This document shows, piece after piece, positions 1-64,000 of a stretch of 64,000 bases of DNA. The notes below the pieces were generated by a model. The model was not told where the DNA came from. It ran no database searches and worked only from the letters and a program-made list of their open reading frames with translations. The position numbers and the translations under genes are program-made. Positions within the stretch are counted from its first letter, which is position 1; every line of letters starts with the position of its first letter. Source of the DNA: an uncultured Planctomycetaceae bacterium. Lineage in GTDB: Bacteria; Planctomycetota; Planctomycetia; Pirellulales; PALSA-1355. The stretch lies in NCBI GenBank assembly GCA_963793635.1, contig CAWCAX010000006.1, positions 597,802-661,801 on the forward strand, read 5' to 3'.

Positions 1-3000
1 CACGATCGGCAGCCTGGGCGCCAATGGCGGAAACCCCTTGCTGCTCTCCAGCGGCGGCACGATTCAGATCACCTCCGGATTCACCGGCACCGGCACGACC
101 CAAACCATCAATGCTCCGCTGGTGCTTGAGCCGACCGGCCCGACGAGCACGGGTTCTTATACGTTTGCCAATAATTCGTCCGACTCGACCAATGTCCTCC
201 ACTTCGGCGGGAATATCAGCGGCGGCTCGACCACATCGACCGTGACGCTCAACCTGAGCGGGAGCAACACCGGCGCCAACTACATCAGCGGCCTTTCCGA
301 TGGCTCGGCGGGGAGCGTGGCGCTTGCCAAGAGCGGAAGCGGCACCTGGACCGTCAATGGCAACAACGCATTTACCGGCGGCGTTTCGGTCTCCGGAGGA
401 ACGCTTGCCAGCGGCCAAGACAGCAGCCTGGGCGCAACGGCCAACAGCGTTACCCTGACCAACGGCGGCACCTGGCAACTCGCGCCCGGCATTTCTGGCG
501 GCGCCAACACGCACGGCATTATTCTTGGGTCCGGGGGTGGTGCGATCGTCGCCAACGGCGACTCCGAATTTACGGGCACCATCACCGGCGGCACCGGCCT
601 GGCCGTGAACGGCGGAGATTTCATTCCCTATGCCAGTGCCCCAACCTCGATCGGAACGATCACCATTGCCAATGCCCGAGTCCTCGAAGGGCTTGGTTTC
701 GGCGGCAATAACAACTTCATTGCCAACAATTCCGTGGTGGTCAACAGCGGCGGCAATCTGGATTTCGGCACCAGCGGGTCCCTCAATCTGAGCAACGCGA
801 TGACGTTCGCCTCCGGATCAGCTCTCTCCGAGCGCAACACGGCCGTGACATTGACCAATGCCACCATGCCCAGCACCGGGACGATGATCTTCCAGGTCGA
901 CGACACGAATCCGTCTCAGTTGATCACGATCGCCAACAATTGGACTCCGCTGACCGGCACCTTGACGATCCAGGTCGGCGGCAACGGCTCCCAGGGCGCA
1001 ACGCTGGTCAGCGGCGACATCACCGGCGCCTACGGCCTCACGAAAACCGGCGCCAATACGTTGATCCTCACCAGCGCCAACAATTCCTTCAACAGCCTGA
1101 CCGTGGACCAGGGCAACGTTGCGGCTCCCACGTTCAACAGCCCCAACACCAACGGCCCACTGGGCAACGTTTCCAGTGTCACCTTGGGATCGACCGGAAA
1201 TAATACGGGCACGATCGAATACACTGGCACCGCCGCCACCGACTCGAGTTCCATGCCCTTCACTTTGGCCTCTGGCGGCACGGGCGGGTTCCAGGTGGAT
1301 AACGCGGGCACCAACCTCACGCTCACCGGGGCGATCACCGGCAGCGGCGGGTTTGCCAAATATGGCGCCGGCACGCTGACGATCGGCGACAACATCGGCT
1401 TCACCAGCGGCATCAACATTGTCTCCGGCACCCTGGCGATCGACCCCTCGACCACCCTGACCCTGGGCAACAGCTTGAGCGGCGGCGGGACGTTCGAAAA
1501 ATCGGGAGCGGGAACGCTGCAACTCACCGCCAACAACAACGGCCTCTACGGCGGTATGAACATCACGGGCGGCACGCTGATAACTGGTGGCGACGGCAAC
1601 CTGAACAACGGCGCACTGACGATTTCCAGCGGCGGCGACTGGACCTCCTATGGCAGCTCCGGCCATGCCATTGTCGCCAATGGCGGCACCTGGTCTCCGC
1701 AGGGTGATTTCTTCTTCAACGGAACGATAACCGGCGGCGGCGGGCTGACGATCAACACCGGCGACCTTCTGCCGGCCCCGGCGTCACCGACCGACATTGG
1801 CACCATCACCCTCACCGGCACTCGGATCTTGACGATAGGAAATAACAATTTCCTGGCCAATAACACGATCAATGTCATCAACGGCGGAAACCTCGACATC
1901 GGGTCGGGCGGAAATTTGACCCTGACCAGCCCGATGTCGTTCGCCTCGGGCACCAGCTTTGGCGAGCGCGGCACGAACGTGACGGTCAATACGAGCAACG
2001 TATCCTTCCCCAGCACGGGCAAATGACGTTTCAAAGCGACGACACCGGCAGCACGGGCCTGATGACGGTAAACGGCAACTGGCCGACATTGACCGGCAAC
2101 CTCACCATTCAGGTAGGCGCCAATGGAAATCCGGGCGCGTTGGAGTTGACCGGCAATATCGGCGACGGCGGCGACGGCTATAGTCTGACCAAGACTGGCG
2201 GCAATACTCTCATCCTCGACGGCAACAACAGCTTCTCCGGCGGCCTGACCGTCTCGCAAGGCACGATCGCGGCTTCCACTTTTAACAATGCCAACACCAA
2301 CGGCCCCTTGGGCAACAATTCAAGTGTCACCTTGGGCTCCAGCGGCAACACGGGCACGCTCGAATATACCGGCACCGGCGCAACCGCCTCCAGCAACATG
2401 CCTCTCACGCTGGCCTCTGGCGGCACAGGCGGGATCCAGGTGGATAATGCCGGCACGGATCTGACGCTTACCGGAGCCATCACCGGCAGCGGCGGGCTGG
2501 CCAAATTCGGGGCCGGCACGCTGACCATCGGTGACAACTATGGGTTTACCGGCCCCGTGAACATTGCCGCCGGCACTCTGGTGTTGGACCCCACCAACCT
2601 GACGATTTCCAACAACATCAGCGGCAACGGCGCGCTCGTCAAGGACGGCTCGGGAACACTCAACCTCACCGGCAATAACAACGGTCTCTCAGGCAATTTG
2701 ACGATCGCGGGGGGCTCGCTGGTGACCCACGGCGATGCCAACCTGAACAACGGCACGCTCACGATTTCCAGCGGCGGCGACTGGGTGTCCAGTGGCGGCT
2801 CCGGGCACAGCATCATCGCCAACGGCGGAACCTGGTCTCCGCAGGGCGATTTCTTCTTCAACGGAACAATCACCGGCGGCGGCGGGCTGACGATCAATTC
2901 CGGCGATCTTCTGCCCGCGCCGGCATCTCCAACCGACATCGGAACCATCACCATCGATGCTACCGGTGGGTTCACCCGGGTCCTGACCTTCTACAATAAC

Positions 3001-5883
3001 AACTTCATCGCCAATAACACCGTCAATGTCGTCAACGGCGGAAATCTCGATATCGGCTCCGGCGGAAGTTTGACCCTGACCAATACGATGTCGTTCGCCT
3101 CAGGCACGAGCTTCGGCGAGCGCGGCACGGCCGTGACCGTAGACACGAGCAACGTCACCTTCCCCAGTGCCGGCATGATGACCTTCCAAAACGACGACAC
3201 GGGCAACGGGGCTCCGATGCTCGTCACCGGCAACTGGCCAACGCTGACCGGCAACTTGACCCTGCAGGTGGGTACCGGCGGAAACCCAGGTACTTTGGAG
3301 TTACAGGGCGTCATGAGCGACGGCGGCGCGGGCTACGGTCTGACAAAAACCGGACCCAACGAGTTGATTCTTACTGGCGCCAATACCTTCAGTGGCAATA
3401 CGACGATCTCCGGCGGCAGTATCGAATTGAACAACCCTTTAGCGCTGCAGTACAGCACGGTCTCGACCAGTGTGACCAACGGCCTGACGTTCGCATCGAC
3501 CGGCTCCTATACCATCGGCGGACTGACGGGCGCCGGCAACGAGGACATCCCCAATGGCGTCACGCTGATCGTGGGCAACAATAGCACGCTGGCCACCAAC
3601 GACATTTACTCCGGCCAGTTGAGCGACTCGGGTTCGCTGACCAAAATCGGCGCCGGAACGCTCACGCTCACCGGCTACAACGGCGGATTCTCCGGCCCGA
3701 TCTCGATCCAGGGGGGCACGCTGGCGACCTACAATTACTACGGCGGCGCCAGCCTCGGTTCCGGATCAAACCTGGTCACGATCTCCAACGGCGCCACCTG
3801 GCAGCCGACCGGCAATGCCAGCTACTCGCAGAACTTCGTGCTCGGGACCGGCGGCGGGGTTTTCAACGCGGCTCTGAATCCCGGCTGGGATATTTTCCAG
3901 TCCGGCACGATCACGGGTGGAACCGGCCTGACGGTCACCAATGGCGATTTCCTGGAAGCTCCCGGCTCCGAAAACAATCTCGGAACGTTGACGATCAATG
4001 GCGGCCGCGTCCTGATCGTGGGCGGCGGCGACAATTTTCTCGGGTACACCGGCGGCGCTTACGCTCCGGCCACCGTCTTTGTCAACAGCGGCGGCAATCT
4101 TGATTTCGGCCAAGGCGGAACGGAAACGCCTTCCAACACGATGACCTTTGCCTCCGGGTCATACCTGGGAGAGCGCAACGGTACAAGCCTGGTGCTCGGC
4201 TCGAATGTCACCCTTCCCAGTTCCGGCACATTCGGCATTCAGGCCGACGACACCAATACCAATAATCTGATCACGATCAATGGCAATTGGCCGTTGACCG
4301 GTAATCTAGCCCTGACGCTCGGCAGCGCTGGAAACACCAATGGCAACGTGATGGTCAATGGCCTGATCAGCGGCAGCGGCGGCCTGACCGTCAACGACGC
4401 GAACACCGTCAGCGGAACCAATACGCTGATCCTGAACAACGCGAACACGTTCACCGGCGCCACGACGATCAATTCGGGTTTCGTTCAGTTGGATAACTTC
4501 TTGGCGTTGCAGAACAGCACAGTCTCGATCGGCACGCCCAACGGCCTGACGTTCGCCAATAGCGGTGCCTATACCATCGGCGGCCTGGCCGGCGCCAGCA
4601 ACGAGGCCCTGACCAACGTCACCACGCTGAACGTGGGCAATGACAGCACGCTGGCCACGAACAATACGTACTCCGGCGTGCTCAGCGGCAGTGCTGCGTA
4701 CACCGAAGTGGGCCTGGGCACCCAAACCCTCAGCGGCCAGAACACCTACACCGGCGCAACCACCGTCAGCGGCGGCACGCTGATCGCCGGCACCGATTCT
4801 CCCAACGGCGGCCCCGGCGCCTTCGGCAACGCATCCAGCCCCATCACGCTGGGCGATGCCGGCACGACCGCAAATAACTGGAGCCCGTCGCTGATGATCG
4901 GCGGAGCCTTTACGATCGATCGGGCGATCACGATCGCCAACCAGGCCACCACCGGCACCTACACTATCGGTGGCAGCACCGACAGCAACGCCGTGTTCGC
5001 CGGCTTGATCACACTCGATCACTCCCTCACGATTTCGCAAGTCGCCAACGCCGGCTCGAATGCCTTGAGCATTAACGGCGGTATCTTGGCCGGCATCAAT
5101 TCCACCGAGACCGTGACCTTCTCCGGGCCGGGCAACATCCACGTCGGCGGCGCTGCCATCGGTGACGGGGCCGGCACCGTGGCGGTGGGCGTCAGCGGCG
5201 GAACCGTTACCTTCTCCGGCGCCAATACCTACTCCGGCGGCACCAGCGTCTCGGCAGGCATTTTGAACGTCAACAACACGAGCGGCTCGGGCACCGGCTC
5301 GGGTTCTGTTTCGATCTCCGGCACCGGCACCCTGGCCGGTTCCGGATCCATCGCCGGCGCGGTCAGCATCGGCGACGGCACGATCAACCCGGGCGCCATC
5401 AACGGAACGAGCATCCTGAGCATCAACAGCCTGACCATGGATGGCTCCGCCAACTTCGCCGTCAACATCGCCGCCGGAGCCAGCAGCGGCCCGATCGCGG
5501 GCACGAATTACGACTCGGTCTACATCACCACCAGCACTGGCGGCGTTCAGGCGGTTCTGGGTGGGGCCAATTTGGTCCTCAACGACAGCGCGTACACCAC
5601 GGTCATCGGCCAGCTCTTCGACATCCTGCACTTCACCACCTTGAACGGTCCGACCTTCAGCGGGAATTTCTACTACGGTGGCATGGAGTTGTTCAACGAC
5701 GAATATTTCGTCGACGCCAACGGCCGGTGGTATGAGATCCACTACGGCGACGTGAGAGGCTTCGGCAACGACGTGGTGTTGGAGGCGGTGCCCGAGCCGG
5801 GGTCACTGATGCTGTTCGGCTTGGGCGCGCTGGGTCTGATGACCCTCCTCCGCCGGCGGTCCCGAACGAAGCGGCCGGAATGA
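1..5883 (+). CDS. Giant PEP-CTERM surface protein with autotransporter-associated beta-strand repeats (5'-truncated by the window; one frameshift at ~2022)
   Basis: ORFs 38..2026 and 2023..5883 are continuous in content (LTKxGxGTLxLxGxNxYxGxTxxxxGTL repeats). C-terminus is VPEPGSLMLFGLGALGLMTLLRRR. The junction ggc-aaatgacg is one base short relative to the repeat copy at ~3172 (GMMTFQ). Confidence 0.9.
1036..3339 (+). repeat. Intragenic tandem duplication of ~1.15 kb (two copies, ~1036-2184 and ~2185-3339)
   Basis: LTKTGxNxLIL recurs at ~1036, ~2185 and ~3340. Long identical peptides such as ANGGTWSPQGDFFFNGTITGGGGLTIN and MSFASGTSFGERGT occur in both copies. Confidence 0.85.
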
Positions 5884-5925
5884 AGCCGGTCGGCGCGATT
5901 CCTCTTCTTCCGCGACACATTCAGC

Positions 5926-5958
5926 AAAAACAGCCTTGGACGAATCCAAGGCTGTTTT
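5926..5958. terminator. Intrinsic terminator (bidirectional shape)
   Basis: aaaaacagccttgga-cgaa-tccaaggctgtttt, about 45 nt after the PEP-CTERM stop. Confidence 0.8.
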
Positions 5959-6118
5959 CCATTACCGGCAGCGGGAATTGCCAGCGACCGTCCATCCAAG
6001 CCGTCGCAATCCTGCGGTCGTGATGGCCATGGTATTTTGCCAGGTTGCTTGGCCGTTTGTCGATTTCTGGGTATGGTGCAGTTAAATGCGATCTGTCAGC
6101 CCGGCGGAGTTCTGACCC

Positions 6119-6652
6119 GTGAAAAAGCTCGTCTTGACCCTGCTCGCTTGCATGGTGCCGGTGAGTGCTGCCCACGCTCAAACGGCCGCACACCAGAAAA
6201 GGAGCAAAGCAGCGATTGCCAAACGGGCGGCAGCAGAACGGGCAGCGAAGGCCGCCAAACTTGCGGAGCAGCAAGCCGCCAAAGCCGCCGAGCCCCTCGA
6301 GCCGCCAATGCCCGCCAGATTGCCGCAATTGGGCGACACGGGACGATTGCCCAACGGCTTTCGGGTAAAACAAATCGTCGATGAGCAAACGATGCTGGTT
6401 GGCTCACGCTGGAATATCGACGCATCCCAAGCCGCTGCACAGGGCACGCCAGGAGCGAAAAGCAACAACCATGAGATCGCGTTTTGGCTCGTGAGCTATC
6501 CGACCAAGGGAATCGCTGTCGGGGCGGTTGTCGAGCCGAAAACAAGCTTTACGATCAGCGGGACGAAACAATATGGCACGGTGGCGGGAGCGAGCAAGAC
6601 CATCTTTGTGCTCGAGCCGGTTGCCGAGACCAAGCCGGTCGAAAAGAAGTAA
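6119..6652 (+). CDS. Hypothetical secreted protein (signal peptide, Ala/Lys-rich helix, beta-rich C-terminus)
   Basis: 177-aa ORF starting MKKLVLTLLACMVPVSAAHA (signal peptide with AHA cleavage site). Confidence 0.75.
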   Translation: MKKLVLTLLACMVPVSAAHAQTAAHQKRSKAAIAKRAAAERAAKAAKLAEQQAAKAAEPLEPPMPARLPQLGDTGRLPNGFRVKQIVDEQTMLVGSRWNIDASQAAAQGTPGAKSNNHEIAFWLVSYPTKGIAVGAVVEPKTSFTISGTKQYGTVAGASKTIFVLEPVAETKPVEKK

Positions 6653-6791
6653 GCAGTGCCCGAATCAATTCGTCGATCGGGCTGACATGCTGCCTGGTAA
6701 ATCCCGGCTTCGTTTCGCCGGTGTTCAGCCTGCCTTTCGTGAAAGTCTGGGACTTACAAACGCTCGCCAAGCCGACCTTGATTCGAGTGGT

Positions 6792-7352
6792 TTAACGGGC
6801 GGCATTCTTACGCAGGGACGTTATTCGGTGCCGCTCGAAATCCGTGTTGAACGTGATCGTCACCGAGTCCCCTGGCTTGAGCCCCTTCAGCAGCGCCATG
6901 AAATCTTTATCGTTGTAGTTGGCGCCGGGGGCATAAGCGTCCGCAACGCCGTTTTTCGGCTTCACCTCGACCCAGAAATCGTTGTAGACCTTTACGACAT
7001 TGCCTGTCACGGTTCCAGAGGCTTTGAGGATTTGCCGCTTTATGCTCACCAGCCGCCGCGTGTCGCCGTCTGGCTTGTACGTCAACTGCACTCGGCAGGC
7101 GTTGAAGACCGCTTTGAAAGCCTCTTGTAGTTTCTTGTCCGAGGGATCGATGGCGTACTTGACGGCTTCCTCTTCGCCGTCGGCCTTCACGAGAATCCCG
7201 TTGTCTTTCTTATCGATATAAATTCCCGCAACCTTGCCTGCGTCCGGCTTGGCGTTCTGATCTGCGGCGGATGCAACCGGCGGACTCGACAAGCCAGCAG
7301 TGAGCAGCAGGGTGGCGCCAATCAGTTTCAAGAAGGCGCGGTGTTTTGGCAT
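6792..7352 (-). CDS. Hypothetical secreted protein, possibly two tandem OB-fold-like domains
   Basis: 186-aa ORF with signal peptide and two similar halves (VAGIYIDKK...RVQLTY and VTGNVVKVY...LKPGDSVTITF). Confidence 0.75.
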   Translation of the reverse strand: MPKHRAFLKLIGATLLLTAGLSSPPVASAADQNAKPDAGKVAGIYIDKKDNGILVKADGEEEAVKYAIDPSDKKLQEAFKAVFNACRVQLTYKPDGDTRRLVSIKRQILKASGTVTGNVVKVYNDFWVEVKPKNGVADAYAPGANYNDKDFMALLKGLKPGDSVTITFNTDFERHRITSLRKNAAR

Positions 7353-7551
7353 GGCTCGTTCGCCTAGGCGTGGGTCTGAAGCCAGTGTTGGGCGTCGGCT
7401 GTCCGCTAGGATTGGATGCTATTGCCGGTATTCTACTCCAGAGCGTCGGCGTCAGAAACGAGCCCAGCGCCACCGTCAGGCCAATGAACAAGCCACTTAG
7501 GACTTTTCCCAAGTGGCTTTGAAGTTGAGAGCGCACAAGTGGGCGTGCATA

Positions 7552-7938
7552 TCAACTCTTGGCAGGGCCCAAAACACGCCCCAGGGCCTGCCGTGGCGGC
7601 AATTTCAGGATTTTCCATACCGTTTTCGCGTAGCTTTTTTCCAGTCTCACCAGTCTGGCCAGCCGCACGTCAATGGTCCGAAATTGGCCGCTGGGCGACT
7701 TTACGAAAACAAACGGTAGGCAGATCGCCTTGACCTTCAGGGGCGCGCGGCCTTCGGTTGGCAGACGGCGCACCCGAACCAGTTCGTCCCGGCAGCTCGA
7801 CAGCGTATCGGTCCAAAGGAATGACGGCAGCTCGACAACTTCGCTCAGCACAGCGACGAAGTCGCCGCGGCGCAAGTCTTCAGGCGCGATCGACGCCGCG
7901 ATTGAGCTGCATTCACCATCTAGCAGTCGGATCTTCAT
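7552..7938 (-). CDS. Hypothetical protein
   Basis: 128-aa ATG ORF with globular composition (APEDLRRGDFVAVL...PLKVKAICLPFVFVK). Confidence 0.7.
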   Translation of the reverse strand: MKIRLLDGECSSIAASIAPEDLRRGDFVAVLSEVVELPSFLWTDTLSSCRDELVRVRRLPTEGRAPLKVKAICLPFVFVKSPSGQFRTIDVRLARLVRLEKSYAKTVWKILKLPPRQALGRVLGPAKS

Positions 7939-8078
7939 AAAACCGTCACCAGGCGCATCGAATCGACTTAATGCCGATCGAGTTGCCGGAGTAAAGCAGG
8001 ACCGTCAATTTGCAGAAGCGGGACCAGACCATTGGACCGATTGCCAGCCTCATTGGTTCACTTAGAGCCCGGCGACAA

Positions 8079-8165
8079 AGCGTCTGGGCAAAGGCAGACA
8101 GCCCCATTTGTTGCCCAGAGGAACGGAAAATCGGGGCCATCCCCCGACGTTTTGTCCCAGGCGCT
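8079..8165. repeat. Degenerate MITE/REP-like palindromic element
   Basis: Imperfect terminal inverted repeat agcgtctgggcaaa / ttttgtcccaggcgct around gacagccccattt...aaaatcggggccatcccc; same architecture as 32103-32195. Confidence 0.5.
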
Positions 8166-8305
8166 CAGCGAGCACGGGCCCCGCGATGGTCGGTCTTTTC
8201 CGGCGATCGTGGGGCTCGGCTTTTTTACTGGCCTCCCGTCGGCTCCCCCAAGCAGCAGGTCCCGCCGCCACTTCACTCGCCTGCCCCCAGCCGCCCGCGC
8301 AGGGC

Positions 8306-8333
8306 TTGACATATTCTCGAATGGGAATATAAT
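8306..8333 (+). promoter_or_regulatory. Consensus sigma70 promoter overlapped by a palindromic operator; leaderless mRNA
   Basis: TTGACA (8306-8311) -16 nt- TATAAT (8328-8333), with ATG at 8340. Inverted repeat ATATTC-N8-GAATAT at 8311-8330. Confidence 0.8.
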
Positions 8334-8339
8334 CCCGGC

Positions 8340-8715
8340 ATGTCACGCGCCGCGGCCACGTCCGACGTCTTCAACGCCATCGCCGAGCCCGGCGCCGGCA
8401 GATCATCGACCTGTTGTGCCGCCGCCACGCGCTGGCCGTGGGCACCATCGTGGCCGTGCTGGGGCTGCCGCAGCCGGCCGTCTCCAAACACCTGGGCGTG
8501 CTCCGCCAGGTGGGGATTGTTTCGGTCAGCAAGCAGGGCAAGGCGCGGGTGTATGCATTGAATTACGACCAGCTCCGCCCGGTCTACGATTGGGTCAAGA
8601 CATTCGAGCAGCATTGGGACCGCCAACTCGACCGCATCCGCGCGCGGGCCGAGCGCGCGCGCTGGCCCTGCCCACTTCGCCCCCGCGCACCAACCGCCAG
8701 AAAGGAACTTCATGA
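8340..8715 (+). CDS. ArsR/SmtB-family transcriptional regulator (frameshifted)
   Basis: MSRAAATSDVFNAIAEP continues in another frame as RRQIIDLL...LPQPAVSKHLGVLRQVGIVSVSKQGKARVY (winged HTH). Indels near 8390 and ~8660; probable stop overlaps the next ATG. Confidence 0.85.
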
Positions 8716-9227
8716 CCACCGACATCCAACTGCCGCAAACGCCCGAAACCGTCGAGATCCACAAGCAGGTCGACATCGCGGCGCCGATCGAGATCGCCTT
8801 TGCCGCGCTGCTCGAAGAGCTGGGCTCGGAAGCCCAAATGATGGACGGCACGCCCATGCCGTTTAAACTGGAGGCCTGGCCGGGGGGCCGCTGGTATCGC
8901 AACCTGGGCGACAGCGCCGGACATTTTTGGGGGCACGTGCAAGTGATCAAGCCGCCCAATCTGCTGGAGATCTGCGGACCGATGATGATGTCGTACCCGG
9001 CGATCAACCATCTCCAGTATCGCTTCACGGCCCAGGGCAGCGGCACGCGGCTGACGTTCTTCCATCGCGGCCTGGGACTGATCACGTCCCAGCATCGCGA
9101 GGGCATGCCCCTGGGCTGGGGACATTGGACCGACCGGATTCGCCAGCGTGCCGAGCGCACGGCCTCTGAACGCACAGCCTCTGAACGCACAGCCTCTGAA
9201 CGCACGACCGCCGAGCGAAAAAAATAG
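8712..9227 (+). CDS. SRPBCC/AHSA1 (START-like) domain protein
   Basis: VDIAAPIEIAF...LEAWPGGRW...VQVIKPPNLL...GTRLTFFH...GW motifs; typical ArsR-SRPBCC pairing. Confidence 0.85.
   Translation: MTTDIQLPQTPETVEIHKQVDIAAPIEIAFAALLEELGSEAQMMDGTPMPFKLEAWPGGRWYRNLGDSAGHFWGHVQVIKPPNLLEICGPMMMSYPAINHLQYRFTAQGSGTRLTFFHRGLGLITSQHREGMPLGWGHWTDRIRQRAERTASERTASERTASERTTAERKK
9153..9212 (+). repeat. 15-bp tandem repeat x4 encoding ERTAS
   Basis: gagcgcacggcctct gaacgcacagcctct gaacgcacagcctct gaacgcacgaccgcc. Confidence 0.85.
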
Positions 9228-9290
9228 CGCCCGCCCACCGCTCTGCGCATTATTCCTTCTCGCACCAATCCGTTTGCAGGAGCTTCCAAC

Positions 9291-10060
9291 ATGAACGCCA
9301 CGACGACTGCCCCCGATCATCCGGTTGTTTCCCAAGCCGAATGGCTGCGTGCCCGCGGCCAACTGCTGGCCAAGGAAAAGGAGCTGACTCGCCTGAATGA
9401 CGAGCTGAGCCGACAGCGCCAGCAGTTGCCCTGGACCCGCGTCGAAAAATCATACGCCTTCGTCGGGCCGCAGGGCCAGTTGACTCTGGCCGACCTCTTT
9501 GGCCGGCACAGCCAACTAGCAGCGTATCACTTCATGTTCGGTCCCGACTGGACCGAAGGCTGCCCGGGCTGTTCCTACTTGATGGATCACATGGACGGCG
9601 CGATCGAGCATCTGGCGGCGCGGGACGTGGCGCTGGTGCTGGTTTCGCGCGGGCCGCTGGACAAGATCGAAGCCTTCAGGCGGCGGATGGGTTGGCGATT
9701 CTTTTGGGTCTCGTCGGCCGGCTGCGATTTCAATCGCGACTTCGGCGTTTCGTTCAGCAAGGAAGAGCTCGCCGGCGGCGAAAAGCTGTACAACTTCGGC
9801 TCGATCGTTCCGCACGGCGAAGAAAACCCCGGCATGAGCTGGTTCTACAAGGATGCCGCGGGCGCCGTGTTCCACACTTATTCGACGTATGGCCGCGGAC
9901 TGGAAGGGATGGTGGGAACGTACACGGTCCTGGACCGAGGGCCCAAGGGCGCGACGAAGACAGCCTGCCCTCGCCGATGTCCTGGGTGCGCCACCACGAC
10001 AAGTACGAGCCGGCCGTCCACAGCTTGGAATCATGCTGCCACAAATCGGACAATCACTGA
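9291..10060 (+). CDS. DUF899 family thioredoxin-like protein (frameshift near 9945)
   Basis: LLAKEKELTR...LPW...YHFMFGPDWTEGCPGCS...FHTYSTYGRG; the C-terminus PKGRDED...WVRHHDKY lies in the ORF 9692..10060 frame. Confidence 0.88.
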
Positions 10061-10367
10061 CCGCCGGCTGCTGCCACGCCGCCGATCCGCCGGCGCACTC
10101 TGCCCGGGGTCGGGACACTGCCGCGGCGCTGCTGGGGCTGGGTCTATGGGCTTTGGTGCCCAAATGCCCGCTGTGCCTGGCCGCGCACGTGGCGCTGTGG
10201 ACCGGCCTGGGGCTGTCGCTGACCACGGCCACGCTGCTCCGCTGGTTTTTGCTTTCGCTGGCGGCGCACTGCTGGGTTACGTCGCGCTGAAGCGAGTCCG
10301 CGCGGTAGGACCAGCGGCGCGCGGAAACTGCCGGCCGCCGCCGCCGACACATTCGAATCGCGGCTAA
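10033..10367 (+). CDS. Small membrane protein with PKCPxC motif (probable frameshift near 10262; start uncertain)
   Basis: LLGLGLWALVPKCPLCLAAHVALWTGLGLS hydrophobic stretch directly after DUF899. Confidence 0.6.
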
Positions 10368-10455
10368 AGTCAACTCGCCTTTTGCGCCCGCTCAGGCAGG
10401 AAATCAATTGGCCTGGCATGAGCGAGCGCATCGAGTCCAGTGGAGGCGGCGGGAA
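10349..10455. repeat. Direct-repeat copy of 11294-11401, including 15 nt of the tmRNA 3' end (att-like scar)
   Basis: acattcga...cgccttttgcgcccgctcag...atgagcgagcgca.cgagtc...tggaggcggcgggaa occurs in both copies. Confidence 0.85.
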
Positions 10456-10614
10456 AGATCGAGATGAATTGCGGCCGGTGCCGAGCTTGAATCGCCCCAA
10501 TACATTGCGAGGCAGGCTTGCGTCGATTTTGAATGCCAAAAGAACGTTATTGCAAAACGCGCCGGCAGTTATTGCAATTCGGCCGCACGATTTGTGAAGG
10601 TGTGACCGGCACGG

Positions 10615-10908
10615 CTAGATCTTGACCACTCGTGTTTTTTGGCCGGTTTGTGCCTCGATGTTCTCGCAAATCTCAGCAATGATTTGATCCGCCCGCTCCT
10701 CTGAAATTACCCCGGTTTCAAATGCGACTTGGAAGCCGGGGTCCTCATCGGAAAGGCTTATTTCAGCGCCCTCGACCTCGATGCGGTTGCTTCCCCATCC
10801 GTCGATGTTTTTTGACGCTGTGCGAATTGGATGAAGGACGTTCGGGTACTGGTCGCCTGGGATTGAAAACCATTCTTCGTCGGTGCCGCGAATCAGATAC
10901 TCAAGCAT
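10615..10908 (-). CDS. Small acidic hypothetical protein
   Basis: 97-aa ATG ORF co-oriented with and 39 nt downstream of the GIY-YIG gene; lower GC than the flanks. Confidence 0.7.
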   Translation of the reverse strand: MLEYLIRGTDEEWFSIPGDQYPNVLHPIRTASKNIDGWGSNRIEVEGAEISLSDEDPGFQVAFETGVISEERADQIIAEICENIEAQTGQKTRVVKI

Positions 10909-10947
10909 GCGATTACCGACAAGTGGGAACGCACCGCGAAATTGCGC

Positions 10948-11259
10948 CTATTTCCTGCGTCGACTCAGCGCGTGTAGGCATTGCAGGTTGCCGGAGACAA
11001 GAGCCGACTTCTTTGCGCGCGTCCAGCTTTTGAGCTGTTTTTCTCGTTTGATTGCCTCGGCCCGACTGGCATGCTGCTCGGAAAATGCAAGCTTCACCGG
11101 CAGCCGGGCGGCGGTATAGGCTGGACCTCTGCCCGCTTGATGAGTCTCAAAGCGCACTTCCAAATCGCACGTGAAGCCCACATAGTAGCTGCCGTCGCTA
11201 CATTCAAGGATGTAAGTAAACCAGATGCCTGCGCTCGGCGCCGATGGGACATCCTCCAA
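10948..11259 (-). CDS. GIY-YIG nuclease family protein (UPF0213/YhbQ-like)
   Basis: FTYILECSDGSYYVGFTCDLEVRFETH...G..YTAARLPV...AIKREKQLKSWTRAKK. Confidence 0.9.
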   Translation of the reverse strand: MEDVPSAPSAGIWFTYILECSDGSYYVGFTCDLEVRFETHQAGRGPAYTAARLPVKLAFSEQHASRAEAIKREKQLKSWTRAKKSALVSGNLQCLHALSRRRK

Positions 11260-11267
11260 GATTCGGT

Positions 11268-11386
11268 CCCTCGACTCACTTCGTTCGCTCAGGACATTCG
11301 ACTCGCGACTGAAGCAAATTCGCCTTTTGCGCCCGCTCAGAGCAGTGGTTTTATTGGCCTGCCATGAGCGAGCGCAGCGAGTCGAA
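11268..11386. repeat. REP-like palindromic arms between tmRNA and GIY-YIG
   Basis: tcgactcacttcgttcgctcaggac and ttcgactcgc...gcccgctcagagc are inverted relative to gccatgagcgagcgcagcgagtcgaa (11361-11386). Confidence 0.75.
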
Positions 11387-11746
11387 TGGAGGCGGCGGGA
11401 ATCGAACCCGCGTCCCGCGACGTTTCCATGTGCGCTTCTACGTGCGTAGTCGGATCATTTACGCGTCTCGCCCAAAAGGCCCCCAACCGACAGGGTGCCC
11501 TCCAGGCCAGTCAGGAACATTTTTAGCCTCGGGCGTGCCCAACAGTGACCTGAGGCGGTTCGGAATTGGTGACGGACTTTTGGGCCTCTCCGACGAAAGC
11601 CCGCAGCCCGGGTTACCTATCTCTAGGCAGCCAAAGCAAAGGTATCTTCGGCAATTGAAGATTTGGTCAGCTTTTTACGTGGCCCACTGACCAACCACGG
11701 CACGCCACCCACACTTCAGCAATCCGGTCGAACCCAGTTCGCCCCC
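11387..11746 (-). ncRNA. ssrA: tmRNA (SsrA)
   Basis: 5' GGGGGCG pairs with 3' CGCCTCCA, including the G3:U70 Ala identity pair; T-arm GGGTTCGATTCCC. Tag ORF at 11623-11652 reads AEDTFALAA*. CCA is not encoded. TATAAT lies at 11767-11772 on the - strand. Confidence 0.97.
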
Positions 11747-11879
11747 TGAAATGAGATGCCGACTCCATTATACCCATCGGCCAGCCGGGCCGCTAAGGTC
11801 GATTGCCGGCCGCGGCTCGGGTGAAAAATTGGTTTGCGGCCGGCGGCACAAGCGGCACGCCCACGAAAGCCGCAAAGAA

Positions 11880-12085
11880 GAGAATGGCCACAAAAAACAC
11901 AAAAAGGCACAAAAACCGGCAGGCCAGCGATCACGCCGAAGATCGAATACGAGGCCACGCCGAGAATGGCCACAATAAACGCGAAAAGACATGAAAACCG
12001 GCGGACCAGCGATCACGCCGAAGATCGAATACGAGGCCACGCAGAGAACGGCCACAAAAAACACAAAAAGGCACAAAAAATCGGC
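11880..12085. repeat. 82-bp tandem repeat (~2.4 copies) containing a 9-nt-periodic GCCACAAAAAACACAAAAAGGCACAAAAA motif
   Basis: Units start at 11880, 11962 and 12044 (gagaa[t/c]ggccacaa...). Related inverted 9-periodic motifs lie at ~12187-12260. Confidence 0.85.
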
Positions 12086-12276
12086 GGGCCGCGGTCACGA
12101 TGCAAAGAACAAACGAACAGCTCGAAACGGCGGCCGGAACCATGCCACATCGGTCACGGCTTTCACCCTTTCATACTTCTTCGTTCCTCTTTGTGCCTCT
12201 GTGTCTCCGTGGTTCCCTTTGCCCCCCATCCTCTCTGCGTCTTTGCACCTTTGCGGTTCCCTCCCCCCGAAGCATC

Positions 12277-13140
12277 TCAGTTGCTCAAGCCGGTCATCGG
12301 CTCCAGCCGGCCGGAAGCGAGCAGGCCGATCAGCAGGCCGGCCAGCAGAAAGCGATAGACGACGAACGCCGTCGTCGAATGCCGCCGCACGTAGGTCAAG
12401 AGCATTGCAATCGACAGGTAACCAACCATGCCGGCCACGACGGTCGCCACCAACAGGTTGATGGCCTCGTCGCTCGATCGCAGCAGCTCGTGCCGCGCGT
12501 CCAGGAATTGATGGGCGGCGGCGGCAAACACGGCCGGCAGCGAAAGCAGAAAGGAAAAACGGGCGGCCGCTTCGCGCGATAGTCCCCGCAGCAGCCCGGC
12601 CGCAATGGTAATGCCCGAGCGAGACGTGCCCGGCACCAGCGCCAGCGCCTGGGCCAGTCCCACCGTGACGGCATCGCCCAAGTGAACGTGCTGCATGTCG
12701 CGCTGCGGGACTTTTTTTGCCCGCCACCAGGCAAATAGCTCGCAGGCCAACATCACAAAACCGACCACGACGAGCGCGCCGGCAATCACATACAGCGATC
12801 GGAAGCTGGACTCAATCAGCCGCTTGAGAATCAGTCCCGCCGCGATGATCGGCACCGTGCCGACGATGATCATCCAACCCAGCCGGGCGTCGAGCGATTG
12901 CCAGTAGGTTTGGGCCCACAACTCACGGAGCCAGGCGGTGGCGATACGCCGCACGTCGACGCGAAAGTAAAACAGAATGGCCAGCAAAGTGCCCAGCTGA
13001 ATAACGGCCGTGAAGGCGGCTCCCGGATCGGACCAACCGGCCAGGGCCGGAACGATGCGCAGGTGGGCCGAACTGCTGACCGGCAGAAACTCGGTCGCGC
13101 CTTGGACAATGCCCAGGATGATGGCTTCTTTGAGGGTCAC
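12277..13140 (-). CDS. uppP: Undecaprenyl-diphosphate phosphatase
   Basis: GIVQGATEFLPVSSSAH, IQLGT, PGTSRSG, AARFSFLLS. Confidence 0.95.
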   Translation of the reverse strand: MTLKEAIILGIVQGATEFLPVSSSAHLRIVPALAGWSDPGAAFTAVIQLGTLLAILFYFRVDVRRIATAWLRELWAQTYWQSLDARLGWMIIVGTVPIIAAGLILKRLIESSFRSLYVIAGALVVVGFVMLACELFAWWRAKKVPQRDMQHVHLGDAVTVGLAQALALVPGTSRSGITIAAGLLRGLSREAAARFSFLLSLPAVFAAAAHQFLDARHELLRSSDEAINLLVATVVAGMVGYLSIAMLLTYVRRHSTTAFVVYRFLLAGLLIGLLASGRLEPMTGLSN

Positions 13141-13462
13141 GAGAGACTTCTTCCGAGGGTGGAGCGGGACAAACCAGCCAGAAAATATAGCTTGCCGTTT
13201 GACGGCGGACTATGCGCATTAGGGTGAGTCTGAGGGCCGTGGGCGAAGCATCGAGCGGCCGTGAAGCCTCGAATTCGCGTGCCGGGGCGCTGCCGCGCTG
13301 TCGGGGCAGCGGGACACTATCGCGCCGGCGGTCCACAATCCGCATTCGCCGGCCAGGCGCCACCTTTGAAGCGGTCCACGGATTTGGCATAATGTTTTTT
13401 GCCCTCCATGAATTTAATCCTCCGACCCACTCGACAGCAGCCGCTGTTTGCAAAACGATCCG

Positions 13463-14350
13463 ATGTTCAAAAATCTCAATCTCGAAGCGCTAGGAGTTTC
13501 GGGTCGTTCCAGCGAAATCATTGAATTGGCCCTTTCCAACGGTTTCAAAGGGCTAGACCTGGACCTGGTCGACTTCGCCAGCCAGGTGAAAACGCACGGC
13601 CTGGCTCACGCCCGGCGACTGATTGACAGTTCGCGGTTGAAATTCGGCAGCTTCGCGCTCACACTCGACTGGGACTTGGACCCGGCCGCGTTCAAGAAGG
13701 AGCTGGACGAGCAGGTGCCACACTTGGAGCTGGCTCAAGCGCTTGGCTGCACGCGGGCCGTCACCATCGTACAACCGGCGAGCGATCAGCGGCCCTACCA
13801 CGAAAATTTCGACACGCACCGTCGCCGCTACCAGGAACTGGGCGACCTGCTCGGCGGCTATGGAATTCGCTTGGGCGTGGGTCTATCGGCCGATGTTCGG
13901 CTCCGCGCCGGGCGGGCTTTTCAGTTCATTCATACGGTCGACGCCTTTTTGATGTTGTTCCGATCGATCGACTCTTCGCACGTGGGCGTGGCGCTCGACA
14001 TCTGGCATTGGGGCTTCGGCGGCGGCTCGCTCGATCAAATCCGTTCGCTCGAGGATAAGATCGTCACCGTGAGCCTGGCCGATGCCGCACCCGGCATGAC
14101 GAGTCAGAACGCCGACGAAAACACCCGCCGCTTGCCCGGCGAGGCCGGCGTCATCGATTCGGCCGCCATTCTGACGGCCTTGAGCGAACTGCATTACGAC
14201 GGTCCAGTGACCGCGATGCCCTCGAAACAAGTCTTTCAAGGTCAGGGGCGCGAAAAGATCGTCAAACAAACTGCCGCCGCGCTGGACACCCTGTGGAAAG
14301 CCGCCGGCATTCGCAAGGAGGACGGCAAAAGGATTGGGATGAAAGGATGA
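13463..14350 (+). CDS. Sugar phosphate isomerase/epimerase (xylose-isomerase-like TIM barrel)
   Basis: GFKGLDL...LAQALGC...GVALDIWHW...RRLPGEAGVID...YDGPV pattern. Confidence 0.8.
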   Translation: MFKNLNLEALGVSGRSSEIIELALSNGFKGLDLDLVDFASQVKTHGLAHARRLIDSSRLKFGSFALTLDWDLDPAAFKKELDEQVPHLELAQALGCTRAVTIVQPASDQRPYHENFDTHRRRYQELGDLLGGYGIRLGVGLSADVRLRAGRAFQFIHTVDAFLMLFRSIDSSHVGVALDIWHWGFGGGSLDQIRSLEDKIVTVSLADAAPGMTSQNADENTRRLPGEAGVIDSAAILTALSELHYDGPVTAMPSKQVFQGQGREKIVKQTAAALDTLWKAAGIRKEDGKRIGMKG

Positions 14351-14360
14351 AAGAAAGGAT

Positions 14361-14440
14361 GAAGGCGGAAGGATGAAGGATGAAAAAAGAGGAATGAACT
14401 AATTCCGCGTTCCTGATTCATCCTTCATCCTTCCGCCTTC
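14361..14440. repeat. Perfect 24-bp inverted repeat built from GGATGAA heptamers
   Basis: gaaggcggaaggatgaaggatgaa (14361-14384) / ttcatccttcatccttccgccttc (14417-14440). Confidence 0.85.
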
Positions 14441-14451
14441 GAGGCCCTCCC

Positions 14452-15435
14452 TTGTTCCACTACGATCGCGGATTGAAGCTGACGCGGGCCGATCTGGCGA
14501 TCGATTTTCGCCGGCGGCAACCTCGGGCGTTCGTGTCGCATGCCCACAGCGATCACATGGCCCGGCACGAGTATGCCTTTTGCACGCCGGCCACCGCCAG
14601 GCTTTATCAGTTTCGCTACGGGCCCCGGCCAACCCACGAGTTGCCCTATCGGCAGCCGCTGGAGTGGGGCGGAATGCGGCTGACTACTTTTCCGGCCGGC
14701 CACTGTTTGGGCTCGGCCATGCTGCTGGCCGAAGACGGCGACCACAGTCTGCTCTATAGCGGCGACTTCAAGCTGGGCGAGTCGGCCACGGCCGAGCGGG
14801 CCGAGCTGCCCCGGGCCGAAATCCTGGTGATCGAAAGCACGTACGGCAACCCCGTGTATCGGCTCACGCCCCGGGCCCAGGCGATCGACCAACTGCTGAC
14901 ATTGGTCCGGCAAACGCTCGACAGCGGCGCCACGCCGGTTGTCGAGGCCTACATATTGGGCAAGGGACAAGAAGTCACCAAAATCCTGACCGGCGCCGGC
15001 ATTCCAGTCCTGCAGCATCCCAAAATGTACGAGATCAGCCAGGTGTACCGCGCCTGTGGCGTCGACCTGGGAGACGTGCATCCCTATCCGGGCGAGCCCC
15101 TGCCGGGCCATGCCGTGGTCGTGCCGCCCCGGATGCATCGCGGCGGACTGCTGCCGAAGCTCAAGCGGATCGTTACGTTCGCCGTCACCGGCTGGGCCAT
15201 GCACTCGCGGACCCAAAGTCGGCTGGGCGTCGACCACGCGATCCCGCTCTCGGATCACGCCGACTACGACGAGCTGTTCGAGGCGGTCGAACGCGTGCAG
15301 CCGCGCATCGTTTACTGCACGCACGGGCCGGCAAGTTTTGTCGATTGCCTGCGCGCCGCGGGGCACAATGCGCATCCGTTGGAAGGCTCGCGGCCCGAGA
15401 GTCAAATGGGCACCAAGCAGATGTCGCTGTTCTAG
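14452..15435 (+). CDS. Beta-CASP metallo-beta-lactamase-fold nuclease
   Basis: SHAHSDH, PAGHCLGSA, YSGDF, ESTYG, LGKGQE, LSDHAD, CTHG. Confidence 0.9.
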   Translation: MFHYDRGLKLTRADLAIDFRRRQPRAFVSHAHSDHMARHEYAFCTPATARLYQFRYGPRPTHELPYRQPLEWGGMRLTTFPAGHCLGSAMLLAEDGDHSLLYSGDFKLGESATAERAELPRAEILVIESTYGNPVYRLTPRAQAIDQLLTLVRQTLDSGATPVVEAYILGKGQEVTKILTGAGIPVLQHPKMYEISQVYRACGVDLGDVHPYPGEPLPGHAVVVPPRMHRGGLLPKLKRIVTFAVTGWAMHSRTQSRLGVDHAIPLSDHADYDELFEAVERVQPRIVYCTHGPASFVDCLRAAGHNAHPLEGSRPESQMGTKQMSLF

Positions 15436-15710
15436 GGCAGCGGCTCATTCCTCGCCCGCGACAGACTCGAATTCACTTGCACCATCAAACCCGAGCGGCA
15501 GGATATCCAGAGCCCGGCCGGCCGCGATGCTCACGACCTGGGACTCGGGATTCCCCTGGTTGAATTTACCGCGGTTTTGTTGAAAGCTATCGCGGCCGCT
15601 AGCAATGGCTGCGTGGCCACTGGTGAGTCGCCTTCTCCGTGACGGTCGTCGGTATTAGAATCCGTACTCCTGCGTTTACCGCCCCGCAGCTATTCAAGCA
15701 AGGAGGTTCA

Positions 15711-17064
15711 ATGCGGCACCTCGCGCTATGCGGATTGGCGGGCTGGACAGTTTTCTTCCCCAGCCCACTGCGTGCGGCGTGCGGCGAAGGTCCCCAGCCG
15801 CTGGAAGCGACGAGTTCTCAAGACTCGAATGACGCAGGTCCGGCGCAACCGGCAGGCGCTCCGCGGGAGCCCAACCGCAGCCAGCCGGGGCTCCGCAGGA
15901 CGCCGGGCCGGAGCGCCGTTCCGTCATCATCGGCCTCCGCGGTCCCGCGAGTCAGAAGGCGCTCGATGGCTTTTACGAGTCCTTACGGAAAATGCAATTG
16001 GAGCTGCAGCAGAAACTTCCATTCGAAGACCTGCGGCAGCGGCTGGCCTACGAAGGACGGTCGGACGTTTATACGACAGATCCGCTGGAAAAGCCCCAAC
16101 GGCCTCCGCTGAAGAAACCGGAGGGGCCCGGTGAACCGACATTCACTCTAAATTCTTTGAACGAGCGCACCGAAAGACTTCGTAGGTTACACCACGCCAC
16201 GACAGAAGAGTTTATCAACAGTCCGAATTTTGGACGTTCACGCACCGTGTTGGGGCCAACTCCCGGTTCGGAACTGTTGCTGGAGCCCGGTGGGCCCCTG
16301 GCCGCCGATGAGCCAACGTACAGGCCCGATACGCTGGGACCGGAGACGCCGTTCCGACTGAAAGCTTACGAGCAAGAGCTTTGGCAGCACGGCAAGGAGA
16401 CTAAACTCGATATTATTCTTACCAGTTCAACGCCCGCGAGATCGACATTCTCCGATTTCGACCTGCAAAGCAAGGACATCTTTGCCAACGCAAATCGGTT
16501 GGGGTACGTGGAATCGCTCGACCGTGTGGCGGGCTTTCTGCCTCACCAATTCTGGCAGAAACCGGAGATGGGCACCGGAAGGTCGGCCCAGCCGCCCCAT
16601 TTGAAAGGCAATCGCACGATGCAGCAATACGAGTCGCAAAAGAGACACTACGATCGTTGGCAAAATACCCGGCTGCAACTCGTAAGTCTGCTCAAGCATC
16701 CGGAGCCGCGAGTTTACCTTTCGGAGCATCTGCCTGCGATGCCCGAGTTGGAGAACGCCGAAACGCGCTGCGCTGGATGACTTCGAGAAAGCAGCCCTGG
16801 CCGAGCTGCGGGGCGCCAGCGCCGGGCGTGGTGACGCCCGACAACGTGGTGGTCACGGCGACCACTAACACGATCCGCATGCTCGGCCCGCTGTGGACCA
16901 AAGCCAACTGTGCGGATTGTCACTCGGTCAAGACTGGCACTTTGCTGGGCGCGTTCTCCTACGTTTTTGAACGCGACCCGCCGCTCCGCGCCGACGGCAC
17001 CCCCGTGCCCCCGCAAGCCGAAAACCGGCCGGTCGCCACGCCGGATGTTGGAAAGACGCGTTAG
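15711..17064 (+). CDS. Secreted hypothetical protein with a C-terminal c-type heme motif (several frameshifts)
   Basis: AGGAGG RBS and signal-like start at 15711; core in 15992..16780; C-terminus IRMLGPL...CADCH...LLGAFSY in the 16657..17064 frame. Confidence 0.65.
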
Positions 17065-17133
17065 CAGCAGCATGCTGCGGCTGCATCGCCGCCAACCGGC
17101 ACCGCTTCGCAGGCGCCACTGCCCAACTCGCGT

Positions 17134-18931
17134 CTACTTGCTCGTCAGCGGAATCACGCCGTTCCAATTATCGGGCGGCGTGCGGTTGTGCTGGGCGATG
17201 AAGACCGTGAGAAAATCCTTCACCCGATCTTCGGCCGGCACGCGATGCAATCGCTCGAAGGCCTGCGGCCAGCGACCGGCCAACAGATCGTCGAGCGCCC
17301 GCTCGTAGTCGGCCATGTGCTCGTCGGTGAGCGCCGGAAACTGCGCCAAGGGCGGCAGCAATTCGGTCACTTCGACCCGCTTGTCCAGCCCATAGGGCTT
17401 GACCACCGCCACGCGGCGCAGCCGGGCCACCTCGTGGGGCACATTGGCCCGCACGGCGGCGGCCGCGGTCGCTCGTCGAGCAGGATCGGCGCTTGCAGGA
17501 TTTTGGTCATGCCTTCCAGCCGCGAAGCCAGGTTGACCACCGGGCCAAACACGGTGACCTTCACCTGGTCGACCGTGCCGATCTTGCCGGCCACGGCTCT
17601 GCCCGTGGCGATGCCGATGCCCATGCGGAAGTCGGCCAGCGGATCTTCGCTGCGCTGGGCCGCGGCTTCGAACTCGGCGCGAATGGCCAGCGCGGCCTGG
17701 CAGGCCCGAACCGCGGCGTCGGGCTGCGGCAGCGGCCAGCCCCAAAAGCCCATTGCCGCGTCGCCCTGAAAATCGCCCAGCACTCCGCCTTGCTCGCGGA
17801 TGGCGTGCGTCGTCACCCCCAGCGCCCGGCTGACTCGATTCAACAGCCCGAGCAGATCGTCGGCCGAACGCTCCGAGTGCCGGGCGAAACCGCGCAGATC
17901 GCAAAACAGCACGGCCACCTCGGCTTCGCGCGGCGCGAGCACCAACTTCGGGATCGCGCCCTTCGAGCGCTTCGAGCACGACCGGCGAGAAGAACTGGCT
18001 CAGCCCGGCCCGCTGCCGCTCCAGCAGCCGCACGTCGCGCAGCGAACTGGTCGTGGCGGCGACCAGCTCGGTGAATTTCAGATCGTCGCGCAGATCGTTG
18101 GGGTCGGAGGTTTCGGCGCTGCCCGGCTCGCTGTGGAATCGTCCGGCGACGTAAATGCCCCAGCCTTGGCAGGCCTTGCCGCCGATCGGCGTGCAGTAGG
18201 CCCAATCGACTCCCTGGCGAACCGTGAAGGCGCCGCTGCCGGCCGCGTCGGTGGCGTTCCAGACGTGCAGCACGCTTTCGCGGCGGCGGATCGCTTCCAG
18301 GATCAACCGTTCGCTGGGTTGAAAATCGTCGCCCGTGACTCAGCCGGCGGTCCCACTGCAGCACTTCGAATGGTCGATTGATCGGCCGAGTCCCCGGGCT
18401 TGACCAGCCACCAGCGCCGCGGCGCTGGCCCGGCTGACGCCCGAGAGGACCAAGTTGACCAGCCGCACGTACAGCTCCGAGTCGCCGCGCGGCGCCGGAG
18501 ATCACCTCGGGCAAACGGCTCAGCACGTCGATGTGGGCGTCGGCGTGGCGGAACTGCACTTTCTGCAAATAGTGCGAACTGAAGGCCTGCTCCTGGGCCG
18601 GCTTGGGCACGTCGAGCGACACGTTCACCCGTTCGTCGGCCAGCGTGAACGTGGTCTCGCCGATCACGAAGTGCTCGCCCGGCGTCTATCTCGAAGCCGG
18701 ACTGCTGGCTTGCCCCTTGACGAAGATCGGATTGCGGGCCGCTGGGCAGCCGCTCGACGTGCAGCTTGCGCGCCGTCCCAACTGACTTGGGCGTGGTCGC
18801 GGCTGACGCGGTCGTCCCACGGAGTGGCCCAGTTGGCCGCGCTGCGGCCCGAACACCACCGGCTGGCCGGCCGGGCAGTTTCGCCGCCAGCGATGTTGCG
18901 GATCGATTCCTTGGGCGATCAGGTCGGCCAC
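17134..18931 (-). CDS. FHA-domain class III adenylate/guanylate cyclase (multiple frameshifts)
   Basis: VLFCDLRGF, DFQGDAAMGFWG, GIGIATG, VTVFGPVVNLASRLEGMTK. The N-terminal part has FHA-like pieces (DDRVSRDHA, NPIFVKG). Confidence 0.85.
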
Positions 18932-18934
18932 GAG

Positions 18935-18970
18935 GTTGAGGGGTTAGAGATTCGAGGTTAGAGGTTAGGG
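18935..18970. repeat. Short degenerate heptamer tandem (AGGTTAG)
   Basis: gttgaggggttagagattcgaggttagaggttaggg between the kinase and cyclase genes. Confidence 0.5.
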
Positions 18971-18987
18971 AGAGGAAAGCCTGATCT

Positions 18988-21103
18988 TCACGCGGCCTTC
19001 GACCACAGGACACGAATCACGAAGCCCCACAGGGCGGTCGAGAGGACGGCGATCAGCACCATGCGCCAACAGTCCGCTCTGCCAGAGGTTGCGGCGCAGA
19101 TAGTCCAGCGTGCGGCCGATGGCCTGATCGTACGATTCCTGCACGATGACCAGCCAGCCGCTGTTGCCGGCCCCCAGGCTCACGTTGGCAATCCCGGCCA
19201 GCCAATGCTTGTTGTAGTCGCCCCCCTCGCGGTCCTCGCCCAGCGGATCGACATAGTTCTCGCGGCGTTCCTTGGAGCTATCCGGCAGTTGATTGTCGTT
19301 CAGGCGGTAACTGAGGAAACGCTCGGGCACCTGGCCATGTTCGTCGATCAGTTTATCGAACAGCGGGTGTTCGAGGATCAAGCCGCGATCCTTGCCGGCG
19401 CGCATGTCGACCAGCACGGCGAACTGCCTGGCCGGCCGATTGAGTTCGACGAAATGCCCGACTTCGACCGTCATGCCCATCACGCCCAGGAAGCGCGTCG
19501 CCGCGTTTTCGTCCTTGGCTTCGTCGTCTTTCATGATCGGGGTCGAGATCGGCCACGCTCCAGCGGTTGGCCGCGGCGTTCAGAAACACGCTCGACAAGG
19601 TGGTCTTGGTGATGTGCTCGTCCGGCCCGGCACGCCACGACTTGGCAAGGTCCTCCCCCTTCGAGTTGAAGTAGCTTCGCCAGGCGAAATTGAAGCCGAT
19701 GGTCGCGCTCGACCGGCGCCGCGCCAGTTGCAGACCGGCCGCGTCGGTGACGAACCAGGCTGCGGCTTCCGGCTCGGTCTCGTCGGTCATCAAATCATCG
19801 ATCCGCTGCTGCAAGGCCTGCCGCGCCGGATGATCGCCAGGAACTCGGCCCGCAAAACATCCAGCTTTTCTGCCGGCAGATCGGGATCGCTGAGCTGGGC
19901 CCGCAGCCGGGCCAATTCCGGGTCGTTCAGGGCGGCCTCCAGGATCTCCTGGAACCGATGGCTGGCGGCCATTTCATCCACGGCCGTGTAGCGGCGCTCC
20001 AGTTCATTGGTCACGGTCTTGGCCACATACTTGGCGGCGAACAGGTTGCTTTCCAGCGCCCGCGACTTGAGCGTGTTGTCGGACTGCGTCAACACGGTTT
20101 CGAACGAACGCCAGGCAAACAGCGACATTACCACCAGCACCAGCGCCGGACCCACGGCGCCGAGCATTACCAGCGGGCCGCGGGCGCGCCGCAGGTCGCG
20201 GGCCGGCCAGCGCGTCGAGCACGGCCTGCACGTTGGCATAGCGCTCGTGGCGATCGACGGCGAGGCAATTCTCGATGATCTCGGCCAGGGCCCGATCGAC
20301 CCCCGGCGATTTGCCGGTGCCGGGTCGGCGGACCGGCCTTTTCGATCAACGTTCGGTAGCGGGCCAGCCGCTCGTCCAGATCGGCGGCGGTTTCGATCTC
20401 GGTGACGGCCGTGTCGCTGCGGTGCGGCGGAGCACCGGTGAGCATGCAATAGAACAGCGAGCCGAGCGCGTAGACGTCCCATCGCACGTCGGGAACCGCC
20501 TTGGGATCGGCCTGCTCGGGCGCCATGTAAAACAGCGTGCCCAAGCGCCGGAGTTTGCTCGTGCGACAAGCGCGACTGCCCGAAATCGGCCAGCCGGGGT
20601 TTGGCGTCCTGATCCAGCAGCACGTTGGCCGGTTTCAGGTCGCAGTGCAGCACCCCCTTGCCGTGGGCGTGCATCAATCCCACGGCCACGTCGCGGAACA
20701 ACTCGACCGAGCGCTCGACGCTCAACCGGCCCTCGCGGCGGAGCAAATCTTCGAGCGAGCCCTGCTCGATGTACTCCATGACGTAGTACGGCGGCTCGGC
20801 GTCCCAGCCCACGTCGAGCAGTTGAACGACATAGCGGTCGGCGGAGAGGAAGGCCAGCTTTTCCACTTCGCGCGAGAGCAGCGACCAATCGAGCCCCGAG
20901 CGATGCGCGTAGAACTTGATCGCCACCTGGCGGTTGGTGTTGGTGTCGATCGCCACCCACACCTCGCCATAGGCGCCGGAGCCCAAGAACCGCTTGGGTT
21001 CGTAGCCGGGCACGTCGGTCGGCGGCCGCAGGCGCTTGAGACTCAGATCCCGAGCGCGGAGCTGCTCTTCGCTCGACTGTTGTTGCGTCTGGTCGAAAAC
21101 CAT
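18988..21103 (-). CDS. Membrane Ser/Thr protein kinase with an extracytoplasmic Cache-like sensor (multiple frameshifts)
   Basis: LGSGAYGEVW, VAIK, HCDLKPANV, DFG, GTLFYMAPE, DVYALG. TM1 is PLVMLGAVGPALVLVVM; a second TM (MVLIAVLSTALWGFVI) precedes TGA at 18988. Confidence 0.88.
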
Positions 21104-21213
21104 CCGGCTCGGTCTCTCGTGGCCAGCGGCCGCTGGGCGTGTTGTCGCGACACAATGCGTTATAGTATGAGAAAGTCAGTTCCCGCAATCGGTTAACGAA
21201 AAGTGAGACTGGA

Positions 21214-22576
21214 ATGGTTGTGCGGCGGATCCCTGGCCCCGTCGGGCTGATCATGGCGGGCTCGATTTGCCTGTGCCTGGCCGCAGCGCCGGCCGGCCCG
21301 GAAGCTGGCCGTCAGCCGGCCGCGGCGCTCTGCGGCAGGATGCTGGCGCGACGGGCGATGCGGCCCAATCACCGACGCCGCTGCGACCGATCGGGAAGCT
21401 GCCGCCGCGGCTGGCGGCGCCGCCGGTGGCGAGCCGCTGGATGGGCGCGACGGACGCGACTTGGCGCTGGATCAGTTTCGACCCAAGTCCATGCTCGTGG
21501 TCGAGCAGCATCTGCTGGAGCGGGCAAAATTTCCGGCGGTCGACGTCCATTTTCATCCCCGGGTGCGATTTCATGAGAATTCGAAATTGCTCGACGAGTT
21601 CGTGTTCGAGGTCATGGACCGGCAGAACATCGCCGTTTGCGTGAGCCTGGACGGGCAAATGGGCCAGAGCTTTCTGGAGCATCGGAAATACCTGTGGGAG
21701 AAACATCGCGACCGATTCGTCATTTTCGCCAACATCGATTGGCGCGGCGATGGCAAGCCGGACGAGCCGGCCAGCTGGGATTGCCAACGGCCCGATTTCG
21801 GCCGGCGGATGGCGCTGGAGCTGGCCGAGTTGAAAACCCAGGGGGCCAGCGGCCTGAAAGTGTTCAAGGACTTCGGCCTGGTCTATCGCAATCCGGACGG
21901 CTCGCTGATCGAGGTCGACGACCCGCGCTGGGACCCGATCTGGCGGGCCTGCGGCGAGTTGGGCTTTCCGGTGTTGATCCACACGGCCGACCCGGTGGCG
22001 TTTTTTCTGCCGATCGATGAAACCAACGAACGCTGGGAAGAACTGAAGCGGCATCCCGATTGGAGTTTCTGCCAGAAGGCCGATCGCGACAAACTGCTGG
22101 TCGCGATCTTGCGCGTTGTGGCCCGGCATCCGCAGACCAAGTTCATCGGCGCCCACATGGCCAGCAATGCCGAAGATCTGAAGACCGTCGGCCGCTGGCT
22201 GGACGATTATCCCAACCTGTATGTCGACGTTGCGGCTCGGATCAGCGAGCTGGGACGGCAACCTTACACGGCGCGGAAATTCCTGATCGATTATGCCGAT
22301 CGAGTTTTGTTCGGCACCGACGGCCCGCGGGTGCCGGCGCGGCTGCTGCTGCACTGGCGATTTCTCGAGACGCTGGACGAATATTTTCCGTACGCGGAGA
22401 ACCCGTTTCCGCCGCAGGGTTTTTGGCAGATTTACGGCGTCGGCTTGCCCGACGACGTGCTGCGGAAGATCTATTACGAGAATGCCGAGCGGATCGTTCC
22501 CGGCGTGCGGGAGCGCTGGGAGAAATATGCCGGGGGGCAAAAAGCGGCCGGGCCGAATGCAAAGCAGCAGGATTGA
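21214..22576 (+). CDS. Amidohydrolase family 2 protein (N-terminus frameshifted, start uncertain)
   Basis: VDVHFH, GLKV, VLIHTADP, IGAH, VLFGTD, IYYENA. Confidence 0.88.
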
Positions 22577-22599
22577 ACCCGCTTTTTGCTCCGCGCCGA

Positions 22600-23696
22600 T
22601 CAGGGCATCACGAACACTTCGCCGCCGGCGATCGTCGAAAAGGCCTGCCAGGTAGTCGGTGCGACATCGTCGGCGATGAATTGGACCGATCCGTCGGCCA
22701 GCGCCAGATTGACGCCGCCGGGGTGCAAGCTGCGCGCGTGCGCCAGCCGAAGTCGACCAGCGAGTACTGCGGGCCGATATGGGTGGCGTCCCCTGTAAAT
22801 TCCCCCATGCAATCGCGCGTGGGGGAGTTTGGCAGGTAATAGTGGTTGTAAAGGGCACAGCGGAACTCGCCGCTGACCCAACCAAAACCCTCCGGGTAGG
22901 CCGCGTTCTGGCTCCAATTGTTGCTGAAGCTGCAAGCTCCGTCCGTCAGCGGAGGACGAGACAACACGAAAACGTATTGATTGTTCGGATCTTCGGCGGT
23001 TGGATTCGCCCCCAGAATGAAACCCAGTCGCCCCTCGGAAAACAGCGCCGTTTTGCTGCTGCCATCGGTGACTTGCCGCAGCCTGGTCTGGGAGTTGATG
23101 GCGAAGATGCCGTCGGTCGTCAAGGGTGAGCCGCCGTTGATGCCGCTGCCGGCACAAGCCGCGTAGTTCGTCGGTCCGAAGCCGGCTGCGACAACCTGGC
23201 CGTGATCGCTAGGGCAGAGAAACTCCGGCACCACGGTTGCGGCGCCGGCTATATTCTGCGGAGTCACGGTCAGCGTCAGTCCGTACAGCGGCACCGTCAA
23301 GTCGAGCACATCGACCGCATTGGCTTGCTCCATGTACGGACCGAGGTGGGCCAAGGCGCTCCAGCGATAAAAACTCCACGGTGTCGTGGGCTGGTCGGCA
23401 TACTGCTGTGAATCCCAACCGGATGGGAACGAACCGCGGGCCGCGTAGAAATTTTGCGCAGCGACGACAATTTGATGAAGATTGTTCGTGCATTGGGCAC
23501 GGCGGGCCGACTCGCGAGCCGCCTGCACGGCCGGCAGCAGCAGCGCAATCAGGATGCCGACAATCGCGATCACCACGAGCAGTTCAATCAAGGTGAACCC
23601 GCTGCGCCGCACAAGCACCGGCACAACGGCCACGCCGTGCGCTTGGCTGCGCCGCGAATCGGGTCGGCGTTCAGAAGCTCGATTTAGGTTGTACAA
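22600..23696 (-). CDS. DUF1559 prepilin-type N-terminal cleavage/methylation protein (frameshift ~22780)
   Basis: [38 protein letters not shown] and the C-terminal H-X9-DG motif [16 protein letters not shown]. Confidence 0.92.
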
Positions 23697-24862
23697 TCAA
23701 GCCTCGGGCCGTTCAGGATGCCGCGCTCCAACGCGCGAAATGCCTTTTCGGTAATCAAATCCTTGCGGCGCGCATGCGGATCGAACGCGCGTTGGCGGAG
23801 AGCGGCAATCATCAGGATCGTCAAACCATTGAACGCCAGAAACCAACTGCCTGGTTCCGGGACCGTGAAGGCATCGAACGCCAGTGCCGTCGGTCCGACC
23901 AGTCCCGACTGGATGATATTTGTGTCGGCCACTGAACCACCGCTGAGGACCAGTTGAACCAGGTAGCCCTCCCCCAAAAATTCGCTCGAACCCGTCACGG
24001 CCACCAGCAAGCTTCCGTCGGGTGCAAACAACAAGGCGGAGGGGGAACTGCTCAGGGCACCCACATCGAGCCCGCTGAAATTCGCGAAGTCGGCATTCTT
24101 CAGGTTTCCGCTTAAGTCGAACGACTCGATCGTCGCCAGGCCCGAATTCGAAACGTAAAGCCGCGTGCCGTCCGGGCTGATTGCGAGCCCCAGCGGAGCG
24201 AAGATGTCGTTGGTCGCACCATTGATGAGCACGTTCGCGCTTCCAAACGTCCCGCCGCCCAGGGCCGGAAACTCATAGACATTTCCACTGCTGTAGCCGG
24301 TAGCATACATGTTGCCGTGACTGTCAAACACAATAGCGGTCGCCTGGTCCGCACCGGGCCCCCCAGGCAACGTCGCAACGGCGCCTTGGTCGTTACCCGC
24401 GCTATCAAACCGTTCGATCGTATTGCTGCTTAAATCCGCGACGTACAAACTGCCGTTATTCCAAGCGAGCCCCGTCGGGGTGCCGTAAGGATCGGGCAGC
24501 GCGGTAAAAAAACTCCCGCCGCCGCCGTTGGAATTGAACTCGTAAATATTGGGGTCGAAAGTCGGGGTGGGCGTAAAGACACTAACAAAGCTCAGCGCGT
24601 CTCCCACATAGATATTGCCGGACGGATCCACCGCGATGCCGGCCGGAAAGGGAAGCGGATTGCCGCCGACGCTGAGCGTGGTCGTCGGCCCTGGCGTGAT
24701 GCTTGAACCGCCCACCGAATAGGTGTGCAGCTGGCTGTCTCCAAAAGTGGGCAGCAGCAGCGTCTGAGCGTGCGACGTGGCGCAATAACCGAACGCCAAC
24801 ACCAACCCGGCAAGCCTGGCGCTGCCGCTCGCGCCAAGTCTCCAGTGGAACGGTACTTTCAT
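23684..24862 (-). CDS. PEP-CTERM protein with NHL/beta-propeller repeats
   Basis: [20 protein letters not shown]...LYV and [15 protein letters not shown] repeats; [10 protein letters not shown]...ALRQR; signal peptide after ATG 24862. Confidence 0.85.
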
Positions 24863-25128
24863 GAGGCACTCGATTCTCGAATTACCAGGACTCTTGCTGT
24901 CAGGAGGAGATCGTCGTCGGCAGCGGAACGTCGGATGCCGCAGAGCATCGCGCCGAAGATAAATTGTCGGGGACCGGGATCGCGTAGCGTCGAGGCGGCC
25001 GGAAACCGAGGTTTGCGACCCACCGAAAAAAATCGGGCAGCGGCAGGAAATCCAAGAGGCGGGTTGGCAGCGAGTCGTGCGAACGCCCCGCGCCAATTGC
25101 AGGCACTGTCCCTAATGCCACGCCAGAA

Positions 25129-25157
25129 ATAGTATCACGGTCTTAAGAATGTGTCAA
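25129..25157 (-). promoter_or_regulatory. Sigma70 promoter for the PEP-CTERM/DUF1559 operon
   Basis: The - strand reads TTGACA-N17-TACTAT with an extended TG; the palindrome TCTTAAGA lies in the spacer. Confidence 0.7.
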
Positions 25158-25324
25158 CGATCCGGGCTGCCTGCTTGCGCAAAAGAACTTTCGCCCCAAC
25201 CGCTCGCCATTTGCGCCATCCTGGGAAGCGCGCTGGCAACTCCTGTCGCGCGGCGCGATTTCGGCGGCGGTCGGTCGCCACGCCGCGGGCAAACCGCTAA
25301 GATGGCGGCCGGAGTCGCTTTAAA

Positions 25325-25706
25325 ATGAAAGATCCGTCCGAATTCGAAGAATGCGCCCAGCGCCTCAAGGCGCTCGCCGATCCCGAACGGCTGCGGATCG
25401 TGACGTGCCTGTTTGGGGGGGCCAAGAACGTAGGCGATCTGGCCGCCGCGCTTGAGGACGAGATCGTAAAAGTCTCGCACCACCTCAAAGTGCTGCGGAA
25501 CGCGGGACTCGTCTTGGCGAAAAAGGAAGGCCGGTTCGTCGTCTACCGTTTGCATCCCGAACGTCGTGCCCAGCGCAAAGCCGAAGAGTCTGCTGCAGCA
25601 CATCGATATCGGCTGCTGCCGTCTGGAACTTGCCTCGAATGATGCCCTCTGCAAGCCCCGGCCCCTGGCGCCGAGCGGACAGAAAAAATCCGCACGCAGC
25701 TCGTGA
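25325..25706 (+). CDS. ArsR/SmtB-family regulator (probable C-terminal frameshift)
   Basis: LKALADPERLRI...VSHHLKVLRNAGLV...EGRFVVYRL. An alternative frame continues HIDIGCCRLEL to TGA 25706; as written the ORF stops at 25642. Confidence 0.85.
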
Positions 25707-25780
25707 CATGCACGGCCGGTAAGTCGCGGCGGGGCTGCCAATCAACTTTGTGGCGCTGCGGGGCTGTGGCGCTGCGGGGC

Positions 25781-26266
25781 TCAGTGCGGCTCTTGGCCGA
25801 CCAGCTCCAGGTTTTCCTGGAAGTAGCGGATGGCTTCGGTCGGATTCAGATTGAATATCGCCCGCCCGTCGGTGGCCCAATTTCGCCGCCGCACGCGGAA
25901 CACGGCGGTGGCAGCGCGCAGATTGCCGACGGCCTCGACGCCTTCCATGGGTCCGCCTTCGACCGCCTCGAAGCTGATCGTGATCGCCACGAAGGCCGAC
26001 AACTCGCCGCTGCGGCGATCGCGGGCGTAAACCACCGCGTCGTCGAACTCGCAATTGGTCCATTCCAGACCGCGAGGTTTTCCGCTCCGGGCCGCGATCT
26101 GCAGGAAACGGGCTTCCAGGTGCTCGCGCTGGCGATGGAAATCGCGCCGCGCGCGAGCCAGTTGCGACTCGCGCAGGGCCGCACGGCAAGGCCGCCAAGC
26201 CCACAAGATGCCCACCGTGCAGGTAGCACCGATTGCGGCCAACAGTACCCACCAGGCGCCGTCCAT
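25781..26266 (-). CDS. Hypothetical protein with N-terminal membrane anchor
   Basis: MDGAWWVLLAAIG...; globular part SGKPRGLEW...VEAVGNLR.ATAVF...TDGRAIFNLNP. Confidence 0.75.
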   Translation of the reverse strand: MDGAWWVLLAAIGATCTVGILWAWRPCRAALRESQLARARRDFHRQREHLEARFLQIAARSGKPRGLEWTNCEFDDAVVYARDRRSGELSAFVAITISFEAVEGGPMEGVEAVGNLRAATAVFRVRRRNWATDGRAIFNLNPTEAIRYFQENLELVGQEPH

Positions 26267-26365
26267 CCGAGCGACCTCTCTTCCGTGTTCTCGGACCAGA
26301 ATCACTCCGCCTGAAATGATTCTACTCCCCAGCGGCATGGCGTGACAAGGAATCGCATGTCGCAT

Positions 26366-26499
26366 CCAGGAGAACTGCAAAGTCGCTTCGGCGATGCGGG
26401 CTGTTGTCGGAGGCGACTGGGGATCGCCGAATTTCAGCACCAAACGAGGGCCCTTCGGCGATCCCCAGTCGCCTCGATTCAACGTTGCAGTTCTCCTGG
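26366..26499. mobile_element. 134-bp MITE with 15-bp TIRs and 8-bp target-site duplication
   Basis: TIR ccaggagaactgcaa / ttgcagttctcctgg. Flanking tgtcgcat at 26358-26365 and 26500-26507. Internal perfect 22-bp inverted repeat at 26410-26431 / 26454-26475. Confidence 0.85.
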
Positions 26500-27068
26500 T
26501 GTCGCATCACGCCCCTGCGCAGATGCAGAGCACGGTCAATTCAAAACAGGCCACAGCGGATCAACGTCAGTCTGATGCCCCGACGGCCAGGGCACGGCAA
26601 TCGGAGCTTGGCGCCGCAACTCGCGTAGCCGCAAGACGGTAGCGATGTGGCCGGTGCGGTGTCGGCGCCGCTCGGGCAGTCGGTAGAACCCAAGCGGGGC
26701 GTTCCTGTTTACCCCGGGTGCACCGAGAGGACCGGGGCGTGGGAGGGCGGCGGATGCAGGGGCATCCGGCCCTCGAGCGGGACCCTTGGCCGTGCGAATT
26801 TGCCCTGTTTGGGAGCCATTTGGCAGGCAATTGTGAGTGTCCGAATAGGAAATCCGCGGCCCTGTTTTGGTACTTTATTCACGGCGTTATTCTGTTATGA
26901 TAGCAACGACTTTGGTTTCCCCCCCGTGGGACGGATTTTTTCCGCCTCGGGCCGCGGCGGGCGAATTGTGATTCGCTGAGGTGGTGGTTGGCGGAGACCC
27001 AAGGCGGCGGCGTTATTTCCAGTAGGTTACCCGTTTTTTGCGTTGGTGCGCTCGAGGAGCAAGTGGCT

Positions 27069-27281
27069 ATGCCGGCAGGAAAGATCAAGAAACTTGTCCA
27101 AGACAAGGGTTTCGGTTTCATTCAGACTTCCAGCGGGGAAGATATTTTCTTCCACCACTCGACCGTCGCCGACAATCGGTTCGACGAGTTGACCGAAGGA
27201 CAATCGGTGGAATACACGGTTGAGCAGGGACAAGGCCCCAAGGGCAAAGGCCCGCGCGCCGCATCGGTGACCCCCACCTAG
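27069..27281 (+). CDS. Cold-shock domain protein
   Basis: KGFGFI (RNP1), DIFFHHS (RNP2), EGQSVEY, GPRA; GAGGAG RBS. Confidence 0.93.
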   Translation: MPAGKIKKLVQDKGFGFIQTSSGEDIFFHHSTVADNRFDELTEGQSVEYTVEQGQGPKGKGPRAASVTPT

Positions 27282-27784
27282 TATCTCGTGTCGCGGCCGG
27301 CTCGATAACGAGAGCTGGCGGTATTTCGAGAGTGCCTGGGTTTCCAGAAAGTCTGGCGACTCTGGACTTGCTACGGCGCGCTCGGCGCCAGGGTTTGCGC
27401 GCCCTTTGGCTGCCATGAAGGCGGCAGTGTGCCCATCTTGATCGGTTGAGCCCCGGCCTGTTGCCGCGTGTCGCAGGCGATCGTCCGAAAGGCCTGTTGC
27501 GCGCACGGCGCCTGGTTTTGCTCCTTCTGCGCCTTCCACTGCCGCGCCCCCCTCCGGCGACGTGGCGATCGTGACGGTGATTTCGACCGCCCGGCCGCGC
27601 TTGGCCGTGTGGACCACCAGGTAATGTGCTCCACCGCAAGGAAAATAACGCAGCCTGATGGCGGCGCCGCATCGCATCCGATACAGTTACGCGAGCGTAC
27701 CCAAGGTGCGGTTGGCGTGTCCCGCGAAGCACGTACGCATCGGCTTTTCGGGCCAAAGGGCGCCGCTTGCTCATCGGCCGGGAG

Positions 27785-28132
27785 ATGGAAACGGTGAAGA
27801 AAGTCGAAGCGATCATTCGGCGTCAAAAGCTGGGCGAAGTGAAAGACGCCCTGGCCGCCCGCGTGCTCAGCGCCATGACCGTGACCGAAGTTCGCGGCTT
27901 CGGCCGGCAGAAGGGACACGCCGACACCTATCGCGGCGCCGAATACAAGGTCGACTTCCTGCCCAAGGTGAAGGTCGAGATCGTCGTGCCGGACAATTAT
28001 CTGGCGACCGTGCTGGAAGTGATCATCGGGGCCGCCCGCACGGGCAAGGTCGGCGACGGCAAGATTTTTGTCAGCGACCTGTCGTCGGTGGTCCGCGTTC
28101 GCACCGGCGAAGTCGACGAACAGGCGATTTAG
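27785..28132 (+). CDS. glnB: P-II nitrogen regulatory protein
   Basis: KKVEAIIR, GFGRQKG, YRGAEY, FLPKVK, TGKVGDGKIFV. Confidence 0.92.
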   Translation: METVKKVEAIIRRQKLGEVKDALAARVLSAMTVTEVRGFGRQKGHADTYRGAEYKVDFLPKVKVEIVVPDNYLATVLEVIIGAARTGKVGDGKIFVSDLSSVVRVRTGEVDEQAI

Positions 28133-28384
28133 CGGGCCGCGTCGCCAAATCGGGCCGCGCACCCCCCTTCGTCTCCGCCCGTTAAGCCCCTGCCCGCTAA
28201 GCCCACGGGATGCTGCCCGTGGGCATTTCCCCTGTTACCGCCAGCGGTGCCCCCGCTCCCCGGCTCCCGGCACGCCCCCTCGGGAAAAATATTCCGCCCT
28301 CCGTGTAACAACGGTCTTCGTTCGACGCTTGGCATGTTAGAGGGGATGAACAGGTCACCCCCCAAGCACAAAAAGGAGACGATC

Positions 28385-29461
28385 ATGACCCGCTTCTTCA
28401 ACAGCTCGCTGGTGCGGAAACTTCAGATTCTGGCCTTTGGGGCCGCCTTGGTCGCGGCCGCGGCCCCGGCTTTTGCCCGCGGAGGGGGCGGCGGAATGGG
28501 CGGCGGAATGTCGCACAGCCCAAGCTACTCCCCAAGGCTCATGCCGACGCGGGGCTTTGCGCCGGTCGGCCCCATCAAGACCTTCCCCACCAACCCGGTC
28601 AGCACGTTGCCGATCGGCCCCATCAAGACTTTCCCCACGAACCCGATCAGCACGTTGCCGATCGGCCCGATCAAGACTTTCCCCACGAACCCGTTCCCGG
28701 TTGGCGGCCTGCCGGTTGGACCGAACAAGCCCGGCCCGGTCAAGCCTTTCCCGGTACACCCGTTCCCGGTCGGCGGCCTGCCGATTGGCCCTAACAAGCC
28801 CGGGCCGGTCACCCCAGTGACTCCCCCAGGGACGACTAATCCGCCCACGTCGACCCCGACTGCTCCCAGCGGTGGCAACTACGGCGGCGGAGTCTGGGGC
28901 GGAATATTCCCCGGCGGACTCGGCGGGTTCGGCGGCTACGGTGGTGGATACGGCGGCGGGTACAGCGGCGGGTCGGGCGGCTATGCCGATGGCTCGGCGA
29001 CGCTTGCGGCCCCGCCCGCAGCCGGTCAAGCGGCTGCCAGTCCGGTTGCCGCACAGTTCGCGGGAATGTCGGCGGCGGCTGCGAGTGTCGACCTGCAGTT
29101 GGTCAGCCTGGAGCAGGTCGACGCCGGCAGTCCGGCTGCCCACTTGGCTCCGCTGTACCGCGTAACATTCCGCAACAACAGCAGCACCGACCTGGCCCAG
29201 CCGTTCTCGGTGGTTCTGTTGGCCACGCAAGGGCACAACCCGGCGGACTCGACCCCGGTCAGCGAACAGCGGATCATGGGGATCGGGGCCGGCCAGACGC
29301 TGTCGGTCGACCTGCGGGTTGCCGGCTCGGCGTCCTACAGCACGCTGTTCGCCGCCGTGGACGGCCGACAGGAACTGTCCGACTCGAACCGCACCAACAA
29401 CGTGGCTCGGATGGCCAGCAGCGACGTGGCCGCAGCCCCCAACGCCGTGGCCAGCAAGTAA
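28385..29461 (+). CDS. Secreted Gly/Pro-rich repeat protein with a C-terminal CARDB-like Ig domain
   Basis: AAGGAG RBS, signal peptide ending AFA, PIGPIKTFPTNP repeats, C-terminal DLQL...VD...E.SDSNRTNN. Confidence 0.8.
   Translation: MTRFFNSSLVRKLQILAFGAALVAAAAPAFARGGGGGMGGGMSHSPSYSPRLMPTRGFAPVGPIKTFPTNPVSTLPIGPIKTFPTNPISTLPIGPIKTFPTNPFPVGGLPVGPNKPGPVKPFPVHPFPVGGLPIGPNKPGPVTPVTPPGTTNPPTSTPTAPSGGNYGGGVWGGIFPGGLGGFGGYGGGYGGGYSGGSGGYADGSATLAAPPAAGQAAASPVAAQFAGMSAAAASVDLQLVSLEQVDAGSPAAHLAPLYRVTFRNNSSTDLAQPFSVVLLATQGHNPADSTPVSEQRIMGIGAGQTLSVDLRVAGSASYSTLFAAVDGRQELSDSNRTNNVARMASSDVAAAPNAVASK
28562..28812 (+). repeat. Coding tandem repeats (48-bp unit x3, then 69-bp unit x~2)
   Basis: P[VI]GPIKTFPTNP[VI]STL, then PFPVGGLP[VI]GPNKPGPV. 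Confidence 0.8.
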
Positions 29462-29518
29462 GCTTGTGGCCAGATATTCAACCCTCGCCGTAAAAACAGG
29501 CCGCCTTCGGGCGGCCTG
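29308..29518 (+). repeat. 211-bp direct repeat, copy 1 (gene 3' end plus terminator)
   Basis: Matches 29933-30143 at an offset of 625 with about 7 substitutions. Confidence 0.92.
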
Positions 29519-29527
29519 ATTTGTTTT
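29492..29527 (+). terminator. Intrinsic terminator
   Basis: caggccgcc-ttcg-ggcggcctg with a T-rich tail. Confidence 0.8.
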
Positions 29528-29643
29528 GCGCTGAGAGATGGCCTTTGGGCGGCAAAGCCGCTGCCCCATAAAATCATCGCAACGGGCGCGGATCGTACGA
29601 GAGAGCATCGCCGGATCGTGTTCACACCTTGCGGTCTCCGATC

Positions 29644-29892
29644 GCCCCGGTAGGGGCCCAAGTCAATAGCCGTGGGCAATCGCCCACGGAATCCCACGAC
29701 GCGCAATTTCGTTCCGACCCCGACAGGGGTCGCACCACACGAGCCTGATGCACCGTCGCGCTGAAACATGCCGCGCGGGCGCGACAACCACGGGCTTCGT
29801 TTGACCCCTCGCGGGGTCATCGATATTTGCGCGGAAGCGCGAATCCCGTGGGCGACTGCCCACGGCTATTGAATGGAACCCCTGACGGGGTT
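29644..29892. repeat. REPIN-like element: inverted pair of triple-hairpin units
   Basis: gccccggtaggggc / tcaatagccgtgggcaatcgcccacgg / gaccccgacaggggtc, mirrored by gacccctcgcggggtc / ccgtgggcgactgcccacggctattga / aacccctgacggggtt. Confidence 0.8.
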
Positions 29893-29932
29893 CTTTTTTT
29901 GCAGACCGCGAGCGGTGCATGGGTTCGCTTTG

Positions 29933-30143
29933 CGACCTGCGGGTTGCCGGCTCGGTGTCCTACAGCACGCTGTTCGCCGCCGTGGACGGCCGGCAGGAGC
30001 TGTCCGACTCGAACCGCACCAACAACGTGGCCCGGATGGCCAGCAGCGACGTGGCCGCAGCTCCCAACGCCGTGGCCAGCAAGTAAGCGTGTGGCCAGAC
30101 ATTCAACCCTCGCCGTAAAAACAGGCCGCCTTCGGGCGGCCTG
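29933..30143 (+). pseudogene. 211-bp direct repeat, copy 2: orphan 3' fragment of the upstream gene with its terminator
   Basis: Encodes DLRVAGSVSYSTLF...NAVASK* with no 5' part; terminator at ~30117-30150. Confidence 0.8.
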
Positions 30144-30292
30144 TTTTTTTCGCGAGCCGGCGGGCTAAGATACGACAAATCCAGCGGCGCGAGCGTTTGG
30201 CGTAGCAGACCAACCGTGCATACAGCGGCACTCGATTAACGAATCCCGCCACCGTTGCGCGCGACGCCCCCTTCTTGAGATGAGTGCAAGCC

Positions 30293-31141
30293 CTAGAACG
30301 CCATCCCGTGTAATCGCATGGGCCCCCTCGCATCCGGAAAGTACCTCCAAATAATTCGCATGACGTTATCGATCCATGTCCCCTTGGCGTACTCGTGCGA
30401 CTTATGCCACGCATTTTGGATTCCCACGAGCCTGAAGTCTTCTGGCCTGAATATTGAATGGGAAACCGGCATTCCGATAGACCACATGCCGCATCCGCTC
30501 ATGCCTGGTGGATGCACCACTTCGCCTGTCGAGTTCGTCGCACCACGCTGGTACTTAAGGACTAGGTGAATTTCCGGATTGTAATTTTCGACTTGCGTAT
30601 AGTCGTCCGGATAACGAACCGTGATGTACTTCCAAGCGGATGTTCGGTTTACGCCGTCTTCATCTTTGTCAAACCGTGCAGACGGGTAACCGAAAAGGAA
30701 GTACAAGCTAGTCTCCTGTCTGGGATCGACCTTCGACATCATGTCCGTCAGTCGCAAAAAGCGGCAGCTGCCGTCCAGCCGGTCGACAGTCGATTCGTGC
30801 AATCTCGTTACGCAGAGGTCTTCAAATTCATTATTTGTCACGTGGCAGCGCTCGTACCGTAAGTCAATCGGGTGCGAGCCTTTCCCTGGCATGACTAGGT
30901 GCATTAGGTGCCGCTGGGCACAATGATCGAGCATGCCGTGGCCGGCGGTGACCAGAAAATGCATTTGATGGACTTGGAGGAGGACCCCTGACCGATTGTC
31001 AATCATCTTGCCATTCAGGGTGTGGAGAATTGGAATTGTCGAATGCTTGATTGACAGATCGGCTGTCCTAAACACCGCGTCCAAGAAGTGCTTGAGGAGA
31101 GCCTCGTGTTCGTCGCCTGGCTGCTCGGTTAACTCGATCAT
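30293..31141 (-). CDS. Putative trypsin-like serine protease, no signal peptide
   Basis: FLVTAGH (His), EDLCV (Asp), PPGMSGCG (Ser) in triad order; visibly lower GC; AGGGGAG RBS. Confidence 0.7.
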   Translation of the reverse strand: MIELTEQPGDEHEALLKHFLDAVFRTADLSIKHSTIPILHTLNGKMIDNRSGVLLQVHQMHFLVTAGHGMLDHCAQRHLMHLVMPGKGSHPIDLRYERCHVTNNEFEDLCVTRLHESTVDRLDGSCRFLRLTDMMSKVDPRQETSLYFLFGYPSARFDKDEDGVNRTSAWKYITVRYPDDYTQVENYNPEIHLVLKYQRGATNSTGEVVHPPGMSGCGMWSIGMPVSHSIFRPEDFRLVGIQNAWHKSHEYAKGTWIDNVMRIIWRYFPDARGPMRLHGMAF

Positions 31142-31207
31142 CTCGATAGCTCCCCTAGCGACGGCCAACGCTTGTCAACCGGGCAGGCTTTATGTTCAAT
31201 TCCAGTA

Positions 31208-32065
31208 ATGCCCATCCTCGGTGCCCACATGTCGATTGCCGGCGGCTATTATAAGGCCGTCGAGGCCGCCGCCGAAGCGGGTTGCGATTGCGTGCAACTG
31301 TTCACCAAAAACAACAACCAGTGGCGGGCCAAGCCGCTCACCGCCGACGATCGAACGCGGTTTCAGGCGGCACTCAAAAAACTCAAGATCAAACACCCTA
31401 TCGCCCACGACTCGTACCTGATCAATCTGGCCAGCCCGGATGAGGAGCTGTGGCAAAAGTCGATCGACGCGTTCACCGAGGAACTCCTGCGCTGCCAGCA
31501 CTTGGGCATCCCGCAGCTGGTCACGCATCCTGGCTCGTTCACCACCAGCAGCGAGGCCGAGGGGCTGGCCGGCGTGGCCGCCGCGCTCGACGAGGTGCAT
31601 CGCCGCACGCCGGGGCTCAAGGTTCTGACGCTGCTGGAAAACACGGCCGGACAAGGATCGAACCTGGGCTGGCAGTTCGAACATCTGGCCGTGATCATCG
31701 CCGGCGTGGCCGAGCCCAAGCGGCTGGGCGTGTGCATCGACACCTGTCATCTATTCGCGGCCGGCTATCCCTTGGGCACCAAGCGCGAATACCGGGCCAC
31801 GATGGCCCAACTCGACTCGATCGTCGGCCTGCGGCGGGTGAAAGCGTTTCATCTGAACGACAGCAAGCAGGGGCTCGGCTCGCGCGTCGACCGGCACGCC
31901 CACATTGGGCGCGGGAAACTGGGGCTGGAGCCGTTCCGGTTGCTGCTCAACGATGCGCGGTTTCGCCGGACGCCGATGTATCTGGAGACGGCCAAGGAAC
32001 AGGAGAATGGCGTCGAGATGGACGTCGTCAATTTGCAGACGCTGCGCGGGTTGATCGAGACGTAA
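31208..32065 (+). CDS. nfo: Endonuclease IV
   Basis: LGAHMSIAGG, QLFTKN, HDSYLINLAS, HPGS, LENTAGQG, CIDTCH, HLNDSK, DRHAHIG. Confidence 0.96.
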   Translation: MPILGAHMSIAGGYYKAVEAAAEAGCDCVQLFTKNNNQWRAKPLTADDRTRFQAALKKLKIKHPIAHDSYLINLASPDEELWQKSIDAFTEELLRCQHLGIPQLVTHPGSFTTSSEAEGLAGVAAALDEVHRRTPGLKVLTLLENTAGQGSNLGWQFEHLAVIIAGVAEPKRLGVCIDTCHLFAAGYPLGTKREYRATMAQLDSIVGLRRVKAFHLNDSKQGLGSRVDRHAHIGRGKLGLEPFRLLLNDARFRRTPMYLETAKEQENGVEMDVVNLQTLRGLIET

Positions 32066-32102
32066 ACAGCCCCGCTTCCGCGCGCGTAACTGAAGCGATG
32101 AT

Positions 32103-32195
32103 CCTATCCGAGAACCGTCCGGGAGAAGGGGACAGGCACATTTCTCTCCCCGGGCACCGCAAAAATGAGCCAGTCCCCAACGGTTCTCGGATAGG
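32103..32195. mobile_element. MITE-like element with 16-bp TIRs and an internal palindromic doublet
   Basis: cctatccgagaaccgt / acggttctcggatagg enclosing ggggacaggcacattt...aaaatgagccagtcccc; no clear TSD. Confidence 0.65.
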
Positions 32196-32239
32196 CTGTT
32201 ATGTGGCAAGCCCGTTGAAAACGGTGGGACGGAAATGCC

Positions 32240-32695
32240 TCACTCCGGCTTCGGCCAGCCGGCTTCCAGGCCGGCAATCTTTTCGACACGGCGGGCATGG
32301 CGGCCCCCCTCGAATTCGGTCTTGAGCCAGATTTCGATCATCCGGTCGATCAGCTTTTCGCCCAACATGTCGGCCGACAGACAGAGCACGTTCAGATCGT
32401 TGTGGCGGCGGCTCATTTCGGCCGTCAGGTCGTCGTGGCAGGGGGCCGCGCGGACGCCGGAGAGCTTGTTGGCGGCGATGCACATGCCGATACCGGTGCC
32501 GCAGATCAAAATGCCCCGATCGACTTCGCCCAGGCTGACCTTTTGGGCCACGATGGCGGCGATGTCCGGGTAGTCGACGCTGGAGGGATCGGCCGGGCCG
32601 GCATCGACGACCTCGTGGCCGAGTTGCCGGACCAACTCGATGACCTTGAGCTTGATCTGAAACCCGCGATGGTCGCTGCCGATGGCAATCCGCAT
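32240..32695 (-). CDS. rpiB: Ribose-5-phosphate isomerase B
   Basis: IAIGSDHRG, DYPD, ICGTGIGM, ANK, RRHND.N, FEGGRH.RR. Confidence 0.96.
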   Translation of the reverse strand: MRIAIGSDHRGFQIKLKVIELVRQLGHEVVDAGPADPSSVDYPDIAAIVAQKVSLGEVDRGILICGTGIGMCIAANKLSGVRAAPCHDDLTAEMSRRHNDLNVLCLSADMLGEKLIDRMIEIWLKTEFEGGRHARRVEKIAGLEAGWPKPE

Positions 32696-32699
32696 GACT

Positions 32700-33852
32700 T
32701 CATCTCCACGACTGGAAAAGCGCGATCAGATTTCGAGCCTGCGCGATGCGCGCGGCCAGTTCGATCTTGATCTGGGCTGCACACCGTTCGTAAAACTCGA
32801 CCGGGCCGCCGATCGGGTCGGCGACATCGCCTTCATCGCGACACAACACCTGCACCCGCGGCGCGGCCTCGGGCCATTGAGCCACAATCGCCTGTCGATG
32901 CGAACGGGTCATCGTCCAGATGACGTCGGCGTGCCGCACCAGCCCCGCCGTCAGCGGCTGCGACTCGTGATCGGACAGGTTCAAGCCCATCTTCGCGAGG
33001 ACTTCGACCGCCTCGGGACTGGGCCGGCTGCCCATCGTGGCCGAAATGCCGGCCGATTGCACCAGGATGCCATTGTCGCTCAGTTGGGCCGGCGAGCAGC
33101 CCTTTTTTTCGGCGAGCATTTTTCGACACAGCACCTCCGCCATCGGGCTGCGGCAGGTATTGCCGGTGCAGACCAGCAGGATCAACATGCTGGAGAGCCG
33201 CTTGAGAGTCTGCTCCGATACGACTCCCGGCCGCAGCACTTGCAATTCTTTTTCGCCCACCTTGACCACCGTCGATGCCTGGCCCAGGCGGCACCGTCCG
33301 TCGTTGAGCACCAACTGCACCTGATCGCCCAGCGATTTGAGCACCTCTTCAGCCGTCAGCGACTCGGGGTTGCCGTTGCGATTCGCACTGGTCAAAACCA
33401 CCGGGCCGGCCATCATCCGCAGGATGTCGAGCACGACCTGGTGGTGCGGCACCCGCAGCCCGATGGAGGCCCGCGGCGTTACCGCCCGCTGAACGCTCGG
33501 CGGCAATTGATGCACCAGGCTTTCGGAATGATGATCTTCCACCACGATGGTCACCGGGCCGGGCCAGCAGCGGCGGGCCAAGCGCCTGCCCAGGCGCGCT
33601 CAAATGCGGCACGTAGTCCAGCGCGTCATCGGCGCTTTTCACGGCCAACGTCAGGGCCTGCCCGGCGGGTCGATTCTTGACGGCATTCAGACGCTCGACC
33701 GCTCGCTCGTCGAGCGCGCTGGCGGCCAGGCCGTACACGGTCTCGGTCGGCAGGGCCACCAGTTTGCCTTCGGCCAAGGCTTGCACGGCACGATGCACGA
33801 CGTCGCGCAAGTCTTCGGCGCTGCGAATATCGATGACCAGAGGTGAAGCCAT
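32700..33852 (-). CDS. tsaC: Threonylcarbamoyl-AMP synthase (TsaC/Sua5) fused to an LMW protein phosphatase (YwlE-like); frameshift ~33590
   Basis: VALPTETVYGL, K.R, WPGP.T, IGLRVP.H, TSAN, STVV, then in the same frame VCTGNTCRSPMAE and DVADPIGG. The true stop may be at 32726. Confidence 0.88.
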
Positions 33853-34167
33853 GCAAGAATGATGGGGGACTTGGCCGAGCGAGGAACATTCTACCTGAGT
33901 TGCCGCAGCCAACGACCGGCGGACGGCACGTGCCGACACGGTGTCGAGCACTGGCGGGCTCGAATCGGCACCAGCGACCGCCGCGGACCCCACTGCACGC
34001 AGCTCATCTGGCGAAACTCAAGCGCAAACACTGAATGTATCACTATTTGCGTTTGAGTCAAGCTGCCCGTCCGAATGCCTTGGGCCGGCCCTTTCCGACC
34101 GTCCTTCCCGGCGGCGATAATTCAGCCGGCTGCTTGTTTCCGCTCGCCCCTGTGAGGTCTGCTTGTC

Positions 34168-35188
34168 ATGTTGCCGGCTGTGCAGCGGTTCACCTCCTCG
34201 ACCGGGGTTCGGATCTACCGGCTCCCCTGCGAAGCTTTTCCCGACCTGGTTACGTTTGCATATCTGCTGCTCGGGGCCGGGCCCCCCACGTTGGTCGACA
34301 CCGGCAGCGGTTACGGCGAGTCCAACGCGCAGCTGGCGGCCGGCCTGGATGCGGTTGGATCCGATTTCGCTGAGCCGATTCGGCTGGCCGACATCCGCCG
34401 CATCGTGATCACGCACGGCCACATCGACCATTTCGGAGGACTGCCATTCTTTGCCGAGCAAACCGGCGCCGAAATCGCCATCCACCAGCTCGATCGACGC
34501 ATCCTGACCGCCTATGAAGAGCGCGTCGTCGTGGCTACGGCGGCTCTGCGGCGCTTTTTGCAACAGGCTGGCGTGCGGGCAGCCATGCAATCCGCCTTTG
34601 TCGACATGTACGGATTCTCCAAACGCCACGTCCGCAGCCTGCCGGTCGCCATCACGCTGTTCGATGGGATGGTCCTCGACGGCATGCGCTTCATCCACGT
34701 TCCCGGGCATTGTCCGGGGCAGGTTTGCATCGCGCTGGGAGACATCCTGCTGTCGGCCGATCATATTCTGCCCAGCATCACTCCGCACCAGGCTCCCGAG
34801 AGCATCACGCCCAGCACGGGCCTGGGCCATTATCTGGATTCGCTGGAAAAAGTGCGCGCTGCCGGCGATTTCGATTTGGCTATGGGGGGTCACGAGCAGC
34901 CGTTCCGCAATGTGCCCGAGCGGATCGACGAAATCCGCGCCAGCCATTTGCGCAAACTCGAAAAGATTCTCGCCATCGTGGGGGAATCCACGGAGCCGCT
35001 TTCGACCAACGAGATTTCCAAACGCCTGTATCGCCGGGTGAAGGGCTTTCACATCCTGCTGGCGTTGGAGGAGGTCGGCGGCGCACGTGGAATATCTCTA
35101 CAACCACGGGCGGCTGGCCGTGGCCAACCTGGAAGCCATCGAGCGCGAAGAGAACCCGGCGATTCTATATCGGGCCGTCCGCGGCTGA
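34168..35188 (+). CDS. MBL-fold metallo-hydrolase (frameshift ~35080)
   Basis: LVDTG, THGHIDHFGG, PGHCPG, GGH. The shifted frame AHVEYLYNHG... stops at 35188. Confidence 0.87.
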
Positions 35189-35426
35189 CGTCCGCAAGCT
35201 CGGGCGCGGCGGTAGCCGGCGGGACTTTTTTTCCGAATATGCCCGCAAAACCGGACCCAGGAGGTTATCATAAGGGCGGCTCCTGACATCGCCGGTTGCG
35301 CATCGGACAGCGGAAGCGCAAGCTAAGGCGGCCACAGGAGTTTGATATCCCCGGCCCGGGGCGGTCTGGAAGCGGATTGCCGAGCCGGCGCCGGGGCCCG
35401 GCGGCGCCGCGGTCGGTCGGGTAGGC

Positions 35427-35452
35427 GGAACTTTGTCGGCGCAAGCTGCGTC
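35427..35452 (+). promoter_or_regulatory. ECF-type (sigmaE-like) autoregulatory promoter
   Basis: GGAACTT-N16-GTC just upstream of the ECF sigma start codon. Confidence 0.6.
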
Positions 35453-35469
35453 CCAATCGTGGAGCGGTT

Positions 35470-36033
35470 GTGAGAGACGACAGTCAGTTGATCGACGAGA
35501 CGCTGAGCGGCGATTCGGCGGCGTTCGGCCAATTGGTCACGAAATATCAGGACCGCTTGTACAACACGATCGTGCATGTCATCGGCTCGACCGACGAAGC
35601 CTACGACGTGGTGCAGGATGCGTTGGTGCAGGCGTTCGTCAAATTGGAGTCATTTCACCGCGAGTCGGGCTTTTACACTTGGCTCTACCGCATCGCTCTG
35701 AACGGGGCCATGAGCCGGCGGAGACGCGCCAAGCCGCTGCTCTCCGTCGAACAGACCCGCGAAGCGACGGGCGAAGAACCGGCGGCCCGGCTGGAAACGC
35801 CCAGCGACCGGCTGGAGCAGCAAGAGCGCGCCGCGGCGGTGCAAGCCGCGCTGGCCACCTTGAGCGACGAACATCGCACGGTCCTGGTCTTGCGCGAAAT
35901 GGACGGTTACGGTTATGAAGCCATCGGCGAAATACTCGATCTGCCGGTCGGCACCGTGCGCAGTCGTTTGCACCGCGCGCGGTTGCAGTTGAGAGAACAA
36001 TTGAAGTCGGTCATGCTCGAGGACCTGAAGTAG
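35470..36033 (+). CDS. ECF RNA polymerase sigma factor
   Basis: AFGQLV.KYQ, DVVQDA, FYTWLYRIA.N, LREMDG..YE.I...L.LPVGTVRSRLHRAR. Confidence 0.93.
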   Translation: MRDDSQLIDETLSGDSAAFGQLVTKYQDRLYNTIVHVIGSTDEAYDVVQDALVQAFVKLESFHRESGFYTWLYRIALNGAMSRRRRAKPLLSVEQTREATGEEPAARLETPSDRLEQQERAAAVQAALATLSDEHRTVLVLREMDGYGYEAIGEILDLPVGTVRSRLHRARLQLREQLKSVMLEDLK

Positions 36034-36081
36034 CGGCTAAGCCGAAAAGCCTCCCCGGCGGGAACGGTGCGCAGAACCAAA

Positions 36082-37831
36082 ATGACCCACGATCCCGACG
36101 AAGAACTGATCAGCGCCTATCTCGACGGCGAATTGAACGCCGACGAGCAGCGGCGCGTCGAGCGGCTGCTGGGAGAAAGCGCCGAATCGCGCGAGCTGTA
36201 CGAAGAGCTGCGAAACTTGCGATCCTCGTTCCAGGCCCTGCCGCGCTATCGATTGCCCGAGGATCTGGGTGAGCGCGTGCTGCGCGCGCCGAGCAGGAAT
36301 TGTTAGGCGACGAATCGGCGGCGCGATGCAGTAGATGGGCCTGCCGCACCGCTGTTGCCGGAAACGGTCGAAAAACAGCTGCTGGGCAACCTGCCGCAGC
36401 AGCGGTCGTGGCCCTATCCGCGCACCTGGCGGGCCCTGTTCTGGCCGGTGATGGTCGTGGCCGCGGCCGTGGCCATGATCGTAGCCGGTCCAAAACAGCG
36501 CGTTGCCGAGCGCGAACGGGCGATCGCCAGGGCCCCGTCGGCGGCCGAGAAACCATGGGAGCAGGACCACCCGCCGGCCGAAATCGGAGCCGCTGCCGGG
36601 GAAGGCCTGCCGCGGGGCGAAACGGCAGCGCGCGACGGCGCCATTGCCAACCAACGGCCGGCCGAGATAGCTCTTCGCAAGTCCGCCGCTCAAGCCGATC
36701 AGCTCGCCGACGAAGAAAAAAAGCAGGCCGGTTTGGCCGGCAATCGACCGGCCGACCCCGAGCAAGCCGCCGCCGCCGGAGCCCGGGCCGCCGCGGCGCC
36801 AGCTTCCGGTCTGGCCGGGCGAGCAACTGGGGGCGGCTTGCAGCCGCCAGTCGCCCCAAGTCTCACGGCGTCGGGCAGCGCGGAAGCAGCGGCCAAATCG
36901 TCTGCCGACTTAGAGCTTGATTACTATGAATCCGACGCTGCGCTGGGCGGCCCGGACACCTTCGTCTGTGAGGTTGCACTCACTCCCGAGGCCGTCCGCC
37001 AAAAGGCCTTCGAGCAACTCCTGAGCCGAAATCAACTGTCGCCGTTGCCGCCGCAGACCGAGCGCGACGCTGCTGGTTCCAAGCAAAACGGAACCGAGCC
37101 CGAGGTAGAACAATTTCAAATCAAGGACAAGCAAACCGACGGCAAGTCGCTGTCAGCCGCGGCAGCGAAGGCGGCCAAGGCCAGGCGAGAGCCGGTGGCG
37201 CGGAGTTTGGACGCGGAGAGCCAAAACGCGGCGGCTCAAGAACGCGCTGATCCAAAACTCGGTCGACGAGGGGTCGACGCTGCGCGAGGTTACGGTTGCC
37301 GCCACGCCAGAACAGTTTGTGGCGACGCTCCACGACTTGCGCCAACATCCGCAGCAGTTTTCGATGGCTTCGGTCGGATTCGAAGCGGCTCCCTCCAGCG
37401 CAAACCAACGGGATCGCGGGCTCCAGGCCGATTCCGCCGGCAAGGGCGCCTCCGCCGGGCGCGCCGCCGAGAAGGCGAAGCGCCGGGCCAAATTCGATGG
37501 AACCGCAAAGCAGATCCGCGATGCGAAACTGGAGCCGACCAACTCTGAGCAGGCTAAATCGGACTCGGCAAGTTCCAAGCCGCAGCAAGCGGCTGCCCGA
37601 CGAGCGCCGCCCGATGCGCCCCAGCCCGATGCGCCGCCGCCCAATGCGCCGCCGCCCAATGCGCCGGCAGCCGATACGCCGCCGCCCAGTGCACCGCTGC
37701 CCCAGAAGGAGCAAACCCAGGCTGGGCAAACCGTAAGGCTGATCTTCCGGCTGCGCGTGGCGGAGTCGGCCGCGGACGCTCCTGTCCAGCAGGATCCTTC
37801 GGCCGAGCCAGCCGCAAAACAGGCCCCCTGA
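36082..37831 (+). CDS. Anti-sigma factor (zf-HC2-like N-terminus, TM, long low-complexity tail; multiple frameshifts)
   Basis: ELISAYLDGEL; TM LFWPVMVVAAAVAMIV; pieces 36082-36306, 36355-~37240 and ~37250-37831. Confidence 0.75.
37604..37700 (+). repeat. 15-bp coding tandem repeat (APPP[ND])
   Basis: About 6 gcgccgccgcccaat-like units. Confidence 0.7.
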
Positions 37832-38126
37832 GCCGTCGATCTCCCGCACCCGTTCCCGCCGCCATTGCTGCCAGGGCCGTAGCGGCCGGCGTGCCGGCCG
37901 CGGACTGTGCGTCTGCGAGATCGACAAGTTTTCCCCACGTCTTCGAGTGCCGGCGCACCTTCGCGCCCCTTGACCAACTCAAGCCGCCGCTGACGTTTGC
38001 GCGCGGGCTTGGCCCCCTCGCTACGGCCCGCTCTCTCGCTGGCCGCCCGTCGCGCGACGGCCGACTGCTAGAATCCGCTGGCAGGTGGCTAAAACAGCGG
38101 ACCCTCAACGGACGGCGGACCAGCGC

Positions 38127-38928
38127 ATGGATTCAGCGATTCTCGAAGCGACGAGCGCACAGTTCTTGGGCCAGTGGCAGCGATTGGTCAGCACCACCAA
38201 CTGGGACAAGGGGCGAATTATCCAGCAGTGGCGCGCCGCGCTGAGTGCCGCCGGCGTCGACTTGTCGGATTATTCCGACGAGACCTGGAGCCGCGAAGTC
38301 GGCAATGTTACGCCCCAACACGTCGGCCGATTGCGGCGCGTGTTCGAGCGATTCTCCGAAGTCCGTGACGGTTACCAGGGACTGTACTGGAGCCATTTCC
38401 AGGCGGCGCTCGACTGGAACGACGCCGAAATGTGGCTCGAAGGCGCCGTGCAAAATGATTGGTCCATCGCCCAAATGCGCCGCACGCGCTGGGAAACCCT
38501 CGGCGCCGTCGCCGAACTCGAGCCCTGCCAAGAGGAGAACGCCCCGTCCGACTGGGACGAAGACGCCCAGCCGCTGGCCGCCGAAGGCGCGGTCGAATCG
38601 CTGTCGGGCAAGATCGACCTGGTCCGGCCGGCACAAAAGGCCAGTCCTGCCGACGAAGTCGATGGCGAGGCGCGACGGGCGGGACGCCGAAAAGGCTGGG
38701 GACAGCCAAATCGGCGATCGGTCTTCGGCCGAAGCGCATGACGTCGCGCCGCTGCGACCGTTTGCCAACCTGGCCTCGTTGCCCGCCGATATCAGCGAGG
38801 CCTTCGAGTCGTTCAAGCTGTGCATTCTCAAGCACAAGCTGGCCGGCTGGGCGGAACTGTCGCGAGCCGACCTGATCGCGGCGCTCGACGCCCTGAAAGA
38901 GCTGGCGCTGGCGCCCGCCGGGGCTTAG
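38127..38928 (+). CDS. Conserved-looking hypothetical protein (frameshift ~38670)
   Basis: LVSTTNWDKGRII...QHVGRLRRV...LYWSHFQAALDW.DAEMWLEGA; the C-terminus RPF..L..LP.D...FKL.IL.HK is in the next frame. Confidence 0.75.
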
Positions 38929-38939
38929 CAGCCGGGAAA

Positions 38940-39952
38940 CTACGAATCGGCGGCCAGTCGCGCGGCGCGGTCAATTGCCCGGTCGAGTCGAGCTTCGATG
39001 GCGGCGCGGTCCGGAAACGCTTTGTGCTCCAGATAAATCCATTCCAGCCATTGCAGCCCGCCCATCATAACGGTGGTCCGGTCGAAGGCGGCCACGAGCA
39101 ACTGTTCGTCGTCCGACAACGGCCGAATCGATTGATAGGCGGCCAGGCCGTGTTCCCAGGCGGCTGCGGTCATCACCCACCAGGCTGCCCAGCAGCCGGG
39201 CCACGTCGGTCGCGACGTTGTCGGGCCGCAGGCTGCCGAAGTCGACAATCCCGCTCACGCGGTCGCCGCTAAACAAAACGTGGTCGTGCCAGATGTCGCG
39301 AATGCAGGGCTGCAATGCGATTTGCACCCGGCTGGCCTGGGCGATCAACGCCAGGCTCGACTCGGCGGCCAGCGAGAACAACTGCACCAGTCGCCGGCCG
39401 CGCGCGGCCAGCTCGGGCCAGTGCCCGGCGTGAATGGCGTCGGCCAGTTGGCGAATGGCGCCGCCGCGCAGTCTTAAAAAATGTTCCTGCCGCTGTTGGA
39501 TACCGGGGGAGGGCGCGGGCCCGATGTCGGCCAGCGGAAAACTGACGGCCGCCCGATGAAATTCGGCCAAGGCAGTCAGCGCCGCCGCGAGCCGTTGCTC
39601 GCTCGGAAATGCGTGATAGTCGGCCACGCCGGGCAGCCAAGGGGCCAACTCCCAAAAGCAGCCGTCGTGGGTCACATAGCCGGCGTGATCGGCCGCTTCC
39701 AGGGGGAGCGGAATCCGCTGGAACCCTTCCAGGTCCACGTGCCACAGGACGGCCTGGATGAATTGGAACTGATCGACGGCCGGATAGCCGGCCGGCCAGC
39801 GCCGCAGGCAAAGCGGGCCGCGAGCGGTCGTGAGCCGCCAGAAGCTGGCCCCGCTGAAGCCGCCGGCTGCGCCCAGCGGCTCGAACCAGGCTGGGCTGAC
39901 AGTCGGCCGGATAAGCGGCCAAGACCGGGGCAATCTCCGCATGGCTGGCCAT
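38940..39952 (-). CDS. APH/type II homoserine kinase-like phosphotransferase (frameshifts)
   Basis: GGFSGA loop, WLPG, LAEFH, CIRDIWHDHVLF...IVDF, DVARLLGS. Confidence 0.8.
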
Positions 39953-40262
39953 CCGCAACACCTGGAACATCCTTCCTGATTGTACTGGCGGCGATCAGCA
40001 GGCTGACCGCGTAACCGGCCATGAATTGGCGTCCCCTGTCCGCACTAAGCCTGCATTCGTTACGTAAGGAAGACAAGGGTCCCGGGTCCGCCAAGCTTCT
40101 GCCAGAGGTGCCTAACTGCCTTGCCGCCCTCGAATTCGGCCAATTTGGGTGACCCCTGCGCCCATTCTGGGCGACGCTAAATTAGGCTATATTTAACGGT
40201 TGCGACTTCACCCGCCGCCTTGGGCACGTTGCGGGTGTCTCGTTTGCGCCTACCTTCTACCC

Positions 40263-42992
40263 ATGAGAAACGCCATGATGATTCGGTCGTTCCGCGGTCT
40301 GCATTCCTCGCCGCCAGGCTTGGCGATCCTCGCCACGGGTCTAATCGCCGGCAGTCTAATCGTCGGCTCGGGCCTGGCCTTTGCCGATGCGCCCGAGGCC
40401 GCCCAACAAGCCGCGGCCGCTACTCCGGCTGCTGCGGCGGCAGCGACGACGCCCGCCACGCCGGCGCCGAAGTACCCGCCCTATGCGGACGTGATCAAGG
40501 ACTCCGAAGCCGTCGACGGTTTGATCAAGCTGCACCATAAGGGAACTCGGCTATACGCGGAGCTTGGCCCCAATCACTTGGACCGCGATTTTATCGTCCT
40601 GATCTCGATTGCGCGCGGGATCGGTAAAGGGGCGATTTTGGGGGGCATGAGCTGGGGTTTCGGTGACGATTGGATCTGGCAATTCCGCAAAGTCGACGAG
40701 CGGATTCACGTCGTCCGGCGAAACGTGCGGTTCACGGCGTCCAAGGGCAGCCCCGAGGAGAAGGCCGTTAATTTCGCCTATACCGACAGTGTCTTGTTCA
40801 GCTTACCCATCGTGACGACGGCCCCCAACGGGGCCTACGTGGTCGAGTTGACGCCGATTTTCATGGGCGACCTGCCACAAATCTCGTCGGTGCTGCCCGG
40901 CTTCAGCTTTTCCGAAAGCAAGTCGAGTTGGGCCCGCATCAAGGGCTTCAAGGACAACATCGAGTTGGAAGTCGCGGCGACCTACGCCTCCAGCGGCGGC
41001 CAGGACATCGACTCGGTGGCGGATAGCCGCGGCGCGACGATCAACGTGCATTATTCGATCAGTTTGCTGCCCAGCACGGGTTTTCAATCGCGGGTGGCCG
41101 ACGACCGGGTCGGTTACTTCCTGACGGTGGTCAAGGACTATTCGCGCAAGGGAGTCGACGACCGGTTCGTTCGCTACATCAACCGTTGGGATCTGCGCAA
41201 GGCGGATGCCTCGGCCGACATCTCGCCGCCGACCAAGCCGATCATCTTTTGGTTGGAAAAGACGATTCCGTTCGTCTACCGCAAGCCGATCCGCGACGGC
41301 ATTCTGGAATGGAACAAAGCTTTCGAGAAGGCTGGTTTCGCCAACGCCATCGAAGTGCGGCAGCAACCCGACAACGCCGAATGGGATCCGGAAGACATCA
41401 ACTACAACACGTTCCGCTGGATCACCGCCGGGGCCGGCTTTGCCATGGGTCCCTCGCGGGTCAATCAGACGACCGGCCAGATTCTGGACGCCGACGTGAT
41501 TTTCGACGCCGACTTCCTGCGCTTCTGGAAGGAAGAGTACGAGACCTTCACTCCGGCGGGAATTGCCGAGTTGACCGGCGGGCCGCTCGATCTGGCGACC
41601 TACCGCAGCGAGCAGGCCAAGCTCTCGGCGCACGAGCACCACCTGGGTTGCGAGCTGTTCCACGGCCTCTCGCGCGAGCTGGCATTTGGAGCCGCCGTGG
41701 TGGCCGCCCGCGATAATAGCCCGGCCGAGCGCGAGAAGATGATCATGCAGGGTCTGAAAGAAGTGACCATGCACGAGATCGGCCACACGCTGGGTCTGCG
41801 GCACAATTTCAAGGCCAGCACCCTCTACACGCTGGACGAATTGAACGACCCGCAAAAGACCAAAGACACGGGTCTGACCTCGTCGGTCATGGATTACTCG
41901 CCGACCAACCTGGTGCCCAAGGGAGCCAATCAGGGGGACTATTTCTCGTCGACCGTCGGCCCCTACGACATGTGGGCCATCGAGTACGGCTACAAACCGC
42001 TCAGTGGCGGCACCGAAGGCGAAATCGCCGAGCTCAAAAAGATCGCCGGCCGCAGCGGCGAGCCGGCCCTGGCCTACTCCACCGACGAGGATACCCGCGG
42101 CATCGATCCCGATCCGCTGTCCAACCGTTTCGACATGGGCAAGGATCCGATCGCCTACGCCAAGCTGCGGGCTCAATTGATCGGTGAGCTGTGGCCCAAA
42201 GTCATCGAGGACGTGACGAAAGAGGGAGACGGCTATCAGCAAGCTCGACGGGCGTTCGGCATTCTGCTGGGGAACCACGGCACGGCCATGTATTTCGCTT
42301 CGCGCTTCGTCGGCGGTCTGTACGTCAATCGGGCCCATAAGGGGGATGCCAACGGCCAGCCGCCTTTCGTGGTGGTCGATGCCGCCAAGCAGCGTGAAGC
42401 CTTGACGCTGGTGGAGGAACAAGTCTTCAGCGACAAGCCGTTCCAGTTTCCGCCGCAACTATACAACCACCTGGCGGCCTCGCGCTGGAACCATTGGGGC
42501 ACGGATGTGCCGCTCCGCACCGACTATCCGGTGCACGAGGTGATTGCGATGTGGCAGGAGCGGATTCTCAGTCAGCTTCTTTCGCCGCTGACGTTGGACC
42601 GGCTGCACGATTCGGAACTTAAGGTGCCCGCCGACCAGGACGCCCTGACCTCGGCGGAGTTGCTCTCGCGGCTGACCAAAGCCATTTATGCCGAGGTCGA
42701 CAAAATGCCCGAGGGGGAATTCACCAACCGCAAACCGGCCATCAGCAGTCTGCGGCGCAATTTGCAGCGGATTTATCTCAAGCGGTTGGCCGCGCTGGCC
42801 ATGGGCGACAACGGCGCTCCGCAGGATTGCCAGACGTTGGCCTATGCCGAGCTGAACGGCCTGGAGAGCCGGATCACCACCCTGCTCAAGGGCAATCCCA
42901 AGCTCGACGATTACAGCCGAGCCCACCTGGACGAGACTGCCAGCCGAATCCGCAAAGTGGTCGAAGCCCGATTGCAGCTCACCAAGCCGTAA
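40263..42992 (+). CDS. Secreted zinc-dependent metalloprotease (DUF5117/DUF4953 EcxA-type)
   Basis: HEIGHTLGLRHNF zinc motif, SSVMDY Met-turn, D.RVGYF, signal peptide. Confidence 0.92.
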   Translation: MRNAMMIRSFRGLHSSPPGLAILATGLIAGSLIVGSGLAFADAPEAAQQAAAATPAAAAAATTPATPAPKYPPYADVIKDSEAVDGLIKLHHKGTRLYAELGPNHLDRDFIVLISIARGIGKGAILGGMSWGFGDDWIWQFRKVDERIHVVRRNVRFTASKGSPEEKAVNFAYTDSVLFSLPIVTTAPNGAYVVELTPIFMGDLPQISSVLPGFSFSESKSSWARIKGFKDNIELEVAATYASSGGQDIDSVADSRGATINVHYSISLLPSTGFQSRVADDRVGYFLTVVKDYSRKGVDDRFVRYINRWDLRKADASADISPPTKPIIFWLEKTIPFVYRKPIRDGILEWNKAFEKAGFANAIEVRQQPDNAEWDPEDINYNTFRWITAGAGFAMGPSRVNQTTGQILDADVIFDADFLRFWKEEYETFTPAGIAELTGGPLDLATYRSEQAKLSAHEHHLGCELFHGLSRELAFGAAVVAARDNSPAEREKMIMQGLKEVTMHEIGHTLGLRHNFKASTLYTLDELNDPQKTKDTGLTSSVMDYSPTNLVPKGANQGDYFSSTVGPYDMWAIEYGYKPLSGGTEGEIAELKKIAGRSGEPALAYSTDEDTRGIDPDPLSNRFDMGKDPIAYAKLRAQLIGELWPKVIEDVTKEGDGYQQARRAFGILLGNHGTAMYFASRFVGGLYVNRAHKGDANGQPPFVVVDAAKQREALTLVEEQVFSDKPFQFPPQLYNHLAASRWNHWGTDVPLRTDYPVHEVIAMWQERILSQLLSPLTLDRLHDSELKVPADQDALTSAELLSRLTKAIYAEVDKMPEGEFTNRKPAISSLRRNLQRIYLKRLAALAMGDNGAPQDCQTLAYAELNGLESRITTLLKGNPKLDDYSRAHLDETASRIRKVVEARLQLTKP

Positions 42993-43021
42993 GCCGGGCA
43001 AGTGCCTCCAGCGAAAAAATG

Positions 43022-43061
43022 AAACCTCCTCTCCTGGGAAACCGCGGGAGGAGTTTTTTTT
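43022..43061 (+). terminator. Intrinsic terminator
   Basis: ctcctctc...gggaggag followed by 8 T. Confidence 0.6.
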
Positions 43062-43300
43062 GCTTCTTGGAGCGTGAGAAATCGACCGTCGATGAGGCCC
43101 CGGCAATCGTTGACTGCCGGCTATTCGGGCTTTTGTCAAAACATTCCATCCTTGTTCCTCGTCATCCCCCGTATCCTCTCTTCATCTCCCTATCCCCGTC
43201 ACTCTTCGTTTGCCTTACCCGCAAGAGCTTCACTTTTCGCCACGGCGCGCAGCAGTTATGCTACTAGGAGTTGAATTTCGCGCGGCGGGAGCTTGCACGC

Positions 43301-43648
43301 ATGAGAATGGTAGTGGCCGTGATTCAGCCGACCAGGCTTAGCGCGGTTCGCGAGGCGCTGGCCAAGATCGGCGTGACTCGCATGACCGTTTGCGATGCGC
43401 AGGGCTACGCCCGGCAGCGCGGCAAAACCGAGACCTACCGCGGCAACGAGTACAAAACCAACCTGCTGCGCAAAGTGGCTCTCGAAATCACGGTGAACGA
43501 AGACTTTCTCGACCGCACGATCGAAACGATCATGAACGTCGCCCGCACCGGACCCGAGGGCAATATCGGCGACGGCAAGATCTTCGTCCTACCGGCGCTG
43601 GAGGCCATCGAGATCGGTCGCGACGTCCGCGGGCCGGAAGCGGTTTAG
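43301..43648 (+). CDS. Second P-II family nitrogen regulator
   Basis: GYARQRG, TYRGNEY, LLRKV, GNIGDGKIFV. Confidence 0.92.
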   Translation: MRMVVAVIQPTRLSAVREALAKIGVTRMTVCDAQGYARQRGKTETYRGNEYKTNLLRKVALEITVNEDFLDRTIETIMNVARTGPEGNIGDGKIFVLPALEAIEIGRDVRGPEAV

Positions 43649-43658
43649 CGAGTCCCGC

Positions 43659-44021
43659 ATGTCCGCGATTTTGTTGACCACGGATCTGATGACCGCGTCC
43701 AAGGCTCAGGGAGCGGCGGCGCGCGCCGGCTGTTCTTTGAGGACGGTTGCCGACGCACCGGCGCTCCTGATTCAGGCCGAGCAGCAGGGCGCCGGGCTCG
43801 TGATTTTGGACCTGAGTATGCCGGGAATCGATCCGGCGTCCCTCGTGCCGCGCTTGCGAGCGCTGGCCGGCCGGCCGACGATTTTGGCCTTCGGGCCGCA
43901 TGTGCACGAGGCCCAGTTGCAAGCAGCGGCCGAGGCCGGCTGCGATGCGGTCATCGCCCGCGGGCAATTTCACGCCCAGGCGGAGCAAATCCTGGCCAGA
44001 CATGCCGGCAGCGCCCCGTGA
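43659..44021 (+). CDS. Stand-alone response-regulator receiver-like protein
   Basis: ILLTTD, LVILDLSMPG, ILAFGPH, AGCDAV; 10 nt after the P-II stop. Confidence 0.75.
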   Translation: MSAILLTTDLMTASKAQGAAARAGCSLRTVADAPALLIQAEQQGAGLVILDLSMPGIDPASLVPRLRALAGRPTILAFGPHVHEAQLQAAAEAGCDAVIARGQFHAQAEQILARHAGSAP

Positions 44022-44116
44022 CGGGGATCTCATTGCGCTGGCGGCTGGACCGCGGTTTGACCGGCCTCGGCGCCGGCTTGAGCGCCACCGGCCGGTTGGC
44101 CCATCAGGGGGCGGTG

Positions 44117-45394
44117 CTAGGTCGACGTCCACGGGCCGCGCTCGCAGTCGCCGCGGCCGAAACGCCACGTGAAGCCCAGGCCGATCCAGTAGCTTTCAAC
44201 GCTAATGTTCGTCAGGTTGCCGAACGATTGCGACGCTTCGAACATGCCGCCGGCAAACGCGTCGAAGTCGAGGCCGGGCAGCACGTCGACCAGGCCTACG
44301 CCCGCCGAGATCCGGTGCTGGTTGATGACCCCGAATTGAGCCTGCAAGTACTTGATGGCCGGAAAACCACCCGGCGGCGAAATGCCGGCCAGCGAATCGC
44401 CCGTATTGGGATTGATCGGATTCTCGGCATAGGCATATCCCAGTCGCAACCGGCAGCGCTGGTTGACTGTGTATTGCGATCCCAGCTGCATGACCCACTG
44501 ATTGCGGTAGATGGTGCTGAACAAGTCGGCATACTGCCACTGGATATAGAGCACATCGGCGGCCAGCAGCAGCCGGCCGTCCAGCAGGCTCGAATTGGAC
44601 ACGCCCAGCCCGATGTTATCCGGCAGATCGAGACGCAAATCCTGCGACACTTGAAAGGTGCCGCCGGGATTTTCCAGACGGACTTCGTCTTTGAAACGGT
44701 AATGTTGTTTGGTCTGGTAATAGAAGCCCAGGTTCGTCTTTTCGGTCAGCAGGTAATTGACCCCCACGCTGCCACGGATGCCGTAGGCGTTGGTCATCGT
44801 CGAATCGCCGACGAACGGACCATCGAGGTAGGCCGATCCGACGAACAGGGTTCCGCCCACCGAGAGCCGGTCGGTCAGTTGCACGCCGATCGAGCTGGCG
44901 AAATTCAAGAACAACAACGAAAAGTTGGTGCCGTTGGCCTGCGGCAAACGAAAGCTGCTCCCGCCGCCGGCGGTCGAAACCACGCCGATGCCCAGCGTTA
45001 CCGGCAGGCCCAGGGCGCTCAGGTCCTGCGTGACGCCGATGTTGGGCACAGCCACGCCGGGTGTTGTCGATTTGGCCGAAAAGGGCGTGATCAGCGGGGT
45101 GGGCGACCCGACGGGAATGCTGCCGGTCTGGTTCAGGTCGAAGGTCGAGCCGGCCCACGCGCCGCCGAGCGTGAATTGCGTGCCCCGATATTGTGTCAGG
45201 CTGGCGGCGTTGCCGTTGATGGCCGACACGTTGTCCTGCGGCGCCGCGATGCTCGTACCCGCCATTCCGCCGGAGGCTGGCGTCAAGGTGTTGAACAGCT
45301 CGGCCCCGAACGATTGGGCCAGCGCCTGCCTGCCGGTCAGCAGACACGCCAAAGCCGCCATCAGGCCGACCAAAAGGGAGCGGCGCAATTGCAT
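44117..45394 (-). CDS. OmpP1/FadL-family outer-membrane transporter
   Basis: GMAGTSIA.P.D.SAI..N.A.L hatch motif, LRLGYAY, terminal beta-strand GLGFTWRF. Confidence 0.82.
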   Translation of the reverse strand: MQLRRSLLVGLMAALACLLTGRQALAQSFGAELFNTLTPASGGMAGTSIAAPQDNVSAINGNAASLTQYRGTQFTLGGAWAGSTFDLNQTGSIPVGSPTPLITPFSAKSTTPGVAVPNIGVTQDLSALGLPVTLGIGVVSTAGGGSSFRLPQANGTNFSLLFLNFASSIGVQLTDRLSVGGTLFVGSAYLDGPFVGDSTMTNAYGIRGSVGVNYLLTEKTNLGFYYQTKQHYRFKDEVRLENPGGTFQVSQDLRLDLPDNIGLGVSNSSLLDGRLLLAADVLYIQWQYADLFSTIYRNQWVMQLGSQYTVNQRCRLRLGYAYAENPINPNTGDSLAGISPPGGFPAIKYLQAQFGVINQHRISAGVGLVDVLPGLDFDAFAGGMFEASQSFGNLTNISVESYWIGLGFTWRFGRGDCERGPWTST

Positions 45395-45680
45395 TGCTTA
45401 CCAGCCCTTTGCCTGTAAAAGCGCAAGAAGGATGAAGCGGACCTCCACCACGGTGGTCGTTATTGCTGGATTTCTCGACTCCTTTTCACGTCTGCTACTG
45501 AAAATACGGCTTCCACGGCAAGGTTCGCCCGGACGGCAACCACGTCCCCGGCGATTTGCGCCGATCGCTTTACGCCACGCGTAAACTCAACCCGCTGGGA
45601 ACAGGTGTTGCAGAATGCCGTGCGGCCGGGCCCCCACTACGGCCGAAAGCCTGCATCTTGAGCGGGCCGCATTGCTTACC

Positions 45681-45727
45681 AAAAAAACAAACCCGCCGCT
45701 TCGCACTGGGGGCGAAGCGGCGGGTTG
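45681..45727 (-). terminator. Intrinsic terminator
   Basis: aacccgccgcttcgc...gcgaagcggcgggtt with an A-tract (T-tract on the - strand). Confidence 0.8.
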
Positions 45728-45773
45728 CTGTGGGTCCCCGGTACACACCGAGATTCGAAGGCACTCCGGTCGA

Positions 45774-46652
45774 TCAGCGACCGGCGGCGTGCCAATTTCC
45801 TTCCTCGGCGGGTGCATCCGCCGGCAGGGCGACACGCAACGAGGCGGGCTGATAGGTCCAGTTGTTGATAATCGGGCGAGCTGTCATCCGATCCTCGCGT
45901 GGGCGGGCCGTCTGGCGGTCCTGCGGGTCGGTCATGCGCGGTACGATCGTGTTCGAATTGCGGGCACCGCCGTTGTCGGGAATCGGCCGCACCACCGGCT
46001 GCGTATCGGCCGCAGTGTTCGGACGGTAAGTGGGCGGGGTGCTGATCGAACTGGACGAGTCTGGCAGCGGAACCGGAGTGTTCTGGGGCAGGCTCGGCAC
46101 CACAGTGCCCGGGGCACCCAGAGTCGCGGGGGCCGACGGAACATAAGTGTTGGCACCTGCGCCACCCGTGCAGGTCGAGCAGCCAGGGCTGGCTTGTACG
46201 ACCGGATAGCTGGGGGCGTAATAGCTCGAAGCGATTGGGGCGGCGCTGCCGCAAGCTCCCGTGGCACAGGCCGGGGCACCGCAACCTCCCGTGGGGCAGC
46301 TGGGGGCATAGCAGCAAGCGGCCACCGGCCGGTACGTGGTTACCGGCACCAGTGAAGGCTGCATGCGATAGGTCGTGACCGGCTGAACCACGGTGGTCGG
46401 GCAGCCCGTGCAGGGATTGACGGTGGTGATCGGCCGGTAAGTCGTGACCGGCACGCTGGTGAATACACTGCGATAGGTCACCTGCGGCGCGTAATTGCAG
46501 GTGTTGCAGGCCGGCATCACGGCGGCCGGAGCGTAGTAGGTAGTGTTACCGCGGCCGAACAGGCAGCAGGCTCGGCTTTCGGCCGCAGCTGCGCACAGGG
46601 TGACCGACATTCCCAGCGCCACCAGGACGCGACGGATCAGGCGGCTCTTCAT
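45774..46652 (-). CDS. Secreted Cys/Pro/Thr-rich hypothetical protein
   Basis: Signal peptide, VPVTTYRP repeats, many CxxC/CC motifs. Confidence 0.75.
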   Translation of the reverse strand: MKSRLIRRVLVALGMSVTLCAAAAESRACCLFGRGNTTYYAPAAVMPACNTCNYAPQVTYRSVFTSVPVTTYRPITTVNPCTGCPTTVVQPVTTYRMQPSLVPVTTYRPVAACCYAPSCPTGGCGAPACATGACGSAAPIASSYYAPSYPVVQASPGCSTCTGGAGANTYVPSAPATLGAPGTVVPSLPQNTPVPLPDSSSSISTPPTYRPNTAADTQPVVRPIPDNGGARNSNTIVPRMTDPQDRQTARPREDRMTARPIINNWTYQPASLRVALPADAPAEEGNWHAAGR

Positions 46653-47234
46653 GGGTTTGCTCCCGACAAAAAGTAGGAATCGAACTTCATGGATTCAGTT
46701 AAAGTCGTTTTGCGGCCCGGCGTCAACACATCAACGCGCGCAGCCGCGCATTTGGAAAAACTTTACTTGTACGTTGACGGTATAAGTTACAGCGTCACTA
46801 CCGCGGAGGCAGACCGTGCGGCTTCTTGCCAGATGCTTGCGAATGTGCGGCCGCGCTTCATGAGCGGCCAGATGTGCAGTGTTCTACCTCTGACGAACTC
46901 TAGACCACGATTTGCGCCACCGGGCAAAAAAATCGCAGGTTTTGCTGTAGTTATGCCGATCCGCTGTCGAGCGAAACGGTTCAGAACGTGGCCGAAACCA
47001 GGTCAGCCCGGCCGGTCACGCGGACTTTGCCGATTACCCCCCAGGTAACCGGCTCGCGCCCCGCGGTAGCCGGGCAAGCGGTGCCCGCACCGATCTACAG
47101 CAACTCGCGGGCCAGCGCGTGCAGCCGCGGTTTTTCCGCGATTTCCGGCCCCGGTATTCGCTGTTCGAGGGCGACTAATTACAAGCCGTCGGATCCGGCT
47201 TGTAACTCCTACAATCGGCCGCAGGCCGGCGGGG

Positions 47235-49844
47235 CTAGTCTAGAATTTGAGTCGTTTCGTCGGCAACGATCGGGCTTCGATCCTGGTCGCTGGTCACTTC
47301 GGCATGCAGCCGTCCGGTGCCCGCTCGATCGCCCCGGACCCGCAGCTCGAACGTGATCGATTCGCCGGGCCGAATTTCAGCGATCGGCGTGAACTTTACG
47401 CTGCGCGGAAACATCGTGCCGCGGACCGGGCTGGTGTGCACCTCGGTGATCGTCATCTCGGGCGACACGGTCACCGAGAGCGCCACTTGTTTGGCGCGCC
47501 CGGCGCCGTTGTTGGAGAGCACGATCTGATAGGTTGTCTCGCCGCCGGCGCGAATCGGATCGGCCTGATCGGCGACCGCGATACTCATTTTGCTGGCCGT
47601 GGCAGGCGTCGCCGCGGCCGCGGCCGCCGGTGCGGTGATCTCGACGCAGGCCTCGTCGCCGCCGGTCGTCCCGCCGTCGGCGGTGACGTTGACCCGGTTG
47701 CAGGCCCGGGTCGATTCTTTCACGCAGCGGCAATCGACGCGGAAGGATTTGCTCTGGCCCGGCTCGAGCGTGGGAACCGTCCAGGTCAGCGCCCCGCCGC
47801 GGATTTCGAAGCCCACCTCGGCGCCCGTTACTTCGAGACTGGTCTCGGCTACGTCGCTGACCAAAACGTTATTGAGCGGCGCATCGCCGACGTTGGTGAC
47901 CGTGCTGACGAACTGGGCACTCTCGCCCAGCTTTCGGTGGTCGGGACCCGTCATGTGGACCGTCAGGCGCGAACCGCCGGGAGTGCGGGGAATGGTTTGG
48001 GGCGCTGCGGCCGCAGGGGGCACTGCCGGCGTCGGATTACTCGGCGGGGCCGCCGGAGTCGGGCCGGCCGCCGGTGGAACCGCCAGGCCGGCGCGGTCGG
48101 CCGCGGTAATACAAGTCCGCCCTTCGCCCCGCAAATTGCCATCGGCCGTCACGGTGACCTCTTGGCATAGCTGGCCCGCCTGCGCGACATGAAACGTGAC
48201 CGTGATGCGTCGCGTCTCTCGCGCCGCGATCTGGGCAACGTTGGCTTCGATCGGACTGGCTGCCGCGGTATGCTGCAAGCCGGCGTCGAAACGATCGGAA
48301 ATGACGACCGTCGTGGCCGGCGTATCGCCGCGGTTGGTGACTTCGATGGTGAAGGTTGCGTCGGTGCCGACTTCGGCGGCCGCGGGCCCTCGGATGGCCA
48401 CGTCCAACTGACCGGCGCCGACCTGGGTCGTGGCGCAGCTCTTGGTCGAGGTTCCGGAGCTCGTCGTCACGCTGGCGCAATAGCTCAGACTGCCCGCCTG
48501 CTCGACGCGGAAATTGGCCTCAATGACCTGCGTTTGCCGCGGGCCCAAATCCCCCAACTGCCACTGCTGGCCGCCGGGCGAGCTGATCGGGGCCGGATTG
48601 CTGTTGAGAAACACCAAGCCCGCGGGAGCCTGGTCGACAACCACGACTCCCTGAACCGGCACGCTGGCCGGGTTGGTGACTTCGATGCGATAGGTGGCCA
48701 CGGCCCCGACGCCGGCTTGCGCCGGGCCGCTCGTGCGGAGCGTAATGTCCGAACTGATCCACGTCGCCGTCGTCGAGCCGCTGCCGACGACCACCCGTCG
48801 GCCTGGGCCCGTGGCGCCGGAGGGATGAATCACCTGGATGCTGATCTGATTGCTGCCGGCAGTCGCCGCTTTTTGGAAGATTTCCGCGGTCGCTTGGCCG
48901 CTCTCACTGGTCATCACTTCCAGGATTGGTCCGCCGTCGGGACTAAAGCCGGCATCCGGTCCGCCGGTGATTTCATACCGCACGATCCAGCCGGCCAGCG
49001 GCGAGCCGTCGGTTTGCCGCGTCACGCTAGTGGTGAAGCTATGGCGAGTGCCGGCCGGGTTGATGGTCGGAGGCGGAAACATCCACTGCGAATCGATCCA
49101 GTAGATCGACCCGGTTTGCTGTCGCTGGTCCCAGCCTTTCACGTCGGGAGCGTACGCGGTTACGAACGAGCTGCCCTCGACCGGCGAGGTCACCGTCACC
49201 CAGGCCTGCCCGCTGCGTATCGCGACGTCGTCGGTGGGCGTCGGCGTGCCGCGATCGATGGTGGTGGCATGCGAAACGGTCGAATTGACGACGTAGGTAT
49301 TATTGACCTTTTTGGGCAGGCCACGCAGCGCGTCGAGGAAATCGAACGCGCCCCGCTGACCCGGCGACCCGAACTGACCGACTCCGCCCTGGGCAATCGT
49401 CCACTCGACCCGTTCGCGCGGCAGCGTGCCGCCCGCCTGGTTAACGACGGTGGCAATCATGATGACTTCGCTGCCGACGGGCGCGACCACTTGCGTGGGG
49501 CTTAGCGATACACCCAACTGGGGCACGAGCAGGGGCCCCCCAGCGGCAATCGGAGCCGCGGCCGGGGCTGCGGCGGGCGGAAGCGGGGGCATGATCACCG
49601 GCGCCGACGTTGGCGGCGGGGCCAAGGGGCCCACGACCACCGCTGGCGGACTTTCGACTGCCGCCGGTAGCGCCGGCGGGGGGCCCGAATTGTTGTGCAC
49701 GAAAATGTGATCGCCGGTCGGATCGATCCGCGGCAAGCAGCAGAAGTGGCAGCTGGCGCAACCGCTGGCCGCCAGCGCGCAAAGCACCGCCAGGACGCCC
49801 AGGCGTCGGCCGGACCGATTGCGTTGCGAAACGGGCGCCAGCAT
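47235..49844 (-). CDS. DUF11-repeat lipoprotein (OmcB-like Ig repeats)
   Basis: Lipobox-like LAASGC; repeated GP....G....Y.I.VTN.....A..VV..D modules. Confidence 0.82.
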   Translation of the reverse strand: MLAPVSQRNRSGRRLGVLAVLCALAASGCASCHFCCLPRIDPTGDHIFVHNNSGPPPALPAAVESPPAVVVGPLAPPPTSAPVIMPPLPPAAAPAAAPIAAGGPLLVPQLGVSLSPTQVVAPVGSEVIMIATVVNQAGGTLPRERVEWTIAQGGVGQFGSPGQRGAFDFLDALRGLPKKVNNTYVVNSTVSHATTIDRGTPTPTDDVAIRSGQAWVTVTSPVEGSSFVTAYAPDVKGWDQRQQTGSIYWIDSQWMFPPPTINPAGTRHSFTTSVTRQTDGSPLAGWIVRYEITGGPDAGFSPDGGPILEVMTSESGQATAEIFQKAATAGSNQISIQVIHPSGATGPGRRVVVGSGSTTATWISSDITLRTSGPAQAGVGAVATYRIEVTNPASVPVQGVVVVDQAPAGLVFLNSNPAPISSPGGQQWQLGDLGPRQTQVIEANFRVEQAGSLSYCASVTTSSGTSTKSCATTQVGAGQLDVAIRGPAAAEVGTDATFTIEVTNRGDTPATTVVISDRFDAGLQHTAAASPIEANVAQIAARETRRITVTFHVAQAGQLCQEVTVTADGNLRGEGRTCITAADRAGLAVPPAAGPTPAAPPSNPTPAVPPAAAAPQTIPRTPGGSRLTVHMTGPDHRKLGESAQFVSTVTNVGDAPLNNVLVSDVAETSLEVTGAEVGFEIRGGALTWTVPTLEPGQSKSFRVDCRCVKESTRACNRVNVTADGGTTGGDEACVEITAPAAAAAATPATASKMSIAVADQADPIRAGGETTYQIVLSNNGAGRAKQVALSVTVSPEMTITEVHTSPVRGTMFPRSVKFTPIAEIRPGESITFELRVRGDRAGTGRLHAEVTSDQDRSPIVADETTQILD

Positions 49845-50004
49845 TGCCAAAAACACCGCTATAGCTGCTTTTAGTCAGAGCGGGGAACTTCCCCTCTACC
49901 TGAAAACTAGCATGCTGTTTTGGCAACATGGTGAATTTTGGCAACGCGGTGCCCCCGCCGCGCATTTACAGCCCGCACAATCCGCAGAGGCGGCACGTCG
50001 AACT

Positions 50005-51258
50005 TTACCGCCGGCCAAAAATACCGGTCGCGTACCAGATGCCGTTGCGGCCGCGTTTGATGTCGAAGCCGAACAGCGGATGCCGGGAACGGACCGCGTT
50101 CCAATGGCCGGGCGATTGCCGCCAGCTATCCACGCAATCGACGCAGGCATCGACCAGGCTTTCGTTGGGCCAGCTTTCGGCGACCACCTCCTGGGCCGTC
50201 GCGCCGCCCGGCAGCCGCGCGTTGATCCGGTGGAAGCGATTCTCCCAGTTCTGGTGCCCCTGGACCAGAATCTTGGCTTGATAGTCGGACTGCAGCTTGG
50301 CCTCTTCCGCCAGCACGTGGTTGAAATTGCCTTGCGTGCTGGCCGGCGCCTCCGGATGCGTGCGCACCGCGTAGATCATCGTCCGCTGCGTGAGCGTGCC
50401 GGGGGGGAGCGAAAGAATGATTTCCAACGCCGGCCCGCGGTAATATTTGCCCCGCGTGAAGGGAAATGTGCTCACGACGTATCGGTAATAGCTGGCTTTT
50501 CGATGGGCCAGGTCGATGATCGCGATCCCTGAACGCCCTTGCATCTCAGCGAACGCCGGATGCCGCAAGAGCGGGGTCAAACGCCCCTGGAAATCGGTTG
50601 CCGCATCGACCGGCAGGCGGAGCAACACGAACTCGACCAGCCGGGCCTTGATTTCGGGCTTGGCGAGGGTTTTTTGCTCAAACGACCGGCGGGCCGCGGT
50701 CGATTGAACGTCGTGAAAATAAATGAGCAGCATCCGGCCGTCTTCCGCAGCCTCTTGCCAGGCCTCTTGATAATCCTCGTGCCAGTCCAGTTCCGGCTCC
50801 GGAATCGGTTTACTAGCCGGGTCCGGCCGTGGGCCGGAATCCGCGTCCGTCGAGTTGGCCTCTTCGCCGCCGGCAACGAAGGTAGTTGCCGACGGTTCCA
50901 GGACTTCGACCAGTTGATCCAGGTCCGGAGCTATCGGTGTCGGTTGGCTGGCGACGGCCTCGTCCGGCGGAACTTCCGCGGCCGGCACGGCGGCAAGGAC
51001 CTCGCTTTTCGCGACGGGCTCCCGCGGAATCGTGGCGGATTCGGACTCGATCGGGGACTGAATTTGGGCCGCTACCGTCTCCGCACCGGTTTCGGACCCA
51101 GTTTTGGATGCTGCCGCCACGAATTGTTCGCGGTCGCCTAAGGTCGCCGGCCGGACCTGGGGCATCGTGGCCCGTCGCTTTTCGAGCATGCCCACTCCGA
51201 CCGTTAAGAGCAGCCCGAGGCCGCCGGCAAGGGAGATCCAGCCAATTCGATACATCAT
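50005..51258 (-). CDS. Membrane-anchored protein with thioredoxin-like and CAP/SCP-like domains
   Basis: N-terminal TM, acidic linker, W..DY..A...A....RMLLIYF, C-terminal EVVAESW...V.SW.QSPGH. Confidence 0.72.
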   Translation of the reverse strand: MMYRIGWISLAGGLGLLLTVGVGMLEKRRATMPQVRPATLGDREQFVAAASKTGSETGAETVAAQIQSPIESESATIPREPVAKSEVLAAVPAAEVPPDEAVASQPTPIAPDLDQLVEVLEPSATTFVAGGEEANSTDADSGPRPDPASKPIPEPELDWHEDYQEAWQEAAEDGRMLLIYFHDVQSTAARRSFEQKTLAKPEIKARLVEFVLLRLPVDAATDFQGRLTPLLRHPAFAEMQGRSGIAIIDLAHRKASYYRYVVSTFPFTRGKYYRGPALEIILSLPPGTLTQRTMIYAVRTHPEAPASTQGNFNHVLAEEAKLQSDYQAKILVQGHQNWENRFHRINARLPGGATAQEVVAESWPNESLVDACVDCVDSWRQSPGHWNAVRSRHPLFGFDIKRGRNGIWYATGIFGRR

Positions 51259-51686
51259 TTACCAAGCTCCGTGAATCTGTCCGTACTACCAACCGGCCCA
51301 CCCTGGGCCGCTAGTCAACGCTTCGCTGCGCACCGCACGTCCGTTTCCGCCAAATTGGCCAGGTCCTGCGGCCGGTGAACCGGTTTGTAGGTCGGGGCCG
51401 CGCTGCTGGGCGACCCTTGGGCCCGATCCAGACTCTATGGTGGCAAGCTAGCAGGTCGATTGCAACCATCCGTCTAGGATGACTGGGATGAATTTTCTGC
51501 TTAAGCAAATTGGGATGACGGCCGCCGGAATCGGGTTCTTTTTTATCGGACCAGCGACTATGCTGCAAATGACTGTAGCGCTGGCGGTTCGTATAGCCTC
51601 AGCAGGCCGGTTTATGCTATTAAAGGGGCGAGTTTTCCTTGTCCCGCCGGTTTTCTTCGTCCCACAAAAACCCTGAGGTCTCAGTG

Positions 51687-53819
51687 ATGCAATGCGTTCG
51701 TTATCTCCTGGCCGCAGTGGTGTTTGCGCTAGCTGCAAATCTTTGTTCCGCTGCCGACGCTAACCCCAAGGCGGAATCCCAAGTAGCGCTTCAGCAACTC
51801 GAATCCTGGCTGGGGACCGGCGCAAACGGTGCCCGGTGGAGCAATTATCTGAATCTCGAAGTGCTGCATCACGAACTCGACCGGAGCGACCCGGCGGACG
51901 CTGCCGCCCTTAGCGCGGTGCTGGCCAAATTGAAGGGCGAGGCCAAAGGGCTTGAGCGCCCCCGGTTCCAGCGTTTGCAAAGGGCCTTGGCTGACTGGGT
52001 GCAGGACCTGAGCCTGCCGGCCCCCGAAGCCCTGGGCGATGCCCTCAAGAATGCCGCTTCGCAGTTTCACTCCATCAGCCCGGGCGATCTGGATCAGTCG
52101 CGGGATGATCTTGGGCGAGATGTCGTCGTGCTCTCTGCCTACCTGAAGACCATGGGCACCATCGGCCCGGGCTGGCAGAAATACTTGCGCTTGTCGGATC
52201 TCCAGCCCCAGCTCAAGCCAGGCGTGGCCCCGGACCGTGAACTGTTGGCTAATGTTGCCGCACGTTTCGGCGCGGACAAGCCGGGACTCGAAATCGCTCA
52301 AATCCGGGCGGTGGGCGACGCGCTCACGAATTATCTCCAACTGCTGGAGGCCGCGGCTTCTCCCGACCTGGAAAAACAGTACGAGACCGAAGTCGGAGGG
52401 TTGGCCGAATGGCTCGGCAAGAACTCCCAGGATCCGAGTGAAGAAGCCGTTGCCGAGATCAACCGGCGACTGGCGTGGCTCAATCGGATGCACCAGGCTG
52501 GCAACCTGGTGCGCGCCGTCCGACGTACGTTTGACCGCCCGAACCTGTACGTGGCCGCAAAAACAGGGATCGTGGGAGCCGGTATCGAACGGACGCTGAA
52601 CGACGTGGCGCCGCTGCAGGATGACATCAACGGCACGCAAATCAGCGGCACTGGACGCACCGTCGGCCAACTGAAGGTCGAGTTGGTCCCGAATCCCGAC
52701 CACGCGGTCCTCGACATCATGCTGACCGGCACGACCTTCACCAACACGGTCGGCCTCAACGGGCCGGCAACCATCTACTCTCAGGGCACGACCCGCATCG
52801 GGGGTCGGAAGCGCGTGGTGATCGACGCCAACGGAATCCGCGGGCTGCCCTCGACGGCTGCGGCCGTGACCGCCACTCGGGTCACCGGCGTATCGGCTGG
52901 CCGGCCGGGCGGACTGATCAACGGCATCGCTCAGCAAAAAGTTGCCGAAGGCAAAGGCCCCGCCGAGCAGGTTGCGGCGCGGCATGCCGAGGCGCGGGTC
53001 CGCAACCGGCTGGACCAGGAAGCCGCACGGGACTTGGGACGCGCGAACGTCGATTTTCTGGAAAAGTTCCGCAATCCCCTGGTGCGCCAACGTCGTTTCC
53101 CGTCGATTTTCGATCTGAGCACCACCCAGGACCTGCTGCACGCGATCGTGCTGGAGGCCGACGCCAGTCAGTTGGGCGCGGCCGGCGTGCCGCCGGAACT
53201 GGATGAGATGGCCTACGACCTGTCGCTCCGGCTGCACGAATCGGCCGCCAATAATCTTGCCGCGATCCTGCTGTCGGGCGTCACGCTGCACGACGAGGAC
53301 GTGCGCAAGCAAATCGTTGAGATGCGCGGGTCATTGCCCGAGTCGCTCAAAGATCAGGAAGACCAGGAACCTTGGTCGATCACGTTCGAGAAATTCAGGC
53401 CGGTGAGCCTGTCGCTCCGCGACGGGGGCCTGGAGATCGTCATTCGCGGCCAGCGTTATACGACCGGCGAGAATGAGGCGAAGAAGTACGGGGCCATGTA
53501 TGTCACGGCCAAATACAAGACCGCGGCCGCCGACAAGGGCTACCGGTTGGTGCGGCAAGGAGATCTGGACATCAATCCGCCGGGCCAGGGACGCCAGTCG
53601 ACCGCGACGGTCGCTCTGAAAGCGATCTTACGGAAGAAATTTGCTAAGCTGTTTCCGGAGACCATCGAGTCCGAAGGGTTGGAACTTCCCGGAAAATGGA
53701 AGAAGGCCGGCAAGCTCAGGGCCGCGTTCGTCCAGATCGAGGGGGGCTGGGCCGCGGTGGGATACCGGCAGGCTCCCGTGGCGGACAGCGGCGCCAAGGT
53801 GGCCGCGGCCCATAAGTAG
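51687..53819 (+). CDS. Large secreted hypothetical protein
   Basis: 710-aa ORF with signal peptide and a repeated W..YL motif. Confidence 0.8.
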   Translation: MQCVRYLLAAVVFALAANLCSAADANPKAESQVALQQLESWLGTGANGARWSNYLNLEVLHHELDRSDPADAAALSAVLAKLKGEAKGLERPRFQRLQRALADWVQDLSLPAPEALGDALKNAASQFHSISPGDLDQSRDDLGRDVVVLSAYLKTMGTIGPGWQKYLRLSDLQPQLKPGVAPDRELLANVAARFGADKPGLEIAQIRAVGDALTNYLQLLEAAASPDLEKQYETEVGGLAEWLGKNSQDPSEEAVAEINRRLAWLNRMHQAGNLVRAVRRTFDRPNLYVAAKTGIVGAGIERTLNDVAPLQDDINGTQISGTGRTVGQLKVELVPNPDHAVLDIMLTGTTFTNTVGLNGPATIYSQGTTRIGGRKRVVIDANGIRGLPSTAAAVTATRVTGVSAGRPGGLINGIAQQKVAEGKGPAEQVAARHAEARVRNRLDQEAARDLGRANVDFLEKFRNPLVRQRRFPSIFDLSTTQDLLHAIVLEADASQLGAAGVPPELDEMAYDLSLRLHESAANNLAAILLSGVTLHDEDVRKQIVEMRGSLPESLKDQEDQEPWSITFEKFRPVSLSLRDGGLEIVIRGQRYTTGENEAKKYGAMYVTAKYKTAAADKGYRLVRQGDLDINPPGQGRQSTATVALKAILRKKFAKLFPETIESEGLELPGKWKKAGKLRAAFVQIEGGWAAVGYRQAPVADSGAKVAAAHK

Positions 53820-53832
53820 CAGGACAGGGATT

Positions 53833-54309
53833 ATGGACCGGTTCGTCGATGTGGCATTCGATTGCCTGCCGCTGCGCAGCGTGACCCGATTGGACGTTCC
53901 GATCGACGCCTCGCCCAAGTATCGCGCGCGATGCGAACGGATCAAGCAGGCCCTCGAAACGCACGGCTCGCATAATGCCTACTATCTCTACAACGCCGGC
54001 TGCAAGTTCCAACTGACGAACGATCCGGCCGTTGGGCGGCTGGAGTTTCAGTTCGAGGGCACCGTACTGACGGACCCCAGCGATCAGCACACGCAGGATT
54101 GCCAACTCACCGTCGAATTGGCCCGCGAGACGTGCGATTGGCTGACCGAGCCGATCGTGGCCTGGTTCCAGGAGACCGTCCGGCAGGCCGTGACGGTCGA
54201 ATTCAACCGCTACATTTCCGCTGGCGACCTGGCGCAAACCGTCAAGCGCATCGAGCAGATCCAAGCCCAGGTCGACCAATCCGGCGGCTTCGTCGGCATG
54301 TACCTGTAG
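53833..54309 (+). CDS. Hypothetical protein
   Basis: ATG 13 nt after the upstream stop; FDCLPLRSV.RLD.PIDASP...HN.YYL. Confidence 0.78.
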   Translation: MDRFVDVAFDCLPLRSVTRLDVPIDASPKYRARCERIKQALETHGSHNAYYLYNAGCKFQLTNDPAVGRLEFQFEGTVLTDPSDQHTQDCQLTVELARETCDWLTEPIVAWFQETVRQAVTVEFNRYISAGDLAQTVKRIEQIQAQVDQSGGFVGMYL

Positions 54310-54361
54310 CCCGCAACCCCGCCGCGCGAATATCCTCCTCGTGCCCTTCCTCGTTTTTCGG

Positions 54362-54432
54362 TTCGACTGAGCTCACCGAAGTCATCCTTCATCCTTCCGC
54401 TCGGCTGAGCTCGCCGCAAGCCGCCTTCATCC
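54362..54432. repeat. TTCATCC heptamer arm interrupted by two CTGAGCTC-core micro-hairpins
   Basis: Removing 54365-54383 and 54401-54424 regenerates ttcatccttcatccttccgccttc, identical to 14417-14440. Confidence 0.75.
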
Positions 54433-54434
54433 TT

Positions 54435-55175
54435 TCACACCACGTACAGCATGACGCCGGCAAAGTGGCAGGCGCTGGCCGCGATCACGATCAGATGCCA
54501 GACCACGTGATAATAGGGGTTGCGCACGTCCCGGATCAGAAACCAGGTGCCCAGCGTGTAGAGCAGTCCGCCGGCGATCATCCAGCCCAAGGCCGCGGCC
54601 GGAACGCGCTCCAGGATCGGCTTGATGGCCAACACGGGCAGCCAGCCCAGCAGGACGTAACCGGCCGTGGCCACATTGTCCAAGCCTTTGACCAGCAGTT
54701 TGAACAGCGCACCAAACAAAGCCAGCAGCCACATCGCCAAGAGCAGCGTCAGGCCCCACTCGTCGCGATAGTAGCACAGCCCCCAGGGTGTATAGGTCCC
54801 CGCGATCAGCAGGAAGATGCACATCTGATCCAAGGTCCGAAAAAAGTGCCGCAGTCGCGGACGATGGAACGCGTGCGACAGCGTCGACGCCGCGTAGACC
54901 GCCACCAACGTCGCCGCGTAGACTTCGCAGCCGACCAGCTTGGCCAGGTCGCTGTCGTGCCAGACAGCCCGCGTGAGCACCAAGGCCGCCGACACGGCCA
55001 GCAACAATCCCAGCGCATGGGATAAAAAATTCAGCCCTTCGCCCAGCGGGCGAAAGTTGCCCAGGTCGAAGGGCTCGGACGAAGAGGCGACGCCCATCAA
55101 TCGTCGAGCATGTGGTGTCTGATGCTTGGGGACTGGCGTAGGCAACGTCAAATCTTTCCCGACCTTTCGCGGCAA
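54435..55175 (-). CDS. Hemolysin III / PAQR family membrane protein
   Basis: E.LN.LSH, STL.H, LD...IFLLIAGTYTP, GG..YT.G, H..WH; start uncertain. Confidence 0.9.
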   Translation of the reverse strand: MPRKVGKDLTLPTPVPKHQTPHARRLMGVASSSEPFDLGNFRPLGEGLNFLSHALGLLLAVSAALVLTRAVWHDSDLAKLVGCEVYAATLVAVYAASTLSHAFHRPRLRHFFRTLDQMCIFLLIAGTYTPWGLCYYRDEWGLTLLLAMWLLALFGALFKLLVKGLDNVATAGYVLLGWLPVLAIKPILERVPAAALGWMIAGGLLYTLGTWFLIRDVRNPYYHVVWHLIVIAASACHFAGVMLYVV

Positions 55176-55397
55176 AAGCGCGTTTCAATGCGATCGCACA
55201 CCCGATCATTCTATGGGCGTCGGCAGCCTGGCAGTAGGTGGCCCGCGACGCGAAGGCACGATGGGCTTGGAAGCATTGGCCGAGCGGGCGTTTTAGCGGC
55301 CGCCGATTCGTCCGGCGCGGTTGAGAACCACCGGTAATTACTTTACAATTCGCGACTTCGAGCACCAAAGCGATTAGAACCCGGTGGAGAGATTTCC

Positions 55398-55859
55398 ATG
55401 GAACGCACACTCATTTTGCTCAAACCCGACTGCGTCCAGCGGCGATTGGCGGGGCGAATTCTGGCCCGATTCGAAGACAAGGGCTTCAACGTCGTGGCCC
55501 TGAAACTGATGCAGATCACACCCGATCTGGCCAAGCAGCACTATGCCGAGCACGTCCAAAAAGGTTGGTATCCGACACTCGAAAAGTTCATCACCGGCGG
55601 GCCGATCGTGGCGGCCATTGTCGAAGGATTGGAAGCCATTCGCGTGGTCCGCGACATGCTCGGCGCGACCAGCGGACTCAAAGCCGCGCCGGGAACGATC
55701 CGCGGCGACTTCAGCTCGAGCCGGCAAATGAACCTGGTCCACGCTTCCGACGGGCCGGAGGCCGCCCAGCGCGAGATCGGGCTGTATTTCAAACCCAACG
55801 AAATTCACAGCTATACGCCGTCGATCACTCCCTGGCTGCGTGCCGGCGACGAGACGTAA
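55398..55859 (+). CDS. ndk: Nucleoside-diphosphate kinase
   Basis: MERTLILLKPD, HYAEH, PGTIRGDF, NLVHASD. Confidence 0.97.
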   Translation: MERTLILLKPDCVQRRLAGRILARFEDKGFNVVALKLMQITPDLAKQHYAEHVQKGWYPTLEKFITGGPIVAAIVEGLEAIRVVRDMLGATSGLKAAPGTIRGDFSSSRQMNLVHASDGPEAAQREIGLYFKPNEIHSYTPSITPWLRAGDET

Positions 55860-55921
55860 GCGAGCTCAAATCGGTGGGGCGAGCAGGCAACGCGACGAAG
55901 ACAGGAGACGAAGGCAAGATA

Positions 55922-56071
55922 GCCACAAAAAACACAAAAAGGCACGAAAACTTAGGAACATAGAGGCACGAAAACTTAGGAAGAGAGTAGGAGCGAATCC
56001 TGCGCGCCGCTGCTCTTCGTGCCCTTCATTGCTCCCCGTAACTTTTTGTGCCTTTTCGTGCTTTTCGTGGC
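55922..56071. repeat. Inverted pair of 9-nt-periodic repeats (same family as 11880-12260)
   Basis: gccacaaaaaacacaaaaaggcacgaaaa ... tttttgtgccttttcgtgcttttcgtggc; internal direct repeat aggcacgaaaacttaggaa x2. Confidence 0.8.
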
Positions 56072-56127
56072 CATTGTCTTCTTTTGGCCGCTCTCCGTTC
56101 CCCTTCGCGGCCGATTTTAATGGCGCC

Positions 56128-57253
56128 TCATTTCTCCCCGGCCGGCACTTCGAATTGCTTGAACCCGGCCGACTCGTAGGTCATCAGCTGACCATCTTCG
56201 ATCCGCTGAATCATCACCTCTGCGCCCGGAGTCTTGGCCACCAGCGCCTCTCCTACCTCCGGTCCGAGCACGCTGACGGTCGTGTCGAGACTGTCGGCCG
56301 TAAAGCAGTCCCGGGCGACGATGGTGACACTTGAGCTGTCCGTCAATCCAAGCCCGGTGCGCGGGTCGACGATGTGCGAATAGCGCCGGCCGCCGATATC
56401 GACGTGCTGGAATGCGTCGCCCGAGGTGCTGATCGCCCGATTGGCCAACAGCACATAACGCGATGGAGGCGCGTCCGGTGCCAAGGGAGCAATCCCCACG
56501 ATCCAGCCCTGTCTATCCGGTGGCGGATCGCCGACGCGGATGTCGCCGCTGGCGTCGACCAGCGCCCTGTGGATGCCGTGCTCGGCCAGCACCGCCATCA
56601 CATCATCCACGGTGTAGCCCATGGCGATGCCTCCCAAATCGAGCACCATCCGGGGGCGCAGTGAGCATCGCCGTGTGCGCATCGAGATCCAGCTTCAGAT
56701 ATCGATACCCGACCGCGGCGGCCGCTTGGGCGAGCCGCTCGGCGGCGGGCAACTCGTGGCTCCGCCGCGCCCGGCGCCACAGCCGCACGTAGGGGCCCAC
56801 CGTGACATCGAACGCGCCGTCCGAGGCTGCGGCGAGTTGCTGCGAACGCTCCAGGACGCTCCAGAGCGGACCGCTGATCTCGACCGGTTTGGTCGTGGGC
56901 GAGGCCCGGCTCAAACGGCTCAGTTCGCTGTCGGGATCGTAATCGCTGAAGATTCGATTCAGCTTGTCCACGTGAGCGAAAGCCGCTTCGGCCGCCCGGT
57001 TTGCAGTGGCTTTGTCGGGAGCATAGAATACGAGTTTAAACTGGCATCCCATTTTGGTTTCAAGATACTCGTACCGATCGGCCCCGGCGGCCGGTGTGCC
57101 GTGAAGCGCAGGCGCAAGCGCCGTCAGGCAAACTATTGCGACAGCTCTCGCGGGAATCTTCGGGCGCCGTGAGGGCTGACAGCGTGAGGGCTGGCAGCGT
57201 GATGGCTGGCAAAGATGTCCCGCGGAGCCAGATTTTTCGTTCGTCCCTGGCAT
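56128..57253 (-). CDS. apbE: FAD:protein FMN transferase (frameshift ~56655)
   Basis: MG, S.YDPDSELSRL, GAFDVTVGP...LW, LDLGGIAMGY..D, ISTSGD, YSHIVDPRTG, AD.L.T. Confidence 0.92.
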
Positions 57254-57341
57254 AAAGTCGCACCTCGAGTGACCCCGCCCGGCTTGGGCGGCTGATGAAA
57301 ACCACGATTCTCGGCAAGCATTGCGTTTTGAAGGATCCTGC

Positions 57342-58426
57342 ATGTGTAGCGTAGTTCGAGTCCCCCGGCGGCTGCAACCGCGGGCCGTGTTGGCGGCCCT
57401 GCTGGTGGCGGGCTCCATTCTCACTTGGCGGCAGGCCCAAGGGGACGACGCGCAGCGCCGACCGATCCGGGCAAAGTGCAAAATGCGGCCGCCACGACCG
57501 AAGCCGAGATGAAGCCCTACACCGACGTCATCGGCAACACGGACGTCCTGTTCGACATGGTGCCGATTCCCGGCGGGAAGTTTGTGATGGGCAGCCCCGA
57601 CAGCGAGCCCGGCCACAAGTCCGACGAAGCGCCGCAGCACGAAGTCGAAATCGATCCTTTCTGGATGGGCAAGTGCGAGGTGACTTGGAACCAGTACGAA
57701 ATCTGGACTTTCAGCCTCGACATTCAACGCCGGCAAGTCAACAAGCTGGTGGCGAGCGACCTGGACAAGAACGCCGACGCCGTCACCAAGCCGACCAAGC
57801 CTTACACCGACATGACGTTCGGCATGGGCAAGGACGGCTATCCGGCCATTTGCATGACCCAGTTGGCCGCCAAGACTTACTGCAAGTGGCTCAGCCAGAA
57901 GACCGGCCGCTACTATCGCCTGCCGACCGAGGCCGAGTGGGAATACGCCTGCCGCGCCGGCACGAAAACCGCCTACTCCTTCGGCGACGATCCGGCAATG
58001 CTCGGCGAATATGCCTGGTATTTCGAGAACAGCAACGACGCGTATCACAAGGTCGGAATGAAAAAGCCCAATCCCTGGGGGCTGTACGACATGCACGGCA
58101 ACGTGGCCGAGTGGACGCTCGACCACTACACGCCGGACGGCTACAAAGAATTTGCCGGCAAGACGGTGAAAAATCCGCTGGTGATTCCCAAGACGGTCTA
58201 TCCGCATGCGGTGCGCGGCGGCTCGTGGTCGGACGATCCGGAGCTGTTGCGCAGCGCCGCGCGCGTCGGCTCGCACAAGGAATGGAAGCAACAAGACCCG
58301 CAAATTCCGCAAAGCATCTGGTACTTTACCGACGCGACGTTCCTCGGATTCCGCGTCGTGCGTCCGCTGCACGAGCCGTCGGCCGAGGAGAAGGCCAAGA
58401 TCTGGGAAGCCGGCGCGGATAAATGA
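57342..58426 (+). CDS. Formylglycine-generating-enzyme (SUMF1) fold protein, secreted (N-terminal frameshift)
   Basis: [54 protein letters not shown]; no FGE catalytic cysteine pair. Confidence 0.9.
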
Positions 58427-58550
58427 TCGAGCATGATAACCGTTTGTCCCGGATCGACATTTATCTTCGTTCCCGTTCTCACGCACCCAGTTGCTTGCTT
58501 CGGCCCGCCGCGTTTCGGCCAATCCTCCTTTTTACTCCGGAGATGCCGCG

Positions 58551-59876
58551 ATGAGTGACGAAACCCAAAACGACCGCCCGTCGCCCGGCTCGCGCCGCGA
58601 GTTTCTCAAACGTTCGACCACGGCGGTCGTTGCTGGCGCATTGGCCGGAAACTTATCGATCGCCCGCAGCGCTCATGCGGCCGGTGACGACCAGATCAAG
58701 ATCGCGCTGATCGGCTGCGGCGGCCGCGGAACCGGCGCCGCCAATCAGGCCCTGTCCACCACCGGCAACGTCAAGCTGGTGGCCATGGCCGACGCCTTTG
58801 GCGACCGGCTCGAAGGCAGCCTGTCTGCGCTGAAGAACGAAAAGGGAGATCGCGTCGACGTGCCGGACGATCGCAAGTTCGTCGGCTTCGACGCTTACCA
58901 GCAGGCCATCGATTCGGACGTCGACCTGGTCATCCTGGCCACGCCGCCGGGCTTCCGCCCAATTCATTTCGACTGCCGCGGTCAAGGCCGGCAAGCACGT
59001 GTTCATGGAAAAGCCCGTCGCCGTCGACGCGCCCGGCGTGCGGATGGTGCTGGCCGCCGCCGAAGAAGCGAAACAAAAAAAGCTGGCCGTCGGCGTCGGT
59101 TTGCAGCGGCACCATGAAAACAACTATCGCGAGACGATCCAGCGCTTGCAGGACGGCGCGATCGGCGACATGGTGTACGCCCGGGTCTATTGGAACGGCG
59201 CCGGCGTGTGGGTGAAACCGCGCGAGGCCAACCAGACCGAAATGGAATACCAGATGCGCAACTGGTATTACTTCAACTGGCTGTGCGGCGATCATATCAC
59301 CGAGCAGCACATCCATAACCTCGACGTGATCAATTGGCTCAAAGGCAAACCGCCGGTCCGGGCCAACGGCATGGGCGGACGTCAGGTGCGCACGGGCAAC
59401 GAATACGGCCAAATCTTCGATCACCACGCCGTCGAGTTCGAATACGACGACGGCTCGCGGATGATCAGCCAGTGCCGCCATATTCCGAATTGCTGGAGCT
59501 CGGTCTCCGAACATGTTCACGGCACCAAGGGCTACTGCGACATCGGCGGCGCTTTCATCAAGACCACGGTGCGCCCGATTGGCGCTACGACGGGCAGCGC
59601 AACAATGGCTACCAGACCGAGCACGACGATCTGTTTGCCAGCATCCGCGACGGCAGCCCGATCAACGAGGCGGAATACGGCGCCCACAGTTCGATGACTT
59701 CGATCCTGGGCCGGATGGCGACCTACGGCGGCAACGTCGTCGAGTGGAAGGACGCGATCGCCTCGCAAATCAACCTCGCGCCGCAGGAATACTCGTTTCA
59801 AGCCACGCCGCCGGTTACGCCCGACGGCAACGGATTTTATCCCGTCGCGGTGCCCGGCGTGACGCGTGTCGTATAA
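58551..59876 (+). CDS. Tat-exported Gfo/Idh/MocA oxidoreductase (two frameshifts)
   Basis: SRREFLK Tat motif, [29 protein letters not shown]. Confidence 0.9.
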
Positions 59877-60026
59877 TCTCGCCAGGCGGGCGCATTCGCT
59901 TTGCTCAAGTATGGGCACTCGTCGCGGGGGCCGGATTCGGAGCAGCGGTCCGGCAAGGCGGGCAGCATTTGACACCGGGGATAAGGGGATGCGGGGGATG
60001 ACGAAGCAGTTCAACGATGAAGGTTA

Positions 60027-60061
60027 AAAAAAGCACCACCGGCCGGAGCCGATGGTGCCTT
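60027..60061. terminator. Terminator between convergent genes
   Basis: aaaaaagcaccaccggc...gccgatggtgcctt. Confidence 0.6.
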
Positions 60062-60091
60062 CCGCCATCTCGATAATGATCTCAAGCGTTG

Positions 60092-61362
60092 TCAGCTCGA
60101 CCGCTCGGTAGCCGGGGCTGCCCCGGGAGCCGGAGGAGCCACAGGCTGGCCCGGCGCGGGGGGCGGATTGTCGGTCGGCTGTTCCGACTTGGGCACCGGT
60201 CCGACGAGCGGGGCACCGATCTTGGCCGCAAAAACGTCGTGCAGTTTGCGAACCGCCGGATCCCGACCTTCGATCTGCACCGCTTTATCCAATTCGCGCA
60301 CAGCTTGAGTTGGGTATCCCAGGTAGCCGAATTGGAATCCCAGCAAAAACCGCAGGGCCGCGTCGTCCGGCTTCGCGTTGCGCGCCGACTCCAACGACTT
60401 GAGTTGGTTGGTGAAGTCCTGCACGCTGCCATAAAGCTGCGTGTAGTTTTGCACCGCCGCGCCCCACTTGTCTTCGGGCAGCATGCCCATCGCCATTTCC
60501 GTGGCACCCGCCGCCATGCGGTAGTCGCCCGTTTGGAACAGGGCCTGCCCCATGAGCATCAGAATGCCGCCGTTGCCCGGATCGTCAACCATCGCGTGGC
60601 GGAAGTCCGCAGCTGCTTGAGCATAGCGGCCGGCGCGGAAATCGCTCTCGCCTTGAGTGGCATAATCGATCCCGCTGGGGTTTGTGCTGGTTGGCTGGGT
60701 GCTACTAATCGGCGCCGACGCATACGCGTTGTTGCCATATCCGTAGCCACCGTAGCCTCCGTAGCCGCCATACCCACCATAGCCGCCATACCCGCCGTAT
60801 CCACCATAGCCGCCGTATCCGCCGAGCAGTCCATACCCCAGGCCATAGCCGAGACCAAAGCCAAAGAACGGCGAGAAACCATATCCAAAGCCGCCGTACC
60901 CGCCGTAGCCGCCGTAGCCGCCGTACCCGCCATAGCCGCCGTACCCGCGGCCATATCCGCCATAGCCGTAGCCACGTCCGCTATTGCCGAAGTACGAGTT
61001 GTTTCCAAAGAAGGCCGAGTTGTTGCGGGTGGCATTGGTGCCACTGCGTCCCATTGCCGACCCGCACCAGATCCGCCGAAATTTCGACTGGCAAAGCTCT
61101 GCGATCGCGCACCACCACCGGCCATGCCGCCGCGATTACCGCCGCCGCCGTACATGCCGCCGCCACGGTAACCGCCCCCGCCGTAGCCGCCGCCACCGTG
61201 ATATCCGCCACCGCCATATCCGCCACCGCCGTGGCCGCCACCACCGTGACCGCCGCCGCCCCCGTGACCACCACCGCCACCGCCGCCGTGGGCAAAAGCC
61301 GATTGGGGCATCATCGATGCCGCGAGGAAAGCCAGAGTGAGTCCCAGTGTGTGTAATCGCAT
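60092..61362 (-). CDS. Secreted Gly/Tyr-rich protein with C-terminal TPR domain (frameshift ~61060)
   Basis: Signal peptide MRLHTL...AFA, (GGY)n tracts, GE..FR.GRY..A...FRHA...DP.N, RFLLGF.FGYLGY. Confidence 0.85.
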
Positions 61363-61424
61363 GAAGAGCCTCCCTAACAGATACAAGACAGCAGCTACCC
61401 TCTATTGTACGCGGCAATATCCGA

Positions 61425-61441
61425 TGCAGGTCTCATGCCAG
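61425..61441 (-). promoter_or_regulatory. Putative sigma54 (-24/-12) promoter
   Basis: The - strand reads CTGGCATGAGACCTGCA, GG-N10-GC, about 62 nt upstream of the ATG at 61362. Confidence 0.55.
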
Positions 61442-61614
61442 ATTACAAGTTGCACAGCTTGGACGACTAAACGGCCGAAAACTTGGCTCCCAGCGGACCA
61501 GTCTGGCTTCCGGCCGGCTAACTGCCGGCTTTTTTTTGAAGCTGCGTCCCGTGCTGCGTGGGGACTCGAAACCGATCCCCGGCAAGGGTTTTGACGCATT
61601 CTTGGGGTCAGAGG

Positions 61615-61650
61615 AAAAAAAGACACCACAGGCCGCAGCCCGTGGTGTCT
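61615..61650 (-). terminator. Intrinsic terminator
   Basis: agacaccac...gtggtgtct with an A-tract (T-tract on the - strand). Confidence 0.7.
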
Positions 61651-61694
61651 GTTGGTCAACGCTTGGCGATCGGGCCCGCAGCGCCCGACCGATC

Positions 61695-62852
61695 TCAACT
61701 CGCTTGATCGGCGGTCGGCAGACCGATCTCCGCGGCCGGAATGCGTCCGGGTGCCGTGGCATCGGATGCTGGAGCCGTGGGCTGCTCGGCCTTCGGCGGG
61801 GGCCCGACGAGCGGGGCATCGATTTGGGCCGCGAAAATGTCGTGCAGCTTACGAGCGGCCGGGTCGCGGCCTTCGAGTTGCACGGCTTTGTCCAACTCGC
61901 GCACGGCCTGTTTCGGATATCCCAAATAGCCGAAGTTGAAGCCGAGCAGAAACCGCATCGCCGGGTCGTCCGGCTTCGCGTTGCGCGCCGTTTCCAAGGC
62001 TTTCAGTTGGTTCGTGTAGTCCTGCGTGTTGCCATAAAGTTTTGAGTAGTTCTCGACGGCGGCTCCCCACTTGTCTTGGGGCAACATGCCCATCGCCGCT
62101 TCGGTTGCGCCGGCCGCACTGCGGTAATCGCCGGTTTGAAACAGCGCCTGGCCGAGCACCATCAAAACTCCACCATTGTTCGGATCGTCGACCAACGCAT
62201 GGCGGAAATCGGTAATCGCCTGCGTATAGCGGCCGGTCCGAAAATTGCCCTCGCCTTGTGCCGCGTAATCGGTGCCCCCCGGCGTCGAGCTGGGATCCTG
62301 GGGTTGTGCGGAATTGGCCGGCACCGAGCCGTCTGCCGTAACCGGGCCGGTCGCCACGTTTCCGTAGCCGTATCCGCCGACACCATTGCCGCCGCCATTG
62401 CCGACACCATAACCAACGCCGTTTCCGATTCCGTATCCGACGCCGCCCAGACCGTAGCCCAAGCCGGCGCCCAGTCCAAATCCGCCGTAGCCGCCCCAGC
62501 CGCCATATCCGCCATAGCCACCGTACCCGCCATACCCGCCGTAATTGCCGATATTGCGTCCCTGATCGACAAAGCCGTTGCGCTGGGCATTGCCAAAGGC
62601 CGAGTTGTTGTTGCCGAAGAAGTTCGAGGCGTTGTGTTCGGCTCCGTTGCGGCCGACCGCCGAGTTGTTCATTCCGCCGCGCGACGCTCCGCCGTTCATG
62701 CCGCCGCGCTCGCCGCCAAAACTGCCGCCGCGAGCTCCGCCGCCGCCAAAACCGCCGCGTCCGCCACCGCCGCCGCCACGAGCAAAAGCATCTTGTCCGA
62801 TCGCCGACGCCGCGCACACGGCCAAAAGCAGTCCCCATATGTGCAATCGCAT
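61695..62852 (-). CDS. Tandem paralog: secreted Gly/Tyr-rich TPR protein
   Basis: MRLHIW...AFA signal; TPR region closely similar to 60092-60660 (AVRELDKAVQ.EGRDPA.RKLHD.FAA). Confidence 0.88.
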   Translation of the reverse strand: MRLHIWGLLLAVCAASAIGQDAFARGGGGGGRGGFGGGGARGGSFGGERGGMNGGASRGGMNNSAVGRNGAEHNASNFFGNNNSAFGNAQRNGFVDQGRNIGNYGGYGGYGGYGGYGGWGGYGGFGLGAGLGYGLGGVGYGIGNGVGYGVGNGGGNGVGGYGYGNVATGPVTADGSVPANSAQPQDPSSTPGGTDYAAQGEGNFRTGRYTQAITDFRHALVDDPNNGGVLMVLGQALFQTGDYRSAAGATEAAMGMLPQDKWGAAVENYSKLYGNTQDYTNQLKALETARNAKPDDPAMRFLLGFNFGYLGYPKQAVRELDKAVQLEGRDPAARKLHDIFAAQIDAPLVGPPPKAEQPTAPASDATAPGRIPAAEIGLPTADQAS

Positions 62853-63075
62853 GCAGTGCCCTCCTGAAAAGGAATGAAGGTTTACCCACTGAGACTCTAG
62901 GCCACTTTCGAGGACCACGTGCTCCGGAGCACTCCTATGCCGGTTAAGCCGATGACGATAGGCGCGCAGGGTCATCTTGCCGGACAGGGGATGCCGTTGG
63001 AATTCCGGGCGGACGCGATGCCTGCGCCGCAGCACCGCATGCGGCAAACGCCAACGATCTATGGGCGGCGATCAC

Positions 63076-63801
63076 TCAGGGCAATTCGCGGATCCGCAAA
63101 TTGCGGAAATCGATCGGCGAGCCCTCCGACTCCAGGCACACGCAACCGGTGCGCGGTTCGCATTGGTTGCCGCCCGACACTTCTTGGCCGTTGACCCATA
63201 GGCGCACTTCACCGTTGATCGCCCGCACGTAATAGTGATTCCACTGGTTGATGCCTTTGCTGAGTTGCTTGCGCGGAAAGCTGCGGCTGCCGTCGGGCGA
63301 CAGCGGCGCAAAAGGCTTCATCGTGACACCCACCGGAAACACATCGCCGTTGGTGGTGAACCAGTCGGGTTTTTTGCCGGTCTGCTTCTCGTACTGCTCG
63401 GAATAACCGTGGTCGAGGACTTGGACTTCGATGCCCTGCGGCAAGCGTCCCTTGGGCAGACCCTCGAGCGAGCTTTCCGGCACCCAGACGAAAACACCCG
63501 AGTTGCCGCCGGAGTGCAAATGCCGCCACTGGACGACGAGTTCGAAATTGGTGTAAATCTTCCGCAAACGAATGACTCCGACCGGCTGGCCGGTGCAGTG
63601 CAGAATTCCGTCGGCCCAGCTCCAGGTTTCCTTGTCGCCGTTGACCGGCGCAAAGTCGGTCTCGGCGAGTTCTTGCCAGTCCGGCCCGATACCGTCGATG
63701 CAGGCCTGCGGCAGGGCCGGCTCGTCGGCCCACGCGCCACCGCCGATCAAAACCATCCAGGCTATGCCGGCCAAGGCCGGACCCACCGCGGAGCGTTTCA
63801 T
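63076..63801 (-). CDS. DUF1080 (3-keto-disaccharide hydrolase family) protein
   Basis: Y.NFEL..QWR, GNSGVF, GIEVQVLD, WNHY, NG, LESEG.PI.FRN.RI.EL; signal peptide. Confidence 0.9.
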   Translation of the reverse strand: MKRSAVGPALAGIAWMVLIGGGAWADEPALPQACIDGIGPDWQELAETDFAPVNGDKETWSWADGILHCTGQPVGVIRLRKIYTNFELVVQWRHLHSGGNSGVFVWVPESSLEGLPKGRLPQGIEVQVLDHGYSEQYEKQTGKKPDWFTTNGDVFPVGVTMKPFAPLSPDGSRSFPRKQLSKGINQWNHYYVRAINGEVRLWVNGQEVSGGNQCEPRTGCVCLESEGSPIDFRNLRIRELP

Positions 63802-63888
63802 ACAGGGTTCATTTCTCTTTGAAAAGGGTCGATGGAATCCTCGCGGCTCCAGCCACCGCGCCAGCCCTGCCGGCTGATCGGACAGCCG

Positions 63889-64000
63889 TCACAAGGTCAC
63901 CACGATCTTGCCGATTTGCTGGTTCGACTCCAAATAGCGATGGGCCTGGACAATTTGTTCGAAGGGAAACGTCTTGGCGATCACCGGCTTGAGCTTGCCG
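63889..64000 (-). CDS. C-terminal fragment of an MDR/zinc-binding alcohol dehydrogenase-family oxidoreductase
   Basis: GKLKPVIAKTFPFEQIVQAHRYLESNQQIGKIVVTL*. Confidence 0.8.
   Translation of the reverse strand, partial: GKLKPVIAKTFPFEQIVQAHRYLESNQQIGKIVVTL

Follow-up and report, generated by a model that had tools for sequence, protein, structure and literature searches.

A palindromic leader and a single-domain GIY-YIG nuclease gene at tmRNA and tRNA-Ala 3' ends: a candidate integrase-free cassette in Planctomycetota

Ssn enzymes are site-specific ssDNA nucleases, of which SsnA has been described together with the NTS/SRM hairpin repeats (Chenal et al. 2025, PMC11893778). According to the main text of that paper, the hairpin is bound in its ssDNA form by Ssn-like single-domain GIY-YIG proteins, which cleave a few nucleotides 5' of it and act on ssDNA, not on dsDNA or RNA; a protein is assigned to the family if its top CDD hit is cd10448 or if BLASTP aligns it to N. 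meningitidis SsnA at E < 1e-10 over 75% of the length. Its authors remark on the IS-like layout of an Ssn gene with its motif and leave open what these nucleases do outside Neisseria (PMC11893778). Solved structures are available for the UPF0213 proteins BH0048 (PDB 1zg2) and EF2693 (PDB 1ywl), entries that come without a stated function or genomic association. Seg and Tev enzymes are phage-borne and have a separate DNA-binding domain. Among the free-standing GIY-YIG homing endonucleases, SegB is encoded beside tRNA genes, within the tRNA cluster of T4 (PMC13096335), and the ssrA gene is the target of the islands described in Dehalococcoides (PMC3146451). Long stems in or beside stable RNA genes also precede the small ORF of PF05635 cassettes (23S rRNA IVS protein).

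We analysed a 64-kb stretch (the window) of the 6.2-Mb assembly of an uncultured Planctomycetaceae bacterium, in which the minus strand carries, in this order, an intact ssrA, a 92-nt palindromic arm, a 103-aa GIY-YIG gene, an acidic ORF (ORF97), a 15-nt stub of ssrA and a decayed arm (Table 1). The earlier note had read this layout from the letters, and ARAGORN, Rfam, Pfam and a repeat search all confirm it. We use the term cassette for 11386-10948 (about 440 bp), that is, the palindromic leader, a second short motif and the nuclease gene.

Table 1. Features of the locus, in window positions
Feature	Coordinates	Strand	Basis or remark
ssrA, intact tmRNA gene	11387..11746	-	ARAGORN, tag AEDTFALAA; Rfam RF00023, 164 bits, full model
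Proximal arm, long imperfect palindrome	11294..11386	-	Inverted repeat and folding
M2, conserved motif GCTCGCTCATGGCAGGCC within the arm, candidate recognition site	11356..11373	-	
Hairpin B, GTCCTGAGCGAACGAAGTGAGTCGAGGGAC, just before the nuclease gene	11266..11295	-	
Single-domain GIY-YIG nuclease gene, 103 aa, pI 9.5	10948..11259	-	PF01541
ORF97, acidic 97-aa protein	10615..10908	-	
Stub, second copy of the last 15 nt of ssrA (TTCCCGCCGCCTCCA)	10441..10455	-	
Distal arm, older decayed copy	10349..10440	-	84-87% alike to the proximal arm
DUF899 host gene, thioredoxin-like, convergent flank	9291..10367	+	Pfam PF05988, E 1e-83

The ssrA sequence lacks the CCA and terminates in ...CCGCCTCCA. 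On the other flank, the listed 3' end of the DUF899 gene overlaps the distal arm, and its homologs in congeners lie 8.6-12.5 kb away from ssrA. A simple scan from ssrA to ORF97 found neither a sigma-70-like promoter nor a minus-strand terminator, and Pfam and NCBIfam detect no HUH (Y1) transposase domain in the GIY-YIG gene and ORF97, the sole ORFs of the unit. The genome has 21 matches to PF00589, none of them in the 64-kb window and the nearest about 16 kb past its end, so that the previous statement that the window contains no integrase holds for tyrosine integrases. No public sequencing run holding the stretch was found (best share of words 0.09); in four runs aligned to it the tmRNA part alone is covered, by reads from related organisms.

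The nuclease matches PF01541 (E 5.2e-17, 62 bits against a cut-off of 22.6) over residues 13-84, and this is the sole Pfam domain of the protein; NCBIfam returns no name for it, and the PDB entries 1zg2 and 1ywl match it at E-values of 5e-15 and 1.5e-11. Its start codon, TTG as listed, is uncertain. Residues Y16, Y26, R36, H40 and E61, which we take to be the catalytic Tyr, Tyr, Arg, His and Glu of the GIY-YIG motif, are invariant in 7 cassette copies. The genome encodes no other small GIY-YIG gene. By analogy with the published Ssn nucleases (PMC11893778), an action of this protein on hairpins is plausible.

The proximal arm begins 0 nt past the ssrA discriminator base, and its outer stem, CATTCGACTCGC/GCGAGTCGAATG, takes in the final two bases of ssrA; a perfect 12-nt terminal inverted repeat (11295-11306/11377-11388) closes it. 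Folded as DNA the arm reaches -29.8 kcal/mol (z -5.6 against shuffles), and a 146-nt stretch that includes both the arm and hairpin B reaches -62.7 kcal/mol as RNA (z -3.9); hairpin B alone is not stable as a hairpin in folding. The arm start |TTCGAC recurs at 16 further RNA-gene ends. In the distal arm the outer stem is gone and the fold reaches -18.7 with a z of only -1.6, which bears out the reading of this arm in the earlier note as an older copy, and neither hairpin B nor a nuclease gene lies behind it. Present in just these two copies in the assembly and 84-85% alike over the aligned stretch, the repeats pair at 10349-10395/11294-11340 (87%) and 10407-10455/11353-11401 (92%), 945-946 nt apart.

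Within the arm, M2 forms a small GGC..GCC hairpin whose 5' flank is conserved. Of 79 related loci, 25 have its short form upstream in the same orientation (controls: 4 on the reverse strand, 3 downstream), and its long form occurs in this genome at the two arms only. Hairpin B echoes the CTGAGCG...GAGTCGA pattern of the right half of the arm, and 22 of the 79 loci have the pattern YCCYGAG..YCGADGGR upstream in the same orientation, against 2 and 2 in the controls. The arm, M2 and hairpin B are conserved across phyla, at the 5' side of the gene only; in the broad sense, the gene is thus adjoined by a hairpin motif of its own whose 5' flank is conserved. As for known RNA families, Rfam returns tmRNA alone for this region at E-values up to 1. 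In 12 of 23 arms it is the sense strand that gives the better fold, with 46 G-U pairs against 42, and since the wobble pairs show no strand bias, neither an RNA role nor a one-strand DNA role is favoured. A hammerhead-like core in hairpin B was ruled out by eye, the CUGANGA core not being matched. We also discarded the ATG of M2 as the conserved start of an N-terminal extension: in the window its frame stops after 4 codons, and by eye it is in frame in some loci only.

ORF97 (pI 4.3; 19 D+E against 8 K+R) has no match in Pfam or NCBIfam. Its homologs (n=35) are 60-100% identical to it and 30 of them are exactly 97 aa long, and none was found in 40 relatives of this genome; judged by these comparisons, it is a real, conserved protein, foreign to the lineage and outside the cassette family. 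The suggestion that it might be cargo or an inhibitor has to be abandoned, as the sister cassette in the congener G001 lacks it and none of eight metagenome loci with an ORF97 homolog has a tRNA/tmRNA or GIY-YIG gene nearby.

We searched 301 genomes of the order with the 31-nt left part of the arm, allowing up to 3 mismatches, and obtained nine matches in 8 genomes (none with the reversed control). Every match lies 0 nt past an RNA end, be it a tmRNA (3), a tRNA-Ala (4, one of them cut by the contig end) or an ssrA 3' fragment (2); a full GIY-YIG ORF follows in seven cases and a truncated one in another. The tmRNA and tRNA-Ala targets have the 3' end ...CTCCA in common, and in this clade the targets are mainly of the alanine type. 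This genome itself has a single cassette, its five tRNA-Ala genes being unoccupied.

The association extends to a wider set, the 79 best GIY-YIG relatives in public genome contigs. Here a tRNA or tmRNA gene on the same strand ends at most 500 nt upstream in 22 loci (tmRNA 10, tRNA-Ala 5, other tRNAs 7), where, roughly, about 0.3 in 79 would be expected because this genome carries 90 tRNA/tmRNA genes in 6.2 Mb, and 28 of the 79 show a T-arm pattern upstream in the same orientation, against 5 on the reverse strand and 4 downstream. Neither an RNA gene nor an RNA-gene 3' end is found upstream of 52 of the 79 (51 if an ssrA fragment seen by eye at L087 is counted). One locus, L094, has a tandem arm array. 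The enrichment of such genes at tRNA/tmRNA ends, for which the earlier note proposed a test, is found, and the arm and GIY-YIG gene together form a recurrent, sporadic module placed at these 3' ends with single-base precision.

Filled and empty sites could be compared within genera, and presence and absence of the cassette at one site among congeners are seen in two of them, the earlier note having proposed to look for empty ssrA sites in close relatives. At the tRNA-Ala(GGC) site of genus g39, one genome (G161) has a terminator, another (G087) the cassette and a third (G048) a PF05635 cassette. In g1, the genus of the window, the cassette stands at ssrA in G000 and G001 (72% amino acid identity) and is missing from G002 and G003. 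PF05635 cassettes occupy the 3' site of ssrA in G003 and that of tRNA-Ala in G048; neither of the two PF05635 genes of this genome adjoins a tRNA. The four ORFs downstream of the cassette in G001 contain no Pfam domain. In the protein tree, which was built on 94 columns and has mostly weak forks, all 14 tmRNA rows and 6 of the 8 tRNA-Ala rows fall in one group of 28 rows (support 93); parsimony on this tree requires at least five switches between tmRNA and tRNA-Ala, and one Ala/tmRNA sister pair has a support of 96.

The cassette resembles the Ssn systems in its single-domain GIY-YIG protein of about 100 aa, which at 103 aa lies within the published Ssn limits (single domain, at most 150 aa), and in a gene bordered by a hairpin motif of its own, conserved in its 5' flank (PMC11893778). 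It differs from them in that its motifs are only 5' of the gene, that it has one or two copies per genome instead of hundreds and that it sits exactly at tRNA/tmRNA 3' ends, the word 'tRNA' being absent from the main text of the Ssn paper (PMC11893778). The published SRM pattern, whose regular expression matches 24/24 variants of the published NTS, gives no match in the 64-kb window and none in the 79 related loci (PMC11893778). The UPF0213 proteins 1zg2 and 1ywl are like the cassette nuclease in size and in having a single domain. With homing endonucleases the cassette shares the polymorphism at a fixed site (genera g39 and g1) and a spread presumed to proceed by a nuclease-made break and repair copying; unlike the Seg and Tev enzymes, its protein consists of nothing but the catalytic domain and is encoded on the chromosome, behind a palindromic leader. 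An end hairpin, insertion after a fixed short sequence and the usual lack of a target duplication recall IS200/IS605 and REP/RAYT elements, which the Ssn paper also discusses (PMC11893778); the cassette differs from them by having no HUH transposase, nor was a right-end hairpin found. PF05635 cassettes encode a four-helix bundle, not a nuclease, and have another leader, TTTTTGSC..GSCAAAAATAGAGCAGGAG. The Dehalococcoides islands have the same target as the cassette, and the window, like them, has a direct repeat of the ssrA 3' end (PMC3146451); compared with tyrosine-integrase islands, however, the cassette has no integrase, measures 0.44-0.95 kb and in most copies has no flanking repeat.

We consider it probable that the arm and the GIY-YIG gene constitute a small, site-specific, integrase-free selfish cassette, with a mechanism of insertion that we infer. 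Relatives are found at the same position behind tmRNA and tRNA-Ala genes in several phyla, which gives the module the look of a selfish element, and its recurrence, its sporadic distribution, the 0-nt junctions, the conserved leader motifs, the filled and empty sites and the mingling of tmRNA and tRNA-Ala copies on the protein tree sustain the earlier proposal of a selfish cassette targeting tRNA/tmRNA genes, from which the cargo role of ORF97 has to be removed. Counted against such a cassette are its undefined right boundary, the fact that no mobility event was directly observed, the mismatch with the published SRM pattern, the lack of strand bias in the stems, the unoccupied tRNA-Ala genes of this genome, the 52 relatives that have no RNA-gene end upstream and the mostly weak forks of the tree; moreover, integration of DNA is beyond a hydrolytic nuclease acting by itself. 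The protein would bind its own leader hairpin as ssDNA and nick nearby, as Ssn nucleases do, and the break would favour transfer of a cassette copy to a tRNA-like gene still free of it; the conserved RNA gene would act as left homology arm, and the right end may be joined without homology. The nuclease gene, for which the simple scan found no promoter of its own, would be expressed by read-through from the RNA gene, whose transcription is strong, and by way of the long stem, which starts at the last bases of the RNA, host RNases may release the 3' end of the tmRNA. At the locus studied here, a newer copy, followed by the unrelated ORF97 fragment, would have arrived ahead of the older one, an arrival that may have left the 15-nt ssrA stub and the decayed arm. 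A more ambitious version, which we offer tentatively and with slightly more doubt than belief, is that of mobile elements that are both autonomous and minimal, at about 0.45 kb, in which a hairpin-guided GIY-YIG nuclease of about 100 aa and the pairing of the palindrome with the last bases of the target would steer insertion to the precise 3' boundary of tRNA-like genes that accept alanine; such elements would hop between tmRNA and tRNA-Ala across phyla, use the host RNA promoter and compete for the site with one or more other cassette types, PF05635 among them, homing without an integrase, an intron or a separate DNA-binding domain.

The stub may be read otherwise. A tyrosine-integrase island could have inserted at the ssrA 3' end and duplicated a 15-nt core, then shed the integrase and the bulk of the cargo, with ORF97 left over and the nuclease module either island-borne or a later arrival. 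The direct repeat of a tRNA-like 3' end, exact over 15 nt and present at both borders, is indeed a classic att footprint (similarity past the stub may run about 5 nt more, over a 3-nt indel), and the foreign ORF97, found in 0/40 relatives, would suit such an origin. In G031 a tyrosine integrase lies beside ssrA, with a displaced 24-nt stub and an arm remnant on another contig, so stubs can come from integrase islands, and by analogy the 15-nt stub could derive from an old one; in G018 (C75), a 13-nt stub is preceded by AT-rich, foreign-looking DNA. The integrase-bearing island that, according to the earlier note, would speak against its proposal was therefore seen once, at the ssrA of G031, and not in the window, where PF00589 has no match. 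Nor was an integrase found between ssrA and the flank in the congener stretches examined (13 ORFs scanned in G003), and the last 14 nt of ssrA, which occur exactly twice in this genome, occur once in each of three congeners, none of which has a second ssrA end. Such a history assumes three or more events (insertion, deletion and arrival of the cassette), and it leaves unexplained both the roughly 92 nt by which the repeat extends beyond ssrA into the arm and the recurrence of the module at stub-free tRNA-Ala genes; a downstream copy of the RNA-gene end is found at one of the nine arm loci, that of this window. We regard this history as unlikely.

Still less probable, in our view, is a module serving the host, in which the arm would be a processing or termination structure and the GIY-YIG protein a housekeeping protein of UPF0213 type, co-transcribed by chance. 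An arm restricted to 8 of the 301 genomes of the order, present or absent within one genus where the empty site has a normal terminator, is hardly expected of a host function, even though the arm starts at the last bases of the RNA and pairs with them and no terminator separates ssrA from the nuclease gene. The nearest solved structures are UPF0213 proteins and many relatives have ordinary gene contexts, in keeping with a housekeeping role; against it, the same module stands behind different RNA genes that are interleaved on the tree, copies are decayed or truncated (the distal arm here, L046) and arms form tandem arrays (L094).

In a search of the literature outside subscription journals, we found no paper linking GIY-YIG genes to tRNA/tmRNA 3' ends. 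The claim of an undescribed system may stand for this link, and has to be qualified by the pairing of such a nuclease with a hairpin, which was published in 2025 (PMC11893778). If truly mobile, the cassette would be among the smallest site-specific elements known, Ssn-type nucleases would gain a natural role as drivers of selfish spread, and some of the integrase-less 'islets' at tRNA/tmRNA genes would be accounted for. The pairing of the leader with the last bases of the target would be a simple rule by which a nuclease of 100 residues may find one genomic site, a rule that may also be of practical interest for programmable ssDNA cutting.

In the window, what the earlier note had read around the tmRNA gene (ssrA itself, both arms, the GIY-YIG gene, the acidic ORF and the 15-nt copy) was right in every item checked. 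The outer stem of the arm, the palindromic leader after ssrA, is a perfect 12 nt (CATTCGACTCGC/GCGAGTCGAATG) that includes the last two ssrA bases. As DNA the arm folds at -29.8 kcal/mol (z -5.6 against shuffled sequence), the 146-nt stretch of arm and hairpin B folds as RNA at -62.7 (z -3.9 against shuffles), and a CTGAGCG...GAGTCGA pattern from the right half of the arm recurs in hairpin B. The second arm has lost the outer stem (fold z -1.6), and hairpin B and a nuclease gene are both missing behind it. These are the only two arm sites in the 6.2-Mb assembly, and the window's nuclease gene is the only small GIY-YIG gene in the whole genome. Immediately upstream of ssrA (window about 11880-12270), two copies of a roughly 80-120-nt repeat (GTGCCTTTTTGTGTTTTTTGTGGCC...CGTATTCGATCTTCGGCGTGATCGCTGG...) stand in tandem; the repeat is multi-copy, with further copies on contigs C2 and C4 of this genome and in its congeners G001-G003.

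Features at the ssrA locus, in window coordinates
Feature	Position	Strand	Evidence
tmRNA gene (ssrA), intact	11387-11746	-	ARAGORN, tag AEDTFALAA; Rfam full model, 164 bits
Arm, 92-nt imperfect palindrome directly 3' of the last ssrA base	11386-11294	-	inverted repeat, folding
Hairpin B, 30-nt motif GTCCTGAGCG...GAGTCGAGGGAC after the arm		-	sequence reading
GIY-YIG gene, 103 aa	11259-10948	-	PF01541, E 5e-17
ORF97, acidic, 97 aa, pI 4.3	10908-10615	-	no Pfam or NCBIfam match
Stub, exact copy of the final 15 nt of ssrA	10455-10441	-	
Second arm, directly after the stub	10440-10349	-	84-87% like the first arm

The arm and its nuclease gene are a recurrent module at RNA-gene ends. Using a 31-nt query from the left part of the arm (at most 3 mismatches) against 301 genomes of the same order, we obtained nine matches in eight genomes, and none with the reversed pattern as control. 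All nine begin 0 nt past the discriminator base of an alanine-type tRNA-like end: that of tmRNA in the window, G001 and G164, of tRNA-Ala(GGC) in G087 and G018:C270 (the latter cut by the contig end), of tRNA-Ala(UGC) in G165 and G295, and of an ssrA 3' fragment in G031 (24 nt) and G018:C75 (13 nt). A full GIY-YIG ORF lies behind the arm in seven of the nine loci, a truncated one in another and none in the last, and the full ORFs are 50-72% identical to the window protein.

A search by an alignment of seven cassette proteins, with one genome per species, gave 584 relatives, and the best 79 loci, including four from the arm survey (G001, G018:C270, G295 and G164), were examined. The enrichment beside tRNA/tmRNA ends that the earlier note had proposed to look for is present: among these best 79 of 584, ARAGORN placed such an end on the same strand within 500 nt upstream in 22 (tmRNA 10, tRNA-Ala 5, Gln 2, Ser 2, and Val, Gly and Arg 1 each), against about 0.3 of 79 by our own rough estimate (90 tRNA/tmRNA genes in 6.2 Mb, or ~0.4% per random oriented site), and two more loci have one on the opposite strand. 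A pattern for the T-arm and acceptor end matched upstream on the same strand in 28 of the 79, two of which (L096, L111) look like chance, compared with 5 on the reverse strand and 4 downstream; it adds contig-cut or fragmentary RNA-gene ends in L061, L073, L074 and L088. The conserved M2 motif inside the arm (CTCGCTCATGGCARGCC) is upstream on the same strand in 25/79 (controls 4 and 3) and the hairpin B pattern in 22/79 (controls 2 and 2). The junction TTCGAC occurs in 16 loci; where it follows an encoded CCA, the right end of the arm is extended to GAATGGTG in four of six, pairing with the last five bases of the RNA gene, CACCA, and where CCA is not encoded the pairing of arm and RNA-gene end is limited to CA/TG. 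By record title, the hosts are Planctomycetota, KSB1, Desulfobacterota-like "Deltaproteobacteria", Verrucomicrobiota and Acidobacteriota. Arms stand in tandem in L068, L069, L070 and L100 (two copies each) and in L094, where five units (about 1011-1500) separate the GIY-YIG gene from a Verrucomicrobia tmRNA gene. Those of the best 79 that are more distantly related have ordinary gene contexts, with M2 and hairpin B motifs absent. In a Desulfuromonas MAG (L065, 546-1228), a related GIY-YIG gene and a tmRNA gene on opposite strands are 100 nt apart, with no arm seen.

ORF97 is a real gene: we found 35 homologs (60-100% identity), of which 30 are exactly 97 aa long. Its family of acidic proteins, about 97 aa in length, is tightly conserved, and Gemmataceae is among the source names. 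The earlier note had considered it possible cargo or an inhibitor, which we do not follow: a search of 40 relatives did not find it, and none of eight metagenome loci with its homologs has a tRNA/tmRNA or GIY-YIG gene nearby. ORF97 is a foreign passenger and does not belong to the cassette.

The stub is seen at one of the nine arm loci, that of the window, and could have arisen in a single event, in which incoming DNA with ssrA, arm, nuclease gene and ORF97 would have recombined via the conserved ssrA body and, ahead of the older arm, have been joined by its other end, without homology, to the resident ssrA about 15 nt short of where that gene stops. An old integrase island could also have produced the window repeat, and an island at a relative's ssrA, which the earlier note had named as counting against its own reading, is indeed seen in G031 (C61:14043-15169 and L040): a tyrosine integrase lies right beside ssrA, and a 24-nt ssrA stub with an arm remnant is on another contig. 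Of the 21 tyrosine-recombinase matches in the genome, not one lies in the window, in agreement with the claim that it has no integrase. One-event recombination would be the simplest history of the window repeat. The G031 arm remnant has no nuclease gene and looks as if an integrase island had displaced an old cassette.

Three species of genus g39, another genus of the order, have in common a tRNA-Ala(GGC) gene and its downstream neighbour gene. The interval between the two is about 137 nt in G161, with an ordinary terminator; in G087 it holds an arm, hairpin B and GIY-YIG cassette of about 490 nt, and in G048 a hairpin TTTTTGGCC..GGCCAAAAATAGAGCAGGAG followed by a gene for a 23S rRNA intervening sequence protein (PF05635, E 1e-29; L055 2111-2633). 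In the window's own genus, where the earlier note had suggested looking for empty ssrA sites, G001 is filled, its similarity to the window stopping near the nuclease stop codon, with neither ORF97 nor stub; G002 (L037 about 975-1010) and G003 have a hairpin TTTTTGCC..GGCAAAAATAGAGCAGGAG directly 3' of ssrA in place of the cassette, with a PF05635 gene behind it in G003 (L036 about 13597-14181). A second type of mini-cassette is seen at the same sites, its hairpin TTTTTGSC..GSCAAAAATAGAGCAGGAG coming after ssrA (G003, G002) or tRNA-Ala(GGC) (G048), with the PF05635 gene in G003 and G048. The five tRNA-Ala genes of the window's genome (contigs C4 and C6) carry no cassette and are all followed by ordinary hairpin-plus-T-run terminators.

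A FastTree phylogeny was built for 83 proteins (the 79 loci, the window and three extra copies, one identical to L070) over 94 columns, most forks being weak. One group of 28 rows (support 93) takes in all 14 tmRNA-linked and six of the eight tRNA-Ala-linked rows, parsimony requires at least five tmRNA/Ala switches, one Ala/tmRNA sister pair has support 96, and the window and G001 proteins nest among tRNA-Ala copies. Taken together, the site differences among congeners and the tree argue for repeated arrival at alanine-type RNA-gene ends and against a fixed host function.

We propose that the nuclease may recognise its own leader and break DNA near the RNA-gene boundary, that repair would copy the cassette into an empty site, and that the nuclease gene could be expressed by read-through from the RNA gene. 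A simple scan from ssrA to ORF97 gave no promoter-like site and no terminator on the - strand, which is weak evidence for read-through. Wobble pairs in the stems of 23 arms have no strand bias and so speak neither for nor against a role of the stem in RNA processing.

Among described systems the nearest is the Ssn family of hairpin-guided nucleases. These single-domain GIY-YIG proteins of about 94 aa are described as binding, only as ssDNA, a hairpin motif next to the gene that encodes them, and as cutting a few nucleotides upstream; the authors comment that the layout is IS-like and do not settle what the family does outside Neisseria (PMC11893778). The window protein resembles them in size, single domain and private hairpin motif. 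It differs in that the published Ssn repeat pattern (SRM), whose regex we validated on the published hairpin (NTS), has no match in the window or the 79 loci, in that the cassette's motifs are 5' of the gene only, and in its position exactly at an RNA-gene end, tRNA being absent from the main text of the Ssn paper (PMC11893778). The nearest solved structures to the window nuclease are UPF0213 proteins. Our literature searches turned up no account of GIY-YIG cassettes placed at the 3' ends of tRNA or tmRNA genes. Of the undescribed system put forward earlier, the address at the RNA-gene end is what appears new, whereas the pairing of nuclease and hairpin is already known from the Ssn work (PMC11893778), and we rate the cassette as a nuclease/hairpin pair of the Ssn-like kind that is addressed precisely to an RNA-gene end.
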